Notes under the pieces: generated by a model
What the model saw: only the letters and a program-made list of their open reading frames with translations
Databases searched by the model: none
Told to the model about the DNA's origin: nothing
Translations under genes and position numbers: made by a program
From: Gemmatimonadales bacterium
Lineage (GTDB): Bacteria; Gemmatimonadota; Gemmatimonadetes; Gemmatimonadales; GWC2-71-9
Reading direction: 5' to 3'
Assembly (NCBI GenBank): GCA_039794085.1
Contig: JBDIWC010000019.1
Span: 1 to 64,000 of the forward strand
Length of the DNA stretch: 64,000 bases
Part shown: piece after piece, positions 1 through 64,000 of the stretch
How positions within the stretch are numbered: the first letter of the stretch is position 1
Layout: each line of letters opens with the position of its first letter

Positions 1-91
1 AATGATGGGATTCACCGGTCGGTGCAGAATGATCCCCGCCATGGCGATGATTCTCGGCTGTTCCCTGCCGGCCATCCGGAGTGATCACACG

Positions 92-517
92 ATGTCGTCC
101 GAGAGAACCCTGAACCAGGGGACCGTCGAAATCAGCGAGGTGCACCGGTTCTTCCAGGAGTGGTTTCGGGGGGAGCGAGCCGAGTCGGACTTTGCCCGCC
201 TTGAGGAGGCACTGGATTCGGGGTTCGTCATTATCGGTCCGGGGGGGCGGGCGCTCGACCGCGGGACGATCCTCGAAGCGGTACGCGGCCAGCACGGAGC
301 CGACCCCGAGGCTGTGATCGAGGTTCGAAACGTCGTGCTGAGGATGGAGACGGAGACGATCGCCGTCTTCACCTACGAGGAGTGGCAGCGGCAGCCGGAC
401 GGAGCGATGCGGGGGCGGCTGAGCACGGTGGTCTTTGCGCGGGAGGCCCGGGCTCCGAACGGACTCCGGTGGCGCCACGTGCACGAGACGTGGTTGCCGA
501 CGACAGCCTCACGGTGA
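92..517 (+). CDS. DUF4440 / NTF2-like (SnoaL-like) protein
   Basis: ATG at 92 after GGAG; 'HRFFQEWFRG...STVVF...WRHVHETW' is typical of this family. Confidence 0.75.
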   Translation: MSSERTLNQGTVEISEVHRFFQEWFRGERAESDFARLEEALDSGFVIIGPGGRALDRGTILEAVRGQHGADPEAVIEVRNVVLRMETETIAVFTYEEWQRQPDGAMRGRLSTVVFAREARAPNGLRWRHVHETWLPTTASR

Positions 518-563
518 ACCGCGTCGACGCCGACGAAAGCCGTGACGGCATGGAGCTACGCCG

Positions 564-3260
564 TCAGTCGCTGCGCAGGGCCGCGTTGGGGTCCGCCCGG
601 GTGGCCCGCAGGGCCGGGATCGCGCTCGACGCCAACGCCACACCCACCAACACCGCCGCGACCGATCCATAGATCACAGGGTCGGTGGCGGACTGCCGAA
701 AGAGCAGCGGCTGGATCCACCGCGCCCCGAGCAGGGCCAGCCCGATTCCGAGGAGGGTGCCGACCCCGGCAAGACGGACCGACTGCCCGATAACGAGTCG
801 CACCAGGTGCGCCGCCCGGGCGCCAAGCGCACTCCGGATCCCGAGCTCATGCATCCGCTGCGCCACGGAGTACGCGATCACCCCGTAGAGCCCCACCGCG
901 GCGACCAGCAGGGCCAGACCACCGAATGCCGCGAACAGGGTGGCCCCCACCCGCCAGGCGCGCTGCTCGCCGTCAATCACCCCGTCGAACGGCTGCACGG
1001 TGACATACCCGTTGCCCGGTATCTCCTCCTGGAGGGCGGCCCGCAGTGCCTCGGCGTGAGCCTCGGGATCGGTTGTGACACGAATCAGCAGGGCGTCAGG
1101 GGGCCCGGTGTCCGCTTGATACATCGGCAGGTAGTACTTGTACTGCTGGGTCTCTGTCAGGCTGTTCTGGAAGGAGTTCTCTGCGACCCCCACCACGGTG
1201 GTGCAGGGCATGGTGTCCGCGCCGACGTACATGCACTGGCCGAGGGCCTCGCGACCGGGCCAGAGGACCGCCGCCATCGCCTCGCTCACGACGGCCACGC
1301 GGGGAGCCCCCTCCCGGTCGGTCTCCTCCAAGGGTCTGCCGCGCAGGATCCGGGTGCCCATGGTCTCGAAGTAGTCTGAGGTGACAGTCTGATAGGGGAA
1401 GCGGCCGAGTCGACGCACCGAATCGATGCCCGGCACACGGAGGGACATCACGTTCTCGCTCCAGAACGGGATGCCCTGGGCGAGTGCCGCGGACTCGACT
1501 CCAGGGAAGGCTGCCGAGGCGACGATCAGGCGCTCTCCGAGGGCACGGACCTCAGCGGGCTTCAGGGCTGCTCCGCGGAGGTTGGTTACGGCCGCCAGAA
1601 TCCGCTCCGGATCATATCCGAGGCGCATCGACCGGACCTCGTCGAGGCTCCGGACAAAGAGCCCGGCCCCGATGAGCAACACCACGGAGAGGGTGGTCTG
1701 AAACACCAGCAGTCCGGTCCGGATGCCCGATCGGCGACCCCCACCGTCCCGAATGCCGGACTTGAGGCTGCCGGTGAGATCTCCGCGCCCCGCCGCCAGG
1801 CTGGATCCGACGCCCGTGGCCATGCCCGCCACGAGGGTGACCGCGGCGGCCAGGCCCAAGGTGCGCCAGTCGGTGACCACGTCCAAGGCACCCGCCTCGG
1901 CGTAGAGTCCGCGAAGCGCCGCACCACCCCACTGCGCCAGGGCCACGCCGGCCACGCCACCCAGCAGGGCCAGAAGGATGCTTTCGGTGACGGTCTGGGC
2001 GAGCAATCGTCCGTAACTAACGCCGAGTGCCTTGCGGACTGCTGTCTCCCGGCGTCGACTCACCGCGCGGGCCAGCATCAGGTTGATCACGTTGGCACAG
2101 GCGATGAGGAGCACGACCACCGCCACGCCCGTGACCCAGAGCAAGGTTTTGGACTCGAGCCCGGCCGACGGGCCTGCCGTCACTCTCACCGGGCCGGCGA
2201 TGGCCACCGGTCGTGCCGTTTCCGTCGGAGGCGTGCCGGGTGACAGCTCTCGCTTGGCGTTCCAGCTGCGAACGTACGCGGTGGAGAGGTCAGCGGACGC
2301 CTCCGCCGTGCTCACTCTCGGGTTGCGGCGCACCAGAATCGACATCCAGCCCCAGTTGTATCCCGTGGCATAGTCGCGTCGGTCGTTGTTCTGGGCCTGG
2401 GAGCCTGCGTAGGTCGTGATCGGGATGAAGAGATCGGGTGCCTCTCCCTCGGCAACTCCGACGAACCCCCGCGGGGCCACGCCGATGATCTGATAGTCGA
2501 GGTTCTGGATCCGGAGCATCTCTCCCACCACGTCCCTTCCCCCAAACCCACTCTGCCAGTAGTCGTATCCAAGCACTGCCACCGGCGCCCCCATCGGCGT
2601 CGTGTCCTCTGCCGGCCCGAAAAACCGACCCGCAACGGGCTGCGCATCGAAGAAGCTGAAGAAGGTCCCGCTGACGGTGGCCACGGGGCGCTCGCGCGTC
2701 TCGGAGCCTGTACCCACGGGGAGCGTGAGAGAGCGGAATCCCGCATGCTGGGAAAACGACGACGTCCATCGTGCCAGATCAAGGTAGCGAGTGTATTCGT
2801 GGCTTCGGGCATTCAGGATCGTTTCGCCCTGGAAGGTGTACTGGAGGTACACCCGGTTCACCTCCGAGGGCGCGCGGAGAAAGGGATGGGGGCGGAACAT
2901 CAACCGGTCGATGAGACCGAACATCGCCGCGTTGGCGCCGATGCCCAGGCCGAGTGTCAGGACCACGGTCAGGGTGAAGGCGGGGGCGCGGCGGAGCCCT
3001 CGGAGCGTGTGGTGGGTGTCTTGGAGAAGGTGTTCGAGCCAGGGCCACGACCACCGGTCCCGCGCCTCCTCCCGGATCCGGGTCACGTTGCCGAGACGGC
3101 GCCGAGACGCCGTCTGCGCTCCAACGGAATCCGGGGTGGCCGCTGCGGCCTCCTCGGCTTCCAGCAGGTCCGCATGAAACCGCAACTCCTCCCGCAGTTC
3201 GGCGTCGAGCCGATCGCGGCGGAACCAATCGTGCAGCCGGGCCCACCATTCACGCAGCAT
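564..3260 (-). CDS. ADOP-family duplicated ABC permease (MacB/FtsX domains)
   Basis: 898 aa; 'RLDAELREELRFH', 'TLGLGIGANAAMF', 'LLIACANVINL', 'ELGIRSALGA', C-terminal 'ADPNAALRSD'. Confidence 0.93.
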   Translation of the reverse strand: MLREWWARLHDWFRRDRLDAELREELRFHADLLEAEEAAAATPDSVGAQTASRRRLGNVTRIREEARDRWSWPWLEHLLQDTHHTLRGLRRAPAFTLTVVLTLGLGIGANAAMFGLIDRLMFRPHPFLRAPSEVNRVYLQYTFQGETILNARSHEYTRYLDLARWTSSFSQHAGFRSLTLPVGTGSETRERPVATVSGTFFSFFDAQPVAGRFFGPAEDTTPMGAPVAVLGYDYWQSGFGGRDVVGEMLRIQNLDYQIIGVAPRGFVGVAEGEAPDLFIPITTYAGSQAQNNDRRDYATGYNWGWMSILVRRNPRVSTAEASADLSTAYVRSWNAKRELSPGTPPTETARPVAIAGPVRVTAGPSAGLESKTLLWVTGVAVVVLLIACANVINLMLARAVSRRRETAVRKALGVSYGRLLAQTVTESILLALLGGVAGVALAQWGGAALRGLYAEAGALDVVTDWRTLGLAAAVTLVAGMATGVGSSLAAGRGDLTGSLKSGIRDGGGRRSGIRTGLLVFQTTLSVVLLIGAGLFVRSLDEVRSMRLGYDPERILAAVTNLRGAALKPAEVRALGERLIVASAAFPGVESAALAQGIPFWSENVMSLRVPGIDSVRRLGRFPYQTVTSDYFETMGTRILRGRPLEETDREGAPRVAVVSEAMAAVLWPGREALGQCMYVGADTMPCTTVVGVAENSFQNSLTETQQYKYYLPMYQADTGPPDALLIRVTTDPEAHAEALRAALQEEIPGNGYVTVQPFDGVIDGEQRAWRVGATLFAAFGGLALLVAAVGLYGVIAYSVAQRMHELGIRSALGARAAHLVRLVIGQSVRLAGVGTLLGIGLALLGARWIQPLLFRQSATDPVIYGSVAAVLVGVALASSAIPALRATRADPNAALRSD

Positions 3261-3284
3261 GAAACACCTCCGATGGTCGGCCGG

Positions 3285-3620
3285 TCAGGCCGGCTTCAGA
3301 ATCCTGTGGATCGCATCCACCAGCTCGGCGAACCCTGCCTCGGCCTGACCCAGATGCCTGCGGCCCGCGGCGGTGATGGTGTAGTAACGGGCCCGCTGGT
3401 TGTTGGGCGTTGTGCCCCAGGCTCCGGTGACCCACCCCTTCTGGCGCAACCGCTGGAGCGCCGGGTAGAGAGACCCCTCCTCCACCTGGATCACCTCCTC
3501 GGAGATCTGCCGGAGGTGCCGGGCGATGCCGTACCCGTGCATCGGCTGGAGGGTCAGGGTGCGCAGGATCAGCATGTCGAGCGTGCCGGGGAGGAGGTCA
3601 CGGCGTGGAGTCGATGCCAT
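3285..3620 (-). CDS. PadR-family transcriptional regulator (acidobacterial type)
   Basis: 'LLPGTLDMLILRTL..MHGYGIA..VEEGSLYPALQRL..RARYY'; directly upstream of the ADOP permease. Confidence 0.93.
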   Translation of the reverse strand: MASTPRRDLLPGTLDMLILRTLTLQPMHGYGIARHLRQISEEVIQVEEGSLYPALQRLRQKGWVTGAWGTTPNNQRARYYTITAAGRRHLGQAEAGFAELVDAIHRILKPA

Positions 3621-3655
3621 GGGGTGAGGATACAGTCTATCTAGGGGATAGTCAA
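3621..3655 (-). promoter_or_regulatory. Leaderless sigma70 promoter of padR with a palindromic operator
   Basis: Minus strand TTGACT-17 nt-TATCCT-6 nt-ATG; CTATC-N5-GATAG palindrome next to and overlapping the -35. Confidence 0.6.
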
Positions 3656-3720
3656 TCTATGTCTCCAAACCCGGCCGCTCGTCCCACCGCCGGGTCTCGC
3701 ATGGGAAAACAACAGCTGTG

Positions 3721-3905
3721 ACATGGATGGACAGGATGAACAGGATGCGACTCACCCCTGTCACGCGACTCTTCCTGGGTCGGGCCCGCCGAGCCTACGC
3801 GAGGACAGCGACTCAGGCGGAGCTGCGAGAGGAAAGCAAATCAACCATTCGTGCCTTTTCGTGGTTACAGTCCACCTTCATCCTGTTCATCCTGTCCATC
3901 CATGT
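3721..3905. repeat. Perfect 27-bp inverted-repeat shell (MITE-like)
   Basis: acatggatggacaggatgaacaggatg (3721-3747) and its exact reverse complement (3879-3905); half-copies at ~7459 and ~33618. Confidence 0.85.
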
Positions 3906-3918
3906 TCCCATTTCTGCA

Positions 3919-4275
3919 CTAGCGCTCGGACCACACGGCCAGTTCGTACCCGTTCGGATCGGCGAAGTGGAACCGCCGTCCCCCCGGAAAGGCGAACGGT
4001 TCCGTGGTGATCCGTCCTCCCGCCTTCCTCACCCCGGCCAGGGTGGCCTCGAGATCCCGGGAGTACAGGATCACCAGGGGGCCGCCCCCCGCCGGGGCCT
4101 CCGCCTGCAGGCGGAACCCGCCCGCTTCCCCGTCCCCCTTCCGGATTCCCGCGTACTCCGGGCCGTAATCCGTGAACTCCCAGCCGAACGCCGCGGAATA
4201 GAACCGCTTTGACTCGGCCATGTCGGTCGCGGCAAATTCGATGTAATCGATGGTGTGGTGTACGTGTGATGACAT
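3919..4275 (-). CDS. VOC / glyoxalase family protein
   Basis: 'IDYIEF..KRFYSAAFGWEFTDYGPEY..FPGGRRFHFADPNGYELAVWS'. Confidence 0.92.
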   Translation of the reverse strand: MSSHVHHTIDYIEFAATDMAESKRFYSAAFGWEFTDYGPEYAGIRKGDGEAGGFRLQAEAPAGGGPLVILYSRDLEATLAGVRKAGGRITTEPFAFPGGRRFHFADPNGYELAVWSER

Positions 4276-4308
4276 GTGGGGATCTCCTGAAAGATCGGAT
4301 CGAGTCGG

Positions 4309-4692
4309 TCAATCGGCGCTCCGCCGCCACCGCTCCGCAGTCAAGTGCTCCAACTGCTTGTAGTACATGGCATTGGGGTCTTCGGGCGGTTCGTCCCCGC
4401 TCAGCAGAGTGTGCATGTGGTCCACCAGTACCCAGGCGATGGCATGGAGGGCGTCGTGGCGATCCAACCCCTCGTTCTGGAGCCGGATGAGGGTGGCGGC
4501 GACAGGAATCTCCTGGCCGATCGCGATCTGGTTCTCCACGGTGACATGCAGCGTGGCGTGCAGAAATGAATCCGGCAACTCAACACCGGCGTCCTCGTGA
4601 TACGCCGTCACCAGGTCGATCGTCTCGAGTTCGCTGAGCTCCTGCCACTCGGCCGGGTCGGGCGCAACCATCGGATCGTACGATTCGATCAT
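4309..4692 (-). CDS. Conserved hypothetical protein (DUF1841-like)
   Basis: 'YDP..APDPAEW..LHVTVENQIA..GLDRHDALHAI'; good coding composition. Confidence 0.7.
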   Translation of the reverse strand: MIESYDPMVAPDPAEWQELSELETIDLVTAYHEDAGVELPDSFLHATLHVTVENQIAIGQEIPVAATLIRLQNEGLDRHDALHAIAWVLVDHMHTLLSGDEPPEDPNAMYYKQLEHLTAERWRRSAD

Positions 4693-4783
4693 GGGTCATC
4701 ACCTGGGGAACGGTGCACCGATGGGCTTCCTTCCGAATGTATGCCAGGCGGTAGGCGGTAGGCAAACGACGGGAAAGAGGTAG

Positions 4784-4980
4784 TAGTCCCTCACGGGCAG
4801 GATTGAACGCAAGCCGACAACAATATTGTGGGCGACGGCTGGAAACCCACACCGGCGGCCCGCGGGCCGCCGCGGGTTGGCAGGGAAGGCCGTGTACGGG
4901 CCGTTCGCGAACGGCCCGTACACGCCGGCAAATTGGCCCAAGGGTCGTGAACCCCTTCGGTTCCGGCTCTGCCGGGTTAG
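4784..4980. mobile_element. MITE-like element (TAGTCCC...GGTTCCGGCTCTGCCGGGTTAG) carrying a GTAC-type REP hairpin
   Basis: Both ends are shared with 23998-24346 and the left end with 25315; internal palindrome gtgtacgggccgttcgcgaacggcccgtacac. Confidence 0.55.
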
Positions 4981-5070
4981 GGAGTAGGGAGTAGGGAATT
5001 ATGCCCAAGACCCAACACCCAATACCCAATACCCCGCTCCATTCCCGGACGCCCTCCGGGGAATGGGACA

Positions 5071-6297
5071 TCACGGACCGGTCGCACTCCGCAGGATGTC
5101 CAGCATCTCGGACGCCCATTCTGCGATCTCCGCACCCTGAACGTTCGTCAGAAGAATGAGGCCGATTCCCCGTGGAAGGTCAAGAGCGAGATAGGCATTC
5201 TGTTCGGGTGCCTCTCCTCCCTCACGCACCACGTGGCCGTCGCTCGACGTGTCGACCCTCCATCCGAAGCCGGCTCCCCCACCGGCCGAATCCCGGGCAA
5301 ACTGCACGCGGTGCATGGCGAAGACCGAACTGTCCGCCAGCAGAACCGGATCCTCCCCGTGGTAGGGCGCGAGCTGCATCACCAGAAAGCGACTCAGGTC
5401 CTCCACCGAGGAGACCAGGCCTCCCGCCGGCACGGCGAATCCCATGTCCCGGAAACCGATCGCCGGCGCGGACGGCGAGTCCCCGCGAGCGCGAGGGGGG
5501 AGAAACGTATCGGCGGGAGTGGGTTGAACCAGGGTGTGCATCATCCCCAGAGGAACCAGGAGCGAATCGCGGATGACGGTGGCGAAGGACGACCCCGTCA
5601 CCGCGGCGATGATCTCTCCGAGGATGCTGTACCCGAGGTTGGAAAACAAGTACCGGGTTCCGGGAGTCGCCTCGAGGACCTCCTCGGGCAGGGCGGCGAT
5701 CGCCTCACTGCGGCCCGGTTGAAAACGACGGGACAGATCGGCGAGGCGGCTGTCGCGGGGGAGGCCGCTCGTATGGGTCAGCAGGTGCCGTATCGTCACC
5801 GGAGTGTCACCCACATCTGCCCCGCGACCCACCCGGAACCAGGGAAGGTAGAGGCGCACGGGATCATCGAGATCGAGTGCGCCGGCGTCACGCAACTGCA
5901 GGATGGCGGTGGCCGTGAGGAGCCTGGTGACGGAGGCGATGCGAAATCGGGTGGCGGGAGTGACGGCGACGGAGTCACCCAGTCCCGCAACTCCATACCC
6001 CGCCGACCACGCCAGGGCGTCGCCGCAGACGATCCCCGCCGCCATTCCCGGGATCCCCTCCTCCCGAGCCCACTGGGTGAGGCTCGAATCGATCTTCGCC
6101 AGCGCCGCGGCCTGGCGCGGTGTTCCCGGGGTGCAGGCGACGGCGGACTCGAGCGCCGGGGTGAGAGGCCTGGCGGAGATGTCTCCCTCGGGCGAGCACG
6201 CCACTCCTCCCAGGAGGAAGGCGCTGATGAGAGTTTCTCCCAAGCCTCGACGCACTGCGGCTCCTGGACCAAGGGAGGGTGACCCCGTTGCGGACAT
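5071..6297 (-). CDS. Serine hydrolase / beta-lactamase-related (class C/AmpC-like) lipoprotein with degenerate catalytic motifs
   Basis: 'IPGMAAGIV', 'FRIASVTR', 'TIRHLLTHTSGL', 'FSNLGY', 'PAGGLVSSVEDL'. Confidence 0.85.
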   Translation of the reverse strand: MSATGSPSLGPGAAVRRGLGETLISAFLLGGVACSPEGDISARPLTPALESAVACTPGTPRQAAALAKIDSSLTQWAREEGIPGMAAGIVCGDALAWSAGYGVAGLGDSVAVTPATRFRIASVTRLLTATAILQLRDAGALDLDDPVRLYLPWFRVGRGADVGDTPVTIRHLLTHTSGLPRDSRLADLSRRFQPGRSEAIAALPEEVLEATPGTRYLFSNLGYSILGEIIAAVTGSSFATVIRDSLLVPLGMMHTLVQPTPADTFLPPRARGDSPSAPAIGFRDMGFAVPAGGLVSSVEDLSRFLVMQLAPYHGEDPVLLADSSVFAMHRVQFARDSAGGGAGFGWRVDTSSDGHVVREGGEAPEQNAYLALDLPRGIGLILLTNVQGAEIAEWASEMLDILRSATGP

Positions 6298-6514
6298 TCG
6301 TGCGCCCGATCGCAGGCCGACGACGGGGCCGCAGGTCACGACCGCGCAGGATGTTTCGGATCAGGGCAAAAATTGCCCGTTCAGGCCCCACCAGCAAGGG
6401 TGAGCCTGCGTGGTCACCTTCGAAACAGAGGCGTCCCACTTTGCAACGTTTCCGAAAATGTGCTACTCTTCCCGGGCAGGCTGGAGCATGTGACCCCCTA
6501 CCCGAGGAGGAACC

Positions 6515-6718
6515 ATGGCTGGACAGGGTTCGAGCGGCAACGTCATCGCCGCTCTCGCGAGCTTCTTCATTCCGGGACTCGGACAGCTGCTCCAGGGCCG
6601 GATCATCATGGCCGCCGTCATGTTCGTGCTGGCCAGCGTGCTCTGGGTCATTCTGCTCGGCTGGCTGGTCCACCTCTGGTCGATCGTGGATGCGGCCCTC
6701 TACAACCCCCGGGGCTGA
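6515..6718 (+). CDS. Small membrane protein
   Basis: GAGGAGG RBS; 'SFFIPGLGQLLQGR' followed by hydrophobic helices. Confidence 0.8.
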   Translation: MAGQGSSGNVIAALASFFIPGLGQLLQGRIIMAAVMFVLASVLWVILLGWLVHLWSIVDAALYNPRG

Positions 6719-6819
6719 CCGATGTGCCAGCTGATGGCGGCACCTGGGACTCAGAACGCGGAGGATCTCATTGATCATCACCCCCGCGGACGCGGGGATC
6801 CATCTATTTTGTGACTGCC

Positions 6820-7116
6820 ATGTCCCGCGCCTTCGTCAACGAGGACTCCTCCGGTCCCGACCCCCGGATCCGGTTCCCTCTCCCACCGCGGGATGATCCC
6901 TCCTTTCCTTCCGCCGCAGCCCGTGCCCTGCTGCAGGGAGCCCACGAGGGGGACTCGATGAGCGCCGAGGAGGCCACCGGGTTCCACTTCGGCGATCCCC
7001 GTCTGGTCGAGCAGGTCACCGCCCTCCTGCTCGAGGCGTGCGAGAGCGGCAACGACCGGATGGAACAGCTCGCCGAGCGGTTCCTCACCCGCGCCGGAGT
7101 GGAAATCGCCGAGTAG
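6820..7116 (+). CDS. Hypothetical protein (N-terminal MSRAFVNED resembles GreA-associated proteins)
   Basis: Clean ORF with GC3 bias. Confidence 0.6.
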   Translation: MSRAFVNEDSSGPDPRIRFPLPPRDDPSFPSAAARALLQGAHEGDSMSAEEATGFHFGDPRLVEQVTALLLEACESGNDRMEQLAERFLTRAGVEIAE

Positions 7117-7212
7117 CGCTGTTCCCCTTCAACTCGATATTATGGAGACGTTGATCAATCGGCGCGGACAGCGGATGCCCGTTATCCCCGCGCACGAGGG
7201 AATCCGTCTGGT

Positions 7213-7702
7213 CTCATCCGGGGTGTCACGCCTTCGTGTGGTTGGCTTTCGGAGCGAGGTGAGTGTCTCCGGGGGCCAGGCGGACGGAGAAATGGCCACA
7301 AGAAGCACAAAAGGCACAAGAAGCGCGGGATCCGCGGAGGGTGGCTCGCCCCCCACGCCGACTCGACTCAGGACCAGTCTGGGCAGGATTCAATTCAATT
7401 CAATTCGATCGAATCTGAATCGAAACAGCAGAGGAGATTACCGGGGACGGGTGGGGTCATCCTGTTCATCTTGTTGATCCTGTCAGAAGAAGGCCCTTCG
7501 ATAGGTGGTGAGAGTACATTTTTTCCGACAATCCTGCGTCTCCTGGCCGTCAGGTCAACAGAAGTGGAGAGTTCCGGTGCTCAGGTTGGCGGCATTGTGC
7601 TCTTGTGCTTTTTGTGCTTTTGTGGTTCGCCTTTCGGGGTGAGGGGAGGTGCTTAGCCTGAACATGGATCCATGCCAAATCCTGAGGAGCCTCAATGAGA
7701 AG
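7213..7702. repeat. Composite dispersed repeat; homologous to 29761-30138 and 48718-48976
   Basis: Shared left end ctcatccggg, ccacaagaagcacaaaaggcacaagaag arm, and right end catggayccatgccaaa..gagcctcawtgagaag (right end shared with the 29761 copy). Confidence 0.8.
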
Positions 7703-7754
7703 GGAGGTCCACTCCGTGGGGAACTCACGTGACGTTCCACAGGTGGCATCGTAG

Positions 7755-9512
7755 ATGAGTCCCATCGACTGGATCCTCGCCGCCGGTCTGCTCCTGGTGA
7801 GCTTCCTCCCGGCGCTCGCCGTGCGCCGCCGAGCCGCCTCGAGCACCGCGGAGTTCTTCACGTCGGGGCGGGCGGCCCCCTGGTGGCTCATCGGAGTGTC
7901 GATGGTGGCCACCACCTTCAGCACCGACACGCCGAACCTGGTCACCAACCTGGTGCGGGAAGGCGGAGTGGCCGCCAACTGGGCCTGGTGGGCCTTCCTC
8001 CTCACCGGAATGGCCACGGTCTTCTTCTACGCTCGGCTCTGGCGTCGCTCCGGGGTCCTCACCGATCTCGAGTTCTACGAACTGCGATACAGCGGCGCCC
8101 CGGCCCGCGCGGTGCGCGGCTTCCGGGCGGTCTATCTCGGGCTGATGTTCAACGTGGTCATCCTCGCCTCGGTCAACCTGGCCGCGATCAAGATCGCCAA
8201 TGTCCTGTTCGGCTGGCCCAGCGGAGTGACGCTCGCGGTCGGCGCGGTGGTGGCGGTCGCCGTCGCGTCCGTGGCGGGTCTCTGGGGTGTGCTGGTGACC
8301 GACTTCCTCCAGTTCGGCATCGCGATGACCGGCTCGGTGGTGGCGGCGGTCTTTGCCCTCCGGCAGCCGGCCGTGGGTGGACTGGACGGGCTCATCGCGC
8401 GGGTGGACCCGGCGATGCTCTCCCTCCTCCCTCCGACCGATGACTGGTCGCTTCTGGTGACGGTGCTCATCATTCCGCTCGCGGTGCAGTGGTGGGCTGT
8501 CTGGTACCCGGGATCGGAGCCGGGCGGAGGGAGCTACGTGGCCCAGCGGATGCTCGCCGCCCGCAGCGAGCGCGATGCCTTCCAGGGCACTCTCTTCTTC
8601 ACGGTGGCCCACTACGCGGTGCGCCCCTGGCCCTGGATCCTGGTGGCGCTCGCCTCGACCCTGGTCTATCCCGATCTGGCCGGCATGGCCCGTGAGCTCC
8701 CCTGGGTCGACTCCCGCCTCATCGGCCACGACATGGCCTATCCCGCCATGCTCCGCGTTCTCCCCGCCGGATGGCTCGGCCTCATGGTGGCGGGACTCGT
8801 CGCGGCCTACGTCTCCACCATCACCACCCAGCTCAACTGGGGGAGCTCCTACCTGGTGCACGACGGGTACCGGCGCTTCGTGGCACCCGACCGGACCGAG
8901 GAGCATTACGTGCGGATGGGCCGGTTGACCACGGTGGCGCTCATGCTGGTGGCGGCCCTCGTCACCCTGGTCCTGGACACGGCGCGGGAGACGTTCGACC
9001 TTCTCCTCTCGGTCGGGGCCGGCACCGGGCTGCTCTACCTGCTCCGCTGGTTCTGGTGGCGGATCAATGCCTGGAGCGAGATCACCGCCATGGTCGTGTC
9101 CTTTCTCCTGGCGCTCGGCTTCTTCGTGGCCGGCAAGATGGGGCACGCGCTCCCATCCCACGTGACGCTTCTCCTGTCGGTGGGCATCACCACGGTGGTC
9201 TGGGTGGGAGTCACCCTGTTCACCCGGCCGGCCGACGAGGAGACCCTGGACCGGTTCTACCGGTTGATCCGCCCCGCGGGTCCAGGCTGGGCTCCGGTCC
9301 GCACCCGCCTCCCCGGTGTAATCCCGACGGACGGAATCGCCAGTTCGCTCCTCGGGTGGGGGCTGGGGTGCCTTTTCGTCTACAGCGCCCTGTTTGCCAC
9401 GGGGAGCCTCCTGTATGGACGAATGGAGACGGGTGGCGTGCTCGCGGCGGTTGCGCTGGCGAGCGGGATCGGTTTGGTGCGGGTAATGAGGAGGGTAGGC
9501 GATAGGCGGTAG
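7755..9512 (+). CDS. Sodium:solute symporter (SSS) family protein
   Basis: 'PWWLIGVSMVATTFSTDTP', 'GGGSYVAQRMLAA', 'YLLRWFWWRINAWSEI'; many transmembrane helices. Confidence 0.93.
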   Translation: MSPIDWILAAGLLLVSFLPALAVRRRAASSTAEFFTSGRAAPWWLIGVSMVATTFSTDTPNLVTNLVREGGVAANWAWWAFLLTGMATVFFYARLWRRSGVLTDLEFYELRYSGAPARAVRGFRAVYLGLMFNVVILASVNLAAIKIANVLFGWPSGVTLAVGAVVAVAVASVAGLWGVLVTDFLQFGIAMTGSVVAAVFALRQPAVGGLDGLIARVDPAMLSLLPPTDDWSLLVTVLIIPLAVQWWAVWYPGSEPGGGSYVAQRMLAARSERDAFQGTLFFTVAHYAVRPWPWILVALASTLVYPDLAGMARELPWVDSRLIGHDMAYPAMLRVLPAGWLGLMVAGLVAAYVSTITTQLNWGSSYLVHDGYRRFVAPDRTEEHYVRMGRLTTVALMLVAALVTLVLDTARETFDLLLSVGAGTGLLYLLRWFWWRINAWSEITAMVVSFLLALGFFVAGKMGHALPSHVTLLLSVGITTVVWVGVTLFTRPADEETLDRFYRLIRPAGPGWAPVRTRLPGVIPTDGIASSLLGWGLGCLFVYSALFATGSLLYGRMETGGVLAAVALASGIGLVRVMRRVGDRR

Positions 9513-9728
9513 GCGGTAGGCGGTAAACGATACGGTAGGGAATAATAGGGAGTAGGGAGTCGGGAATGGCGAGCAGGGAATTGGGAACAGCAAATGCCGT
9601 CATTGCGAGGAGGCGAAGCCGACGACGCAATCTCGTGAGCCCATGCCGGCCCGGGGAGACGTCACGTCGGCCTTCATGCCGACACTGGACCTCGGCGCAC
9701 GCCGGGGTCCATATGTTGGGGTCTCACG

Positions 9729-11683
9729 GTAGAGTAGGCGCCAGGTTGCCCTGGCGCCCCTCGTCAAACCGGACGGGCGGATTTCCCGCATCCGGCTTCC
9801 CCGGCAGATTCACCGGTCGGGCTATCGGGGAGTCGCGCGACTACAGCAGTTCCAGACCCAGACGGTGAGTCAGAAAGCCGTAGTAACTCATCCCTGTCGG
9901 TGGTCGAAAGGGTCGCTGGCTCCGACGTCTCAGATGCTTCGTCAACCGCGCCACAGTAAACGCGTTCACAGCCCGGTAGGCTCGGCGAGGGCGGCCGACG
10001 CTGAAGTACTGCTTCCAGCCCCGGTGCTGCCGGTTCACCTGCCCGACCAGCTCAATGATCGGCACGAACGAGTTCTCCTTGTCGATCAGCTCCCGCAATC
10101 TCTCCTTGCGGCGGGCCACCGCTTGGTCCGACGGCATGACCGTGAAATAGCGCCGATTCCGTCCAAAGCGGTCCCACTCATACCCGAAGGTGTAGCCCAC
10201 AAAATCGAGATGGGCCTCTCCGTCCGGCGTGAGGGTGATCACCCGGGTCTTCTTCCGGTTGATCGTCAGTGCAAACCTCCCCTCCAAGGTCCTCTCCACC
10301 CAGGCCGTGATGCGCCTCCCGACGGACCGCGCTAGGATCACGAAGTCGTCGGCGTAGCGGACCAGGCGGGCATGCGCCCAGTGCCCCGGACCGCTCGCGC
10401 GGTGGAATTGGACATCGAACCAGTGGAGGTACAGGTTGGCCAGCAGGGGCGAGATGACTCCGCCCTGCGGCGTCCCCTGCGTCGGCCGACGACGCGTCGG
10501 CCGATCATTCTCGTCCCGATCCTCGACGACCGCGTGGAGCCAGAGCCGAATCAGGTGCAGGACCGACCGGTCCGCCACCCGACGCGCGACGCCCTTCATC
10601 AGTTTGTCGTGCGGAATCGTGTCGAAATAGGCTTGCAGATCCGCGTCATAAATGGCCGTGTACCCCGCCCGCAGATGCTGCTCGATCTCCCGAAGCGCAT
10701 CGTGCGCGTTGCGCCCGGGTCGGTAGCCATAAGAGCAATCCAGGAAATCTGCCTCGAAAATCGGCTCCAGGATCAGCAGCGCCGCCGTCTGCACCACCCG
10801 GTCTCGGACCGTGGGGATGCCCAGCGGACGCCGCCTACCGTCGGGTTTCGGAATGTACACGCGTCGCACCGCCTGAGGCGTATAGCACTTCTCCTTCAGC
10901 TCCCGGTGCAGGGCATCCACCAGAGCCGTCGGACCCCCGGGTGAGGCTGTGATCTGTGCGATCGTCACCCCGTCCACCCCTGGTGTGCCCCCGTTGCGGG
11001 CCACCAGGACCCAGGCCGCCTCCAGGACGTCTCGCCGGTAGATCCGGTCATACAGCGCATAAAACCGGAACTCCGGCTCCCGCTTCGCCTTCAAGTACAG
11101 CTTCTGTCTCAACGTGAAGAGTTTCTCGGGTAGGCGCTTCCCATTGACCGCAAAGGCCTTGGGCAGCTCCGGCCGGTCTCCCGTAGTGGCGTCGTTTTCG
11201 CGCAAGCGGCCCTCCACGTGTCTGACTCCGCGTTCTGCCGGCAGGGGTCCTTCGCTCCACGGGCATTACCCCGCTTCCTCGCTACTACGACCCCCTCCGA
11301 TTCCCAGCCGTGCGGCCCGCAGTGGTTATGGATTCCCACCGGAGCCACGGGGCACGACCCCCGCACGCCGGGTCTCCCAGGTTCCTCGACCTTTCTCTCG
11401 ATGCGCGCCGTCCCCTACCACCCCGGAGAGCCGAGTGACTGCACATGCCTGTGACTTCGTCACCCGTGCGGGCTTCACCATCTTCGGCAGGCTGGCCGCT
11501 CTCATCTGTGCGTTTCGAGGCCGAAACGGGTTCGCTTGCGCTACGGCTCACATCGTCCGCCTCCCGGGGCTTCGACGGCCCAGTGACCTGGAACCCCCGC
11601 CCGGTCGGCTACATGTCTCACAGGCAGTTTACATGGCGAGCTCCTTTCAGCTCACAAGAAAGGCCAGGCTTGGCCTGGCGCAC
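9729..11683 (-). mobile_element. Complete group II intron (~1955 nt), AGC-triad domain V, non-IIC
   Basis: 5' end GTGCGCC at 11683; DV GGAAGCCGGATGCGGGAAATCCGCCCGTCCGGTTTG; DVI GGCGCCAGG-GCAA-CCTGGCGCC then TACTCTAC ending at 9729; the flanks rejoin into an intact repeat. Confidence 0.92.
9841..11217 (-). CDS. ltrA: Group II intron reverse transcriptase/maturase (no endonuclease domain)
   Basis: 'NGGTPGVDG', '[21 protein letters not shown]', '[14 protein letters not shown]', 'RYADDF', X domain; 458 aa with no HNH. Confidence 0.96.
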
Positions 11684-11728
11684 CGAAGACGCGAAGGCAA
11701 CGGGTAGTAGCCTCGTCTTGGAGGGACC

Positions 11729-11983
11729 ATGCGCGATGCACGCGATATAGAGGGAGAGGAGCCGGACGATTTGACACCGGACGAGGACATGACGGACACG
11801 GAGGCGTGGATTGCGTGTCCCTACTGTGGTGTGGAGGTGGAGCTGGTGCTGGATCCGGGCGGAGGTTCGGTGCAGCGCTATGTGGAGGACTGCGAGGTGT
11901 GCTGTCGCCCCTGGCACCTGACGGTGCGGTGGGACGCCTCGGGGGCCGCGCAGGTGGAGGCCCGGACCGAGGCGGACGCGTAG
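11729..11983 (+). CDS. CPXCG-motif cysteine-rich protein
   Basis: 'CPYCG...QRYVEDCEVCCRP'. Confidence 0.88.
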   Translation: MRDARDIEGEEPDDLTPDEDMTDTEAWIACPYCGVEVELVLDPGGGSVQRYVEDCEVCCRPWHLTVRWDASGAAQVEARTEADA

Positions 11984-11997
11984 GCGCGTCGGGCGGA

Positions 11998-12338
11998 CAT
12001 TCCGAGGCCATCATCGCGAGGACCCGCAGGGGTCCGTGGCGATCTCGTGAGCGAGCGTTCGCAAGGACTCACACGAAGGCACGAAGGCAACGGGCGGTGG
12101 CCTCGTCATGGAGCGTCACCCCGGCGCACGCCGGGGTCCATGTGTGGGGGTCTCACGCGAAGACGCGAAGGACGCGAAGATTCTTGTGGAGAGTCTCACG
12201 CGGAGACGCGGAGGCGCGGAGGGTTGTGGTGCTTGCGATGGCGGGCGGGCCATCGGTGTCGTGAGTGCCAATCGGAGCGTCACCCCGGCGCACGCCGGGG
12301 TCCACTTCACACTTCGAATTTCGAACTTCACACTTCCC
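11998..12338. repeat. Mosaic repeat cluster (CCCCGGCG-CA-CGCCGGGG hairpins, CGCGAAGA octamers, GAAGTT heptamers)
   Basis: Hairpins at 12111-12140 and 12274-12304; tctcacgcgaagacgcgaagg at 12151. Confidence 0.85.
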
Positions 12339-12438
12339 GAAGGGCCCCGTGTCAGGGAGATGACGTTATCGGGGTGATCAGTGCAGGAAAGTGTGGGTGA
12401 GGCGTCCCTTCCGGTATCACTGCGAGGGGGATCCCTGT

Positions 12439-13251
12439 ATGTTCCGCTGGCTGGAGGGTCGGTGTGGTCCGAGAATGGTGCTGCTACTTGCGTGCGCCTG
12501 CGCTTGGCCGTGGACGGTTGCCGAGGCCCAGGCAGGCCGGGACCCCACCGCTACCCTGGTGGTCCAGGTGGTGGACACCGCCGAGGCACCGGTGCCCCTC
12601 GCGGATGTCATCCTCCGTCGCGCGGGGATGCGGGGGACGAGTGGGGCCACCGGCCGGGTCACGCTCCGAAACATCCCTTCCGGGCTCGATACCCTGCTGG
12701 TCCGGCGGCTCGGCTTCGACCCACTGATAGTGGCAGTACGGTTCTTCGCGGGGGACACGCTCTCGGTCGAGGCGGTGCTCGACGCCCGGCTGGTGGCGCT
12801 GGAGGAGATTGAGGTCATCGGCCGGCCGGGGCTCTCCACCTTTGAGCGCCGGATGAAGAATGCGATCTTTTCGCCGCCCAACTCGTTCTACACGCCGGAG
12901 GCGCTCGACACCTTCCCGCCGGAGATCCACCTGCGGGAAATTCTCATGCGGTCTGGTATCCTGCGCCGACCAGTCATCCTCGGTGGTCCCGGGCGGCAGG
13001 TGACCACCCGAACCCGTCTGACCTGCGCCAAGGATCCCCTGGCTAGCCAGCATGGGAAACCGTATCCGGCGGTGATCATTCTGCTGAACGGGATTGCCTA
13101 CCCCGACCCCGACGACGATTTCTTCGAGATGAAGCTGCGCCGGGCCCGGATCAAGGCGCTGGAGATCTACCGGAATCCGATGGAGATGCCCAACGAGTTT
13201 TCGCCGGAAGTGATGGACAATGGTTGTGCGGTGGTGGTGTGGACGAAATAG
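12439..13251 (+). CDS. Secreted carboxypeptidase-regulatory-like domain protein with a TonB-plug-like C-terminus
   Basis: Signal peptide, 'VVDTAEAPVPLADV', 'VRRLGF', 'IKALEIYR', 'CAVVVWTK'; start codon uncertain. Confidence 0.7.
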   Translation: MFRWLEGRCGPRMVLLLACACAWPWTVAEAQAGRDPTATLVVQVVDTAEAPVPLADVILRRAGMRGTSGATGRVTLRNIPSGLDTLLVRRLGFDPLIVAVRFFAGDTLSVEAVLDARLVALEEIEVIGRPGLSTFERRMKNAIFSPPNSFYTPEALDTFPPEIHLREILMRSGILRRPVILGGPGRQVTTRTRLTCAKDPLASQHGKPYPAVIILLNGIAYPDPDDDFFEMKLRRARIKALEIYRNPMEMPNEFSPEVMDNGCAVVVWTK

Positions 13252-13284
13252 AAGTTCGAAGTTCGAAGTGTGAAGTTCGAAGGT

Positions 13285-13717
13285 TCACGCGAAGACGCGA
13301 AGGGCGCGAAGGTTCTTGTGGGGAGTCTCACGCGGAGACGCGGAGGCGCGGAGGGTGTCGGTCCGCGTGGTGGTTCCTGGATCGCACGGACACGCGTAGG
13401 GGACTCACACGAAGCCACGAAAGCACGAAGCACGCGGGGGCAGTCTCCGGAGCGTCACCCCGGCGCACGCCGGGGTCCATGTGTGGGGGTGTCACGCGAA
13501 GGCGCGAAGGGCGCGATGGTTCTTGTGGGGAGTCTCACGCGGAGGTGCGGAGGCGCGGAGGGTGTCGGTCCGCGTGGTGGTTCCTGGATCGTACGGACAC
13601 GCGTAGGGGACTCACACAAAGGTACGAAGGCACGAAGCACGCGGGGGCAGTCTCCAGAGCGTCACCCCGGCGCACGCCGGGGTCCATGTGTAGGGGTGTC
13701 ACGCGAAGGCGCGAAGG
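13285..13717. repeat. Tandem duplication of a 207-bp composite repeat unit
   Basis: tcacgcgaag recurs at 13285, 13492 and 13699 with near-identical intervening sequence. Confidence 0.92.
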
Positions 13718-13960
13718 CACTCCCTGCGTTCTTGCGCCCTTGCGTTGAATCTGTTGTCGGTGCACAACGTGAAGGGATCCGCGACGACGGGAAGTACGCC
13801 CGCGGAGTTCTCAGATCCCTCGCTTCGCTCGGGATGACTCCGAATTGCGGGACCCCACAAGCTCTCCTATGCCCGACTCCCAACTCCCTATTCCCGACTC
13901 CCAACTCCCTATTCCCGACTCCCTATTCCCTGACAGCCCCTATCGCCTATCGACTATCGC

Positions 13961-16126
13961 CTACAACAAGCCATCCACATAGAGCTCCAGCCGCCACCCC
14001 TTCGGCGACCGGAGCCCCCGCGCCAGGTCGATCCGGAACAACCCATCGAGAACGCTCACGCCCACACCCGCGCCGATCAGGGCGCGTCCCCCGGCAAAGT
14101 CGCCGCGGTCGCCGGCCCACCCGGCGTCACTGAAGGCGATCACCCGCACGCCGGGGAACCGGTTGCCGATTTCGAGCCGGCTCCGCCAGTAGGCGTTGCC
14201 CGAGGTGACCGCCCCGGCGTACCCCCGAAGCGTGCTCGCCCCGCCGAGATAGAAGGCGTGTTGAATCGGAACCGACCCCGTCGACGTGCCCGCCGCGAGC
14301 GTGAGGGCCCCGGCAAGCGGACCCGCCGGGGTGAGGAAGAGCCGAGTCGTCGCCGATGCCCTGCCGTACTCGAATGTCCCGATCGCGCCGTCGGTCGCGA
14401 GTTCGCCTCCCAGTGTCACCGTGGGGGACACCGCAGCCACGCCGCGCAGAGTGAGCTCGGCCCCGTACTGCGCACCCCGCTCCGCCGCGATGTTGGGCCG
14501 GAAAGTGCGGTCGGAGCCGAACAGATCCGCGAAACTCGCGTCGGTCTCCACCGTGGCGGCCCGCTCCCGCTGGGCAAAGAGCCGGCCCTCCCACCATCCC
14601 GACGTGAGGTCCTGGAAGCGGAGCTCCCCCCCGGTGATGCGGTAGTACTCGCCATCATCCCGGTGGGCCAGGGCGGCGAACGCCGTGTTGAAGGGGCCGA
14701 ACGGAAGCACCTCGGGGTTGGCGGCGGCCAGGCGGCGATAGGCCGATCCGGACACCCGGGTGCTGCGATCGGTGCGGGCCACCGTCACTTCCCCGTTCGG
14801 GACCCGATCGGCCACGCCGAGCCGGGCGAGTCCCGACACCTCCAGGGGCCCGAAGGTGACGCCGCCGGCCGCGCCAAGCGAGAGCGCCTCGATCCGGTTA
14901 TACCGTGCGTGACGCAGGATCAGGGAAGCGGGGCCTTTCGAGGGCAGGGTCACCCGGGGGGTCCAGGGGGCGCTGGGAATGCTGCGGATCGCACCCTCCA
15001 GGCCGCGGATCTCCTCTTCGGTGATGAGGTCCCCGATGTCGAGGATGGGGGGCCCGAGCTCGGGATGGGTGAGGAGACCGGCCGGGTCGGCGGGGAGTTC
15101 CACCACCAGGTTCTGCTGCCGGCCGATCCGACGGCACTCGGCCCTCACCTCCCGGGTCGAGGCGGTGTCCAGACAGGCGCGACGGGTGGCGCGAAGAGCG
15201 ATGGTGGTGGAGTCGGTCCGCCGACGGATCGTACCCGCAGGCCTGAAGGTGGCGTCCGGCGGTGGAGGGTCGCCTCCCTGGAGCTCGTAGTCCTCGTAGA
15301 CTCGTTCGACCCGAACCGGCATGCCGAGCCACTTCCCCATCGATCCCGTCATGTCGATCGCCATGTACCGGGGCATCCACCAGCGATTCTCGTACAGGGC
15401 ATACTCGATGGTGACGAACTTCAACTCACCGACCGGGTTGATGAACCCGGGGACACCATCCCGGTCGTCCTCACTCACGTCGCGCTGAAACTCGAACGGG
15501 CGCGCCGGCCGGAAAACGGCCTGCACCAGTCCCCACGTCTCCATGTCGAACCAGAAGGTGCCGGACACCAATCGCCAGTCAGATCGGCGAGGGGTAACGC
15601 GCAGTGAGGCCAGGCGCACCTGCTGGCCGGAGGGGAGGGCGATGACCGTCGTGTCCCCGGCTGCATAGCGATAATCGGCCTCTCCGCCGGCCCGGAGCGG
15701 ATACACGAACCCGTCCTCGTCGTCTCCGCCGATGAGCCGCAGGTACTCCTCGGCGGGGTTGATCACCAGATCGGACGCGTCGCTTCGGAGGTCGTCGGGA
15801 ACCTGATCTCCCCGGGTCGCGATGGGAACACCTTCCCGGGCACCGACATAGGTCAGGGTGCTCGCGCTGTCCCGCCGCCATGCGATCCGAGCCACGACCT
15901 CTCGGCGGTAGAGCATCCGGTCGCGCGACAACGCCCGGAGTCCCACCCCGATGCGCTGTTTGACGGTGGCGGTGTAGGAGGTGACCAGGCGATTCCGCGC
16001 CTGGGCCATTCGCACATTGGCGACGATGCGGGCGGCTGTGGAATCGAGGTATGCGTCGGGAGGAAGGGGCCGGGTGGAGTCCGGATCCTGCATCACCAGG
16101 GCGAGACCCAGGAGTACGGTGAGCAT
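13961..16126 (-). CDS. Large outer-membrane protein (BamA/Omp85-like C-terminal barrel)
   Basis: Signal peptide; 'RYNRIEAL', 'LGGASTLRGY', 'GVGVSVLDGLFRIDLARGL'. Confidence 0.7.
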   Translation of the reverse strand: MLTVLLGLALVMQDPDSTRPLPPDAYLDSTAARIVANVRMAQARNRLVTSYTATVKQRIGVGLRALSRDRMLYRREVVARIAWRRDSASTLTYVGAREGVPIATRGDQVPDDLRSDASDLVINPAEEYLRLIGGDDEDGFVYPLRAGGEADYRYAAGDTTVIALPSGQQVRLASLRVTPRRSDWRLVSGTFWFDMETWGLVQAVFRPARPFEFQRDVSEDDRDGVPGFINPVGELKFVTIEYALYENRWWMPRYMAIDMTGSMGKWLGMPVRVERVYEDYELQGGDPPPPDATFRPAGTIRRRTDSTTIALRATRRACLDTASTREVRAECRRIGRQQNLVVELPADPAGLLTHPELGPPILDIGDLITEEEIRGLEGAIRSIPSAPWTPRVTLPSKGPASLILRHARYNRIEALSLGAAGGVTFGPLEVSGLARLGVADRVPNGEVTVARTDRSTRVSGSAYRRLAAANPEVLPFGPFNTAFAALAHRDDGEYYRITGGELRFQDLTSGWWEGRLFAQRERAATVETDASFADLFGSDRTFRPNIAAERGAQYGAELTLRGVAAVSPTVTLGGELATDGAIGTFEYGRASATTRLFLTPAGPLAGALTLAAGTSTGSVPIQHAFYLGGASTLRGYAGAVTSGNAYWRSRLEIGNRFPGVRVIAFSDAGWAGDRGDFAGGRALIGAGVGVSVLDGLFRIDLARGLRSPKGWRLELYVDGLL

Positions 16127-16519
16127 GATATCGTCGTGTACGAGTGGCGCCTTCCAATGGTTTCACTTTGAAGCGTAGTATGGTGACCCCTTGCAGTGGC
16201 ACCGCGCCACCGGACCGTCATCGCGAGGACCCCCGCAGGGGTCCGTGCCGATCTTGTGAGCGACCGTTCGCTGGGCTCCGGGATGGCTGGCCTTCCGACC
16301 GGAGTCCTGTCCCGGCGGGGCATCGGCATGAAGGCCCGCGTCGCCTCCGGAGCGTCACCCCGGCGCACGCCGGGGTCCATGTGTGGGGGTATCACGCGAA
16401 GACGCGAAGGCGCGAAGGCCATGAGCGCCGTGCCGTCATCGCGGGGACCCCGCAGGGGTCCGTGGCGAATCTCGTGGGCGACTTCTCCCCATCTGGTTTG
16501 GCCGCACGGGAAGAAATGA

Positions 16520-16554
16520 TTGACTTCATCCGTTCATGCAGATATATTGATGGT
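16520..16554 (+). promoter_or_regulatory. Leaderless promoter with a putative SahR-type operator
   Basis: TTGACT(16520)-17 nt-TATATT(16543)-6 nt-ATG(16555); imperfect ATC...GAT palindrome in the spacer. Confidence 0.6.
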
Positions 16555-17520
16555 ATGGCCACCGCCCTCCTCGACCAGATGACCGCCCTCGCCGACCCGG
16601 TCCGCTGCCGGATCACGTCGATCCTGGCCGGTCACGAGCTGAGCGTGTCGGAACTCCAGGCCGTCGTTCAGCTTCCCCAATCGACCGTGAGCCGTCACCT
16701 CCGGGTACTCGCCGAGGAGGGGCTGGTGGAGGTCCGAAGCGAGGGGACGAGCCACCTCTACCATGCGCCGGTCGACCGCTTCCCCCCCGACACGGCGAGC
16801 CTCTGGCAGGTGGTGCAGACGGCGGTCGAGGAGAGCCCCCTCCGCCGAAGCGATGCCGATCGCGTGAGCATGGTCCTGGCCGAACGGCACCGCCGCTCGC
16901 GAGAGTTCTTCGAAACCCGGGCGGGCCAGTGGGATCGACTCCGCGAGGAGCTCTTCGGCCAGCGGCTCGAGTTGCTGGCCCTGGCGGGTCTCCTCGATTC
17001 CGAATGGGTAGTGGGAGACCTGGGGTGCGGCACCGGTCAGCTTGCGGCACTGGTGGCGCCCCATGTGGCGCGAGTCATCGCGGTGGACGAAGCGGAGGCG
17101 ATGCTCTCCGCCGCCCGAACCCGGACAGCCGGCCTCCCCAATGTGGAGCTGCGGGCCGGACAACTGGAATCGCTCCCGATTCCGGATGGCACCCTCGACC
17201 TGGGAGTCCTGAGCCTGGTGCTTCCCTATGCCGTGGAACCATCTGCAGTGATCGCGGAGACGGCGCGGGCTCTCGCTCCGGGCGGGCGGCTGGTCGTGCT
17301 CGATCTCGCGCCCCACGATCGTGCCGAGTATCGCCAGACGATGGGGCATCTCTGGCAGGGCTTTTCCGAAACCGACGTGCGCGGCTGGATGGCCACCGCG
17401 GGATTGCACCGCATCGGGTGGAGCCCGCTCCCACCGATTCCGAGCGCCCTGGGACCGGGGCTGATGCTGGCGACGGGAATCAGGATCTCCCCGGCGACTT
17501 GTGGAACTTCCGATCAGTGA
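16555..17520 (+). CDS. ArsR-HTH plus SAM-methyltransferase-domain regulator (SahR-like)
   Basis: '[24 protein letters not shown]', '[10 protein letters not shown]', 'DLGCGTG'; upstream of ahcY. Confidence 0.9.
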
Positions 17521-17554
17521 TCAACGTGACATACCATTTCCAAAGGACAGACCT

Positions 17555-19042
17555 GTGCGTACCGACACCATGACCCACCCCTTCGACCTCTCCCGCGAAG
17601 CGGGCCTTCCCCCCTTCAAGGTCGCCGACCTCTCCCAGGCGGCACTCGGCAGGGAGGAGATCCGCCTCGCCGAGCACGAGATGCCCGGCCTCATGGCACT
17701 CCGGTCGGAATATGCGGGGCAGAACCCGCTCGCCGGTGCCAGGATCATGGGTTCGCTCCACATGACGGTGCAGACGGCGGTGCTCATCGAGACGCTGGTC
17801 GATCTCGGCGCCGACGTGCGGTGGGTCTCCTGCAACATCTACTCGACCCAGGATTCCGCCGCGGCCGCGGTGGTGGTGGGCCGGGAGGGTACGGTGGACG
17901 CGCCGCGCGGCACCCCGGTCTTCGCCTGGAAGGGGGAGACCCTGGAGGAGTACTGGTGGTGCACCGATCAGGCGCTCCGCTGGCCCGATGGCGGCGGCCC
18001 CAACCTCCTCCTCGATGATGGCGGCGACGCCACCCTCCTGGTGCACAAGGGCGCGGAGTTCGAGCGGGCCGGTGCCATTCCCGCCTTCAACCCCGCCGAG
18101 GATCCGGAGGAGTGGGGGGTGATTCTCGACCTGATCCGTTCCACGCTGAAGGAGGATCCGACCCGGTGGAGCCGGGTGGCCGCGGGGCTGCGGGGCGTCT
18201 CCGAGGAAACCACCACGGGCGTGCACCGGCTCTATGAGATGATGCGGGATGGCACCCTGCTCTTTCCGGCCATCAACGTCAACGACTCGGTGACCAAGAG
18301 CAAGTTCGACAACATCTACGGCTGCCGCCATTCGGTGGTGGACGGACTGAACCGCGCCACCGATGTGATGCTGGCCGGCAAGCTCGCGGTGATCTGCGGC
18401 TTTGGTGAGGTCGGGAAGGGGTGCGCCCAGGCGCTCCGCGGCCAGGGGGCCCGCGTGGTGGTGACCGAGATCGACCCGATCTGCGCGCTGCAGGCGTCGA
18501 TGGAAGGGTACCAGGTGGTCACGGTGGACGACGTCGTCGCCTCGGCGGACATATTCATCACGGCAACCGGCAACCGGGACATCATCACGGCCGATCACAT
18601 GGCGCGGATGAAGGACAAGGCGATCGTCGGGAACATCGGCCACTTCGACAACGAGATCGACATGGCGGGGCTCAAGAAGATCCCCGGGATCAGGAAGGTG
18701 AACATCCGGCCGCAGTACGACGAATGGGTCTTTCCCGACGGCCATGGGGTGCTCATCCTCGCCGACGGGCGCCTGCTCAACCTCGGCTGCGCCACCGGTC
18801 ACCCGAGCTTCGTGATGTCGGCAAGCTTCACCAACCAGGTGATGGCCCAGATCGAGCTGCACCGGAACAACGATCAGTATGAGAAGAAGGTCTACGTCCT
18901 CCCGAAGCACCTGGACGAAAAGGTGGCGCGGCTGCACCTGGAGAAGCTCAACGTGCGCTTGACCGAGCTGACCCCGGGCCAGGCGAGCTACATCGGCGTG
19001 CCGGTGCAGGGACCGTACAAGCCGGAGCAGTACCGATACTAG
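17555..19042 (+). CDS. ahcY: Adenosylhomocysteinase
   Basis: '[10 protein letters not shown]', 'SCNIYSTQD', 'EETTTGV', '[13 protein letters not shown]', '[10 protein letters not shown]'; GTG after AAGGA (alternative ATG at 17570). Confidence 0.98.
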
Positions 19043-19319
19043 GAAGTTCGAAGTGTGAAGTTTGAAGTTCGAAGGAGGGCTGCGTTTCTCGGAGTCATCC
19101 CGAGGGTGCAGCCCGAGGGATCTGTGAAGGCGGGTTGATGCACTTCCTGTCGGCGGCGTCCACCGCATCGGTGGTACCAGCGACCGGGATCGATGCCCGG
19201 ACGGCGGGAAGTACGCCCGCGGAGTTCACAGATCCCTCGCTTTGCTCGGGATGACGCCCTCGGTGTTTTCCCTACTCCCTATTCCCTACTCCCTATTCCC
19301 TACTCCCTATTCCCTGCTC

Positions 19320-21644
19320 TTAGGGTCTCCACGCGTAACCCAGCTTCACGAAGAACGTCCGGTCGGTGCGCTCGAGGGGGGAGGATCGGCGATCCACGGT
19401 GGTTTCGCCCGACCAGTTGTCGCCGTAGCCGAGAAAAACCACGGTGAGGGGATTCACCTTGTAGCTCAGGAGGAGCGAGGTGAAGAGTGACTGGTCGGTC
19501 CGGTTCACGGGATTGAGGAACCGATCGGGGTTCCGGTCCACCTGCTGGTACTGCACGATGATTCGGGCCAGGGCGCGGGTGTTCGCGCTGTACACGATGC
19601 GCGCCTGGGAGAGGTTGGCGGTGAAGATCGGGTTCCCGCCGCGGCGGAGGCGCTGGTAGACATGGGAGAGCCGGGTCTCGAGATGCCGTCCGAGGCGGAC
19701 GTCGAGCCACGGCTCCAGTTGCAGGGTCCGGGCGGGCTGGTTGTTGGTGAAATCGATGGCGCCTCCGGCGTTGCCATCGACCCCGAGTCCGAAGGTGCCG
19801 GTGGGGCGGATGGAGCCTCCGAACCAGGTACGGGTGATGTCGTACTCGACCCCCTGGAACCGTTCGTGCCACACATTCGGGTTGATGTAAACATTGGATT
19901 GTCCGGGGCCGTTGTAACTCGCCGAGGCCCACACTCCCTCGACGAGCAGATCGCCGTTCCACTCCTCGTTGTGCCAGGCACCGGCGCGGGCGCTGATCAC
20001 GGTGAACCACGACTGATCGTTGCCCCAGAAGGTCGGTCCTCCCCAGACACTCACGTCTCGCTTCCCGACATCGGGGACGAACCCCGCATCGGCGCGGAAG
20101 CCGGGGGACTGCTGGCCGAAGGTGCTCCGGACCTGCCAAGTCCGGGCCACGGCATCGATCCGTCCCCGCAGGGCCGTTCCCGCGAAGGCATTCGCGGTGT
20201 TCTGGCCGGCACCGACCCCGTCGGGATAGGCCGTCGAGGAGCGAAGCATCTGCAACTGCGCCGTGAGCCATCCCCGGGGCCGGGCCAGCAGGTCCGCCCC
20301 GACCACGCGGTTGTGGTACCCGTCTCCCTCCCGGCCGGTATAGAGCACACCCGCGGTGGAGGAGGTCCCGATGTCCCGGCGGTACCGCCCGATCATGGTC
20401 GTGGCCGCCTGATCGAGGGTCGTGCCCGAGGATCCCTGGGGTCCGGGAAAGATGAGGTTGGTTTCGCGATCCTTCGCCACGAGCAACCCGTAGGCACTCG
20501 ACCCGCTCTTGCCCGAGACCTTGGTGCCGAACTCGGGGCTCGCGATCGTGCGGGTGAACACCGCCTGGATCGGGGTCTGAAAGAGATCCGCCCCCTCAAG
20601 GAAGAACGGACGCCGTTCCGGGAAGAAGAGGGCGAACCGCTGGTTCACGTTGAGCTGGGCCACATCGGCCTCGACCTGGGAAAAGTCGGGGTTCACGGCG
20701 GCATTGACCGTGAGGGCCGGCGTGATGCCGATCCGGGCGTCGAGGCCGAACTCCCGGTCGAGGGGTCCCGCGTCCAGGGATCCTCCCTCGCCGGCGCGGA
20801 CATCGGTCCGGGTTCCCGTGAACGTGGGAGCGATTTCCAGATTGCGTCCCGGTGCGATTCCCTGGAACCCATGCAACAGGGCCGACTGACAGATCAGGCA
20901 GGCGTTGTCCCGGTCCCAGGGCATCGACATGTAGCGCTCGTTGTTGCTCCGGGGCCGCCGGCGCTCGAACCAGACTCCCCAGGACTGGGTTCCGGCCCCC
21001 GCGGGAAACCGCAGCGACTTGAAGGGCACGGCACCCTCCACGATGTACCCGTCGTCCACGATCCGCCCCGCCGAATTCCAGATCGCGTCCCAGGTCACGT
21101 CCGCCGACTCCTGCTGCCACACCGCGTCGAGCTGCACCCCGAGTGCGGAGATGGCAAAGAGAAACCCTCGGCGCGAATCGTTGAACGGGTCGATCCCGAG
21201 AAGAATCCGGTCGTGATTGCCGATCTGGTCGCGGTCGGTGAACCACGCCCGGATCCCGTCGGGGGATCCGTCCCGGGCGTGACAGGCGAAATAGAGGTGG
21301 CGGGCGTCGTACGTTGTGTAGCAGGTGGTGGGAACGGTGGCGGGGATATTATTGCCGGGGTCCACCTCCCAGGGAAGCTCGAACCGGGTGGCCTCCTGCC
21401 AGGCCGGTTCGTCCAGGACCCCGTCGATCCGGATCGTACCGGGAGGGATGAGGGAGATGGTGTGTTCCGACCGGCTGGAGGTGGAGACGCTGGAGATGGT
21501 GGCCGCGGCCGGAATCGCCTCCTGGCCCTCCACGGGGTGGAGAGGGCCGAGGGCAACCGTGCCGACGAGGAGCAAGGTCACCGAACGAAAATATTTTTTC
21601 ACTACAGGGCACAGAACAGGACGCCAGGATGCAGAAGAGGTCAT
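19320..21644 (-). CDS. CBM9-like / DUF5916 outer-membrane protein
   Basis: 'IDGVLDEPAW', 'NPDFSQVEAD', 'FPERRPFFLEG', C-terminal 'FFVKLGYAWRP'; start approximate. Confidence 0.88.
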   Translation of the reverse strand: MTSSASWRPVLCPVVKKYFRSVTLLLVGTVALGPLHPVEGQEAIPAAATISSVSTSSRSEHTISLIPPGTIRIDGVLDEPAWQEATRFELPWEVDPGNNIPATVPTTCYTTYDARHLYFACHARDGSPDGIRAWFTDRDQIGNHDRILLGIDPFNDSRRGFLFAISALGVQLDAVWQQESADVTWDAIWNSAGRIVDDGYIVEGAVPFKSLRFPAGAGTQSWGVWFERRRPRSNNERYMSMPWDRDNACLICQSALLHGFQGIAPGRNLEIAPTFTGTRTDVRAGEGGSLDAGPLDREFGLDARIGITPALTVNAAVNPDFSQVEADVAQLNVNQRFALFFPERRPFFLEGADLFQTPIQAVFTRTIASPEFGTKVSGKSGSSAYGLLVAKDRETNLIFPGPQGSSGTTLDQAATTMIGRYRRDIGTSSTAGVLYTGREGDGYHNRVVGADLLARPRGWLTAQLQMLRSSTAYPDGVGAGQNTANAFAGTALRGRIDAVARTWQVRSTFGQQSPGFRADAGFVPDVGKRDVSVWGGPTFWGNDQSWFTVISARAGAWHNEEWNGDLLVEGVWASASYNGPGQSNVYINPNVWHERFQGVEYDITRTWFGGSIRPTGTFGLGVDGNAGGAIDFTNNQPARTLQLEPWLDVRLGRHLETRLSHVYQRLRRGGNPIFTANLSQARIVYSANTRALARIIVQYQQVDRNPDRFLNPVNRTDQSLFTSLLLSYKVNPLTVVFLGYGDNWSGETTVDRRSSPLERTDRTFFVKLGYAWRP

Positions 21645-21666
21645 GGGACCGCGACTCCGTGGAAGG

Positions 21667-23310
21667 TCAGGCGACAGGTGCACTCTCGGAGTGCTCCTTC
21701 AGGGCGACGGCGCGGAGCAACCGCGTGTCGAAGTGCTGCGAACGGCGGGCCGCTTCCCGGGCCTCCGCCCGCACATCCGGATTCCCATCCTCCAGGCCAC
21801 CCAGGATGGCGTTGCGGGCCGAGAGATCGCAGAGACCCGCGAGGGACCGGAGGGCGAGGCCGCGAACCGCCGGATGGGGGTCGAGTGCCGCCCGGGTGGC
21901 GAGAACCTCGACCAGCGCGTGCGTGCGACTCGGTGTGAGGTTGCCATGCATCATGGTCCGGACCACCCGCAGGGCTCCCGCCCGCACCTCCGCATCCGAA
22001 TGCCCCAGGGAGGCAACGATTCCCTGGAAGATCCGACCTCCGCGCACCCGGGCCAGCGCCTCCGCGGCGCCGACCCGCACGCCCGGATCGTCATCCGTGA
22101 CGGCCTGGACGAGAACGGGAAGACCGAGCCCGAACCCGGCGGCCCCGATGCCTCGGATCGCGGCAAGCCTCGCGGTTCTTTCCCCCTGCACCGCCTGGTC
22201 CACCAGGGACAATTCGAAGGCGGCGAACTTGCCCCACCCGGGGGCCTGAAATGAGGCCACGGGAAGGCCGATGGCCGCGGTCGTGGCCAGCAGGATCACG
22301 GCGGGACGCGGCCGGAGTCCGTCGCGGGGGAGCACAGGAGAGAGGATCGCGGCAATTCGACGGCGAAGCGAGGAGGGTTCCGTGAAGGGGACGCCCCCGC
22401 CTGGAAGAAGAGACCCCGACCCCGCCACGGCGGCCCGTGCGATGTCGATGAGATCGGTCGCATACGTCGATCCACGGTACCCGTGGCGCAGGACCATGTT
22501 GTCGCACGCCTCCTCCTGGGCCAGGCCTGCCCGGCGGGCGAGGTGCCACACCGCGGGGTTGGGCCAGTACAACGCGCGCGTCACTTCCGCCAGCAGGTGA
22601 GCCACCCAGTCCCACCGGACCACATGCGCAATTTCATGGAGCAGCACTCCCCGCAGGCGGGACTCGGACCACCGGTCCGACTCGGCGGGCAGCAGGATCA
22701 CCGGTCGCATCACCCCCCAGGTGATGGGGACCGGGAGCCCGGGCGTCAGGTGCACCTGGAGAGTGCGCTTGAGCCCCGATTCGGAGGCGACCCGGAGAGC
22801 CATGGCGCGCAACCGGCCATCGGCCGGCTGCGACTGACGCGTCAACGCGGCCAGGCGCGTGAGCCCGAGTCCGAGATGGAACAGGAGGAGGAGAGCGCCT
22901 CCTCCCCACGCCACCGTGATGCCGAACCGGACCTCGGCTCGCAGGTGCCAGGGGCGATCCCCCACGCTGGTGCCCGGCTCGGCGGCGAGAAGCTGGGCTC
23001 GGGGAGCCGTTGCGCCGAGAGGAGAGAGGGCCCGGATCGTCTCGAGTATTGCGGGGTCAAGCGATGGAGACGCGACAACGGCGACACCGGCGGCGCTCGC
23101 AGAAGAGGAGGGAGCAGCACGGGTGACCGGAGCTGATACCGTCCATTCGGGGAGCGACCAGGTGACGAAGGGAATGACGAGGAGGGCCCCGATCGCGGCG
23201 GCCAGCACCGCGTAGCGAACCGAGGCCGAGTGCCTCCGGAAGAGCCACGCGCTGAATGAGGCCAGGGCCACGATGAGGGTGGCCTTCACGAACAGGAGCA
23301 CCAGAAGCAT
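21667..23310 (-). CDS. BlaR1-like M56 metallopeptidase with C-terminal HEAT repeats
   Basis: 'PITWG..RPVILLP', 'LLHEIAHVVRWD', 'EEACD'; HEAT repeats 'DPGVRVGAAEAL'. Confidence 0.9.
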   Translation of the reverse strand: MLLVLLFVKATLIVALASFSAWLFRRHSASVRYAVLAAAIGALLVIPFVTWSLPEWTVSAPVTRAAPSSSASAAGVAVVASPSLDPAILETIRALSPLGATAPRAQLLAAEPGTSVGDRPWHLRAEVRFGITVAWGGGALLLLFHLGLGLTRLAALTRQSQPADGRLRAMALRVASESGLKRTLQVHLTPGLPVPITWGVMRPVILLPAESDRWSESRLRGVLLHEIAHVVRWDWVAHLLAEVTRALYWPNPAVWHLARRAGLAQEEACDNMVLRHGYRGSTYATDLIDIARAAVAGSGSLLPGGGVPFTEPSSLRRRIAAILSPVLPRDGLRPRPAVILLATTAAIGLPVASFQAPGWGKFAAFELSLVDQAVQGERTARLAAIRGIGAAGFGLGLPVLVQAVTDDDPGVRVGAAEALARVRGGRIFQGIVASLGHSDAEVRAGALRVVRTMMHGNLTPSRTHALVEVLATRAALDPHPAVRGLALRSLAGLCDLSARNAILGGLEDGNPDVRAEAREAARRSQHFDTRLLRAVALKEHSESAPVA

Positions 23311-23313
23311 CTG

Positions 23314-23709
23314 CTACCTTCCTTCCTTGCGGGCGTCCTCGATGGCATCGGCAATGCGGCGGAGCTCGGCCCGAGTCAACTGGTCCCCGGAGGCGTCCAG
23401 CAGGGCCACGAAAGCCTGGGATGGGGATCCCGAGAAGAAGGTCCCCAGAAGGTGGCGCACCGCCTTCCGGCTGGCGGAATCCCGGGAGACCACCGGGTAG
23501 TAGATGTTCCGGTTCCCGTCCATCCGGTGCTTCAGAAACCCCTTCCGCTCCAGAATGCCGAGGGTGACCCGGATGGAGTGGTACCCCGCCTCGTCGTCGA
23601 GGTGGTGGGCCACGTCCAGGGCCCCCGCCTCGCCCAGGTGGTAAATGGCATCCATGATCTGACGCTCGCGACGGCTCTGGCGGCTGGGATCGGGCGCTCT
23701 TGATGGCAT
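23314..23709 (-). CDS. BlaI/MecI/CopY family repressor
   Basis: 'SRRERQIMDAIY', 'LERKG', 'TFFSGSPSQA'. Confidence 0.92.
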   Translation of the reverse strand: MPSRAPDPSRQSRRERQIMDAIYHLGEAGALDVAHHLDDEAGYHSIRVTLGILERKGFLKHRMDGNRNIYYPVVSRDSASRKAVRHLLGTFFSGSPSQAFVALLDASGDQLTRAELRRIADAIEDARKEGR

Positions 23710-23997
23710 CGGGTCGGTCCGGAAAGGGGATCCGGTTAATGTAATTCCTTTTTCCCCTACGGCAGGGTCCGGCTGCGGGTTTCAGGCAGGGTAGACGGTA
23801 GGCGGTAGGTGGCGGTAGGTGGCGGTGGGGTACCCTGGGAGCGCCGGGCTCCATCCCGGCGAGCACCCCAGTCATTCTTCCCCTCCTCCTAATGTCCTAT
23901 GTCCTACGTCCCGATTCTTGGCCATCGGGGTGTGGGAAGGGGTCTGAACACTGAACACTGAACTGAACTGAGCACTGCCCATGGGTGAGGATGGCTA

Positions 23998-24346
23998 TAG
24001 TCCCTTACGGACAAAATTGAACACAAAACGGCAACAATTTCCTGGGCGACGCCCGAGAACCCGCGTCGCGAAAGGGGCGGAACCACCGATGACGCAGATG
24101 ACACGGAGCCCCCCCCCGCCGACTCGACGCGGGACCGGTCTGGGGAGGACTCCTCTGAGTCATCTGTGTCATCCGCGGTCTGCTTCCGGGGGCGCGGTGT
24201 GGCGCGTGGACGCTCGGGGTGGCGGTTTTGTTCTTTTTGTGCTTTTTGTGGTTGGCTGTCCGGAAGTAGGGAGGGGCGCTCCAGCTGAACGTGAACCCAT
24301 GCCGAGCCGGAAGACACCCAATGTGGTTCCGGCTTTGCCGGGTTAG
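23998..24346. mobile_element. MITE-like composite element with the same ends as 4784-4980
   Basis: tagtcccttacgg...ttgaacacaaaacggcaacaat and ggttccggctttgccgggttag; internal inverted repeat gatgacgcagatgac/gtcatctgtgtcatc. Confidence 0.6.
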
Positions 24347-24447
24347 GAGACAGCCGGCAGGCGGTGGGCTGCAGAGGAAAGGCCGTCATTACGGAGTCCC
24401 GATCCCCCCTCTCCCGCCCTGCGGGAGAGGGGCCGGGGGTGAGGGCT

Positions 24448-24849
24448 CTACCCTCCGAACGGCTTGATCCGCGGCACCAGCCCGCCCACCACGAGCCCGA
24501 TCCCCAGAACCTCCAGAATCCTCCCCGGAGGAGTGAGGCCGAGCGAGGTCACGGCACCGAGACCGGCCAGCACGATGCCCGTGTTCAGGAGCACCCAACC
24601 CGCCTGGGGCAGGAGGTCGAACCCGCGGGCCTGCCCCTTCGGGAACTTGGGGAACATCCACCACGCCACACCCAGGGCGAGCTGGACCAGCCATCCGAAG
24701 AGGAGCATCTCGCGGTGCAGAGGGAGCAGGGCGAACACCTCGGGCCCCAGGACCCCTCCGCGGGTGGCAAGCATCAGGGCACCGAGGAGGACGCCGAGGC
24801 CGAGGTGAAGGATGGCGGTGCGGATGAGCCGGATGCTGGCGGCCGGCAT
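24448..24849 (-). CDS. Four-TM membrane protein (NnrS/COX1-like fragment family)
   Basis: 'HREMLLFGWLVQLALGVAWWMFP'; start overlaps the upstream stop. Confidence 0.75.
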   Translation of the reverse strand: MPAASIRLIRTAILHLGLGVLLGALMLATRGGVLGPEVFALLPLHREMLLFGWLVQLALGVAWWMFPKFPKGQARGFDLLPQAGWVLLNTGIVLAGLGAVTSLGLTPPGRILEVLGIGLVVGGLVPRIKPFGG

Positions 24850-25256
24850 CAGCGAAGCCGGATCCGGGGCCAGATGAGGACACTCCACGAGAGCACAGAC
24901 ATGGCCTGCAGGATGGCGGAGACGATAAGCGCGGGGGTGGCGACCGGTCCCGGCGCCGAGGGCTCGGCCACGACCCGCAGGAGGAGCCCGGCGTTGAGCA
25001 GGACGAGCGCCGTCCAGGCCAGGGCCTCGGGACCTCTCGGAGGACGGGTGGGGTGCCGCGGAAACATCCAGAACGAGACGCCGAAGATCAGTTGGGTGAG
25101 CCACCCCATCACCAGGAGATGGAGGGAGACAGGGGCGGAGCGGGCCACGTAGGGGAATTCCTGCCCGAGCCCCACCCCCTCGGCGAGGAGAAGAAGGAGG
25201 GCCGCGAGGAGCGCCACGATGCCGGCGCGCAGAAACCAGCGGGTCACGGTGGGCGT
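24849..25256 (-). CDS. Four-TM membrane protein, paralogue of the downstream gene; possible ACG start
   Basis: 'HLLVMGWLTQLIFGVSFWMFPR'; AGGAG-8 nt-ACG CCC ACC GTG; GTG alternative at 25247. Confidence 0.75.
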   Translation of the reverse strand, partial: TPTVTRWFLRAGIVALLAALLLLLAEGVGLGQEFPYVARSAPVSLHLLVMGWLTQLIFGVSFWMFPRHPTRPPRGPEALAWTALVLLNAGLLLRVVAEPSAPGPVATPALIVSAILQAMSVLSWSVLIWPRIRLR

Positions 25257-25314
25257 GGGGAGATCTCCTGGATCCGGGTGAAGTCAGCCATGCGTCGATT
25301 GTCGTGACGAAACT

Positions 25315-26069
25315 TAGTCCCTCACACAAGATCGGACGCAAAACGGCAACAATACTGGTGCCGACGGCCGGAAACCATCACCGGCGGCCTGTAGGCCGCC
25401 GCTGGGTGAAATGTGACGCCATCGTACGGGCCGTTCGCGAACGGCCCGTACAGGGCTGGAGCATGGCGCAGGGGCCGTTCACGAACGGCCCGTACAGGGC
25501 TGGAGGGTGGCAGGAAGAGGATTCAACCACGAAAAGGCACGTCTTTCGTGGTTCCCATCAGGACGATCCACGGAAAACCCGGAAGAGCCGACAATGGATT
25601 CCCGCGTGCGCGGGAATGACGGTCGGTAGCGGTCCCGTCGAGGGATCAGAGATTCCTGGTCCTTCACACACAAGATCGGACGCAAAACGGCAACAACACT
25701 GTTGGCGACGGCCGGAAACCATCACCGGCGGCCTGTAGGCCGCCGCTGGGTGAAATGTGACGCCATCGTACGGGCCGTTCGCGAACGGCCCGTACAGGGC
25801 TGGAGCATGGCGCAGGGGCCGTTCACGAACGGCCCGTACTGGGCTGGAGCATGGCGCAGGGGCCGTTCACGAACGGCCCGTACTGGGCCGGAGGGTGGCA
25901 GGAAGAGGATTCAACCACGAAAGGGCACGATAGGCACGAACGGAGGGAGCCGCTTCTGTTCGCGCGTTTCGTGTATTTCGTGGTTCCCATCATCGGAGGA
26001 ACCGACGATGGATTCCCGTGTGCGCGGAATGACGGCCGGTGAGGGTGCCGTCAAGGGATCAGAGATTCC
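25315..26069. repeat. Tandem duplication (period 344 bp) with 2 then 3 REP-like hairpins at 43-bp spacing
   Basis: cacacaagatcggacgcaaaacggcaacaa at 25323 and 25667; ggggccgttcrcgaacggcccgtac units. Confidence 0.9.
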
Positions 26070-27042
26070 GGAAGGCCTGCCGAAACCGGTCCAGAATGGC
26101 AGGCACCGGCTCCACGGCGTCGATGCCGGCCACGCTCTTGCCGGCCTGCCAGTAGTCCCGGGTGCCGGACTCGTCGAGCGAGGCGCGCTTCAACTGCCAG
26201 AGCGACCGCAGGGCATACAGGGTGCGCATCCACCGCTTCCGTCTCCGGCCGCGCAGCATCCACCGGGCCAGAGGGCCCGCGGTCAATCCCATCCGTTCGA
26301 TCCAGGGGGTCCGGATCACCGACACCGGCACCCCCGTGATGCGCTCCGTCAGGACGATGTCGCTCTCGCCCGCCTTCACGATGGCCTGCTTGTAGACCTC
26401 GCTGGCCCGGCACTCGGGAGTGGCGATGAAGCGGGTCCCCATCTGGACCCCGGCGTATCCGAGGCGGAGTGCCGCCACCAGCTCGTCCGGAGTGCTGACG
26501 CCGCCGGCACAGATGAGCGGGAGGCCAAGATCGTGCAGGGTGTCAAACAGCTGTTGGGGAGACAGCGGGCCGGCGTGTCCCCCCGCGCGCCGGTTGACGC
26601 CGATGAGGCCGTGAACTCCGGCGTCGCGGCCCTTGAGCGCCCACTTCCGCTCGGTGACATCGTGATAGACGATCCCCCCGTGTGGCGTCACCAGGTCCAC
26701 CACCCACCGGGGGTTCCCCAGCGAGGTGACGAAGAACCGGACCCCCTCCTCCAGGGCGACCGACACCCAGCGCACCATCCGCTCGTGATACTGGCGGGAG
26801 GATTGTTCGATGAGGGCGTTGAGTCCCATGGGCCTGGCCGTGAGGGACCGGATGTGGCGGAGCCCCTCCCGATACTCCCACCCATGCACGTAGGTCAGGG
26901 AAATCGGCTGGACGATGCCGATCCCTCCCGCCTCGCTCACGGCGGCCACCAGCTCCGGGTTGCTGCAGGGATACATGGCTCCCCCGATGACCGGCAATTC
27001 GACGCCGACATGGTCGAGGAAACGCTCGTCGAATCCGGTCAT
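26059..27042 (-). CDS. Nitronate monooxygenase family flavoprotein
   Basis: 'GGAMYPCSNPELVAAVSEAGG', 'AGGHAG', 'VQMGTRFIAT', 'WQAGKSV'. Confidence 0.92.
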   Translation of the reverse strand: MTGFDERFLDHVGVELPVIGGAMYPCSNPELVAAVSEAGGIGIVQPISLTYVHGWEYREGLRHIRSLTARPMGLNALIEQSSRQYHERMVRWVSVALEEGVRFFVTSLGNPRWVVDLVTPHGGIVYHDVTERKWALKGRDAGVHGLIGVNRRAGGHAGPLSPQQLFDTLHDLGLPLICAGGVSTPDELVAALRLGYAGVQMGTRFIATPECRASEVYKQAIVKAGESDIVLTERITGVPVSVIRTPWIERMGLTAGPLARWMLRGRRRKRWMRTLYALRSLWQLKRASLDESGTRDYWQAGKSVAGIDAVEPVPAILDRFRQAFRNL

Positions 27043-27497
27043 GCGGGACGGAGTCTCCAGGTGACCACGATCCGGGCCACGATCTCCTCCTCGGCGTTCC
27101 GGATCTCCGCGGTCACGTCCACCGCGGTCTCCTCGGTGATCGCCGGCGGGAGGGCGACGGTGCTGGTGGCCGTGAGCGTCCCCCGGGCCTTCTTCTCGTA
27201 CTCGATGGTGAGTCCGGTCACGATGCTCTTGATTCCCGACGGGAGGATCGTCAGCATGGCGAGCCCGCTTGTCACCTCTCCCAGGTTGACCAGAGCCACG
27301 GCGTGGATCGAGTCGAGGTGATTGCGCACCTTTCGGCGATCCCGCAGGGTGACCCGCACCCGCCCCGGCTCCAGTTCGCGCACATGGGCGCCGATGGTTC
27401 CGGTGTAGGGGACCATCCATCCGAGGATCCGGCTGAAGAGCCAGGTTCCTCCGGGAAGGGGGTGGAGCCGGGACCAGAGCCGAGCCAGGGTGGGCAT
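27039..27497 (-). CDS. Hotdog-fold thioesterase (DUF4442/PaaI)
   Basis: 'PYTGTIG', 'VRNHLDSIHAVALVNLGE', 'EYEKKARG'. Confidence 0.9.
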   Translation of the reverse strand: MPTLARLWSRLHPLPGGTWLFSRILGWMVPYTGTIGAHVRELEPGRVRVTLRDRRKVRNHLDSIHAVALVNLGEVTSGLAMLTILPSGIKSIVTGLTIEYEKKARGTLTATSTVALPPAITEETAVDVTAEIRNAEEEIVARIVVTWRLRPA

Positions 27498-27699
27498 GGA
27501 AGTTCGAAGTTGGAAGTTTGAAGTTTGAAGGGTGAAGTTCGGCGTTCTCCGGAAGATAATGACCATGCCCTCCCCCACCCTTCTCTCTTCCGTCCCCACC
27601 AGGCATACTTCACCTTCATTCGTCATATATCACCCTCACCCGTCATAATATCAAACCTTTTCAAACTTCCAACTTCACACTTCAAACTTCTCCGGCGCC

Positions 27700-28617
27700 G
27701 TGAAACCAGAATTTCTTGTGATTTCGTGGGAAGTCCGGGAGGCGATGGCCACCGGCCAGGCGGTCGTGGCTCTCGAGTCGACGGTGATTGCCCATGGGTT
27801 GCCGTGGCCCGACAATCTGTCGCTCGCGCGGGCGCTCGAGTCGGAGGTGCGGGACGCCGGTGCCATCCCCGCGACCATCGCGCTGCGGGAGGGGGTGCTT
27901 CGGATCGGACTCGCGGAGGACGACCTCACCTGGCTCGCCACCGAGGGGCGGTCGATTCCGAAGGTCAGCCGGCGGGACCTTCCGGTGGCCCTGGCCCGGG
28001 GGGCGTCCGGTGCCACGACGGTGGCGGCCACGATGCTGGCGGCCCGCCTCGCCGGGATCGAGGTCATGGGCACCGGGGGGATCGGCGGAGTGCACCGGGG
28101 ACATCACACCGACGTCTCCGCCGACCTGCCCGAACTCGCCCGTACCCCGGTTCTCGTGGTCTGTTCCGGCGCCAAGGCGATTCTCGATCTGCCGGCCACG
28201 CTGGAATGGCTGGAGACGTGGGGGATTCCGGTCGTGGGGTACGGCACCGACCGGTTTCCCGCCTTCTGGTGCCGGGATTCCGGGATTCCTCTCGAGGCGC
28301 GGGTGGACTCGCCGGACCAGGCGGCGGCCCTGTTCCGTCACCTGCGGGAGATGGAGCTCGGCACCGGCATGGTGCTGTGCGTCCCCTGCCCCGAGGCGGA
28401 GGCGATGGAACGGGAGGAGATGGAGACGGTGATCACCGCCGCCGTCCTTGCCGCGGACCGGGAGGGGATCACCGGGAAGGGGGTGACGCCGTGGCTGCTC
28501 CGGCGGGTGGCGGATCAGACCGGGGGACGCAGCGTCACCGCCAACCTGGCGCTGCTGAAACAGAATGCGCGGGTGGCGGCACAGGTGGCGGTGGCGGTGG
28601 GGAAGGCGGAAGTGTGA
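27700..28617 (+). CDS. psuG: Pseudouridine-5'-phosphate glycosidase
   Basis: 'VVALESTVIAHG', 'KVSRRDL', 'TGGIGGVHRG', 'DVSADL', 'GKGVTPWLL'. Confidence 0.95.
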   Translation: MKPEFLVISWEVREAMATGQAVVALESTVIAHGLPWPDNLSLARALESEVRDAGAIPATIALREGVLRIGLAEDDLTWLATEGRSIPKVSRRDLPVALARGASGATTVAATMLAARLAGIEVMGTGGIGGVHRGHHTDVSADLPELARTPVLVVCSGAKAILDLPATLEWLETWGIPVVGYGTDRFPAFWCRDSGIPLEARVDSPDQAAALFRHLREMELGTGMVLCVPCPEAEAMEREEMETVITAAVLAADREGITGKGVTPWLLRRVADQTGGRSVTANLALLKQNARVAAQVAVAVGKAEV

Positions 28618-29140
28618 AGTTCGAAGTTCGAAGTTCGAAGTTTGAAGGGAGACGGACCTCTATCGGAGCGTCACCCCGGCGCACGCCGGGGTCCACTGGC
28701 CGGGTGATGCATGATGCAGGGGCGGCATCTCTTTCGCCGGTGGTGGGTGCAATGACTCACGCGAAGACGCGAAGTCGCGAAGGCAAGCGGGGCCTCGGCC
28801 TCTCTCGGAGCGTCACCCCGGCGGACGCCGGGGTCCATTGGCCGGGTGACGTAGGGGCGAAATACTTTCGCGAGGATGACTCACGCGAAGACGCGAACGG
28901 AAGTGTGAAGTTCGAAGTTTGAAGTTTGAAGGGAGACGGACCTCCCTCGGAGCGTCACCCCTGAAGTCAGGCACGTGATTGAGGAGAGGGATCGGGACAG
29001 GTGGAGGGGATGGGTCCCTACCGCCTGCCGCCCATCGCCTACCGCCTACGATGGCCGTCACCCCGGCGCACGCCGGGGTCCACTGGCTGTGTGATGCATG
29101 AAGCAGGGGCGGCATCTCTTTCGCCCGTGGCGGGTGCAAC
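28609..29140. repeat. Mosaic repeat cluster with internal duplications
   Basis: GAAGTT tract+gggagacggacctc at 28609 and 28900; ggggtccactgg..gcaggggcggcatctctttcgcc..gggtgcaa at 28687 and 29075. Confidence 0.85.
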
Positions 29141-29371
29141 ATCCTTGTTGAGGATGTGATCGCAGGCCTGCCGGACGCCCTCGTTGTGGAGGACTACCCC
29201 ACCTACCCGAAAGGCCCGTGCGTCCTGGTGCTTCAACGCGATTCGAGTGGGTTGCCGATCCATGTCGTGTGGGGTATTCCTGCAGGGAAGGATTCGCCGG
29301 GGGTCCTGATCACGGCGTATCGGCCGGACCCGGGGAGGTGGGACGAGACGTTTCGAAGGAGGTTAGCGTGA
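29141..29371 (+). pseudogene. 5'-truncated DUF4258 toxin
   Basis: '[41 protein letters not shown]'; the N-terminal part is missing and the frame abuts a repeat. Confidence 0.7.
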
Positions 29372-29586
29372 GCATCAAGTCGATGACGAAGCTCGTGCGA
29401 GAGGGTGACCTCATCGCCGAGGTTGCCGTTGAACTCCGTGAGGATGCGGGCGACTGGTCCCCGACCATGTCGGTGGCGGACGCGACGAAACTGGACGAGG
29501 TTCGGCGCGCACTCCTTTCGGGAGACGTGCGCCGGGCATCCCGCCTTGCCGACAGAGTCTATCGCCTGACGCCGATCGCCAGTTGA
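29368..29586 (+). CDS. Putative antitoxin partner of DUF4258
   Basis: GTG with AAGGAGG, overlapping the toxin stop; '[36 protein letters not shown]'. Confidence 0.8.
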
Positions 29587-29760
29587 GGCGAGTGTCGTCT
29601 GTCGCGTGTACCTGACGGTCCGTCCTGAGGCCCGCAGATACCTCCGGGGAGGTCCAGGCGATGAGTGAGCCCATTGCCGAGACCTTTTTGGATTCTCGGG
29701 TTCCCTCGCCGCGGGCTTAGAGGCGCTCGACATGGACAGCCCCCGGCAAATCATTGAGGC

Positions 29761-30138
29761 CTCATCCGGGTTTCGTGTGGGTGGGGGGAACTTCAACCCG
29801 CCATTTCTCGGATCTCTTCACGCCTTCCTGGGGTTGGATGTCGGAGTGAGGTGAGGGGCTCCGGTGGCCAGGCGGGCGGGGGAATGGCCACAAGAGGCAC
29901 AAAAGGCACAAGAAGCACGAGATCCCGCGGAGGGTCGCTCGCTGTCGGGAGGGGGTGGAACCACAGATGACGCCGATGACACTGAGCCGCGCCCCCACAC
30001 CGACTGGACTCAGGACCAGCTTGGGCAGAGTTCACACCGCGTCATCAGTGTCATCCGTGGTTTCTTCCGGGGGGTGAGGGGAGGCGCTCCGGGCTCAACA
30101 TGGACCCATGCCAAAGCCTGAAGAGCCTCATTGAGAAG
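29761..30138. repeat. Composite dispersed repeat homologous to 7213-7702
   Basis: Same ends; internal inverted repeat ccacagatgacgccgatgac / gtcatcagtgtcatccgtgg. Confidence 0.8.
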
Positions 30139-30190
30139 TCAGGTGTCACAGCGACCACAGCAGGTCTCACCACAACGTGACCAGGATCAC

Positions 30191-30409
30191 ATGCCATACG
30201 TCAACGTGCAGATCACCAGGGGCGCCACCCGGGCGCAAAAGGCCGAACTCGTCCAGGACATCACCGATTCACTGGTCCGGGTGCTCGGCAAGAAGCCGGA
30301 ACACACGCACGTCGTGATCCAGGAGATCGCCGAGGAGGACTGGGGGTTCTCCGGCATGCTCACCGATGACTGGAGAAGGGCGCAGGGCCGGAATCCCGGT
30401 GGCGAGTAG
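30191..30409 (+). CDS. 4-oxalocrotonate tautomerase family protein
   Basis: Pro-1 start 'MPYVNVQIT', 'QKAELV', 'THVVIQEI..DWGFSG'. Confidence 0.92.
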   Translation: MPYVNVQITRGATRAQKAELVQDITDSLVRVLGKKPEHTHVVIQEIAEEDWGFSGMLTDDWRRAQGRNPGGE

Positions 30410-30445
30410 CAATCCGCCGCCGCCGCGCCGCAGCGGGCGCTGCGG

Positions 30446-30594
30446 TTGAGCGGACTGTTCGGGACCCCGGACGCCGGTGCCGACCGGGTGGCCCGGCGCA
30501 TTTGGGACGACATCGCGCCCCAGGTCGAGGTAGTCTGCGGCCGACCGGAACGCCCGGGAGAACACGCCCCCCCCAAGACAGCGCGCCTGGCCCA
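30446..30594 (+). pseudogene. hsdR 3'-end remnant, copy 1
   Basis: Translates 'LFGT..ADRVARRIWDDIAPQV' and, after a frameshift, 'NARENTP..ARLA'. Confidence 0.7.
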
Positions 30595-30692
30595 GCCGGA
30601 GTCGGGAGGGTTGCAGAACGGGAGCGGCCGAGTTGCCCGGCCGCCCTCGATCCACCTTATTTCACATATCGTCCCTTGCCTGTGAGGCGACC

Positions 30693-30857
30693 ATGACCGG
30701 TACTGCTCCCCTCAAACAGAGAATCCTCGACGCTGTTGACGGCCTCCCGCCCAACGCGACGATTGAGGATGCGATCGAACGTCTTGTCTTTGTGGCCAAG
30801 GTGGAGCGGGGCCTCGCCCAGGCTTGGGATGCGTCGGCGGACCGGGAACCAGAGTAA
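30693..30857 (+). pseudogene. Truncated small antitoxin-like protein
   Basis: 'KQRILDAVDGLP.NATIEDAIERL.FVAKVERGLAQ', then diverges; its usual RelE/ParE partner is absent. Confidence 0.55.
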
Positions 30858-30858
30858 C

Positions 30859-31092
30859 TTGAAGGCCACGGAGTATTTTCGGTACACGCGCCTCCGCCCC
30901 GACCGGGCACGAATTCTGGAAGCGTGGATCGAGTTGGCGATCCGTGCTCCGTACACCGAACAGGTCCAATCGGATGGCCGCGTTCGGCGGTGGGTGTTCA
31001 TCGAGCCGGAGCAACGATATCTCCGGGTGGTGTTGCTCGCTGATCGCGAAACGGTCCACAATGCATTTTTCGACCGAGGGTTCAAGCCATGA
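30859..31092 (+). CDS. Putative toxin (DUF4258-like), paired with DUF2283
   Basis: TTG start; 'QSDGRVRRW..RYLRVVLL.DRETVHNAFFDRGF'; ATGA coupling to the next gene. Confidence 0.8.
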   Translation: MKATEYFRYTRLRPDRARILEAWIELAIRAPYTEQVQSDGRVRRWVFIEPEQRYLRVVLLADRETVHNAFFDRGFKP

Positions 31093-31295
31093 ACGTCAAA
31101 TACTTCACAGACACCGACACGGCGCTCTTGGAGTTTTCGGAACAGCCGGTCGACGAAACCAGGGAGATCTCCGAGAATGTCTATGTCGACCTCGACAAGG
31201 ACGGCAATCTCGTGAGCATGACTATCGAGCACGCGGCTCAGGTTGCATCTCTGCCACGCGTGAACCTTGAGGAGATCGGCTCACGCGCTGGATAG
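31089..31295 (+). CDS. DUF2283 putative antitoxin
   Basis: 'VKYFTDTDTALLEF..VDLDKDGNLVSMTIEHA'. Confidence 0.88.
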   Translation: MNVKYFTDTDTALLEFSEQPVDETREISENVYVDLDKDGNLVSMTIEHAAQVASLPRVNLEEIGSRAG

Positions 31296-31350
31296 CGAGC
31301 AAAGCAGCTGATGAACGCGTAGGGACTCACCTCTGTGCCCCGAGCCTTGG

Positions 31351-31574
31351 GACGTTCACCAAGGACTTCGGGACCCTCTCCACCGATGCCGACCGGGGCG
31401 CCCCGGCGCATCCGGGACGACATGGCCCCCCAGGTCGCGGTAGTCTGCGACCGACCGGAACGTCCGGGAGAACACACCCCCAACGCGCGCCTGGCCCACG
31501 ACCAGGAGCGGGCCCATGGTGAGGCATCTCCTCCTGAAAGAGGACACCCTGGACCAGGCAGTTCGTGGAGAACG
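31351..31574 (+). pseudogene. hsdR 3'-end remnant, copy 2
   Basis: 'FGTLSTDADR', 'RRIRDDMAPQV', 'ARLAHDQ', 'LLLKEDT', 'QFVEN' across frameshifts. Confidence 0.72.
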
Positions 31575-31595
31575 GCCCGGGGGGGGGGAGGTGTC

Positions 31596-31629
31596 TTGCA
31601 TTGTACATATTGTGTACGTATGTTAAGGA
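31596..31629 (+). promoter_or_regulatory. Leaderless brnTA promoter with operator palindrome
   Basis: TTGCAT-17 nt-TATGTT-5 nt-ATG; GTACA-N5-TGTAC in the spacer. Confidence 0.65.
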
Positions 31630-31926
31630 ATGAGTGAGCTTCGGTTTGAGTGGGATCCGCGCAAGGCGGCAGACAACCTGCGGAAGCATGGGGTCTCGTT
31701 CAGCGAGGCGCAGACCGTGTTCACTGATGAACACGGCGTCCTGATCGATGATCCTGACCATTCGGCCAGCGAGGACCGCTTCGTGCTCCTGGGGGTGAGT
31801 GCCACCAGCCGACTCCTGGTCGTCGTTCACTGCTACCGTGCCGCGGATCTGGTCATCCGGATCATTTCTGCCCGGAAGGCGGACCGACTTGAGCGCCGCC
31901 ATTATGAGGAAGGTGGACCGTCATGA
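31630..31926 (+). CDS. brnT: BrnT family toxin
   Basis: 'FEWDPRKA..NLRKHGVSF.EA..VF.D..EDRF..LG..LLVVVH..IRIISARKA'. Confidence 0.93.
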   Translation: MSELRFEWDPRKAADNLRKHGVSFSEAQTVFTDEHGVLIDDPDHSASEDRFVLLGVSATSRLLVVVHCYRAADLVIRIISARKADRLERRHYEEGGPS

Positions 31927-32153
31927 GAGACCACTACGATTTTTCGAAGGGACGCCCGAACCCCTACGCCAAGCTCCTGAAGAAGCCCGTGACGATCCGA
32001 TTGGATACCGCCACGGTCGAATACTTCAAGGGATTGGCCGAGGAGTCGGACATTCCGTACCAGACCTTGATCAACCTGTACCTGCGGGATTGTGCCGCCA
32101 ATCACCGGCGCCTCGATCTTCGGTGGCGCGGCTCCAAGGCCGGGACGGCGTGA
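31923..32153 (+). CDS. brnA: BrnA family antitoxin (RHH)
   Basis: 'YDFSKGRPNPY..KKPVTIRLD..YFK..PYQTLINLYL'. Confidence 0.9.
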   Translation: MRDHYDFSKGRPNPYAKLLKKPVTIRLDTATVEYFKGLAEESDIPYQTLINLYLRDCAANHRRLDLRWRGSKAGTA

Positions 32154-32292
32154 CAGAGGGGGGATAGCGTCATCGACCTGCCCCTCGAGGTCGATGGCCG
32201 CCTCTCGGTGTAGCTCGATGGGATCCTGGATCCGCTCCGACCTCGGCTGGTGCCCCGGTCCCGAGGCCGAGGAGCCAAGGTCTCGCCCCACC

Positions 32293-32538
32293 GGATGCCG
32301 ACCGGGTGGCCCGGCGCATTCGGGACGACAGTGCTCCCCAGGTCCCCGCGGATGCCGCCTACCAGAACGCCCGGGAGAACACGCCCCACACCGCGCGCCT
32401 GGCGCACGACCAGGCGGTGGCCCACGGTGAGGCAGCTCGTCCGGAAGGAGGACACCCTGGACCAGGCCGTTCGTGGAGAACGAGTCGTTCAAGCGGCTTG
32501 TGGGTGACATGGTGTCTGCGATCACGAATGCCGCGTAG
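32293..32538 (+). pseudogene. hsdR 3'-end remnant, copy 3 (retains the terminal stop)
   Basis: 'ARRIRDDSAPQVPADAAYQNARENTPHTARLAHDQA' and 'FVENESFKRLVGDMVSAITNAA*'. Confidence 0.78.
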
Positions 32539-32838
32539 GGCGGGGCCTCGGCGGGCGGTTCGGAGGCTCCCGCGAATTCGGACCTGGAGGAAGAGAGCTG
32601 AATCCTTCACAAAGTGCCGCAGGTGTCCGGGCAGCAGAGGGTTACGGGATGGGGCTGCAAGTGCTAGTGTTCTGGGGATCTCACCGGGTGATGGGATCCG
32701 GTACCGTATGTCTGGTTGCTTCTACAGGATCATGGACCGCTGACGAGCGTGGGGTGCTTGGAGATCTGCGACAGGATTGAGCCCCCGGGAGCAATTTGGA
32801 AATTACGTTGCTTTTTAAAGGTACAGGCGTGACAAGCA

Positions 32839-33177
32839 ATGCCAGACAAACCCTTTGCGGCGATTCTCGAACGCGTGCGAAAGGCCGCCGCCCGGCGGAT
32901 CCTTTTCCTGCCTCACGCTGTCCGACAGATGGCCAAGCCGGAGAGACTGATCTCCACTGCTGAGGTGCGAAACGCGGTCGTGGAGAATGGAGAAGTAATC
33001 GAGGACTACCCGGATGATCTGCGAGGTCAGAGCTGTCTCATTCTGGGGATAGGTGAGAACGGACGCCCTCTTCATATCGTCTGCTCCCCGAAAGATGAGT
33101 TTCTGGCGATCATTACGGCGTATGTCCCTTCAGCTCACGAATGGGAAAAGGACTGGAAAACGAGGAACTCGAGATGA
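32839..33177 (+). CDS. DUF4258 toxin
   Basis: 'FLPHAVRQM..GEVIEDYPDD.RG.SCLILG..RPLHIVC..IITAYVP'. Confidence 0.9.
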   Translation: MPDKPFAAILERVRKAAARRILFLPHAVRQMAKPERLISTAEVRNAVVENGEVIEDYPDDLRGQSCLILGIGENGRPLHIVCSPKDEFLAIITAYVPSAHEWEKDWKTRNSR

Positions 33178-33386
33178 AATGTATTCTCTGCCATGGCGAA
33201 ATGGTGCGAAGCGTTGCGCCGTTCCATGTTGACCGAAAAGGATATCATCTACTCCTGGACGCTGTCCCTGCGTGGGTATGCTCGCAGTGCGGTGAGGCAT
33301 ATTTTGAGGAAGCGGAGGTGGGATCAATCCAGGAAGCGATTCGAGCCATCGATGGTCAGGCGTCAAAGCTCGCGGCCTCTGCCTGA
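33174..33386 (+). CDS. YgiT-type zinc-finger antitoxin
   Basis: 'MKCILCHGEM...VPAWVCSQCGEAYF'; ATGA overlap. Confidence 0.9.
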   Translation: MKCILCHGEMVRSVAPFHVDRKGYHLLLDAVPAWVCSQCGEAYFEEAEVGSIQEAIRAIDGQASKLAASA

Positions 33387-33450
33387 CGAGTAGGACGCAC
33401 CACAGCCAGCCAATGGAGCGGACGTTTTGACAGCGTTGCTCACCGGCGTC

Positions 33451-33616
33451 GTTCGGGACCCTGTTCACCGATGCCCGACTGTGTCGCTCGGCGCATTCGC
33501 GACGACAGTTGCTCCCCAGGTCCCCGCGGATGCGTCCGTCCAGAACGCCCGGGAGAACACACCCCCACCGCGCGCCTGGCCCACGACTAGGTGCTGGCCC
33601 ACGGTGAGGCACCTCC
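33451..33616 (+). pseudogene. hsdR 3'-end remnant, copy 4
   Basis: 'FGTLFTDA', 'APQVPADASVQNARENTP', 'ARLAHD*'. Confidence 0.72.
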
Positions 33617-33994
33617 AATCCTGTTCATCCTGTGCATCCATGTTCCCCTTCCCGGGGCAAGGCCTCGCTCCGCACCGTGTCCGTCCGTCCCCGTCGGGGA
33701 CACCTCGGGCCAGCGGCCCGGTGTCACACCTTTTCGATATCTTCCATGTTGTCCGGTGGGGCCAATTCCGGGGTGTTCACGCCCTCGTGTCATTGGAGTT
33801 CGGAGCGAGGCGATTGGGCCCGGGTTGCCAGGTTGGCGGGAAAGGGCCACAAGAGGCACAAAAGGCACAAGAGGTCCGAACCAGAGCCAGACCCCGCCAG
33901 AAGATGCCAGCGGGAGGAGGGGCCGAGTCGAGTACAAGTACGGGTATGTGGACGGGAACGGGAACACTGAACACTGCGACGAAAGGCAACCCCG

Positions 33995-34633
33995 ATGGCC
34001 GGACTTTCCCCGCTGACGGACAGGGCAGCCGTCCTCAAGGCGATCGTCGAGTACGACGCTGTTGGGCGGGACGCGTTCCTCGAGCGGTACGGCTTCGGAC
34101 GCGCCAAGTGGTGGTACCTCCTGCACGAGGGGAAGCAGTACGATTCGAAGGCAATCATTGGCGCTGCCATGGGGTATCAAATGGGGACACCTCTGACCGC
34201 CGTGGATTTCAAGGGCGGCGAAGCGAGCGCCGTCCGCAAACTCCAGTCCCTGGGCTTCCGGGTCACTCGGAGCAAGATCACGGATGAATCGTCGATGTTA
34301 CCGGAAGAAGTCCCGGCCTCGTATCCCGAGGGAAACCGAAGGACGGTCACCGTGAACCGGGCCGAGCGCAGTGCTGAGGCGCGCCAGGCGTGCATCGAGA
34401 TGCATGGCACGGCCTGTACGGTGTGCGGCATCGAATTTGGCGAGGTGTACGGCCTCCAGTTCACAGGCCTGATTCACGTTCATCACCTTGCTCCGCTGGC
34501 CGGTCAGACCGACCTCCGGCAGGTGGATCCCCAGACAGATCTTTGTCCAGTATGCCCGAACTGCCACGCAGTGATTCACCATGGCGGTGCGAACCGGACC
34601 CTTGAGGAGGTTGAACGCTGCCTCAAACGGTGA
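33995..34633 (+). CDS. HNH endonuclease (McrA-like, with ScoMcrA-type N-terminal head)
   Basis: 'AVLKAIVEYD.VGRDAFLERYGF..YDSKAIIGAA..FKGGE'; 'CTVCG..HVHH..LCPVCPNCHAVIH'. Confidence 0.88.
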   Translation: MAGLSPLTDRAAVLKAIVEYDAVGRDAFLERYGFGRAKWWYLLHEGKQYDSKAIIGAAMGYQMGTPLTAVDFKGGEASAVRKLQSLGFRVTRSKITDESSMLPEEVPASYPEGNRRTVTVNRAERSAEARQACIEMHGTACTVCGIEFGEVYGLQFTGLIHVHHLAPLAGQTDLRQVDPQTDLCPVCPNCHAVIHHGGANRTLEEVERCLKR

Positions 34634-34640
34634 AAGGACG

Positions 34641-34742
34641 CGGCCGGAGCCCGAACTGGATCACCTGAGCAACATCCTCCGGAGCTTCAACGAGGAGTTC
34701 GGGACTCTGTTCACCGATGCCGACCGGGTGGCCCGGCGCATC
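34641..34742 (+). pseudogene. hsdR remnant, copy 5
   Basis: In frame 'RPEPELDHLSNILRSFNEEFGTLFTDADRVARRI'. Confidence 0.78.
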
Positions 34743-35062
34743 AACGGAGGGGACTGATCGCTCAGGCCAGGAGTGAACGCCAGAGTCTGCTGTCGTCATC
34801 CCCGATTCCACTCGACCATCTCCCCGCGGATGTCGCAGAGAAGACGCTCGGCGTGATTGCTGCGCTGCGGGACGGTAGACCATACATGGATTTCAGGGGC
34901 AAACGCCTCGGGACGATGGGGCAACGCGAGATCGTCTCGGTCCCGATAGGTCGGAGACACCGGCTCATATGCAGGGACGCCAACGGCTCCCTGGAGTTCA
35001 TCGAGGCATTATCGCATGAAGAATACAATAACCGGCTCTCGGCGGGCGGTTGGGCGAGGTGA
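34742..35062 (+). pseudogene. ParE-like toxin-domain gene, probably 5'-truncated
   Basis: Open frame 'PIPLDHLP..FRGKRL..SVPIGRRHRL..LSHEEYN' runs back to the hsdR remnant with no ATG; GTG at 34853 is a possible start. Confidence 0.55.
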
Positions 35063-35160
35063 TCGATGCTTGACAACCGTGCCAGCCATGTCGTGATCCA
35101 GGAAGTCGCCGAGGAGGACTGGGCGCCGGTCCGGACCGCCACCACGTCGCCTGCGACAGT

Positions 35161-35178
35161 TTGTGAAATTATTCACAA
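35161..35178. promoter_or_regulatory. Perfect Rex-box-like palindrome
   Basis: TTGTGAA-ATTA-TTCACAA. Confidence 0.55.
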
Positions 35179-35476
35179 ATGTCCGGCAGGTGTGGGGCCC
35201 AGAGGGTTTCCGGATGGGCCGCAGCCTGGATCGCGAGAACCTGCTGGTGGGATCGCGCCCATGAGCCAGGTGCACCGTGCTACCGGAAGCTGAATCAAAG
35301 CGTCCCATTGATTTACGCTGCACGGCTAAGCTAAAATAACGGAAGCCCATATTTGAGCATGTTCACCGCCGCCCCGGGACCATCGGCCACGAAACCGGCG
35401 CCAGCCTGATCCTCTGTGGCCTCACCGGCATTCGCAACGGCTTCTTTCGGCTCATTTTTACTCAGGAGGGGGCCTG

Positions 35477-36589
35477 ATGAGCGCGGTTGCATATCACGCC
35501 GGGCACTTTCCGCCGGCAACACTCGACTGGCCCCGCCTGATCCCGCTCCTGGGCCCCGCAGCGGCAGCCGTGGCTCGCTATGATGGCATGCTGGCCGCCG
35601 TGCCGAACCCCGCGGTCCTGCTTGCCCCCCTGACCACGCAGGAAGCGGTGCTTTCTTCGCGCATCGAGGGCACCCAGGCCACGATGGGTGAGGTGCTGGA
35701 GTTTGAGGCCGGACAGAAATCGGCGACGCCCGAGCGGCGCGACGACATTCACGAGGTGCTCAACTATCGCGCGGCCATGCAGGAGGCTGAGCGGTTGCTA
35801 GTGGAACTGCCGCTCTCCCAGCGCGTGATTCGAGACATGCATCGCGTGTTACTCCAGGGCGTGCGCGGCCAGAACAAGGCGCCCGGGGAGTACCGGCGCA
35901 CCCCCAACTGGATTGGGCCTGCAGGGTGCACCGTCGAACAGGCGCGGTTCGTTCCGATCGGTGCCGAACGTCTGCCCGATGCGATGAGTGTTTGGGAGCG
36001 ATACGCTCATGAGAACGCGCCGGACCGTTTGGTGCAACTCGCGATCCTCCACGCCGAGTTCGAAGCATTGCATCCCTTTCTGGACGGAAACGGCCGCCTG
36101 GGGCGGATGTTCGTGCCACTCTTCCTGTGGCAGCACGGGTTGATCCGTCGGCCAATGTTCTATATCAGCGGCTGGCTCGAGGCACGGCGCGACGAGTACT
36201 ACGAGCGCCTCCTGGCCGTCTCCCGCGACGATGATTGGACCGGGTGGTGCGGTTTCTTCATCGAGGCGGTGAAGGTCCAGGCCGAGGAGAACCTCGCCCG
36301 GACGCAGGCCATCCTGAAGTTGCACGACGAACTGAAGCACCGGCTGCCGGAAATGACCCGATCTCAGTACGCGGTACGAGCCCTGGACTGGATCTTCGCC
36401 CGGCCGATCTTCAGTGCCCCGGACTTCATTCAAGATGCCGGAATCCCCGCCCCAACGGCTCGGCGTTTCCTGGGGGTGTTGCGTAAGCACGATGTGCTGA
36501 GGGATCTGAGATCCGGCCGCGGCCGCCGAGCCGCAGTGCTCGCCTTCCCCGCGTTGCTGAACATCGCAGAAGGACGGGAGGTCCTTTGA
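35477..36589 (+). CDS. Fic family protein
   Basis: 'EAVLSSRIEGT' inhibitory helix; 'HPFLDGNGRLGR' Fic motif; AGGAGG RBS. Confidence 0.95.
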   Translation: MSAVAYHAGHFPPATLDWPRLIPLLGPAAAAVARYDGMLAAVPNPAVLLAPLTTQEAVLSSRIEGTQATMGEVLEFEAGQKSATPERRDDIHEVLNYRAAMQEAERLLVELPLSQRVIRDMHRVLLQGVRGQNKAPGEYRRTPNWIGPAGCTVEQARFVPIGAERLPDAMSVWERYAHENAPDRLVQLAILHAEFEALHPFLDGNGRLGRMFVPLFLWQHGLIRRPMFYISGWLEARRDEYYERLLAVSRDDDWTGWCGFFIEAVKVQAEENLARTQAILKLHDELKHRLPEMTRSQYAVRALDWIFARPIFSAPDFIQDAGIPAPTARRFLGVLRKHDVLRDLRSGRGRRAAVLAFPALLNIAEGREVL

Positions 36590-36761
36590 TGATCACAGGA
36601 TCCAGTCAAAACATGTTGTCGCTCACTATTCGTCATAATGTGAGCGTCAAAGTGGCTCGCCGATAACCATTGAGCGACAACCGGCACGAACTGGCCACCA
36701 TACCTCGCCGGCCTGGACCGTCATCCTTGCAATTCTGGAACAGTACTCCATAATTGCACAG

Positions 36762-37928
36762 ATGATCCCTCGCCGCCTCCTCCCCGACGTCACCTCCGCC
36801 CTGGCCGAAGTCCCGGCCGTGGCACTCCTGGGACCCCGTCAGGCGGGAAAGACCACGCTGGCGCTCGCGGTGGCCAGGGGGCGGCCAGCGATCTATCTCG
36901 ATCTCGAATCCGAGGCCGACCGGGCCAAGCTCGCGGAGCCGGAACTCTACCTGTCGCAGCACGAGGACAAGCTCGTCATCCTCGACGAGATCCATCGTGC
37001 ACCGCAGGTCTTCCAAAGCCTGCGTGGGCTCATCGACGCCGGCAGGCGGCGCGGGAGTGGCACGGGCCGCTTTCTGGTCCTCGGCTCGGCGTCGATGGAC
37101 CTGCTCAAGCAATCGAGCGAGTCGCTCGCGGGACGCATTCGCTACCTGGAGCTCTCCCCACTCGACGCCGGCGAGGTGGGCCCTGAACGTCTCGACGCGC
37201 TCTGGCTCCGGGGCGGATTCCCCGAAAGCCTCCTGGCTGCCTCGGATGCGGCCAGCCTGCGCTGGCGCACCGACTTCATCCGCACCTACCTCGAGCGCGA
37301 CATCCCGCAGCTCGGGCCGCGTATCCCGGCCGAGACCTTGCGTCGCTTCTGGACGATGCTCGCGCACCAGCAAGGGGGCCTGCTCAACGCCGCAGCTCTC
37401 GCCCGCGCGCTCGCGGTGGACGGCAAGACGGTCGCGGCCTATCTCGACCTGCTCGTCGATTTGCTGCTGGTGCGCCGCCTCGCGCCGTGGCACGGAAATG
37501 TCAAGAAACGGCTGGTCAAGTCACCCAAGGTCTACGTGCGCGACAGCGGGCTGGCGCACGCGCTGCTCGGGCTCGGCGACACGGAGGCCCTGCTGGGGCA
37601 CCCTGTCGCCGGCGGAAGCTGGGAGGGCCTGGCCATCGAGTCGCTGATCGCCGCCGCACCGACCAGCACCGAATCGTACTTTTTCCGCACCTCGACCGGC
37701 GCCGAGATCGATCTGCTGCTGAAACTGCCGGGCCACCGCAAGCCCTGGGCTATCGAAGTCAAGCGCGGCCTCGCGCCGAAGCTCGAGCGAGGCTTCCACC
37801 TGGCCTGCGACGTGGTTCGTCCGGAGCGGCGCCTGGTGGTCTACGGCGGGGTCGAGCGCTTCCCGCTCGGCGAAGGCGCGGAGGCGATCTCACTCATCGG
37901 ACTCGCCGAGGAGCTGTCCGCACCATGA
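36762..37928 (+). CDS. AAA+ ATPase with DUF4143 (PD-(D/E)xK-like) C-terminus
   Basis: Walker A 'GPRQAGKT', Walker B 'ILDEIH', 'KSPKVYVRDSGL', 'EIDLLL..IEVK'. Confidence 0.93.
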   Translation: MIPRRLLPDVTSALAEVPAVALLGPRQAGKTTLALAVARGRPAIYLDLESEADRAKLAEPELYLSQHEDKLVILDEIHRAPQVFQSLRGLIDAGRRRGSGTGRFLVLGSASMDLLKQSSESLAGRIRYLELSPLDAGEVGPERLDALWLRGGFPESLLAASDAASLRWRTDFIRTYLERDIPQLGPRIPAETLRRFWTMLAHQQGGLLNAAALARALAVDGKTVAAYLDLLVDLLLVRRLAPWHGNVKKRLVKSPKVYVRDSGLAHALLGLGDTEALLGHPVAGGSWEGLAIESLIAAAPTSTESYFFRTSTGAEIDLLLKLPGHRKPWAIEVKRGLAPKLERGFHLACDVVRPERRLVVYGGVERFPLGEGAEAISLIGLAEELSAP

Positions 37929-37957
37929 GCCAGTTCACCTTCCTCCAGCGTGAATGA
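37925..37957 (+). pseudogene. 10-codon stub MSQFTFLQRE*, resembling a type I HsdR N-terminus
   Basis: GAGGAG RBS and ATGA coupling; matches the recalled 'MS.F.FLQ.EW' start of EcoEI/DUF4145-type HsdR, with TGA where TGG is expected. Confidence 0.5.
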
Positions 37958-38047
37958 GGCCCCTGAATGATCCGGTAATCCCCTGACCGGGCGCACGCCG
38001 TGCGCCCCTACACGCCCCGCCAACCGGCCCCGTGTATCATTGACGCC

Positions 38048-40153
38048 ATGCTCAACAGAATCCTCCGCCCCCGATCCATTGCCGTCATCGGCGCCTCCCG
38101 CCGCCCCGGGACCATCGGCCACGAAACCGTCGCCAGTCTGATCCGCTGCGGCTTCGCCGGCGCCCTCTACCCGGTGAACCCCGACGCCGGCTCGATCTGC
38201 TCGGTCCCCGCCTTCCCGTCTGTCCGGGACCTCCCCGGCCCGGTCGATCTCGCGGTCGTCATCGTCCCCAAACAACATGTCCAGCCCGTCGTCGAACAGT
38301 GCGCGGCACTCGGCGTCGGCGGGCTCGTGATCATCTCGGCGGGGTTCCGCGAGGTCGGCGACGACGGGATCGAACGGGAACGGGTGCTGACCGAGTTCGT
38401 CCGGAGCCGCGGGATCCGTATGATAGGCCCCAACTGCATGGGCGTCTTGAATGTGGACCCCACCGTCTCCATGAACGCGACCTTTGCCCCGTCGATGCCA
38501 CCGTTCGGACGCGCCGCCTTCATGAGCCAGTCGGGCGCCATGGGCCTGAGTGTCCTCGACTACGCCCGCGAATACGGCATCGGCATCTCCCAGTTCGTGT
38601 CGATGGGGAACAAGGCCGACGTGAGCGGCAACGACCTCCTCCTCGCCTGGGAAAATGATCCCGGAGTCGACACCATCCTCATGTACGTGGAGAACTTCGG
38701 GAACCCCCGCAAATTCCTGGAAATCGCCTCCCGCGTCTCCCGCACCAAGCCGATCATCGTGGTGAAGTCGGGCCGCTCCCGCTCCGGGGCACGCGCCGCG
38801 TCGAGCCACACCGGGGCCCTCGCCGCGAGTGACACGGCGGTCGATGCGCTGCTCAACCAGGCCGGCGTCCTGCGAGCCGGAACGGTGGAGGAACTGTTCG
38901 ACCTGGCGATGGTCTTTGCCGGAACCCGCCGCCCCCGGGGGCGCCGGGTGGCGGTGGTGACCAATGCCGGAGGCCCCGGCATCCTCGCCGCCGATGCGCT
39001 CGAGACCCACGGCCTCGACATGGTGGAGCTGTCGCCGGAGACGGTGGAGGCGATCCGGCCCCTCTTTCCCGCCGAGGCCTCGGTAAGGAATCCGCTCGAC
39101 ATGATCGCCTCGGCGACACCGGCGGGGTACCGCGTGGCGATGCACGCCCTCCTGAACGACCCCGGGGTCGACGCCGTGGTCCCGATCTACATCCCGCCGC
39201 TCCGCGCCCAGCAGAAGGAGACGACCCGGGTGATCGCCGAGGTGGCCCTGGCCCACCCCGACAAACCGGTGCTGCCGGTGCTGATGGGATTGGAGGGTCT
39301 CCCGGCGGGCCGCGCCGAGCTGCACGAGGCGGGGCTTCCGGCGTTCATCTTTCCCGAATCGGCGGCCCGGGGCCTCGCGGCGCTCTGCCGCTGGCGGGAG
39401 TGGAGGGACCGGCCCCGGACCGAGGAGCCGCCGCTCGTGGTGGACCGGGAGCGCGCCCGCACCATTCTCGACCGGCACCACAGCGAGAACCCCGGCGTCA
39501 CCAAGCTCCCGGAGGACGCGGTGTTCGACCTGCTCGATGCCTACGGTGTCGCGACCATCAGGCGGGGCATCGCGCGTTCGGCTGACGAGGCGGCGGCGAT
39601 CGCCGAGGAGCTGGGTGGGCCGGTGGCGCTCAAGATCCTCTCCCCCGACATCGTCCACAAGACAGACGTGGGCGGCGTCCGGCTCGGCCTCCTCGGTCCC
39701 CAGGTGCGGGAAGGATTCGAGACGATGTACGCCGCCGTCACCCGGGCCCTGCCCGAGGCTCGGCTGGACGGCGTGATGGTGCAGCAGATGGCGGCCAAGG
39801 GGGGGGGGCGCGAGATGATCGTGGGGGTGACGCGGGAGGGATCCTTCGGCCCGCTCGTCATGTTCGGCCTGGGCGGCACCCTGGTGGAGGCGCTGGGAGA
39901 CGTGGTGTTTCGTCTCGCGCCGGTGGATGGGGTGGAGGCGAGGAGCATGGTGCACGGGATCCGCTCGATCCGCCTCCTCACCGGCATCCGCGGCGATCCG
40001 CCGGTCGATTTCGAGGCGCTGGAGGACGCGGTGCGCCGGATCGGGCAGTTGGCGTGGGACTTCCCGGAGATCGCGGAACTCGACGTGAACCCGCTGCTGG
40101 CGTATACCGACGGGGTGTTGGCCGTGGACGGACGGGTGATGGTGAACCCGTAG
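38048..40153 (+). CDS. Acetate--CoA ligase (ADP-forming) family, fused alpha/beta
   Basis: 'IAVIGAS', 'GPNCMG', 'SQSGA', 'SHTGALA', 'NPLDM', ATP-grasp 'HKTDVGGV', 'ELDVNPL'. Confidence 0.93.
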   Translation: MLNRILRPRSIAVIGASRRPGTIGHETVASLIRCGFAGALYPVNPDAGSICSVPAFPSVRDLPGPVDLAVVIVPKQHVQPVVEQCAALGVGGLVIISAGFREVGDDGIERERVLTEFVRSRGIRMIGPNCMGVLNVDPTVSMNATFAPSMPPFGRAAFMSQSGAMGLSVLDYAREYGIGISQFVSMGNKADVSGNDLLLAWENDPGVDTILMYVENFGNPRKFLEIASRVSRTKPIIVVKSGRSRSGARAASSHTGALAASDTAVDALLNQAGVLRAGTVEELFDLAMVFAGTRRPRGRRVAVVTNAGGPGILAADALETHGLDMVELSPETVEAIRPLFPAEASVRNPLDMIASATPAGYRVAMHALLNDPGVDAVVPIYIPPLRAQQKETTRVIAEVALAHPDKPVLPVLMGLEGLPAGRAELHEAGLPAFIFPESAARGLAALCRWREWRDRPRTEEPPLVVDRERARTILDRHHSENPGVTKLPEDAVFDLLDAYGVATIRRGIARSADEAAAIAEELGGPVALKILSPDIVHKTDVGGVRLGLLGPQVREGFETMYAAVTRALPEARLDGVMVQQMAAKGGGREMIVGVTREGSFGPLVMFGLGGTLVEALGDVVFRLAPVDGVEARSMVHGIRSIRLLTGIRGDPPVDFEALEDAVRRIGQLAWDFPEIAELDVNPLLAYTDGVLAVDGRVMVNP

Positions 40154-41033
40154 GGGCGACCCGTGGGCCGCCCTTCGTCGGGACCCAGTCCGTCATCGGG
40201 GTCATCCCGAGCGAAGCGAGGGATCTGAGAACGGCGCGGGTGTACTTCCCGTCGGGAGGACGGTTGAAGGGTGAGAAAAAAGCGCTCACGCGAAGACGCG
40301 GAGGCGCGGAGGGTGGGGCCCAACCGCCATCGGAGCGTCATCCCGAGTGAAACGAGGGATCTGAGAACGGTGAGGGTGTACTTCCCGTCGTCCGGTTCTC
40401 GGGGCTACCCCTCACAGGAAGTTCGAGATTTGAAGGGCTCACGCGGAGACGCGGACTGGAAGTGTGAAGTTCGAAGTGTGAAGTTTGAGGGAATGATGCT
40501 CCGACGTACACTTGGATCCCGACTTCCTCCTTCACACTTCCAACTTCGAACTTCCCGCCTGCGGATGCCTGGCGGCAGCGACTCGGAACGCGTCGCGGGA
40601 GCCGTCCAATTTGCGTCCTTGCGCCCTTGCGTTGAGGTTGTTCCTGGTGTGTGTCATGGGCAGGCAATCAGCACGTGCCTTCGTGCCTTCGTGTCTTCGT
40701 GTGAGTCCCTGCATACTCGGCCATGGCCCCGGCGTGCGCCGGGGTGACGTTCCAAGGTACGCTCGGGATCCCGATTGCCTCCGTCATGCTTCGCGTCTTC
40801 GCGTCTTCGCGTCTTCGCGTGAGTCCTCTCAGGGGTGACGTCGGATGTCAGGCTCCGATTCCTTCGTGTCTTCGTGTCTTCGTGCCTTCGTGTGAGTCCC
40901 TGCATGCTCGACCATGGACCCCGGCGTGCGCCGGGGTGACGCTCTGCTGTACGCTCGTGACCCCGAGCCCCTCCGCTCCTCCACGTGAGCGATTACACTT
41001 CATTTCGAACTTCAAACTTCGAACTTCAAACTT
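40150..41033. repeat. Mosaic repeat cluster
   Basis: GTAG REP (40150), gtcatcccgagcgaagcgagggatct (40201, 40338), inverted GAAGTT tracts, CCCCGGCG hairpins (40723, 40913), cttcgcgt/cttcgtgt octamers. Confidence 0.85.
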
Positions 41034-41046
41034 CCCCGAGGCACCC

Positions 41047-42210
41047 ATGAGCACCAACCGCAGGGACTTCCTCCGTCTCGCCGCCGCCGCGGGTGGCACT
41101 CTCGGCCTCGGCCTCCGTCCGTCCGCCGCCGTGGCCGCCCCGGGACCGCGCCCTCTCTCTGCCACAGCAGGATCGGCGCCGCGCAGGATCCGGTTGCTCA
41201 TCCTGGGGGGCACCGGCTTCATCGGTCCCCATCAGGTGCGCTACGCCGTGGAACGGGGCCACGAGGTCACCATCTTCAACCGGGGGAGCCATCCCGGAAT
41301 GTTCCCCGGTGTCGAGGAGCTCACCGGAGACCGTGACGCAAACCAACTCTCGGCCCTCCGCGGCCGGACCTGGGACGCCGTCATCGACAACTCGGCGTCC
41401 GGCGGCCGGGCGCCCGAATGGGTCCGCGACGCCGCGACCCTGCTCCGCGATTCCGTGAGCCAGTATCTCTTCATCTCCACCAGGTCCGTTTTCAGTGACC
41501 TGAGCATGGTGCCCGCCACGGTGGACGCACCGGTCATCACGCCGGAATCGGCCAACTGGCAACCGGGACAGACCCGGAGCTATGGACTCGCCAAGGCCGA
41601 GGCGGAAAAGCAGGCCCGGCTGATCTTCGGGAACCGGGCGACGATCGTGAGGCCGGGACTCATCGTCGGCCCCGGAGATGACACCGATCGCTTCACCTAC
41701 TGGCCGGTGCGCATCGAGCGGGGCGGGGAGATACTGGCCCCCGGCGATCCGGAGAACGACCGGATCCAGATCATCGACGTGCGCGATCTCTGTGAATGGG
41801 TGGTGCGGCTCTGCGAGGCCCGGACCTTCGGTACCTTCATGGGGATCGGTCCCCAGAACGGCCGCTCGATGGCCGAGTTTCTGTACGGAATCGCCGCGGT
41901 GACGTCGGCGCCGCTCACCTGGACCTGGGTGCCGCGCGAGTTTCTGGTGGAGCACGGGTTGAGGCCCTATCGGGAGTTGCCGGTGTGGCAGCCATCGGTG
42001 CGTCGCAATGCGGGGTTTGCGCGCTTCGATCTGACCCGCGAAGTGGCGGCGGGGCTCACCTTCCGCACCCTGGCGGAGACCGCGAGCGACACCCTCATAT
42101 TCCACCACTCCCGGCCCGCGGAGCGGCAGCAGAAGCTCGGCAACGCGGTGACGGCGGAGCGGGAGTCGGAGGTGCTGCGCGCGTGGCATGCCAGCCGTGT
42201 GGGCGAATAG
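41047..42210 (+). CDS. Tat-exported NAD-dependent epimerase/dehydratase (isoflavone reductase-like)
   Basis: 'TNRRDFL' Tat motif; 'ILGGTGFIG'; 'YGLAK'; 'RPGLIVGPGD.TDRFTYW'. Confidence 0.9.
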   Translation: MSTNRRDFLRLAAAAGGTLGLGLRPSAAVAAPGPRPLSATAGSAPRRIRLLILGGTGFIGPHQVRYAVERGHEVTIFNRGSHPGMFPGVEELTGDRDANQLSALRGRTWDAVIDNSASGGRAPEWVRDAATLLRDSVSQYLFISTRSVFSDLSMVPATVDAPVITPESANWQPGQTRSYGLAKAEAEKQARLIFGNRATIVRPGLIVGPGDDTDRFTYWPVRIERGGEILAPGDPENDRIQIIDVRDLCEWVVRLCEARTFGTFMGIGPQNGRSMAEFLYGIAAVTSAPLTWTWVPREFLVEHGLRPYRELPVWQPSVRRNAGFARFDLTREVAAGLTFRTLAETASDTLIFHHSRPAERQQKLGNAVTAERESEVLRAWHASRVGE

Positions 42211-42214
42211 GTCT

Positions 42215-42798
42215 GGAAGTTCGAAGAAGAGGGCTCACGCGAAGACGCGAAGGGAACGGAGGGGCACCACGGAGAACACGGAGGTCGCAGAGGGTCTCCG
42301 TGTGATGTCCGACGCACCACGCCTGGCGCGCCGCGATTGGGACTTGTTGTTGGGGGGTGGAAGGGCCCCTCTCCTTCCGGTGCCTTGGGCCGCAACGGGG
42401 AATGTGTCGTGGGACCCGTCCTTTTTTGCGTCCCTGCACCATTGCACCCTTGCGTTGATGTTGTTCCTGGTGTGTGTCATGGGCAGGCAATCAGCACGTT
42501 TCTTCGTGTCTTCGTGTCTTCGTGTGAGTCCCTGCATACTCGGCCATGGACCCCGGCGTTCGCCGGGGTGACGCTCCCGATGGCGTAAGGGGCTCCGATT
42601 CCCTTCGCGTCTTCGCGTCTTCGCGTGAGTCATTTGCATGCTCGGCCATGGACCCCGGCTCCCCGCTTTCGCGGGGACAAGGTTCGCCGGGGTGACGTTC
42701 TGCCACCTGCATGGGGCGCAGGGGTTGCCCACGCGGGCGAAGGTGCTTCGCGTGGGCGAAAGGTATTTCGCCCCTACACACTTCGAACTTCAGACTTC
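42215..42798. repeat. Mosaic repeat cluster
   Basis: Blocks shared with 40560-40940, 43817-44330 and 47870-48185; a hairpin nested inside a hairpin at 42648-42698. Confidence 0.85.
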
Positions 42799-43641
42799 TT
42801 ACGGCGTGCTCTTCCCCCAGAAGTCGGGGTCGGCGGCCACAAAATCCGCCGCGAGGTGGCTCAGGCGCGGATTGAACCGCATGAAGTGCGTGGTCACGTT
42901 GATGTAGCCCTCCGAGGCCAGGCCGGAAAACTTCTTCGCCACCTCCTCGGTCATGGCCTTGGCAACCGCTGCGGAGACGGGAGCTGTCGTGTCCATGTCC
43001 GCCATGCTCTTGAAGGGGACCCAGACCATGAAGGTGGGCCCGGGCATTCCCGCGACGACCTCATACGTGGCCCACGGGGCCTGGGCCTGCACCCCGGCCT
43101 TCTTTACCACATCGAGGTACGAGGTGGCGGCATCGGCAAAGGTGGCTTCCTTGCCGGGGCGCACCCGGAAGGTGATGATCTGGAAGTACCGCATGGTGGG
43201 AATGACGACACCCGTGTGATTGCTCAGCTCGGGGCGATACCGGGCCAGGATCCGCGAGGTTCCTTCGACATGTTCCCCATCAGCGGTCCAGAGCTGGTCG
43301 AGCTCGTCCCCGAGGCCGGGCGCGGTCTCGATGGCCTTGCCTGCCTCCTCCAGCGCGGCAAGCGAGGGATAGCCGCTCACATACCACGCCTCGCCCGGCC
43401 CGGTGTCCTGCACCATCCCCAGCCAGTGAATCGCCACGTTGGCCCGGGCAAAGGCCCGGGGCCACCCCGCCTCGGTGCGGAGGTGGGCCGCGCTGTGCCC
43501 CGGTTTGATGCTCTCGGTCAGGATCTCGAGAATGGTGGGGGGTGGGGGAGCCCCCTGGGCCCTGAGCGCCGGTGACGCCAGTGTGATGCCGGCGATCACG
43601 ACCAGCGCGGAACGACAAGAAACAGTCAGGCAGTTGCGCAT
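42799..43641 (-). CDS. Secreted hypothetical protein (tandem NIPSNAP/ABM-like folds)
   Basis: GGGAGG RBS, signal peptide, 'ESIKPG', 'FRVRPGK'. Confidence 0.7.
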   Translation of the reverse strand: MRNCLTVSCRSALVVIAGITLASPALRAQGAPPPPTILEILTESIKPGHSAAHLRTEAGWPRAFARANVAIHWLGMVQDTGPGEAWYVSGYPSLAALEEAGKAIETAPGLGDELDQLWTADGEHVEGTSRILARYRPELSNHTGVVIPTMRYFQIITFRVRPGKEATFADAATSYLDVVKKAGVQAQAPWATYEVVAGMPGPTFMVWVPFKSMADMDTTAPVSAAVAKAMTEEVAKKFSGLASEGYINVTTHFMRFNPRLSHLAADFVAADPDFWGKSTP

Positions 43642-43759
43642 GATGACTTCCTCCCGGTGTATGGTGTCCCCGGACTCGATCAAGGGGAGGCGAATATACG
43701 GCCACCACCCATGACCGCCAGTTTGGGCCGGACCATGAGAATGTCAACTGTGAGACATT

Positions 43760-44870
43760 GGGGGAAGTTTGAGGTTTTGAAGTTCGAAGTGTGAAGGAAG
43801 TGTGTGAAGTGTGAAGTCTCACGCGAAGACGCGAAGGCGCGAAGGAGTGTCGCGGGAGCCAGCAACCCTCCGTGTCCTCCGCGCCCTCCGTGGTTCAACG
43901 TGGGTTGGGGGAGGGGCACCAGGGAGAACACGGATGTCGCAGAGGGTCTCCGCGTGATTTCCGACGCACCACGCCTGGCGCGCCGCGATCCGGATTCTTG
44001 TTGGGGGGTGGAAGGGCCCCCCTCTTGCTGATGCCTGGCGGCAGCGACTCGGAACGCGTCGCGGGAGCCGTCCAATTTGTGTCCCTGTGCCTTCGCGTTG
44101 AGGCAGTTCCATGAACATCAAGATCCGGACGACGGGAAGTACACCGGCAACCTCCTCAGATCCCTCGTCACTCGGGATGACGCTCCGATGTACGCTCGGT
44201 CTCCCGATTGCCTTCGCGTCTTCGCGTCTTCGCGTGAGTCCTCTTGTTGGTAACGTTCCAAGGACATCCGGAATCCAGAGGGGTTCCCGCGAGGGTGAAA
44301 GTATTTCGCCCCTACTTCACACTTCCCCTTCGTGTCTTCGTGTCTTCGTGTGAGGCAGTTCCGCCTACATCACGGCCCGAACGACTGGAAGTACACCGGG
44401 TGCCTCCTCAGATCCCTCGTTTCACTCGGGATGACGCTCCGATGTGCGCTCGGTATCCCGATGTTGTTCACGTCTTCGCGTCTTCGCGTGAATCCTCTCC
44501 GGGGTGACGTCCGATCTCTGGGCTCCACCTTTCTTCGTGTCTTCGTGTCTTCGTGTGAGGCAGTTCCACGAACATCACGGCCCGGACGACGGGTTGTAGG
44601 GGCCCTTCGCGAACGGCCCGTTCTCCGCCGACCTCCTCAGATCCCTCGTTTCACTCGGGATGACGCCCCGAGGTACGCTCGGGATCCCGACCTCCTTCGT
44701 GTCTTCGTGTCTTCGTGTGAGTCCTTGCATGCTCGACCATGGACCCCGGCGTCCGCCGGGGTGACGTTCTGGTGTACCCACGGGATCCCGAGGGGGCACC
44801 CCCGAGGGCGAAAGCATTTCGCCCCTATTTCACACTTCACACTTCGAACTTCCAGCGGAGTGACGCCCCG
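43760..44870. repeat. 1.1-kb mosaic repeat cluster
   Basis: Three agatccctcgt..ctcgggatgac hairpins (44158, 44410, 44639), octamer tracts, CCCCGGCG hairpin at 44739, heptamer tracts at both ends in inverted orientation. Confidence 0.85.
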
Positions 44871-44871
44871 G

Positions 44872-45804
44872 TCAGGCCAGCGCCCCCAGACGCAGGCGGA
44901 GGGCGGGGAGCGACGGGAGCACCTCGGCTCCGGCGGCGAGAAGTTGCGGGGCACAGGAATCTGCCGCAGCACCCCCCACGAGGAGTGACACGGTCTCGGG
45001 GAGGAGGTGCCGCAGCCGGGAGAGTTCCGGGACGAGCTGAGGGTCATCATCCGGATAGACGATGCTGAGAACAACGGCCCGGGCCCCGACGGTCAGGGCC
45101 GCCCGCGCGATGTCCGCTGCGGGGAGATCCGCGCCGAGATAGAGGAGACGCCACCCCTCGCTCGCCGCCACGGCGGCGGAGAGCATGGCGCCGATCTCGT
45201 GCCGCTGTCCCTGTGGGGTGGCCACCACGGCCAGGGGTGCTCCGTTGCGGGACACAGCGGCCTCATGGACCCACCCCAACACGCTGCGAATCGCGGCGGT
45301 GGCCGCGTGCTCATGGGCCGTGCTCAGTGTCCCGGCATGCCACCGTTCCCCGACCCGGGCCAGCAGCGGAGCGATGAGATCCTCGATCAGGCTGCTCAAA
45401 TGCACCCGCATCGCCGCCCGGCGCAGGGTGGCCTCCAGGTCACCCATCGCGAAGCGCTCCACGGCCTCCCACGCGTGCCGCAGGTCGCTGCGGAGCCGCT
45501 CCGACTCGGCATCCGACGCCTGCCCCGCCGGGGGGAGCGCCTCCTGCTGGATGAGTGCCCGCAACTCCTCCACGGGAAGCGAGGCGACCTGACTGATGTT
45601 GTGGCCCCCCGCCGTGACCCGCTTCAGGAGTTCGAGACGCTCGATGTCGGCGTCGGAGTAGAGGCGCTGGCCGCCGCCAGATCGGTCTGGCTGAATCGCG
45701 TCATATCTCCGCTCCCAGGCCCGGAGGACATCGGGGCTGAGACCGGTGCGCTGGATCACCACCCTCATGGGGTGACGGGCGGCACTTGCCGATGAACGGT
45801 CCAT
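44872..45804 (-). CDS. MerR-family B12-binding photoreceptor regulator (CarH/LitR-like)
   Basis: 'LRAWERRY..GGQRLYS' HTH; W-x9-EH (WHAGTLSTAHEH); 'RHEIG'; 'YLGADLP'. Confidence 0.92.
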   Translation of the reverse strand: MDRSSASAARHPMRVVIQRTGLSPDVLRAWERRYDAIQPDRSGGGQRLYSDADIERLELLKRVTAGGHNISQVASLPVEELRALIQQEALPPAGQASDAESERLRSDLRHAWEAVERFAMGDLEATLRRAAMRVHLSSLIEDLIAPLLARVGERWHAGTLSTAHEHAATAAIRSVLGWVHEAAVSRNGAPLAVVATPQGQRHEIGAMLSAAVAASEGWRLLYLGADLPAADIARAALTVGARAVVLSIVYPDDDPQLVPELSRLRHLLPETVSLLVGGAAADSCAPQLLAAGAEVLPSLPALRLRLGALA

Positions 45805-45811
45805 TCCCACC

Positions 45812-45907
45812 AAGCTACAGTCTGTCCATGTAATGTCAAGGTACTCGTGCGCTATCTATTGACAAAACATGGACGTATGCTTATAATAGTTGGACGGTAT
45901 ATGGACG
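45812..45907. promoter_or_regulatory. Divergent promoters with ~11-bp-periodic CarH-type operator repeats
   Basis: Plus strand TTGACA(45859)-17 nt-TATAAT(45882); TTGACA/TGGACG/TTATAA/TGGACG/TGGACG at 45859, 45870, 45881, 45891, 45902; minus strand TTGACA and TGGACA 11 bp apart. Confidence 0.75.
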
Positions 45908-45977
45908 CAATGCAGTCGGCTGTTCCCTCTCCCAATATACGGGAGATCAACCCCCACTCCGCACAGGAGATCTGAAA

Positions 45978-46472
45978 ATGTACAAGTTGTTTGGAATCAT
46001 GGCTTTGTCCGCGGCGCTCACGCTCCCGTCCAGCGTAGCTGCCCAGTCTCACACCGCGCACAACGACGCCAAGGACATCGTGGAAACGGCTGTTGCTGCG
46101 GGGAGCTTCAAGACCCTCGCCGCCGCACTCCAGGCCGCCGGGCTGGTCGAGACGCTCAAGGGGAAGGGTCCGTTCACGGTCTTTGCTCCGACCGACGAGG
46201 CCTTTGCCAAGCTTCCGGCCGGAACGGTGGAGGCCCTGCTGAAGGACAAGGCGAAGCTCACCGCCATCCTGACCTACCACGTGGTGTCGGGAGCAGTTCC
46301 GGCGTCCGCAGTGGTGAATCTGACCAGCGCGAAGACGGTGAATGGGAAGGACGTTTCCATTTCGGTCGTGAACGGCAAGGTCAGGGTCGGCTCCGCCACG
46401 GTGGTGTCGGCTGATGTGATGGCGTCGAACGGAGTCATCCATGTGATCGACACGGTGCTGCTGCCCAACTGA
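45978..46472 (+). CDS. Fasciclin-domain secreted protein
   Basis: 'DIVETAV', '[12 protein letters not shown]', 'ILTYHVV', '[14 protein letters not shown]'; AGGAG RBS. Confidence 0.95.
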
Positions 46473-46833
46473 CCTGGCGTTGCGGTGAGAGATGGGTGGG
46501 ACAGGGGTCGGCCCCGGGGGAGGGGGTCGGCCCTTGTGACATCGGTGCGTGGCGGGTGTGCAACACCACATAATGTCCTGTGTCATCCATACGACAAAAC
46601 CCGGTCCGGGCCGGTCGAGTGTCTGGACCAAGTACTTGTCTTGAAGAAGCTTACTCACTCCGCCGATGAACTTCCCCCGTGGTCCGTCGCTTGCGACACC
46701 GAGCCTTGTACCCGCTCCAGGGCTCCCCGGTCGTGAGGCCGGCTCGCAAAACTTCGAGTCTCTGCCAGGAACAGAAGAGACGGTCGAGTTGCCGGGTGTC
46801 GGACACGGAACCCACCTTGCTCAGGAGCACGCC

Positions 46834-47670
46834 ATGCGCTGGACCACTCTTTCCTCATTGGCACTCGCCACAGGCCTTGCCGCCTGCCAGTCTGCCGACC
46901 TGGTCGAGAACACCCCGACCAACCCGGTGCCCTCCTTCACCGTCGTCAACCTCAAGGGAGATGGCGTCGCCGCCTTCGAAGAGTTCGAGGTCTGCAAGGT
47001 TGGATCGGCGGCGAGCTTCAGCTTCACGGTCACCGACAACTTCAACAACCAGGTGACGAACGGATCGATCAACCTCACCGACGGCGAGTGTCGTGTCATC
47101 GCCCAGTTCGGCGGGAAGGGAGCCGACGTCTCGGTCACCGAAGTCGTTCCTGCTGGATTTGCCCTGAACCGGGTGGACATCGATGTGATCACCGGGACCG
47201 AGGACGCTCCCGTGGTCACCTCGAGCACTCAGGCGGGCCCCACCCTTGTGGACCGCGTTTCGGGAAGTACGGGTGGCGGACTTCGGGGGGTGACGGCCAC
47301 CTTCGTCAACGAGCCGTTGCCGCCTCCTCCGGGTGGCGAGGGATGCACTCCGGGGTACTGGAAGCAGAGCCAGCACTTTGACTCCTGGCCCGCCGGGATC
47401 AATCCCACCGACCTGTTCTCGGCTCACTTTGAGAACGCCTTCCCGGGCATGACCCTCCTCGCCGTGCTCAAGCAGGGTGGGGGCGGCCTGAAGGCGCTCG
47501 GTCGGCACACGGTGGCGGCGCTGCTCAATGCTGCCTCCTCCGGGGTCAGCTACGGCCAGACCGCAGCCGAGGTGGTCAATGCCTTCAATACCGTATTCCC
47601 GGGTGGCGACTACGAGACGCAGAAGGACATCTTCGCCAACCTGAATGAACAGGGTTGCCCGTTGAACTGA
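46834..47670 (+). CDS. Hypothetical lipoprotein with a GCTPGYWK C-terminal domain
   Basis: AGGAG RBS, lipobox 'LAAC', 'EGCTPGYWKQ', 'RHTVAALLNA', 'NEQGCPLN'. Confidence 0.8.
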   Translation: MRWTTLSSLALATGLAACQSADLVENTPTNPVPSFTVVNLKGDGVAAFEEFEVCKVGSAASFSFTVTDNFNNQVTNGSINLTDGECRVIAQFGGKGADVSVTEVVPAGFALNRVDIDVITGTEDAPVVTSSTQAGPTLVDRVSGSTGGGLRGVTATFVNEPLPPPPGGEGCTPGYWKQSQHFDSWPAGINPTDLFSAHFENAFPGMTLLAVLKQGGGGLKALGRHTVAALLNAASSGVSYGQTAAEVVNAFNTVFPGGDYETQKDIFANLNEQGCPLN

Positions 47671-47694
47671 CCGCCATGCGCGGTAGAGTGAGTA

Positions 47695-47734
47695 CCACAC
47701 GGCCGAGGGGGCAACCTCCCGGCCGTGTGGCTTT
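47695..47734 (+). terminator. Intrinsic terminator-like hairpin
   Basis: ccacacggccg...cggccgtgtgg followed by cttt, 25 nt after the stop. Confidence 0.55.
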
Positions 47735-48185
47735 GCAGGTGGTAGAGGCAATGGGCAATAGGGGGTAATAGGGGGTAGGCGACAGGCGGTCGGGTGGTAG
47801 GGACAGCGTCCCACTTCACACGTCCCAGCCTCCGCCGGGATGACGTTCTGGTGTACGCTCGCCACCCCGATTCCTCCGCGTCCACCGGGGTTCAACGCGG
47901 GTTGGGGGAAGGGCACCACAGAGAGCCTTGCGCGCCGGGATCGGCATTTGTTGTTGGGGGGGGTGGAAGGGCCCCCCTCCTGCCGATGCCCCGGGCCCGC
48001 GGCATGGAAGGCGTCATGGGTGACGTCGGATCTCTGGGCTCCGATTCCTTCGTGTCTTCGTGTGAGTAGTTGCATGCTCGACCATGGACCCCGGCGTTCG
48101 CCGGGGTGACGTTCTGGTGTACCCTCGGGATCCCGAGGGGGCACCCACGAGGGCGAAGGTATTTTTCCCCTACTTCAAACTTCCC

Positions 48186-48677
48186 TCAGCCCGAGGCGGA
48201 CGCCAGAACGATCACCGTCACCACCACCCCAAGCCCCACCTTGGTCCCCGTGGCCACCACCCGCCCGATGAGCGCTCCCCACGCCACTCGACCCGCCAAC
48301 GGGTGACTCCGGGTGGCACTGTACTCCGCAACCAAAGCCCCGAGAAACGACCCCGCGAAGGAACCGAGGATTGATCCGATCACCGGAACCGGGATCCCGA
48401 CCACGGCGCCGAGAATCCCCCCAACCAGAGCCCCCCAGCCGGCCCGGCGCGACCCCCCAAAGCGCGCCGTCCACCGTACCGACGCCACCCATTCGATCAC
48501 CTCGCCCAGGATCGCGAGCGCGGTCCCGATCCCGACCATAAGCCAGGTGAGCCCCGGTGTCCACGCCAGCAGCTTGGCCATCACCGCCGCGAAGAGAAAG
48601 AGCCACGTCCCCGGAAAACCGAGTGCGGTGAGGAAGAGCCCCAGGAGGGCGACGAGGAGAAGGAGCAGGATGAACAT
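48186..48677 (-). CDS. DUF456 membrane protein
   Basis: 'GFPGTWL', 'FGGSRRAGWGALVGG', 'GSFLGALVAEY'. Confidence 0.88.
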   Translation of the reverse strand: MFILLLLLVALLGLFLTALGFPGTWLFLFAAVMAKLLAWTPGLTWLMVGIGTALAILGEVIEWVASVRWTARFGGSRRAGWGALVGGILGAVVGIPVPVIGSILGSFAGSFLGALVAEYSATRSHPLAGRVAWGALIGRVVATGTKVGLGVVVTVIVLASASG

Positions 48678-48717
48678 GGGGCAACCCTACGGTGGGAGGA
48701 TCGGCTTCGTTTCGGGG

Positions 48718-48976
48718 CTCATCCGGGTTTCGTGCCGCAGATCCCCCCGATCGACGCGGGAGCAAGGGGCCTCTCCCCGCTTCGTGTGGCTGGCTTCGGA
48801 GTGGGACGAGGTGCTCCGGTCGTCAGGCGGGTGGGGAAATCACCACAAAAGGCACAGAAGGCACAAGAAACACGAGAACCCGCAGAGGAGCCGACACAGC
48901 ATCCGAAATGTGCCTTTTGTGTCGTTTGTGATTTTTGTGGTTGGCTTTCGGGGTGACGGGAGGCGCTCCGGGCCCG
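48718..48976. repeat. Composite dispersed repeat, third member of the 7213/29761 family
   Basis: ctcatccgggtttcgtg start; ccacaaaaggcaca.. / tgtgccttttgtg..tttttgtgg inverted arms. Confidence 0.7.
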
Positions 48977-49093
48977 AACCGCAGAGATCCCGGAACCGCC
49001 CGCGGGATTTGACTATCGGCTCCCTCGGGTCGTAGGTTGCAGGGATCCGGCGCTGCACTTCCCGTCTCCCACACACTGCCCGAGGATGTCCCG

Positions 49094-50257
49094 ATGATTC
49101 GTGCCCCGATGGCTCTGACCGCCGCCTTCTCCCTGACCTTGGCGGCCCCCGTGGCTTGTCAGTCACCGGAGGAGTTTCGCTCCGCGCTGCATGATTATCG
49201 ACTGGTCACCGTGGCGGATGGCCTGGTGAATCCCTGGTCCATCGCCTTTCTCCCCAATGGGGACATGCTGGTGACCGAGCGGCCCGGCCGTCTCCGGATC
49301 GTCCGGAACGGTACGCTCCTGCCGGATCCCGTGGCCGGAGTCCCCGACGTCTTTGCCCGGGGCCAGGGCGGGCTCCTCGACGTGGTGCCCCACCCCCAGT
49401 TTGCCACCAACCATCTCCTCTACCTGAGCTACTCCAAGCCGGGCGCCGAGCCGCGCGCATCCACCACGGCGGTGGCACGCGGACGACTCGAGAACGACCG
49501 GCTGACCAACGTGGAGGACATCTTTGTGGCCGACACGCGGGGCAATGGCCACTACGGCTCCCGCCTCGCCTTCGACCGCAACGGGTATCTCTTCATCACC
49601 GTCGGTGATCGCCAAGTCCCTCCCTCCGGCGACCTCGAGGCCCACCCGGCGCAGGACATCACCAATCATCATGGCACCATCAACCGGATCCATGACGACG
49701 GTCGCATCCCCACCGACAACCCCTTCGTAGGACGCGAGGGCGCGGAGCCTTCCATCTACAGCTACGGACACCGAAACCCGCAGGGCCTCCTGGTCCACCC
49801 CGAGACCGGCGACGTCTGGGCCATCGAACATGGTCCCCAGGGGGGGGATGAGTTGAATCGCATCCTTCCCGGCCGAAACTACGGCTGGCCCGTGGTGGGG
49901 TACGGTGTCAACTATGGCAGCGGGGCCGCCATCCATTCCGGCACTCACCGGGAGGGAATGGAGCCCCCGGTGCACTTCTGGGTCCCGTCGATCGCCACCT
50001 CGGGCTTCCTGTACTACACGGGAGACAAGTTCCCCGAATGGCGCGGCAATTTCTTCGTCGGGGGATTGAACGGCCAGCAGGTGGCCCGCCTCACGCTCGA
50101 CGGCCAGCGGGTCCGGAGCGAGGAGACGCTGGTGCAGGGCGTGGGACGGATCCGCGACATCCGGCAGGGGCCCGATGGCTTCATCTACCTCGCCATCGAT
50201 GACCGCCAGAACGGCCCGACGCGAGTGGTCCGGATGGAACCGATCGCGCGGCGGTAG
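49094..50257 (+). CDS. PQQ-dependent sugar dehydrogenase (GSDH family)
   Basis: 'PWSIAFLP', 'TERPGRL', 'GQGGLLDV', 'YGHRNPQG', 'EHGPQGGDE', 'NYGWP'. Confidence 0.93.
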   Translation: MIRAPMALTAAFSLTLAAPVACQSPEEFRSALHDYRLVTVADGLVNPWSIAFLPNGDMLVTERPGRLRIVRNGTLLPDPVAGVPDVFARGQGGLLDVVPHPQFATNHLLYLSYSKPGAEPRASTTAVARGRLENDRLTNVEDIFVADTRGNGHYGSRLAFDRNGYLFITVGDRQVPPSGDLEAHPAQDITNHHGTINRIHDDGRIPTDNPFVGREGAEPSIYSYGHRNPQGLLVHPETGDVWAIEHGPQGGDELNRILPGRNYGWPVVGYGVNYGSGAAIHSGTHREGMEPPVHFWVPSIATSGFLYYTGDKFPEWRGNFFVGGLNGQQVARLTLDGQRVRSEETLVQGVGRIRDIRQGPDGFIYLAIDDRQNGPTRVVRMEPIARR

Positions 50258-50266
50258 CGTTGCCAG

Positions 50267-50863
50267 ATGAGGACAGGGTGGCTCCCGGACGTGGGAACCC
50301 TCCGGGAGCCGCCGTCCTTCCGGTGGTCCGCAACCGAAGGGAGCGCCTTGGCGACACAGGATTACGTGCGATGCGGTGGCTGGATGCCGATGGAGCGCAA
50401 TCTGACCCGCCATGCCCGGGTGCTGGCGCACGGTGCCATCTGGGCGGCGATGGACGACGAGGGTATCGTGGGCGTCGAGCACTTCTTCACGGCGTTTCGT
50501 GTGTCCCCCGCTCCGCATGCCGCCGCCCTGCTTCGAACCCGGGCCCGGGACATTCGCAGGATCTTTCCGCCCGATCTGCCCCTGAATGAGGAGTTCGCCA
50601 ACGTCCTTCCCACGTACGGGATCAACATTCCGTACTCGTCCCTGTGCTGGCAGCTCTTCATCGGCGCCGCGGGCATCGCCACCGCCTGCAACCGGCTGCA
50701 GATCGCCACCGGCGACCTCCTTGGCAGTCTGGCGGACCTTCCCTACCCCGTCTATCCCGGTTTTCTGACCAGCCTCGGGTTCGAGCCCGGCACCGGGACG
50801 CGCTTCGTCACCGAATTTCCCGACGAGCTGGGTGGCGAAACCCAGGACCTGTTCATCCACTGA
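50267..50863 (+). CDS. Hypothetical protein
   Basis: Fills the gap in a co-oriented run with GC3 bias; start uncertain (alternative 50390). Confidence 0.55.
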   Translation: MRTGWLPDVGTLREPPSFRWSATEGSALATQDYVRCGGWMPMERNLTRHARVLAHGAIWAAMDDEGIVGVEHFFTAFRVSPAPHAAALLRTRARDIRRIFPPDLPLNEEFANVLPTYGINIPYSSLCWQLFIGAAGIATACNRLQIATGDLLGSLADLPYPVYPGFLTSLGFEPGTGTRFVTEFPDELGGETQDLFIH

Positions 50864-50873
50864 CAACGATCCC

Positions 50874-52109
50874 ATGACCGATTCCACCTCCGAACATCCC
50901 ACTCCCGGCCTTCCCTTCGACCCCGCGCGCGAGATCCAGGATTTCCTGGTGTTCGGGGAATACGGTGACGTCAACCCCTCCATCTGCGACTCCTCCACCT
51001 ACACCTTCCTGAACGTGGAGACGATGGAGGCCCTCTTCGATCACGCCATCGAGGGATGCTTCCTCTACTCCCGGCACTGGAACCCGAGCACCAAGCACCT
51101 CGCCGAGGCGCTGGCCCGGATGGAGGGCGGGGAATCGGCGCAGGTGATGGCCTCGGGAATGGCGGCGATCAGCACCACGCTCCTGCAGTTCTGCTCCGCC
51201 GGAGACGAAATCGTCTCGGGCCGCACCATCTACGGCGGTACCTGGGCCCTGCTCCGGAACCTCCTTCCCCGGTTCGGCATCACCACTCGGTTCGTAAACC
51301 TCACCGATCTCGACGCCGTCCGGGCCGCCCTCACGCCGAAGACGCGAGTGCTCTACTGCGAATCGATGAGCAACCCCCTCCTCGAGATCCCGGACATTCC
51401 CGCTCTCGCCGCCCTCGCCCGGGAGCACGACGTCAAACTCGTGGTCGACAATACCTTCACCCCACTCATCCTCTCGCCGCTCCGGCTCGGCGCCGATGTC
51501 GTGATCCACAGCATGACCAAGTTCATCAACGGCACCAGCGATTGTGTGGCGGGCTGCGCCGTCTCCACCCACGACTTCGTGGCCGAACTCTGCGACATCC
51601 ACCACGGGCCGAGCATGCTCCTGGGCCCCGTGCTCGACAGCCTCCGGGCGGCGAGTCTTCTCAAAAATCTGCACAGTCTCCACATCCGGATGCAGAAGCA
51701 CGGCGAGAACGCTCTGTTCCTCGCTCGCAAACTGGACGCGCTCGGTCTCCCCGTGCACTATCCCGGACTCGCCGCTCACCCGCAGCACGACCTCCTCGAA
51801 CGGATGGGGAACCGCGGCTTCGGTCACGGCGGCATCCTGGCCGTGGACCTTGGCACCTCCGAGCGGGCCAACCGACTGATGACGCTGATGCAGGAACGGA
51901 AGGTCGGCTACCTCGCGGTGAGTCTCGGCTATTTCAAAACCCTGTTCAGCGCCCCGGGGCACAGCACCTCATCGGAGATTCCCGCCGAGGAACGGGAACG
52001 AATCGGACTGAGCGAGGGGCTGATCCGGTTCTCGGTCGGCCTCGATCAGGACATGGAGCGCACCTGGGAGGTGATCCACGGCTGCCTCGCCGAGGTGGGG
52101 GCGGCCTGA
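50874..52109 (+). CDS. Cys/Met metabolism PLP enzyme (methionine gamma-lyase-like)
   Basis: 'LYSRHWNP', 'ASGMAAIS', 'VDNTF', 'HSMTKFING', 'AVSLGY', 'IRFSVGL'. Confidence 0.9.
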   Translation: MTDSTSEHPTPGLPFDPAREIQDFLVFGEYGDVNPSICDSSTYTFLNVETMEALFDHAIEGCFLYSRHWNPSTKHLAEALARMEGGESAQVMASGMAAISTTLLQFCSAGDEIVSGRTIYGGTWALLRNLLPRFGITTRFVNLTDLDAVRAALTPKTRVLYCESMSNPLLEIPDIPALAALAREHDVKLVVDNTFTPLILSPLRLGADVVIHSMTKFINGTSDCVAGCAVSTHDFVAELCDIHHGPSMLLGPVLDSLRAASLLKNLHSLHIRMQKHGENALFLARKLDALGLPVHYPGLAAHPQHDLLERMGNRGFGHGGILAVDLGTSERANRLMTLMQERKVGYLAVSLGYFKTLFSAPGHSTSSEIPAEERERIGLSEGLIRFSVGLDQDMERTWEVIHGCLAEVGAA

Positions 52110-52131
52110 TCGCGGCCGGGCCGCACCCCTC

Positions 52132-53157
52132 ATGTTCTCCACCTGCCTCTTCTGCCACCGCTCGCTCGACGCCAACCAGGTGATCGAGCATCTCCCCATC
52201 GGCCGCCGCATCGCGTTCGACCCCGCGCGCGGCCGCCTCTGGGTGGTGTGCCGCCACTGTGAGCGCTGGAACCTGACCCCGTTCGACGATCGCTGGGAGG
52301 CGCTGGAGGAGTGCGAACGCCACTTCCGAGGCACCCGGCTCCGTCAATCGACCGACAACGTCGGGTTGGCTCGGGTCAAGGAAGGCCTCGACCTGGTCCG
52401 GATCGGGGAGCCGCTCCGACCCGAGTTTGCGGCTTGGCGCTACGGGGATCAGTTCGGCAGGCGCCGGAGGAGGATGATTCTCTACAGCCTCGGAGGTGTT
52501 GCCGCAGCGGGCGCCATCACCGGGGGGGCGGCGATGCTCGGCATCGGGATTGGCTCCTATCCCTACATGATTCACATGCTGTTCCAGGCCGGAACCGCGC
52601 TGACGGTGTCCCACCCCGACGGGCGCGTTCTCAGAGTGCGTGAGAAGCACCTGTCCCGGGCCCGTCTGGTCCGGACCGATGGGGAGTCGCCCTGGTCGGT
52701 GGCGGTGGAACACACCAAGGGGAGCGAGATATTCGCAGGGGAGGAGGCAATTCGAGTCGCGGGGCTCCTCCTCCCCAGGGTCAATCGATCCGGTGCGTCG
52801 CAAAAAGGCCTGTCCGAGGCAGTTCGACACATCGAGATGTTCGGGGGGCCGGGAGAGTTTCTCGCCAAGGGAGCCCACGCCCACGTCGTGTCGGCCAAGG
52901 TACGACGGGGAGGGGCGATCTCCGGGCTCCCCGTTCCCACGCGACTCGCCCTGGAGATGGCACTCCATGAGGAAGACGAACGTCGCGCCCTCGCCGGAGA
53001 ACTCCGGCGTCTCGAAGCCGCGTGGAAGGAGGCCGAGGAGATCGCGGCCATCGCCGATCGGTTGACCGTGCCCGAGAACGCGCTGGAGGCACTGGAACAG
53101 GCCCGCTCCGCGAAGCCCGATCCCCTCCCGCGTCCCGGATCCTCCTCGCCCTCCTGA
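52132..53157 (+). CDS. Conserved hypothetical protein with an N-terminal CxxC...CxxC motif
   Basis: 'CLFCH..FDPARGRLWVVCRHCERWNL', 'LALEMALHEE.ERRAL.GEL'. Confidence 0.75.
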   Translation: MFSTCLFCHRSLDANQVIEHLPIGRRIAFDPARGRLWVVCRHCERWNLTPFDDRWEALEECERHFRGTRLRQSTDNVGLARVKEGLDLVRIGEPLRPEFAAWRYGDQFGRRRRRMILYSLGGVAAAGAITGGAAMLGIGIGSYPYMIHMLFQAGTALTVSHPDGRVLRVREKHLSRARLVRTDGESPWSVAVEHTKGSEIFAGEEAIRVAGLLLPRVNRSGASQKGLSEAVRHIEMFGGPGEFLAKGAHAHVVSAKVRRGGAISGLPVPTRLALEMALHEEDERRALAGELRRLEAAWKEAEEIAAIADRLTVPENALEALEQARSAKPDPLPRPGSSSPS

Positions 53158-53275
53158 CCTTGCCGGGTCATCCCGGTCCCGCTTCATTCCCCCGGCCTCC
53201 CGACTTCCGGGTTTCGCGTGGCCGGGAGGGGCCGTGGCTTCTTCTTGCCATCCTTCTTCATCCGGAGTCCACCGC

Positions 53276-53554
53276 ATGGGAATCGACGTCGGCGCGCTCG
53301 AGCCGCTCCTGGGCACTCTGGTCGTTTTCGGCATCTTTGCCCTGGTGGCGGGGGCGCTGCTCCGGGAGGCGGCGAAGTATGTGGTGCGCGGCCTGCTTCT
53401 CGTCGCCATCGTGGTGGGGGTGTCGGTCTGGGCGGGGTGGCTCGATCAGACTCGGGCCGAGGAAATGTTTCGGTGGATCGGCGATGGGCTGTTGACCGGG
53501 ATCCGGGCCGTGACCGGCTGGCTGGTGGCGGCGTGGGGCACGATCGGCGGGTGA
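53276..53554 (+). CDS. Small membrane protein
   Basis: GGAG RBS; two hydrophobic helices. Confidence 0.6.
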   Translation: MGIDVGALEPLLGTLVVFGIFALVAGALLREAAKYVVRGLLLVAIVVGVSVWAGWLDQTRAEEMFRWIGDGLLTGIRAVTGWLVAAWGTIGG

Positions 53555-53995
53555 CGCGCTCGTTGGGGCGGTACGGTGCCTGACTGATTGCCTTGACGCG
53601 GGACGCGGAGGTGAACGACCGCCCGGAGCGAACGACCGACTTCCCGGTTGTCATTCCTCCGGTGGGCCGCAGAATCCCGTCGCCTTCGGCGGAGGAGACT
53701 GAGGAACTCCTGGACAAAGAGTCAAAGCAGGGGTAACAGTACGTTGAGGTTTCCTCATGTCCGCGGTTCATGGATGGACAGCCCCTCACCCCCAATCGCA
53801 GACTGGAACGCCTATTCACGGCTCTGGACCGACGGCTACTTCGCGTCTCTTACCGTGGGGACTCGTTCGTCCCCTCTTTGTGACTCTTGTGCCTTTTGTG
53901 GTTGACTTTCACGGAGGCGAGGACGCTCGCTGACCAGAATCTCCGCTTGCATCCCACTGCGAACATGTGGCAGACAGTGGCGGCCGAGCCGTCAG

Positions 53996-55177
53996 TCATG
54001 GTGTGGCTGCAAGCACATAGATCGACCACGGGGAGACCCTGGTCTCCGTCTTCCAGGCCACTCCGTCAGCCACGGTCCCGAGCGGACGATGGATCGCCAC
54101 AGGAGTGAACCCGGCCCGGGAGTACGCCGTGCGATAGTCGGCGTCGGTGCAGAGGACGTCCTCCACCGGCCGACGGTCGGGCACGTCGAGCATCACCACC
54201 TTCACGGTGTCGCCGCTCCTCGCAGTCCGGTTTTCCGGGAAGTCCCGGGTGGAGAACGACACCCATTCGTGGAGATATGAATCCGGGGACGCCACCAGAT
54301 TCACCAGGCAACCGTGCGGCGCGAGGGAGCGCCGGAGCGCCTTGAGGATCGTGATCTTCCGTCGCAGGGTCGGGATGTTGTCGAACGCAAACGCCGAAAG
54401 GATGAGATCGAAGGGGCCTTCGGCGAGACGTCCGGGTCCGGTCTCCGGAATGCGATAGTAGGTCCCTTCGGGATCCAGAGCCCTCGCGTACTGGAGCATC
54501 GGCTCCGCGATGTCCACCCCCACCACGTCGAAGCCGAGCCCTCGGAGGAACCGAGTGGAGCGGCCGGCCCCACACCCGAAGTCGAGGGCCTTGCGGCCGG
54601 TGACGTGGGCACGGAACAGATCGGGCAGATCCCGGAACGCAAGCCCATAGGTTCCAGGAAACTCGAGCGTGGCATAGGCCCGGGCCCGGGTGTCGTCCTC
54701 GTAGAGGTTGGCACGCCCTCCCCCGCTGCCAACCCGAGCCCCGCCGCGCAGGTGCTTCCTCATCACCAGGGCGGAATCGGGGCAGATTCCTCGGAACTCG
54801 GGGCTCTGCGTGACCCGGGGGTCCACCTCATCACGCGACATCGCCACGAACCCGAAACGCGGAAACCATGACTCGGCGGTCTCGGTAAGGAGGTAGATGG
54901 TGCCGATCCCGAGTTCTTTCGCCTGCGCCAGAAGGTGGCGCACCAGGGAGGCACCGACCCCGGCACCCTGTGCTCCGGGGACCACGGCAGCCGACCGAAG
55001 AAGCCCCGCGTCTCCATACACCTCCAGCCCGATGACTCCGGCAATCTGCCCTCCCTCCTCGGCGACCCAGAACCGGACGTGAGCTGCCTCCACGCCCTCG
55101 GTGGGGAGGTGCGCGTCTTCGAGCAGGGCGCGGAGGGCGGGGAGGTCGCCCGGTCGGGCGGGACGGATCGCGGTCAT
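53996..55177 (-). CDS. ArsN2-like GNAT acetyltransferase fused to a class I SAM methyltransferase
   Basis: 'LLRSAAV..QGAGVG..YLLTETAE..EFRGICP'; Gly-rich linker; 'LDFGCGAGRS', 'GVDI'. Confidence 0.82.
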   Translation of the reverse strand: MTAIRPARPGDLPALRALLEDAHLPTEGVEAAHVRFWVAEEGGQIAGVIGLEVYGDAGLLRSAAVVPGAQGAGVGASLVRHLLAQAKELGIGTIYLLTETAESWFPRFGFVAMSRDEVDPRVTQSPEFRGICPDSALVMRKHLRGGARVGSGGGRANLYEDDTRARAYATLEFPGTYGLAFRDLPDLFRAHVTGRKALDFGCGAGRSTRFLRGLGFDVVGVDIAEPMLQYARALDPEGTYYRIPETGPGRLAEGPFDLILSAFAFDNIPTLRRKITILKALRRSLAPHGCLVNLVASPDSYLHEWVSFSTRDFPENRTARSGDTVKVVMLDVPDRRPVEDVLCTDADYRTAYSRAGFTPVAIHRPLGTVADGVAWKTETRVSPWSIYVLAATP

Positions 55178-55277
55178 GACGCTCAAACGTAGTAACCCGG
55201 GTCTCCCTCGTCATCCCTCCTCTCGTCGTCCACCCCAACGATCGGGATGTTCCCGGGGCGGTCGCTGTATGGTACCG

Positions 55278-55745
55278 TCACCTCAAGCGATGGTACACTT
55301 TTTCCAATCCCGGAGCGTCCCTATCCACCCACAGCACATCGCCACGTCGCCTGGCCGAGACCTCGCTTCGCTGGCCGAGGCCGTAAGTGATGTTGACACA
55401 ACCCCGCCTGCCCTCACAATCCGTCCTGAAGTCGATGATGAAGTCTCCACCATCGATGTCTCCTCTCATTCGTCCTCCTCCGCTGGTGCGCATGAGTGTT
55501 CCGTCGGCACGGCGCCACACCGAGACGTGGCGAGCCAGGACGCCACGGCCAGCACCCCCCAGGATGAGGGTATCCGAAACCAACCCAAGGAACGGTCCAT
55601 CGTTCACCGGCAGAGCCGCGCCACCGACGGTACGGAGCACCCAGATCCCCTCCGTATCCCCAACCGGATCAAACGGCGTGAAGCAAGCCGAGAGGGAGAT
55701 CGTCAGGGCGAGCAGGGCGCGCAGATATTTCACGGCGATCAACAT
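55278..55745 (-). CDS. Hypothetical lipoprotein
   Basis: GGAGG RBS; lipobox 'LSAC'; 'GIWVLRTVGG.ALP'. Confidence 0.65.
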   Translation of the reverse strand: MLIAVKYLRALLALTISLSACFTPFDPVGDTEGIWVLRTVGGAALPVNDGPFLGLVSDTLILGGAGRGVLARHVSVWRRADGTLMRTSGGGRMRGDIDGGDFIIDFRTDCEGRRGCVNITYGLGQRSEVSARRRGDVLWVDRDAPGLEKVYHRLR

Positions 55746-56005
55746 GGAATCCTCCAAGGAAGAAGGCACCCAGAGAATCGCCCCGGCCCATCAAGAGGAA
55801 ATCAAGCACGACCTTCGTGTCTTCGTGCCTTCGTGTGAGACCTGTGTACAAGGGATTCACGCTGTGCTCGCAGGACATCGGCTAGACGACCAGCGGCCTG
55901 GGTGGACGATGCACTTCTCCGATGCTGACCTCCACAGACGCAGCGTGATGTCCCCGGCATGGAGGCCCGGCACGCTCGGGTCACCCCCGCTATTTTCGAC
56001 CCTCC

Positions 56006-56227
56006 ATGGACGACCAGTTCGAACTCGGCATTCCGATCGCGATCGACGCCCCCTGCACCCTGGCGGAGCTCCCCCCCGGCGCCTGGTTCCTCCAGGAGGG
56101 CACCGGCCTCCGGGGGCGGATCGTGGCGCTGCGCAAGGGTACCGTCGACGTGGCGGTGCGGGTCGAGGACCGGATGACCCGCACCACCTGGGCCCCAGCC
56201 ACCGTGGTGCGCCGGGTGCGCGGCTGA
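56006..56227 (+). CDS. Small hypothetical protein
   Basis: 73-aa ORF with strong GC3 bias. Confidence 0.5.
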   Translation: MDDQFELGIPIAIDAPCTLAELPPGAWFLQEGTGLRGRIVALRKGTVDVAVRVEDRMTRTTWAPATVVRRVRG

Positions 56228-56323
56228 TCACCCCGCCATGCCCGTGGCGAGGGCCTTGATCAGACAGGTGACGCGGACGCCGATGGCCAGGTTCAGCTCC
56301 CGGCACACCGACGCCGTCACCCC
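56228..56323 (-). pseudogene. Orphan TOBE-domain C-terminal fragment (ModC/Mop-like)
   Basis: 'VTASVCRELNLAIGVRVTCLIKA' with no ATPase domain upstream. Confidence 0.5.
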
Positions 56324-56543
56324 CGATCGGCTCGCAGAGTGTCCTTCTCCCTCCGGCCCGAAGCAGGACCGATCACGAGGACTGCACCGATCACCGGAAT
56401 CAGCCGCAGGCTCGAGTGTGCCGCGTGGGAATGGTGATTCATGGTCTTCTCCACTATGCACCATCCGTTCACGGCGAGAGGCAAACAACCCTCGGGATCT
56501 CGTGCTCCTTGTGCCGTGTGTGCCTCCGTGGCACCGACCACCT

Positions 56544-57581
56544 CTAGGCGCACCGTCCCAGGAACTTCCATTTGAGGCTGGGGTAGTCCGAAACATCCTT
56601 GAAAAACCCCGACAAGTAGTTCATCACCTTCTTCTTGCGGTTCTCGTTCAACCCCTCGAACCCCTCCACCAGACCGAGAATCGTGTCGCGCTTTTCGAGC
56701 AGGTTGCCCAGAGCAGACTGAAAGATGTCCTCCGAAACGCAGGGGCCCCGATACTGCCGGTCTCGCACCGATCGGAGCCCGAGGCGGGGATCGGGCTTGG
56801 CATACGGCGCGTCGATCACCCCGGCCCAGTCGAAATCGTACGGGACGGGGTAGAAGGTGTGATCCAAATCCGTGCGCACCAGCTTGACGTTGTGCTGAGC
56901 CGGTTGGCTCCAATCGGTATTCCCGATCAGCAAGAGGAAGAGCGCCATATTGGCGGTGGTGACCGGGTCGCTCTCGGCGAAGCTTATCGGTGCCTTGTCC
57001 AGTTTTCCGCCCAGCCGCGACGCCACCATTCGGTCATCCTCGATGATGAAGGCCGGCTTCACGGAACGCGATGCCCGCACCGTATCTTCCCACGTGGCGA
57101 CCAGGTGCCGCGCCCCGAAACTCCGGTCGGTGATCACATTGTACATCCTGTAGGCGAGATACTCGACCAGGCAGCTCTGCTCGAAGTTCTCGTTGTCGCG
57201 GCAGTGGGTCACCAGCTTGAGCTCGCGCTGGCCGGCGAATGGAGTCCCGGCCTTGCCACCCTGATCAAAAACGACCATGACCGGCGGGACCGAGCAGGTG
57301 GAGCGGCGCAGCCGGAAATTGCCGCGGGTGTGATAGCTGACGGGGATGGTATCCACCCGCGCGCCGTTGACGACCAGCAGCGAGCCCGGCACCTTGACCT
57401 CCCGGTTGGGATCGCGGTTCCGGAACACGGCTTCCCAATCGGCTCGCAGCGTCACCTCCAGCGGCCGGTCCACCGTGAACAGAGAATCCCGGGGGCGAAG
57501 ATCGCCCTGGGCGTGGGCAGGCATCATGACGACTCCCGGAGCCAACGCGGCGAAAACCGCGGCCTGAATCAGCGCACGCAT
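56544..57581 (-). CDS. Secreted CotH/kinase-like protein
   Basis: 'RGNFR', 'LKLVTHC', 'EYLAYRMY', 'IGNTDW..HNVKL', 'VPYDFD'. Confidence 0.7.
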   Translation of the reverse strand: MRALIQAAVFAALAPGVVMMPAHAQGDLRPRDSLFTVDRPLEVTLRADWEAVFRNRDPNREVKVPGSLLVVNGARVDTIPVSYHTRGNFRLRRSTCSVPPVMVVFDQGGKAGTPFAGQRELKLVTHCRDNENFEQSCLVEYLAYRMYNVITDRSFGARHLVATWEDTVRASRSVKPAFIIEDDRMVASRLGGKLDKAPISFAESDPVTTANMALFLLLIGNTDWSQPAQHNVKLVRTDLDHTFYPVPYDFDWAGVIDAPYAKPDPRLGLRSVRDRQYRGPCVSEDIFQSALGNLLEKRDTILGLVEGFEGLNENRKKKVMNYLSGFFKDVSDYPSLKWKFLGRCA

Positions 57582-57683
57582 GGCTTACCTCCCTGGTCTG
57601 TTGGATTTCGCCGCCCCGCGCCGCCCTCGGTGCGGGACCCTCGTTCCCAATAACGGGCTTTCGGAAGATCCAGGCTCAGGCAT

Positions 57684-58763
57684 TCACATGTCCCGGTCCC
57701 GCGCGCCCAAAGTTGAGGCCGTCCGCTCCTCGAATACCGCCTGCTGAACCCCGGCACTCCCCAACTGCTCCACCGCCGACACCAGGTCAGCCGGGGCGCT
57801 GCTCTTCCGGAGCCGCACCCAGAACACCACCACCTCGTTGGTCTCGTCTCCCCGTTCCACTCGATGCACACTCCACCGCTTGACCAAGGGCGCGAACGCC
57901 GCCTCGACCGTCGAACGGGCATCCGCCGATCGAGCCATGGTCACCCGGAGTGTCCCCTCTCTCGACGGCTCCCCCCCCCCACCCCCACCCCCCCCGCCCT
58001 GCTCCACCCGACGACGTCGGCGCACCCGGTCGGCCAGAGCGTCGAGTTGGGCGGGCGCCATGGCCTCCAGCACCTCGGCGTCGAGCCGAGCCACGAACTG
58101 GCTGGTTCGGTTGGCGAGGGCCATGGCCGCCTTCAATCTCCGCCTCGCCCGATCCTCCTCCAAGCCCGGTGGGGTGCGGCCGAAGTCGGTATGCCAGAGC
58201 GAGAGCACCACGACATTGAAGAGGACTGAGATGGCGATCGCCACCCCCGGTTGTGCCCCTGCGGCCAGCCCGAGCACAATGACCATGAACACGTAGACGG
58301 TGTCGCGACTGTCCTTGAGTGTGTTGCGGAAGCGGACGGCGGCGACGATGCCGGCCAGGGCGAACGCCAACGCCAGGCTGTTCTTGACGAGGACCACCAC
58401 CGCAGCCACCAGCACCGGAAGCAGGATCAGCGAGTGCATGACGGACTGCGTATACCCCTTCTTCTGCCGGGTGTGGATGTAGACCCACGCCACCGGAAGT
58501 GCCAGGATGAAAGCGGTCACGGAGGCGACCGTCGCCAGCAGGGCTCCACCCAGAAGGACCGCGGGTCCGGTCCCGTCCCCGGAGAATATTTCCCCCACGG
58601 AGCCACCGCTCGGCACGATGGTGATCCACGCCGCGTGGAGGTTTTCCAGGACGCTGATCATGGCGGGGGGGAGAAGCCCCCAGGCCACCAGGGACACGAG
58701 CGCCAGCACCCCATAGTAGACAACGAGGCGCACCGCGATGCTGCTGGAGAGCACGTTGTTCAT
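57684..58763 (-). CDS. DUF4956 membrane protein
   Basis: 'VKNSLALAFALAGIVAAVRFRNTLKD..D.VYVF'. Confidence 0.88.
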   Translation of the reverse strand: MNNVLSSSIAVRLVVYYGVLALVSLVAWGLLPPAMISVLENLHAAWITIVPSGGSVGEIFSGDGTGPAVLLGGALLATVASVTAFILALPVAWVYIHTRQKKGYTQSVMHSLILLPVLVAAVVVLVKNSLALAFALAGIVAAVRFRNTLKDSRDTVYVFMVIVLGLAAGAQPGVAIAISVLFNVVVLSLWHTDFGRTPPGLEEDRARRRLKAAMALANRTSQFVARLDAEVLEAMAPAQLDALADRVRRRRRVEQGGGGGGGGGEPSREGTLRVTMARSADARSTVEAAFAPLVKRWSVHRVERGDETNEVVVFWVRLRKSSAPADLVSAVEQLGSAGVQQAVFEERTASTLGARDRDM

Positions 58764-58879
58764 GGCCTGCCCGGATTTTGGCGGAAAGCGGTCCCGGACG
58801 CCGGGGCCCTCTTCCAATATACAGCGCGGAATCCGCGGCGGGGGGCCCAACTCCGAGCCCGATCGTGGTACCTTCCGGG

Positions 58880-60457
58880 ATGACCAGAACCCTGCTCTGT
58901 GCCATCTCTCTGGCCGGACTGGTTCCGTCGGCCACCGCCCAGACTGTCAACCCGCCCCGTCTGGTAGTGGCCATCACCGTGGACCAGCTGATTCCCGAGT
59001 ACCTTTCCCGCTTCGGGCCACAACTCGAGGGCGGCCTCGCGCGGATCGTCAGGAACGGTGTGTACTATCCCCACGGCCTGCAGGATCATGCCGTCACCGA
59101 GACCGCACCAGGCCATTCGACCATCCTTTCGGGGCGATCGCCCGCCTCGACCGGCATCACCGCCAATAATCGCGGCGTGCCCGATCCCGGTGCTCCTCTG
59201 GTCGGAGCCTCAGATGCCGGCGCCTCGCCAGCCCGATTCCGGGGCACCACTCTGGCGGATTGGATGCTCGCCGCTGATCCTCAGCTCCAGGTGCTCTCCG
59301 TCTCCCGAAAGGATCGGGGCGCGATCCTGCCGATCGGGCGGATGGTGGCGCCCGTGTTCTGGTATGCCCCATCAACCGGGACCTTTACCACCAGCACCTG
59401 GTACACTTCTGAGCTTCCCGGGTGGCTGACGGATTGGAATGGTCGCGGCGGGGTCGCCCGGCTCGGGGGACACACCTGGAACCTCCTGTTGCCCGAATCG
59501 GCGTATCCCGAGCCGGACTTCACGGAGTGGGAGCGGGCTGGCCGCGGCAATACTTTCCCCTATCAGCTTCCCAGTGATCCAAGCGCGAGGCTCTTTGCCG
59601 GGGTCCAGACGGTGCCGTGGATGGACTCGCTCACGCTGGATTTGGCGCTGGAAGGGGTGCGTCAAATGCGAATGGGCCGACGCTCCCGTCCCGACCTCCT
59701 GGCGGTCTCCCTTTCCACCACCGATGCGGTGGGCCATGCCTGGGGACCGGAGTCCCGCGAGATCCATGACCAGATACTCCGGCTCGACCGCTGGCTGGGG
59801 TGGTTTCTGGATTCGCTGGAGACCGCGGTCGGCCGGGGACGGCTGCTCGTGACACTGACCTCCGACCACGGCGTGCAGCCCTATCCGGAGGGCGTGGCCG
59901 CGGCCGGTCGTCCTGCGGGCCGGGTTTCTCTGGGGCGGATCATCGCCGAAGTCGATTCGGTTCTGTGGGCCCGCTACCGGGTGGACTTTGACCTCTTCAC
60001 GGACAGTGGGCTCCTCTCCGCAAACCTCGCCGAGCTGCGCGCCCGGGGCATCGATACCGACAGCCTGAGCGACGCGGTGGCGGAGCGGATACAAGCGCTC
60101 CCGGGGGTCCGCCGCGTCTTTACCCCGCGCACTCTGCCAGCGGCCGACCCGGCGGATGCGGAGGCCGGTTTCTGGCGCCGATTGATACCGGTGGGATTCG
60201 AGTGGGTGGCGGCTGGATCCCTCGAGCCGAACTTCATGTGGAACTCGCTCTCCAGCATGACCACCCACGGCACGACCAACCTCGCCGACCGCACCGTGCC
60301 GATCGCCTTCATGGGCGCGGGAATCGCCGCCCGGGTGGTGGATCGAGCAGTCCGCACGATCGATATTGGTCCGACCTTGGCCTCCCTTCTGGGAGTGCGG
60401 CCGTTGCAGGAGGTGGAAGGCGTGGTACTGGCCGAGGTGGTGGGAAACCGGAGGTAG
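58880..60457 (+). CDS. Alkaline phosphatase superfamily protein (PafA-like)
   Basis: 'ITVDQL', 'TETAPGH', 'SRKDRGAI', 'DAVGH', 'TSDHG', 'THG'. Confidence 0.92.
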   Translation: MTRTLLCAISLAGLVPSATAQTVNPPRLVVAITVDQLIPEYLSRFGPQLEGGLARIVRNGVYYPHGLQDHAVTETAPGHSTILSGRSPASTGITANNRGVPDPGAPLVGASDAGASPARFRGTTLADWMLAADPQLQVLSVSRKDRGAILPIGRMVAPVFWYAPSTGTFTTSTWYTSELPGWLTDWNGRGGVARLGGHTWNLLLPESAYPEPDFTEWERAGRGNTFPYQLPSDPSARLFAGVQTVPWMDSLTLDLALEGVRQMRMGRRSRPDLLAVSLSTTDAVGHAWGPESREIHDQILRLDRWLGWFLDSLETAVGRGRLLVTLTSDHGVQPYPEGVAAAGRPAGRVSLGRIIAEVDSVLWARYRVDFDLFTDSGLLSANLAELRARGIDTDSLSDAVAERIQALPGVRRVFTPRTLPAADPADAEAGFWRRLIPVGFEWVAAGSLEPNFMWNSLSSMTTHGTTNLADRTVPIAFMGAGIAARVVDRAVRTIDIGPTLASLLGVRPLQEVEGVVLAEVVGNRR

Positions 60458-60533
60458 TTGGGAAGTAAAGTCCCCTGGCACTCCTGGTTGACCTGGGTGT
60501 GGCCGGGAGAGGTACCCGCCCGACTCTCCGCGA

Positions 60534-61190
60534 TCAGCCCGAAGTCCCGGACCCCCGCTCCTCCCCATCCCGACGCAGCCGGAACCGGGGTCTCTCGGCC
60601 CGGTCACCATCCTGCCGATCCCGAAGCCGGGCGCCACCAGGTCCGAATCCCCTGCCGGGGCCTCCTCTCCCTTGTCCAGGCCCGAACGACCGGTTCCCGA
60701 ATCCTCCTCGCCCCGGTCCAAACCCGCGACCCTGTCCCTGCCCTCCGCGGAACCCCCGCTGCCCCTGCCTCTGCCGAAACTCCTGCCGCCGCAGCGTTTG
60801 GAGCTTCTCGCGCTGGACCTCGTTCAGCACCGCCGACACCCGGTCGGTTCCTTCGCTGCCGAGCCGCGCCCCCATCGCTTCCCTCCTCTTCCCCAGCTCC
60901 GCGGCGAACTGATCCCGGGTGATGTCCCCCGCCCTGAGCCGGGACTGCAGCTCCATCCGTGTCGTCATCTCCTCCTGGCGTACTCTGAGATTCTCCTGCC
61001 GGATGCGGGTCAGATCCGCGATCTGGCGATCGGTCAGCTCCAGCCGGGCCCGCATGCTCAAAACTGCCTCTGCGCTGGGCCGGAGGATGCGTTGGCGACG
61101 GGACTGGGCCGAGGACGAGTCCTGCGCAAACGCCGGAACCGTTGACGACGCAAGGAGACTCACAAGAGCGAGGTATCGAAACATGGTCAT
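60534..61190 (-). CDS. Spy/CpxP-like periplasmic protein with a Gly/Arg-rich tail
   Basis: Signal peptide; 'LELTDRQ', 'VLNEVQREKL'; GRGFGPG repeats. Confidence 0.7.
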   Translation of the reverse strand: MTMFRYLALVSLLASSTVPAFAQDSSSAQSRRQRILRPSAEAVLSMRARLELTDRQIADLTRIRQENLRVRQEEMTTRMELQSRLRAGDITRDQFAAELGKRREAMGARLGSEGTDRVSAVLNEVQREKLQTLRRQEFRQRQGQRGFRGGQGQGRGFGPGRGGFGNRSFGPGQGRGGPGRGFGPGGARLRDRQDGDRAERPRFRLRRDGEERGSGTSG

Positions 61191-61388
61191 GCTCCCTTCT
61201 CTGGTAGACCGGCAGGTGAACCCGCCAACTGCCGAACTTTCCCTTCGCAACGTGAGACGCGTTATCCTGGGCCCGCGTTAAGGCTTGGGCCTGGACCCGA
61301 CGCGGCCCGACCCTCCGGTATATTCCGAGGGTCCCCCGACCCACGGTCGTTGTTGTCTCGGCGATCGGAGCAAGGAAGTGAAGTCCCC

Positions 61389-64000
61389 ATGACCCGTCCT
61401 CGTAAAGTCGCCCTTGGCCTCGCAGCCGGCGCCGCCTTCCTCCTGGCCATTCTGGTCGTCACTCCGCTCCTCTTCAAGGACCGGATCGCCGAACGGGTCA
61501 AGTCCGCCCTCAACGCGTCGGTCAACGCCCGGGTGGAGTGGTCCGGTCTCGGCCTCACACTCTTCCGGGATTTCCCGAACCTCACCCTCCGCGTGGACCA
61601 GTTGACCGTGGCCGGGGTCGGTCCCTTCGAGGGCGACACTCTCGCCTCGATAGGCCAGTTGCGCCTGGTCTTGGACCTGCCGAGCGTGGTGGGGAACTGG
61701 AGACGGGGAGACCCGCTCCTCATCCGGGAACTGGTACTGCGGGAACCAGCGTTGCAGCTGCTTGTCCAGGAGGACGGGACCGCCAACTGGGACATCATGC
61801 GAAAGGCGGACGCAACGGTGACGGAGACCGCCTCCTCCCGTGGTGTGGCCGTGAGCCTCCGCCGGATGAGCATCCAGGACGCCTCGGTCACGCTCGACAA
61901 CCGAGCCACCGGCCTGACTGCATCGCTCTTCCGTCTCAACCAGTCCCTGAGCGGCGACTTCGCCAGCGAAAGCTTTCTGCTTCGCACCAGCGCGACAGCC
62001 GAAGAGGTTTCCCTGCGTTTCGCCGGAGTCCCGTACCTCACGCGCGTTGCCATGGACCTCACCGCCGAACTCGACGCGAACATGGCGGAGAATCAGTTCA
62101 CGTTCCGTGACAACGTCCTTCGCATCAACGACCTCGACCTTCACCTTGCCGGGTCCGTGGCACTCGCCGAGAACACCACCGTGATCAACCTGACCTTCGA
62201 AGCGCCGACCACTGATTTCCGGCACATCGTCTCCCTGGTCCCCACGATCTACGCGCAGGACTTTCAATCGCTCAAAACCACCGGAACGATGTCGGTGTCG
62301 GGCACGGTCAACGGCATGCATGGAGACGGCTCTTTCCCGGCCTTCACCCTGCGCGCCACGGTCGACAACGGCTCCTTCCAGTACCCCGACCTGCCGCTTC
62401 CGGCGCGGGACATCGGTTTCGACTTGAGTCTGGACAATCCCGGTGGCTCGCTCGACAGCACCGTGATGAATCTCAGCCGATTCCATGCACAGATCGGAAA
62501 CGATCCGATCGACCTCTCTCTCCGGCTCCGCACCCCGGTGTCGGATCCGGACATCGATGTGAGGCTGGCGGGACGGGTGGACCTCTCCGACGTCCGCCGC
62601 ACCATGAAGCTCCAGGGGGTGGACCAGCTCGCCGGTGTCATCACCGCCGATGCCGCAGTCCGGACCCGCCTCTCCGCCCTCGACCGGGCGCAGTACGACC
62701 GGGTGGACGCTCGCGGCACCGTGGACATCCGCGATCTGACCCTCCAAATGGCCAGCCTCCCCCACGCCATCGCGATCGACGAAACCCGGCTGCGGCTCAC
62801 CCCCCGCTTGACGGAACTCACCTCCTTCCGCGGGCGCATCGGCGGAAGCGACCTCGACATGACCGGCTCCCTCGACAACCTCCTCCGGTTTGTCATCCGG
62901 GGAGAGGAGCTCCGCGGCAACGCCACCCTTCGGAGCGCTCGCTTCGATTTGAATGAATGGCAGTCCTCCGGGTCACTCGAGATCATTCCCGTTCCCGCCA
63001 ACCTCGACCTCACGCTAGAGGCGGGCGTTGCCCAGCTCGCCTGGGCCGATCTGAACCTGACCGATGTCGGGGGGACCGTCCGGGTGAAGGACCAGCGGGT
63101 GACCCTGGAGAATCTGCGGATGAAGGGCTTGGGCGGCACCCTGGGGATGAGCGGATACTACGAAACGACCGACCCCAGGCGGCCGGAGTTCGATGCCACC
63201 CTCGAGTTGACCAACCTCGAGATCCCCGCGTCCTTCTCCGCCCTCACCGCCATTCAGCGATTTGCGCCGGTGGCGGGTTTTGCCCGCGGCACTTTCTCCG
63301 TACAGATGGGGCTCAAGGGCGCGCTCGGAGAACGGATGATGCCGGTCTTCAGCGCCCTCAGCGGCCAGGGGTCCCTCCAGACCTCACAGCTCGCCCTGGA
63401 GGGGTTTCCTCCCCTGGACCGGATGGCCGGACTGCTCAAGCTCCCCCAGTTCACCAATCCGACCTTCCGGGCGATTCGCTCCACCTTCGCCATCCGTGAC
63501 GGTCGGCTCCATGTCCAGCCGTTCGACCTCCAACTCGGCGACTTCCAGCTCACCGTGTCGGGCTCGAACGGAATCGACCAGTCGCTTCAGTATGCCCTGC
63601 GACTCCAAGGGCCGAGCGCCCTCCTCGGAGCGGAAGCGAGCCGGGCCATCACGGGGCTGGTGACTCAAGCGGGAAGGACCGGCTTCGATCTCGGTGCCGT
63701 CGACGTCCTCAGTCTCGGCCTGCAGCTCGGCGGCACCATCACCAATCCCTCGCTGGGCATCGATGCCGGCAATCCCGTGGGCAGTGTGGCCGGGGCGATC
63801 CGCCAGCAGGCGGGGCAGAAGGCAGAGTCGCTGGGTCAACAGGTCGATTCCGCCGCGGATGCCGCCCGTCAGCGCGCGCAGGCAGAGGCCGACAGCCTCA
63901 TCGCCGAGGCGGGACGGCGGGCGGAGGCGATTCGGGAGGAGGCACGGCGGGTGGCGGACCAGGTGCGAGCCGAGGCCAACTCCAGGGCCGATTCCCTGGT
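61389..64000 (+). CDS. AsmA family protein; 3' end lies beyond the window and it is absent from the ORF track
   Basis: MTRPRKVALG..TM anchor..'PLLFKDRI', 'LFRDFPNLTL', 'DGTANWDI', 'GSFQYPDLP', 'GSNGIDQSL'; no stop seen before the window end. Confidence 0.88.
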   Translation, partial: MTRPRKVALGLAAGAAFLLAILVVTPLLFKDRIAERVKSALNASVNARVEWSGLGLTLFRDFPNLTLRVDQLTVAGVGPFEGDTLASIGQLRLVLDLPSVVGNWRRGDPLLIRELVLREPALQLLVQEDGTANWDIMRKADATVTETASSRGVAVSLRRMSIQDASVTLDNRATGLTASLFRLNQSLSGDFASESFLLRTSATAEEVSLRFAGVPYLTRVAMDLTAELDANMAENQFTFRDNVLRINDLDLHLAGSVALAENTTVINLTFEAPTTDFRHIVSLVPTIYAQDFQSLKTTGTMSVSGTVNGMHGDGSFPAFTLRATVDNGSFQYPDLPLPARDIGFDLSLDNPGGSLDSTVMNLSRFHAQIGNDPIDLSLRLRTPVSDPDIDVRLAGRVDLSDVRRTMKLQGVDQLAGVITADAAVRTRLSALDRAQYDRVDARGTVDIRDLTLQMASLPHAIAIDETRLRLTPRLTELTSFRGRIGGSDLDMTGSLDNLLRFVIRGEELRGNATLRSARFDLNEWQSSGSLEIIPVPANLDLTLEAGVAQLAWADLNLTDVGGTVRVKDQRVTLENLRMKGLGGTLGMSGYYETTDPRRPEFDATLELTNLEIPASFSALTAIQRFAPVAGFARGTFSVQMGLKGALGERMMPVFSALSGQGSLQTSQLALEGFPPLDRMAGLLKLPQFTNPTFRAIRSTFAIRDGRLHVQPFDLQLGDFQLTVSGSNGIDQSLQYALRLQGPSALLGAEASRAITGLVTQAGRTGFDLGAVDVLSLGLQLGGTITNPSLGIDAGNPVGSVAGAIRQQAGQKAESLGQQVDSAADAARQRAQAEADSLIAEAGRRAEAIREEARRVADQVRAEANSRADSL

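Follow-up and report, generated by a model that had tools for sequence, protein, structure and literature searches.

The window, a stretch of 64,000 nucleotides from the genome of a Gemmatimonadales bacterium (assembly G000), carries a complete class F group II intron that sits exactly within a periodic intergenic repeat of the GxxExxY type. Retrohoming most probably brought it there, guided by some ten bases of its RNA that are predicted to pair with a single repeat unit. Most of its relatives, spread across many phyla, lie in their own host's version of the repeat and possess a matching guide, so that homing into the repeat arms of another, itself probably selfish, DNA element is the likely way in which the lineage persists.

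Structure of the intron and its insertion site

The intron was located on the minus strand and has a length of 1,955 nt, starting with GTGCG (5') and ending with CTCTAC (3') (Table 1). All hallmarks of group II introns were present, including the GUGYG start, the AY end, the domain V triad, the bulged A in domain VI and an open reading frame for a reverse transcriptase (RT)/maturase. Rfam models matched at 11411-11646 (RF02005, domains I-IV) and 9729-9800 (RF00029, domains V-VI). The encoded protein scored 359 bits against TIGR04416 (cut-off 300), and its closest homologues likewise comprise 458 aa. A domain profile search of this protein returned RVT_1 and GIIM only, so that it lacks an endonuclease domain, as had been stated in an earlier note on this DNA. 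The two-base bulge of domain V, which is usually AC, reads CC at 9776-9775 (minus strand) and AC in most homologues.

The intron lies antisense between two co-oriented genes, with a start codon 45 nt beyond it. According to the earlier note, removal of 9729-11683 rejoins an intact repeat motif; the resulting 22-mer was indeed found as an exact copy at 12150 and at 43816. At a distance from the intron, the window contains a c-di-GMP-I riboswitch aptamer at 46711-46796 (41.7 bits; cut-off 35).

Table 1. Coordinates of the intron, its parts, its neighbours and the copies of its target repeat in the window.
Feature	Position	Strand	Details
Group II intron, bacterial class F	9729-11683	-	Based on ends, Rfam, precise rejoining and empty orthologue in G001
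Intron-encoded RT/maturase	9841-11217	-	458 aa; YADD at residues 288-291; PF00078 (RVT_1) and PF08388 (GIIM)
Domains V and VI	9729-9800	-	AGC triad 9797-9795; 5-nt GAAAU loop 9785-9781; bulged branch A 9735
EBS1 (CGAAGA)	11481-11486	-	6/6 pairing with IBS1; preceded by delta C at 11487
EBS2 core (A)CGC	11510-11513	-	Pairs with exon bases next to IBS1
EBS3 (G)	11418	-	Pairs with first 3' exon base
Alpha-prime	11446-11454	-	Own stem-loop 3' of EBS1; 9 nt complementary to alpha 11618-11626 (sequence and alignment)
5' exon	11684-11697	-	Part of split octamer repeat (unit CTTCGCGT); IBS1 11684-11689, IBS2 11690-11692
3' exon	9721-9728	-	IBS3 (9728) and terminal head of split repeat
Left neighbour	7755-9512	+	Sodium:solute symporter family gene (PF00474)
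Right neighbour	11729-11983	+	Gene for small cysteine-rich CPXCG protein (PF14255)
Short palindrome of second repeat family	9687-9710		Joined to octamer repeat in recurring composite module
Empty paralogous target	12150-12171	+	Exact 22-mer
Empty target copy	13285-13302	+	Exact 18-mer
Empty target copy	16392-16417	+	Exact 18-mer
Two empty target copies	28757-28898	+	28757 exact 18-mer; 28881 one mismatch
Repeat cluster	40286-40822	both	Plus variant copy 40286 (one mismatch); four-unit minus array 40789-40822; exact 18-mer 40822 (-)
Repeat cluster	42235-42628	both	Empty copies; exact 18-mers 42235 (+) and 42628 (-)
Repeat cluster with CTTCGTGT variants	43816-44720	both	Empty copies 43816 (+), 44237 (-) and 44491 (-); exact 18-mers 43819 (+), 44237 (-) and 44491 (-)

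Class assignment

The earlier note had looked to an RT phylogeny for the class of the intron. In a FastTree phylogeny of 156 rows, which held no class C or E protein references and no So.us.I2, Ge.ur.I1, Pe.th.I2 or g4 proteins, the RT was placed in class F: it fell inside a clade of 79 rows (support 100), nested within a 119-row group (support 97) that included the class F references Ni.ha.I1 (g3) and B.th.I3 (g2; long branch), and was apart from the g1 and class D references. Further class F features were the RT and X domains without an endonuclease, an alpha-prime stem-loop with its tip near Id3 and a 5-nt domain V loop, the stem-loop and the loop length being common to classes E and F (PMC3753933). 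Compared by eye with the class E/F examples in the supplement of PMC7306698, the 5' end was closest to So.us.I2 and Ge.ur.I1; its first 80 nt were roughly four-fifths identical to So.us.I2, and none of 21 5' ends and 18 3' ends of class E introns came as close. So.us.I2, Ge.ur.I1 and Pe.th.I2 constitute the basal F clade (PMC3552965). The g2 marker FADD in RT5 is absent from this RT, which has YADD in its place, and was found in 4 rows of the 79-row clade.

The earlier note had ruled out class IIC on account of the missing endonuclease domain and the domain V triad. The AGC triad is present, but among the 48 introns parsed in a set of 61 homologues (see below) 37 have AGC and 11 have CGC, so that the triad argument is invalid. 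The exclusion of class IIC itself holds on other grounds, namely EBS2, the alpha-prime hairpin, the tree and the fact that no hairpin is required in the target.

The target repeat in the host genome

The unit CTTCGCGT, repeated with an 8-nt period in a short array that is closed by a fixed head, makes up the target repeat. Its 18-mer occurs in 46 exact copies on 18 contigs of G000 (about 0 expected under an order-5 Markov model), ten of which are on the window's own contig. None of the 46 copies lies within predicted coding sequence, which makes up about 81% of G000 according to a crude codon model. Perfect sites for the 10-base guide number 83 in G000, 72 being repeat-like and 9 located in genes predicted by the crude codon model, against a chance expectation of about 14. 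The empty sites listed in the earlier note were all recovered within a few bases of the positions given there, either as exact 18-mers or with one mismatch (Table 1).

The module composed of the palindrome and the octamer repeat recurs at about 12115, 13455, 13665 and 16354, and palindromes resembling the one at 9687-9710 flank a GIY-YIG gene on contig C38. Mosaics of repeat families fill the spacers at 9490-9720, 11990-12340, 13250-13960, 28620-29100, 40150-40900, 42180-42800 and 43690-44880. Their components are octamer arms, short palindromes as found beside GIY-YIG genes (contigs C38, C22 and C3) and 7-nt tandem repeats as found beside genes for four-helix-bundle proteins (PF05635; contigs C34, C18 and C23).

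G000, an assembly of 115 contigs, carries two introns. The ends of the second, related intron were found at C15:1-113 and C9:94254-94351 (94% and 91% identical, respectively), its middle part being unassembled, and were treated as one intron copy by assumption. Both ends sit in a 9-nt-period form of the target repeat.

Co-variation of guides and targets

Homologues were selected by RT similarity alone, yielding 103 loci with a best-segment identity of at least 47% (window included) and locus L074 (45%), which was added by hand. A usable 5' end was available for 73 loci (8 of them placed manually; L053 and L068 were left out), and after removal of 12 same-genome copies 61 homologues were retained. 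The nearest RT relatives by protein belong to the Gemmatimonadota; no close RT relative was found among 100 related genomes (best match 46%) or on plasmids (best match 47%). Non-canonical 5' ends (GAGCG, GTAAG, GTAAA, GTTGCG and others) were seen at L040, L078, L093, L095, L099, L128, L137, L139, L146 and L150.

The significance of EBS co-variation was assessed with 5,000 shuffles, in which kinship is ignored. The first five bases of EBS1 were fully paired with the target in 49 of the 61 homologues (shuffled mean 12.6, maximum 23), which together use 26 different EBS1 5-mers. The EBS2 trimer matched the exon in 44 of 61 cases (shuffled mean 13.7, maximum 24); a looser EBS2 score, based on the longest run, separated weakly (3.46 vs 3.01). 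EBS3, taken at a fixed offset, formed a Watson-Crick pair with the first base of the 3' exon in 44 of the 47 homologues with a 3' flank (shuffled mean 21.4, maximum 33). In the delta/delta-prime contact, C was combined with G in 45 of 47 cases (the other two read CGA/TGA, also with a central G), and all 14 cases with T had A. Where sister tips of the tree differ in their guides (L048/L135, L054/L061 and L070/L075), each one matches its own target. The targets were always found on the pyrimidine-rich strand and in a fixed register, with G at position -1 in 55 of 61 and G at position +2, which is outside the RNA guide, in 36 of 47.

With EBS1, EBS2 and EBS3 paired at the site in the window, the guide covers about one repeat unit plus two bases. 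Judging from the sequences compared, targeting looks like ordinary base pairing.

Host-matched variants and breadth of the preference

Four target patterns were counted genome-wide in five host genomes. The counts, in the same order of patterns, were 88/0/0/0 in G000, 0/199/0/0 in G123, 0/11/147/0 in G107 and 47/1/1/22 in G136; G113 scored 0 for all four, its own variant being outside the set. Each pattern was common in the host of its intron and missing from, or less frequent in, the other genomes; the exception is G136, which contains 47 matches to the variant of the window and whose intron uses the rarer one. Occupancy was low, with 3 intron copies in G123 and 3 in G107 compared with 199 and 147 pattern matches, respectively.

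The second intron of G000 and all close relatives with a readable flank reside in the same kind of repeat, and in most branches of the 79-row RT clade the targets share this repeat family, its strand and its register. Tandem periodicity in the 30 nt before the intron (at least 7/9) was detected in 25 of the 61 targets and in 92 of 855 control windows, a moderate separation. A family pattern, which was drawn up post hoc with the targets in view, matched 35 of 61 targets on the intron strand and 0 of 61 on the other strand, compared with 20 of 2,227 controls. The specialisation on a non-coding repeat family put forward in the earlier note is thus supported and extends to a cross-phylum clade in which the guide bases co-vary with the repeat variant. 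A survey of homologue flanks, also proposed there, agrees for the majority of loci, but about 13 of the 61 (by eye) lie in a different repeat or outside any evident one (L054, L061, L064, L070, L074, L076, L135, L137, L139, L141, L143, L147 and L181).

In the sister clade, where few boundaries could be set, several introns are located in repeats, some of them of other types; the class F g3 and g2 references do not look repeat-borne. Related introns in other repeat types were noted at L074, L091, L137, L139, L154, L085, L086, L109, L097, L098, L081 and L160, and repeat targeting may therefore be general in class F. We take these other repeats to be 7-nt tandem repeats, a palindromic REP-like motif, a 12-13-nt repeat and attC-like ends. 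Given the exceptions, the low occupancy and the variety in the sister clade, the preference is strong but not absolute.

The clade is large: at E <=1e-120, 7,647 protein clusters were retrieved among 8,000 scored, part of them outside this clade. Of the 120 best protein matches, most come from contigs whose size (about 1.5-2.5 kb) is that of the intron itself, as would be predicted for multi-copy or repeat-flanked elements; the clade is probably under-counted in genome bins.

The same distribution could tentatively be explained by survivor bias, an account that we regard as possible and yet clearly less probable than a true preference. Here, a short guide would insert at any match, copies in genes would be purged, and any abundant intergenic repeat would collect the survivors. 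Both readings have the chemistry in common and differ in degree only. A guide of only about 10 nt, the perfect sites in predicted genes, the low occupancy and the use of other repeat types by sub-lineages and by the sister clade (L074, L091, L137, L139 and L086) all agree with survivor bias. It is opposed by the sharing of one repeat family, strand and register across most of the clade, by the strand-specific enrichment of the post-hoc pattern, by the conserved G residues at -1 and, outside the guide, at +2, and by the observation that other, more abundant repeat families of G000 (two motifs have 119 copies each) are unused by either of its introns.

Relation of the repeat to GxxExxY genes

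Judging by sequence, the target repeat belongs to the type found on either side of GxxExxY nuclease genes and is scattered as gene-less copies. It fits the architecture of the GxxExxY arms on contigs C76 and C37, which consist of tandem 8-10-nt units with a terminal head in inverted bracketing. A profile search of G000 gave 8 PF13366 matches; its GxxExxY genes carry variants of the target that differ by one or two bases, and inverted arrays differing from the intron target at one to two bases lie on either side of the gene on C76. At L212, in another genome, the head and the period are the same as those of the target. None of the 46 exact 18-mers in the 115-contig assembly was within 700 nt of a GxxExxY gene. 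From this architecture we infer that the GxxExxY gene may spread the repeats.

The regions C76:1292-2020 and C37:10901-11722 of G000 contain a single intact GxxExxY gene between inverted arms. They also hold three truncated copies, in which both arms are retained with about the first 52 codons between them and which resemble non-autonomous derivatives. The first residues of the protein appear to be encoded by the left arm.

Among 28 GxxExxY loci from intron hosts, inverted matches between the upstream and downstream flanks were present in 17, compared with 9 of 150 cross pairs. When targets were compared with an independent library of the flanks of these 28 genes, 26 of 61 matched at 12 or more of 13 bases; for control windows taken at the same loci the figure was 14 of 855. 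The flanks of a host's own GxxExxY gene matched its target no better than those of other hosts (mean 8.96 vs 8.70 of 13 bases, one locus per host). A GxxExxY gene or pieces of it were detected within about 400 nt of the intron at four loci (L059, L073, L130 and L148), and at L073 and L130 the gene ends 68 and 24 nt, respectively, before the 5' splice site. The 6.3-kb contig of L059 is titled Klebsiella pneumoniae, and its intron and GxxExxY gene group with Acidobacteriota and Myxococcota; the contig is probably mis-binned.

A role of the GxxExxY nuclease in homing is possible, if unsupported. In its broadest form, such a role would make the intron a cross-phylum class F hyperparasite whose guide is retuned to the arm of each host, whose protein reads the fixed arm bases and which borrows nicks or strand opening from GxxExxY; we consider this improbable. 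A little further down the scale is the narrower proposal that the nuclease nicks or opens its own arms and thereby gives an endonuclease-less intron a single-stranded target or a primer. It is consistent with the RT lacking an endonuclease domain, with the fixed strand and register, and with the presence of PF13366 in 28 of 37 intron host genomes compared with 33 of 101 relatives of G000 (including the unpublished G016), although the comparison is loose and 9 of the 37 hosts, many of them incomplete assemblies, have no PF13366 match. Against it stand the priming at replication forks known for endonuclease-less introns (PMC4424553) and the use of unrelated targets by some lineages; a nuclease activity on the arms was not found in print. 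We rate this proposal as quite unlikely.

It is very unlikely that a DNA hairpin formed by the inverted arms is recognised, as in class C. An inverted copy of the target was found upstream in 16 of 50 homologues with 150 nt of flank, compared with 15 of 1,040 controls. A hairpin requirement was nevertheless rejected, as 34 of the 50, this site included, lack an inverted partner and the rebuilt sequence of this site forms no arm-to-arm hairpin; moreover, EBS2 is present and co-varies, and both the RNA ends and the tree indicate class F.

Empty sites and signs of mobility

In G001, a genome of the same genus, the orthologous symporter gene (92.6% identical) is followed by an uninterrupted repeat module without intron, and no RT match was obtained in this genome. 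The right flank in the window is devoid of about 130 nt that are present in G001. At L248 (G001:C65:50500-60409), the CPXCG gene and its neighbour appear duplicated, with a repeat module before each copy, which suggests duplication by recombination through the repeats.

In sequencing run X4, which belongs to another study, the intron-flanking genes are joined on one contig with no intron between them, and an intron of 99% identity is followed by different 3' sequence. In run X7, a 95% identical intron reached a depth of 31 and the neighbouring gene about 6, which hints weakly at multiple intron copies. Identical or near-identical introns with different flanks were found within single genomes (L039/L041, L065/L077/L088 and L054/L055/L056/L066). 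These empty and alternative sites suggest that the intron is mobile. At L141 and L029, the 3' end of one intron abuts a GTGCG start, which suggests tandem or nested introns.

The least likely of the alternatives is passive carriage of the intron inside a mobile repeat cassette: the repeat-filled spacer does vary between related genomes and a GxxExxY gene lies beside four intron loci, but G001 has the module at the same place without the intron, the open reading frame and RNA structure are intact, and the multi-copy genomes with different flanks largely refute it.

Proposed mechanism

Retrohoming into the repeat arms accordingly remains the preferred reading, and the observed pairing, co-variation, strand and register suggest the following course. 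The antisense intron transcript would splice, after which the intron RNA, together with its protein, would pair through EBS1, EBS2 and EBS3 with the pyrimidine-rich strand of a repeat arm and reverse-splice into it. Reverse splicing would occur into single-stranded DNA. No endonuclease would take part in the priming of cDNA synthesis, which would probably happen at replication forks, as is known for RmInt1 and has been reviewed for introns that lack an endonuclease (PMC4424553). Once the intron has reached a new host, point changes in EBS1, EBS2 and EBS3 would retune the guide, a process that may have happened repeatedly, and selection would keep guides that match an abundant non-coding repeat.

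Comparison with known systems

The intron resembles So.us.I2 and Ge.ur.I1 in having RT and X domains only, a length of about 1.95 kb, an alpha-prime in its own stem-loop and a 5-nt domain V loop. Both are listed as being in 'putative non-coding sequence' (Table S2 of PMC3552965; Toro and Martinez-Abarca 2013), and for Ge.ur.I1-1 the use of extra IBS1 copies 9 and 19 nt upstream was described (Nagy et al. 2013, PMC3753933). A periodic target would explain these extra copies and offer a simple reason for the odd alternative splice sites; from the published text, Ge.ur.I1-1 may itself lie in such a repeat. The difference is that the relevant parts of PMC3552965 and PMC3753933 describe no dispersed-repeat target, link to GxxExxY or clade-wide preference. 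Much of class F would gain a target where beforehand there was only 'putative non-coding sequence' (PMC3552965).

Class C introns, which target terminators and attC sites (PMC4424553, PMC7306698), likewise lack an endonuclease and have a lineage-wide preference for an abundant non-coding feature. However, they do not have EBS2 and depend on a DNA hairpin, whereas here EBS2 co-varies and a hairpin is not needed. RmInt1 (class D), whose target is ISRm2011-2 (PMC1802570), is similar in being endonuclease-less, in using a multi-copy mobile element as target and in its EBS1/2/3 pairing, but belongs to another clade, and its target is an insertion sequence rather than a short, host-variable non-coding repeat. 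Insertion sequences that target REPs (Tobes and Pareja 2006, PMC1525189) also hide in extragenic repeats, and a table in the same paper gives two of nine Pseudomonas putida group II introns as REP-associated. These insertion sequences use DNA transposases and classical REPs, in contrast to the RNA guide and the tandem 8-10-nt units tied to GxxExxY genes described here.

Neither class F introns that target these repeats nor the repeats themselves were found to be described in the literature searched, which was largely outside subscription journals. Three target specificities of bacterial group II introns are listed in a review (PMC4424553), namely homing sites, terminators and attC sites; the hyperparasite reading, if true, would represent a fourth mode of targeting and provide the first functional handle on the GxxExxY family. 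In any case, a testable link to this uncharacterised nuclease family is obtained, and dozens of natural guide-target pairs become available that should be useful for understanding retargeting after host jumps and for intron-based gene targeting with short guides. The chemistry would be that of ordinary class F retrohoming; what appears to be new is that a whole lineage prefers the repeat arms of an uncharacterised nuclease cassette and is tuned to each host's version of them.

Follow-up and report, generated by a model that had tools for sequence, protein, structure and literature searches.

Clusters of attC sites without an integrase are known as CALINs, and islands accrete in tandem at tRNA genes or at the 3' ends of genes. 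Defence and toxin-antitoxin (TA) genes pile up in islands, often beside restriction-modification (R-M) genes, and their addition without an integrase is poorly understood. One process of this kind is described in Furuta, Abe & Kobayashi 2010 (PMC2853133, where Nobusato 2000 is reference 37): R-M genes insert with long target duplication, the inserts being smaller than 20 kb and the direct repeats longer than 30 bp. Kirchberger 2017 (PMC5361080) describes sequential displacement in the T6SS immunity arrays of V. cholerae and in orphan 3' modules of Rhs/CDI loci, and T6SS and Rhs arrays are explained there by homology-facilitated displacement, which is put forward as a model. Here, we analyze a TA and nuclease gene array from a Gemmatimonadales bacterium that is punctuated by pieces of a type I restriction gene.

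The window, the whole stretch of 64,000 nucleotides that was analyzed, had been given a first-pass annotation in which a direct repeat at 30446, 31351, 32293, 33451 and 34641 was taken for the C-terminus of HsdR. To locate the copies, a DNA profile was built from 80 hsdR 3' ends; the intact hsdR set consists of the best 80 of 255 confirmed loci and is biased to intact genes. Five matches to the + strand were found with E-values of 1e-14 to 1e-50, at positions agreeing within about 6 nt with those of the annotated repeat, and both the repeat and its identity are thereby confirmed. The copies (c1 to c5, Table 1) are 100–247 nt long, co-oriented and 82–93% alike. For c3, the profile match itself runs from 32293 to 32529. 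In addition, c3 aligns with the final 244 nt of a gene annotated as "type I restriction endonuclease subunit R" on plasmid NZ_CP035709 (74% DNA identity, E 4e-30) and resembles hsdR at the protein level (76% over 42 aa). Both ends are ragged across the copies, with left ends at profile positions 104–177 and right ends from 204 to the stop codon. Neighboring copies overlap by approximately 150–190 profile positions, and the alignments between neighbors span 45–197 nt. Because both copy ends vary, a fixed recombination site was ruled out. Tandem duplication of the whole unit was also rejected, since the cargo units lack DNA similarity to each other, and an assembly artefact is unlikely given that the copies are only 82–93% alike.

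Table 1. Features of the array and its flanks in the window.
Feature	Position	Strand	Remarks
84-nt direct duplicate of 28669–28752	29056–29139	+	94% identity; left edge of accessory region
5'-truncated DUF4258 toxin-like ORF and 72-aa partner ORF	29156–29586	+	PF14076 from model position 28
Possible sixth hsdR scrap	29704–29746	+	maps just upstream of region spanned by the five copies
Copy of genome-wide dispersed intergenic repeat	29760–30130	+	many matches on other contigs
Tautomerase-family gene	30191–30409	+	PF01361, E 1e-18
hsdR tail copy c1	30447–30594	+	tail-profile positions 149–290
Promoter region and first 44 antitoxin codons	30629–30860	+	85% DNA and 93% aa identity to intact gene on contig C1
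Two-gene unit, small toxin-like ORF and DUF2283	30859–31295	+	PF10049
hsdR tail copy c2	31345–31574	+	tail-profile positions 138–367
Intact BrnT/BrnA pair	31630–32153	+	PF04365, PF14384
hsdR tail copy c3	32293–32539	+	tail-profile position 177 to stop codon; only copy with gene end
Short repeat	32606–32677	+	also at 35172–35218 and on contigs C37 and C10; origin unexplained
DUF4258 toxin-like and YgiT zinc-finger antitoxin-like genes	32839–33386	+	PF14076, TIGR03831
hsdR tail copy c4	33451–33616	+	tail-profile positions 159–322
Partial copy of dispersed intergenic repeat	33767–33880	+	DNA similarity
212-aa HNH nuclease with type IV restriction-like N-terminal domain	33995–34633	+	PADLOC mREase_IV, E 8e-15; weak PF01844
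hsdR tail copy c5	34642–34742	+	tail-profile positions 104–204; 33 codons without frameshift
5'-truncated ParE-like ORF	34751–35062	+	PF24732, E 2e-20; abuts c5 directly, in another frame
37-nt duplicate of tautomerase gene interior (30308–30344)	35087–35123	+	92% identity
64-nt duplicate of acetate-CoA ligase gene 5' part (38098–38161)	35366–35429	+	91% identity
SoFic-like Fic gene and PDC-S01-like AAA/DUF4143 gene	35477–37928	+	PADLOC, E 2e-107 and 1e-87; Pfam

The repeat is also confined to the locus. Searches of the 4.16 Mb genome with the five copies yielded only two weak matches of 42–45 nt elsewhere, and genome-wide scatter was thus not seen. When a full-length 3057-nt hsdR profile was used, the five tail copies were the sole genome matches at E≤1, and the profile search detected no intact hsdR of the same family elsewhere in the genome (completeness 94.7%). 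The earlier statement that an intact hsdR is missing thus stands for a genome that is ∼95% complete. A type I R-M system with intact hsdR, hsdM and hsdS was likewise not recovered, the five 3' pieces being all that matches the full-length hsdR profile. The possible sixth scrap scored 35.6 bits by blastn against intact hsdR, a value reached by none of 88 control windows (maximum 33.7), and gave a weak profile match (E 0.47).

In a tree of the five copies and 12 intact tails, all copies grouped together with a bootstrap value of 100, and c1 and c2 were sisters (91–95). Several frame-breaking indels are common to copies: a +1 in c1 and c2, a +1 in c2 and c3 that alignments also place in c4, and a −2 in c2 and c3. 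None of these indels occurs in the 80 intact tails (best 80 of 255 confirmed). Variable sites among the copies show no third-position excess (13/22/23, p = 0.19), compared with 68% at third positions in intact genes. Given their single clade, their common frameshifts that the 80 intact tails lack and the missing third-codon bias, the copies likely descend from one hsdR tail that was already dead. Their multiplication, too, probably followed the death of the parent gene. The first-pass annotation had instead derived the copies from the hsdR genes of separate donors, a proposal that the single clade, the shared frameshifts (0 of these same 80 intact tails, the best of 255) and the lack of third-position excess contradict for c1–c4. 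An origin from a working gene is conceivable for c5 alone, the one copy without a frameshift. The expectation that defence genes would be found behind intact hsdR was nevertheless borne out: defence or TA genes follow in at least 15 of 80 loci, and homologues of the array's own cargo lie just downstream in three (L046, L054 and L077; both counts for the best 80 of 255). However, the closest DNA relatives of the cargo were never found beside an hsdR tail in the loci drawn from 300 family genomes (L164–L194), apart from the G454 genome's own gene. An origin of every copy from the working hsdR of a separate donor, acquired together with the defence gene behind it, is therefore highly improbable.

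Family searches of the ORFs bore out the claim that each tail copy is followed by different cargo. All cargo lies on the + strand in co-oriented one- or two-gene units of 0.7–1.0 kb. The truncated antitoxin behind c1 indeed comprises the opening 44 codons of a gene whose intact version lies on contig C1, where its partner is presumably RelE/ParE-like. Most of the original cargo labels (DUF2283, BrnT, BrnA, DUF4258 and ParE-like by Pfam, as well as YgiT and HNH) were recovered, but the ORF at 30859–31092, which had been assumed to be "DUF4258-like", has no Pfam, NCBIfam or PADLOC match. The 72-aa partner ORF at 29156–29586 is also without a match in these three collections. The N-terminal domain of the HNH protein is 51% identical to the product of the gene directly after intact hsdR in L054; homologues of the HNH unit are otherwise partial, with identities of about 50% or less. 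Plasmid matches in the search for cargo donors were at 36–44%. No close homologue of the DUF4258/YgiT unit was found in 200 genomes of the order. At the left edge, the 29056–29139 duplicate belongs to a genome-wide palindromic repeat family and is absent from the matching flank of a sister genome (G001). At the right, the acetate-CoA ligase gene and its 64-nt duplicate bracket the Fic and AAA genes. No integrase or transposase was found by Pfam among 17 ORFs scanned at the locus, Rfam gave no matches in 27–40 kb of the window, and scans for promoters and terminators did not rise above chance and revealed no pattern linked to the tail copies. Of the stretch's words, 50–93% occur in four public runs from a single hot-spring sample, which may be the source sample; the shares in the other eight runs are small.

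Part of the cargo resembles integron cassettes. The closest BrnT/BrnA and DUF2283 relatives sit in attC arrays. Among BrnA homologues, 17 of 21 end in TAAC, with the full attC-like pattern following in 11 of 21, and two of three DUF2283 homologues end in GCATAAC. Within the array, a stub resembling an attC left arm follows the DUF2283 unit at 31290 (p = 0.011) and a weak attC-like stub follows the DUF4258/YgiT unit at 33400 (p = 0.021), 10 junctions having been tested. These two stubs score 2.6 and 0.6 bits, compared with 11–22 bits for the genome's real attC sites. The BrnT/BrnA junction has no stub (p = 0.80), and no cassette signal was detected at the HNH, ParE and antitoxin junctions. The DUF2283 two-gene unit is thus a likely former integron cassette, and the BrnT/BrnA pair probably is one that has lost its attC. 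A pattern-and-fold scan detected no intact attC in the window, and contig C19, which carries the array, has no match to the integron-integrase model TIGR02249. The claim that integrase and attC are lacking accordingly holds for the window but fails genome-wide. Elsewhere, attC-like sites are present on contigs C22, C8 and C14, and by profile on C37. TIGR02249 has 19 matches in the genome, some of the weaker ones likely being of the XerC/D type; the only one over the cut-off, on C22, is split over two frames, and fragments lie on other contigs. Similarly, "integrase-free" describes the locus correctly in that no site-specific machinery is found there, but not the history of its cargo, part of which looks like former cassettes.

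A second tail copy behind an intact hsdR was detected in one of the 80 loci (L110; best 80 of 255), abutting the first with no cargo between. In a phylum-wide search of 401 genomes, 43 had an hsdR match, the present genome (G000) included, and several carry single orphan hsdR ends (G420, G267, G279 and G103); more than two tail copies were present in none of six regions examined. In G420, an intact hsdR is followed by Mrr-like and AAA cargo and then by 997 nt that duplicate the end of hsdR at 96% identity, a layout that likely represents an early stage of array growth. A dead tail was found in neither of two same-genus genomes, and the only tail match in 300 family genomes (G454) is a full-length hsdR without extra copies. 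No relative carrying the array was therefore recovered from these two sets. The flanks in G001 are 94–97% identical and enclose other cargo, with no tail and a contig break at the site, and five other duplicated loci checked there for empty sites mostly showed contig breaks or replaced cargo. Metagenome contigs, scanned twice by exact pattern, yielded 0 and 3 matches, none of which the profile recognized as an hsdR tail.

Similar layouts occur elsewhere in the genome. All 37 local duplicates of gene fragments are co-oriented with the parent gene (heuristic gene calls, with some loci counted several times). By the same calls, again with repeated loci, 3'-end duplicates lie downstream in 10 of 12 matches and 5'-end duplicates upstream in 7 of 11. 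On contig C13, the end of a permease gene is present three times with cargo between, and the copies differ from the gene mainly at third positions (20/25 and 18/26 substitutions). The farthest copy is 85.5% like the intact end in G001, with the same last codons, and 78.8% like its own gene. Because it is nearer to the G001 end, incoming alleles have displaced old gene ends at this locus.

Our tentative preference, held at slightly under even chances, is that the array grew through successive rounds of additive recombination into the dead hsdR tail. A single homologous crossover with a resident copy would bring in DNA consisting of the dead tail plus new cargo, and both copies would remain. The donors would be kin with this same dead tail, with natural transformation as the likely route, or else the DNA would be a unit that had looped out of such an array. 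ComEC is encoded in the genome, a weak indication given its presence in 10 of 14 control genomes as well. Imprecise joining of the non-homologous ends would agree with the variable left and right ends of the copies. Cargo would be drawn from the lineage's mobile TA pool, partly as likely integron cassettes whose attC was lost on entry or later, and addictive or defensive genes would stay intact while the tails decay. The proposed role of the hsdR tail as a recombination handle thus survives without its separate donors, and many other co-oriented gene-end duplicates bracket cargo elsewhere in the genome. Several observations count against additive recombination: homology-facilitated illegitimate events are described as rare (PMC5361080), dead-tail kin are absent from the two same-genus and 300 family genomes, neither excision nor reordering was seen, and the window's acetate-CoA ligase duplicate lacks codon bias (2/2/2). 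The sisterhood of c1 and c2 does so as well, as plain local duplication explains neighbors equally well.

Such local insertion with long target duplication, in which break repair would insert hsdR-free cargo while copying 100–250 bp of the resident dead tail and nested events would give five copies that then decayed in place, is possible but rather doubtful. It would account for the overlap of neighboring copies, for the sisters c1 and c2 flanking one cargo, and for c3 and c4, which flank another and show the highest similarity among the long pairs (87%, with three derived sites in common). Like duplicates lie beside cargo at the tautomerase and acetate-CoA ligase genes, and long, variable duplications without a mobile element are known for R-M genes (PMC2853133). 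On the other hand, the tree does not pair c3 with c4 but places c3 towards the outgroup (76–83), and five sites conflict. The copies are 13–18% apart, similar to the non-coding divergence between G000 and G001, yet G001 has no tail. At other loci of the genome, the duplicates are foreign alleles and not local copies, and no genome with an empty site was recovered. An origin as a decayed integron cassette cluster, or as cassettes set at secondary sites by an integron integrase in trans, with the hsdR piece as a passenger amplified with neighboring DNA, we judge improbable. The attC-array relatives, the two stubs and the genome's attC-like sites and TIGR02249 matches argue for it, but the window has no intact attC, the stubs are far weaker than real sites, the only integrase over the cut-off is broken, and three kinds of junction lack any cassette signal. 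Moreover, integrase insertion is not known to duplicate a target of 100–250 bp. A further reading, in which the dead pseudogene fragment is a heritable landing pad where integron cassettes and other TA units recombine without an integrase, shed attC and become fixed, each entry creating a new pad, seems unlikely. If true, mobile cassettes would have a self-extending path into sedentary defence islands, one that persists after its founder gene is gone.

The literature searched, comprising few subscription papers and no supplements, contained no description of a TA array punctuated by hsdR ends. Like integrons and CALINs, the locus has co-oriented, TA-rich units of one or two genes at intervals of about 1 kb, some with homologues that are true cassettes in relatives; unlike them, it has no attC or adjoining integrase, and its spacers are ragged hsdR pseudogene pieces. 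Repeated gene 3'-end copies separate cargo blocks as in 3'-end island accretion, but there is no integrase or fixed crossover point and the units are only ∼1 kb. With the T6SS/Rhs arrays (PMC5361080), it shares homology-anchored growth that pushes older modules downstream, gene-end remnants and the lack of a known integrase. It differs in having no intact parent gene upstream, an anchor that was already dead when copied, and cargo of whole unrelated genes rather than toxin tips with immunity genes. The C13 permease locus, but not the set of hsdR copies, contains orphan ends that represent alleles of formerly functional genes of different origin. The insertions described in Furuta 2010 (PMC2853133) are matched in repeats that are variable and longer than 30 bp, units below 20 kb and a site free of integrase and transposase. 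Here, however, the repeat itself is a dead R-M gene piece in five nested copies, the inserts are not R+M pairs but TA units and a single HNH/type IV-like nuclease, and an empty-site genome was not found. The array is a longer form of the scar already described around restriction genes, and it is useful as a clear and extended example, not as a new system. Its datable scars preserve five rounds of one such process, and it indicates that a functional gene is not required as the anchor; should former integron cassettes be fixed in this way, the locus would link the cassette pool to sedentary defence islands.

The repeat that punctuates the toxin-antitoxin (TA) and nuclease genes is the 3' end (tail) of a type I restriction hsdR gene, as the first-pass annotation had proposed: a DNA profile of 80 hsdR 3' ends matches all five copies (c1–c5; table), and c3 aligns to the terminal 244 nt of a gene annotated as a type I restriction subunit R, with 76% identity across 42 residues. 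Nor is it scattered through the genome (4.16 Mb, 115 contigs, 94.7% complete), whose contig C19 the window opens. Outside the array, the five-copy queries gave only two weak short matches, and a full-length hsdR profile, made from 30 of 40 intact genes, found no hsdR elsewhere in the genome and only the five pieces. A candidate sixth scrap at 29704–29746, which possibly represents the next-upstream part of the same hsdR gene, outscored all 88 control windows by a thin margin. The cargo was as first labeled; the one exception is the ORF at 30859, called "DUF4258-like", for which no family match was obtained.

The array lies in a wider accessory region (~29.0–38.0 kb), and within the window cargo is bracketed by duplicated pieces of a tautomerase gene and of an acetate-CoA ligase gene. 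In the sister genome (G001) both flanks are found at 94–97% identity with different DNA between them; the hsdR tail is absent from that locus, where two contigs of inferred adjacency end. The sister locus (L126 end/C145 and L127 start/C72) appears to carry other TA-like fragments and what we take from its end motifs to be a group II intron. Intergenic DNA at 3800–56000 of the window is very dense in dispersed repeat families, palindromes and 7-8-mer tandem tracts among them; the window counts 60 or more families of direct repeats, and two or more distant matches exist for ~293 kb of genomic sequence.

Features of the array and of comparable loci in the source genome (positions without a contig refer to the window)
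Feature	Position	Strand	Basis
hsdR tail copy c1	30447-30594	+	DNA profile of 80 hsdR 3' ends
hsdR tail copy c2	31345-31574	+	same profile
hsdR tail copy c3	32293-32529	+	same profile
hsdR tail copy c4	33451-33616	+	same profile
hsdR tail copy c5	34642-34742	+	same profile
Left flank of accessory region, pseudouridine glycosidase-family gene			PF04227
Right flank of accessory region, acetate-CoA ligase-like gene			
ABC permease 3' end, three different alleles	C13:73415-82300 (L141)		
Integrase-fragment locus	C8:31590-37643 (L200)		
Integrase-fragment locus	C14:23298-26272 (L202)		
Integrase-fragment locus	C11:26416-40257 (L201)		
Integrase-fragment locus	C18:58690-58773		

Compared with 12 intact tails, c1–c5 form one group (bootstrap 100), with pairwise identities of 82–93% and c1 and c2 as sisters (bootstrap 91–95); for a c3/c4 pairing, 3 sites speak in favor and 5 conflict. 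Three frame-breaking indels absent from all 80 intact tails are shared among the copies: a +1 common to c1 and c2, another +1 common to c2 and c3 (and in alignments also c4), and a −2 common to c2 and c3, c5 being too short to include them. Variable sites fall at codon positions 1/2/3 in the numbers 13/22/23 (third-position excess p=0.19), as against 68% of variation at the third position in intact hsdR genes. Because the copies form one group, share frame-breaking indels and lack a third-position excess, c1–c4 likely diverged after the hsdR gene died. This pattern rules out five separate working donors, one for each copy. The copy ends are ragged on the 420-nt profile (left 104–177, right 204 to the stop); since both vary, a fixed crossover site was rejected.

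Several lines of evidence bear on where the cargo came from. The truncated antitoxin corresponds to the 5' part of a gene whose intact version lies on contig C1; the sister genome also holds a close match to that gene. Array DNA is matched in 46 of 300 family genomes, mostly via BrnT/BrnA, and the best matches sit in attC arrays, one adjoining an integron integrase fragment. Among BrnA homologues, 17 of 21 have a TAAC ending, and a full attC-like pattern comes directly after 11 of the 21; the same ending occurs in 2 of 3 DUF2283 homologues. The window holds no intact attC. When 10 junctions were scored with a weight matrix from 39 attC left arms, the DUF2283 end (p=0.011, 2.6 bits) and the YgiT end (p=0.021, 0.6 bits) ranked high, though far below the 11–22 bits that genuine sites reach; the window's BrnA end gave no left-arm score. 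On the strength of these cassette-like relatives and junction ranks, part of the cargo is likely to be former integron cassettes; the cassette nature is firm for the relatives and suggestive for the window junctions. The genome itself has attC-like sites and 19 matches to an integron-integrase model, the only one above cut-off being split over two frames. An integron with a two-frame split integrase and two attC-like sites lies at C22:55900–58900 (L198:5874–8866), its downstream units being antitoxin/ParE, an unknown ORF and HicA/HicB. Large attC cassette arrays were also seen in family relatives (L193 in G335, L194 in G514, L190 in G142), several with duplicated BrnT/BrnA cassettes.

Gene-end duplication around cargo is a habit of the whole genome. 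A survey of 3,659 heuristically called genes (queries of at least 450 nt, dispersed repeat families excluded) found 37 local gene-fragment duplicates, all co-oriented, with 3'-end copies downstream in 10 of 12 matches and copies of 5' ends lying upstream in 7 of 11. In these counts certain loci enter more than once, and others represent paralogue pairs or tandem amplifications. The cargo between duplicates is often TA-like (PIN, DUF433/DUF5615, Phd, RhuM). At the C13 permease locus, the orphan ends differ from the gene by substitutions that are third-position in 20 of 25 and 18 of 26 cases, and the farthest orphan is 85.5% identical to the intact end in the sister genome versus 78.8% to its own gene, with the last codons in common with the former. 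This locus is clean serial gene-end displacement, the old permease end having been displaced by incoming alleles. At the C18 LytB locus the two genomes differ in cargo at the same position, with no local repeats in the sister genome.

Other loci of the source genome have related layouts. Integron-integrase genes have left co-oriented fragments, for the most part 3' ends, that occur two or three per locus (table), with TA or defense genes (FRG, TIR, HigA/B, DUF4160) between or beside them; the layout is like that of the hsdR array, but the repeated ends are integrase tails. At C10:72981–75756 (L146) the first 300 nt of an hsdM-like gene of another family are duplicated upstream around a RhuM gene, and C37:571–2014 holds what is presumably a second hsdM-like fragment, followed by a BrnT/BrnA-like pair. 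A short repeat (window 32606–32677 and 35172–35218; C37:2732, C37:3664, C10:77954) links the array with these two loci, both with hsdM-like pieces. Five tandem ~650-bp units, 74–93% alike and some broken, occupy C49:12404–15507, each comprising the final 27 codons of a gene, then a small lipoprotein-like ORF and a tract of heptamer repeats. At C81:4975–12394, long genes whose internal fragments recur have what we take to be an Rhs-like orphan arrangement.

Among the best 80 of 255 loci with this hsdR end, one, L110, has a second tail copy, abutting the first; there (L110:199–1035) the C-terminal ~120 codons of hsdR are tandemly duplicated in a single open frame. A downstream survey covering 70 of 133 predicted ORFs, with housekeeping-looking genes and poor calls omitted, placed TA or defense families downstream of hsdR at at least 15 of the 80 loci and homologues of this array's own cargo just downstream in 3. 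G283 has an intact system and then a row of TA genes without tail copies. In G420, an intact hsdR is followed by Mrr-like and AAA cargo and then a 997-nt hsdR-end copy at 96% identity, a layout that is likely an early stage of such an array. Single orphan hsdR ends occur in G267, G279 and G103. No other multi-copy hsdR-end array was found in same-genus genomes, in the six regions inspected from 401 phylum genomes, in 300 family genomes, or in two exact-pattern metagenome scans.

We consider it probable that a dead tail was reused as an entry point, whether by additive recombination or by local target duplication. Repeated additive recombination into the dead tail is our leading, if tentative, account: DNA consisting of dead tail plus cargo would arrive from kin, or be looped out of an array, and enter by one homologous crossover that leaves both tail copies, the opposite ends being joined imprecisely. 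It is favored because displaced alleles occur elsewhere in this genome and because a homology-anchored displacement model has been proposed for T6SS and Rhs arrays, as outlined in PMC5361080; ComEC, present in the genome, lends it weak support. Local insertion with long target duplication, of the kind described in PMC2853133, is a close rival, if somewhat less likely, and it explains the sister pairing of c1 and c2 equally well. Both a decayed integron cluster, which is improbable, and separate working donors, which are barely credible, fit worse than reuse of a dead tail.

Among the papers listed by literature searches, none described TA genes arrayed between hsdR ends. The locus is real, and its five-fold nesting, its dead and orphaned anchor and its probably in part cassette-derived cargo are particular to it. 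In its working it resembles insertion with long target duplication, but it has no R+M insert and no empty site was found; it likewise works like displacement arrays, but has no parent gene. An integron it is not.
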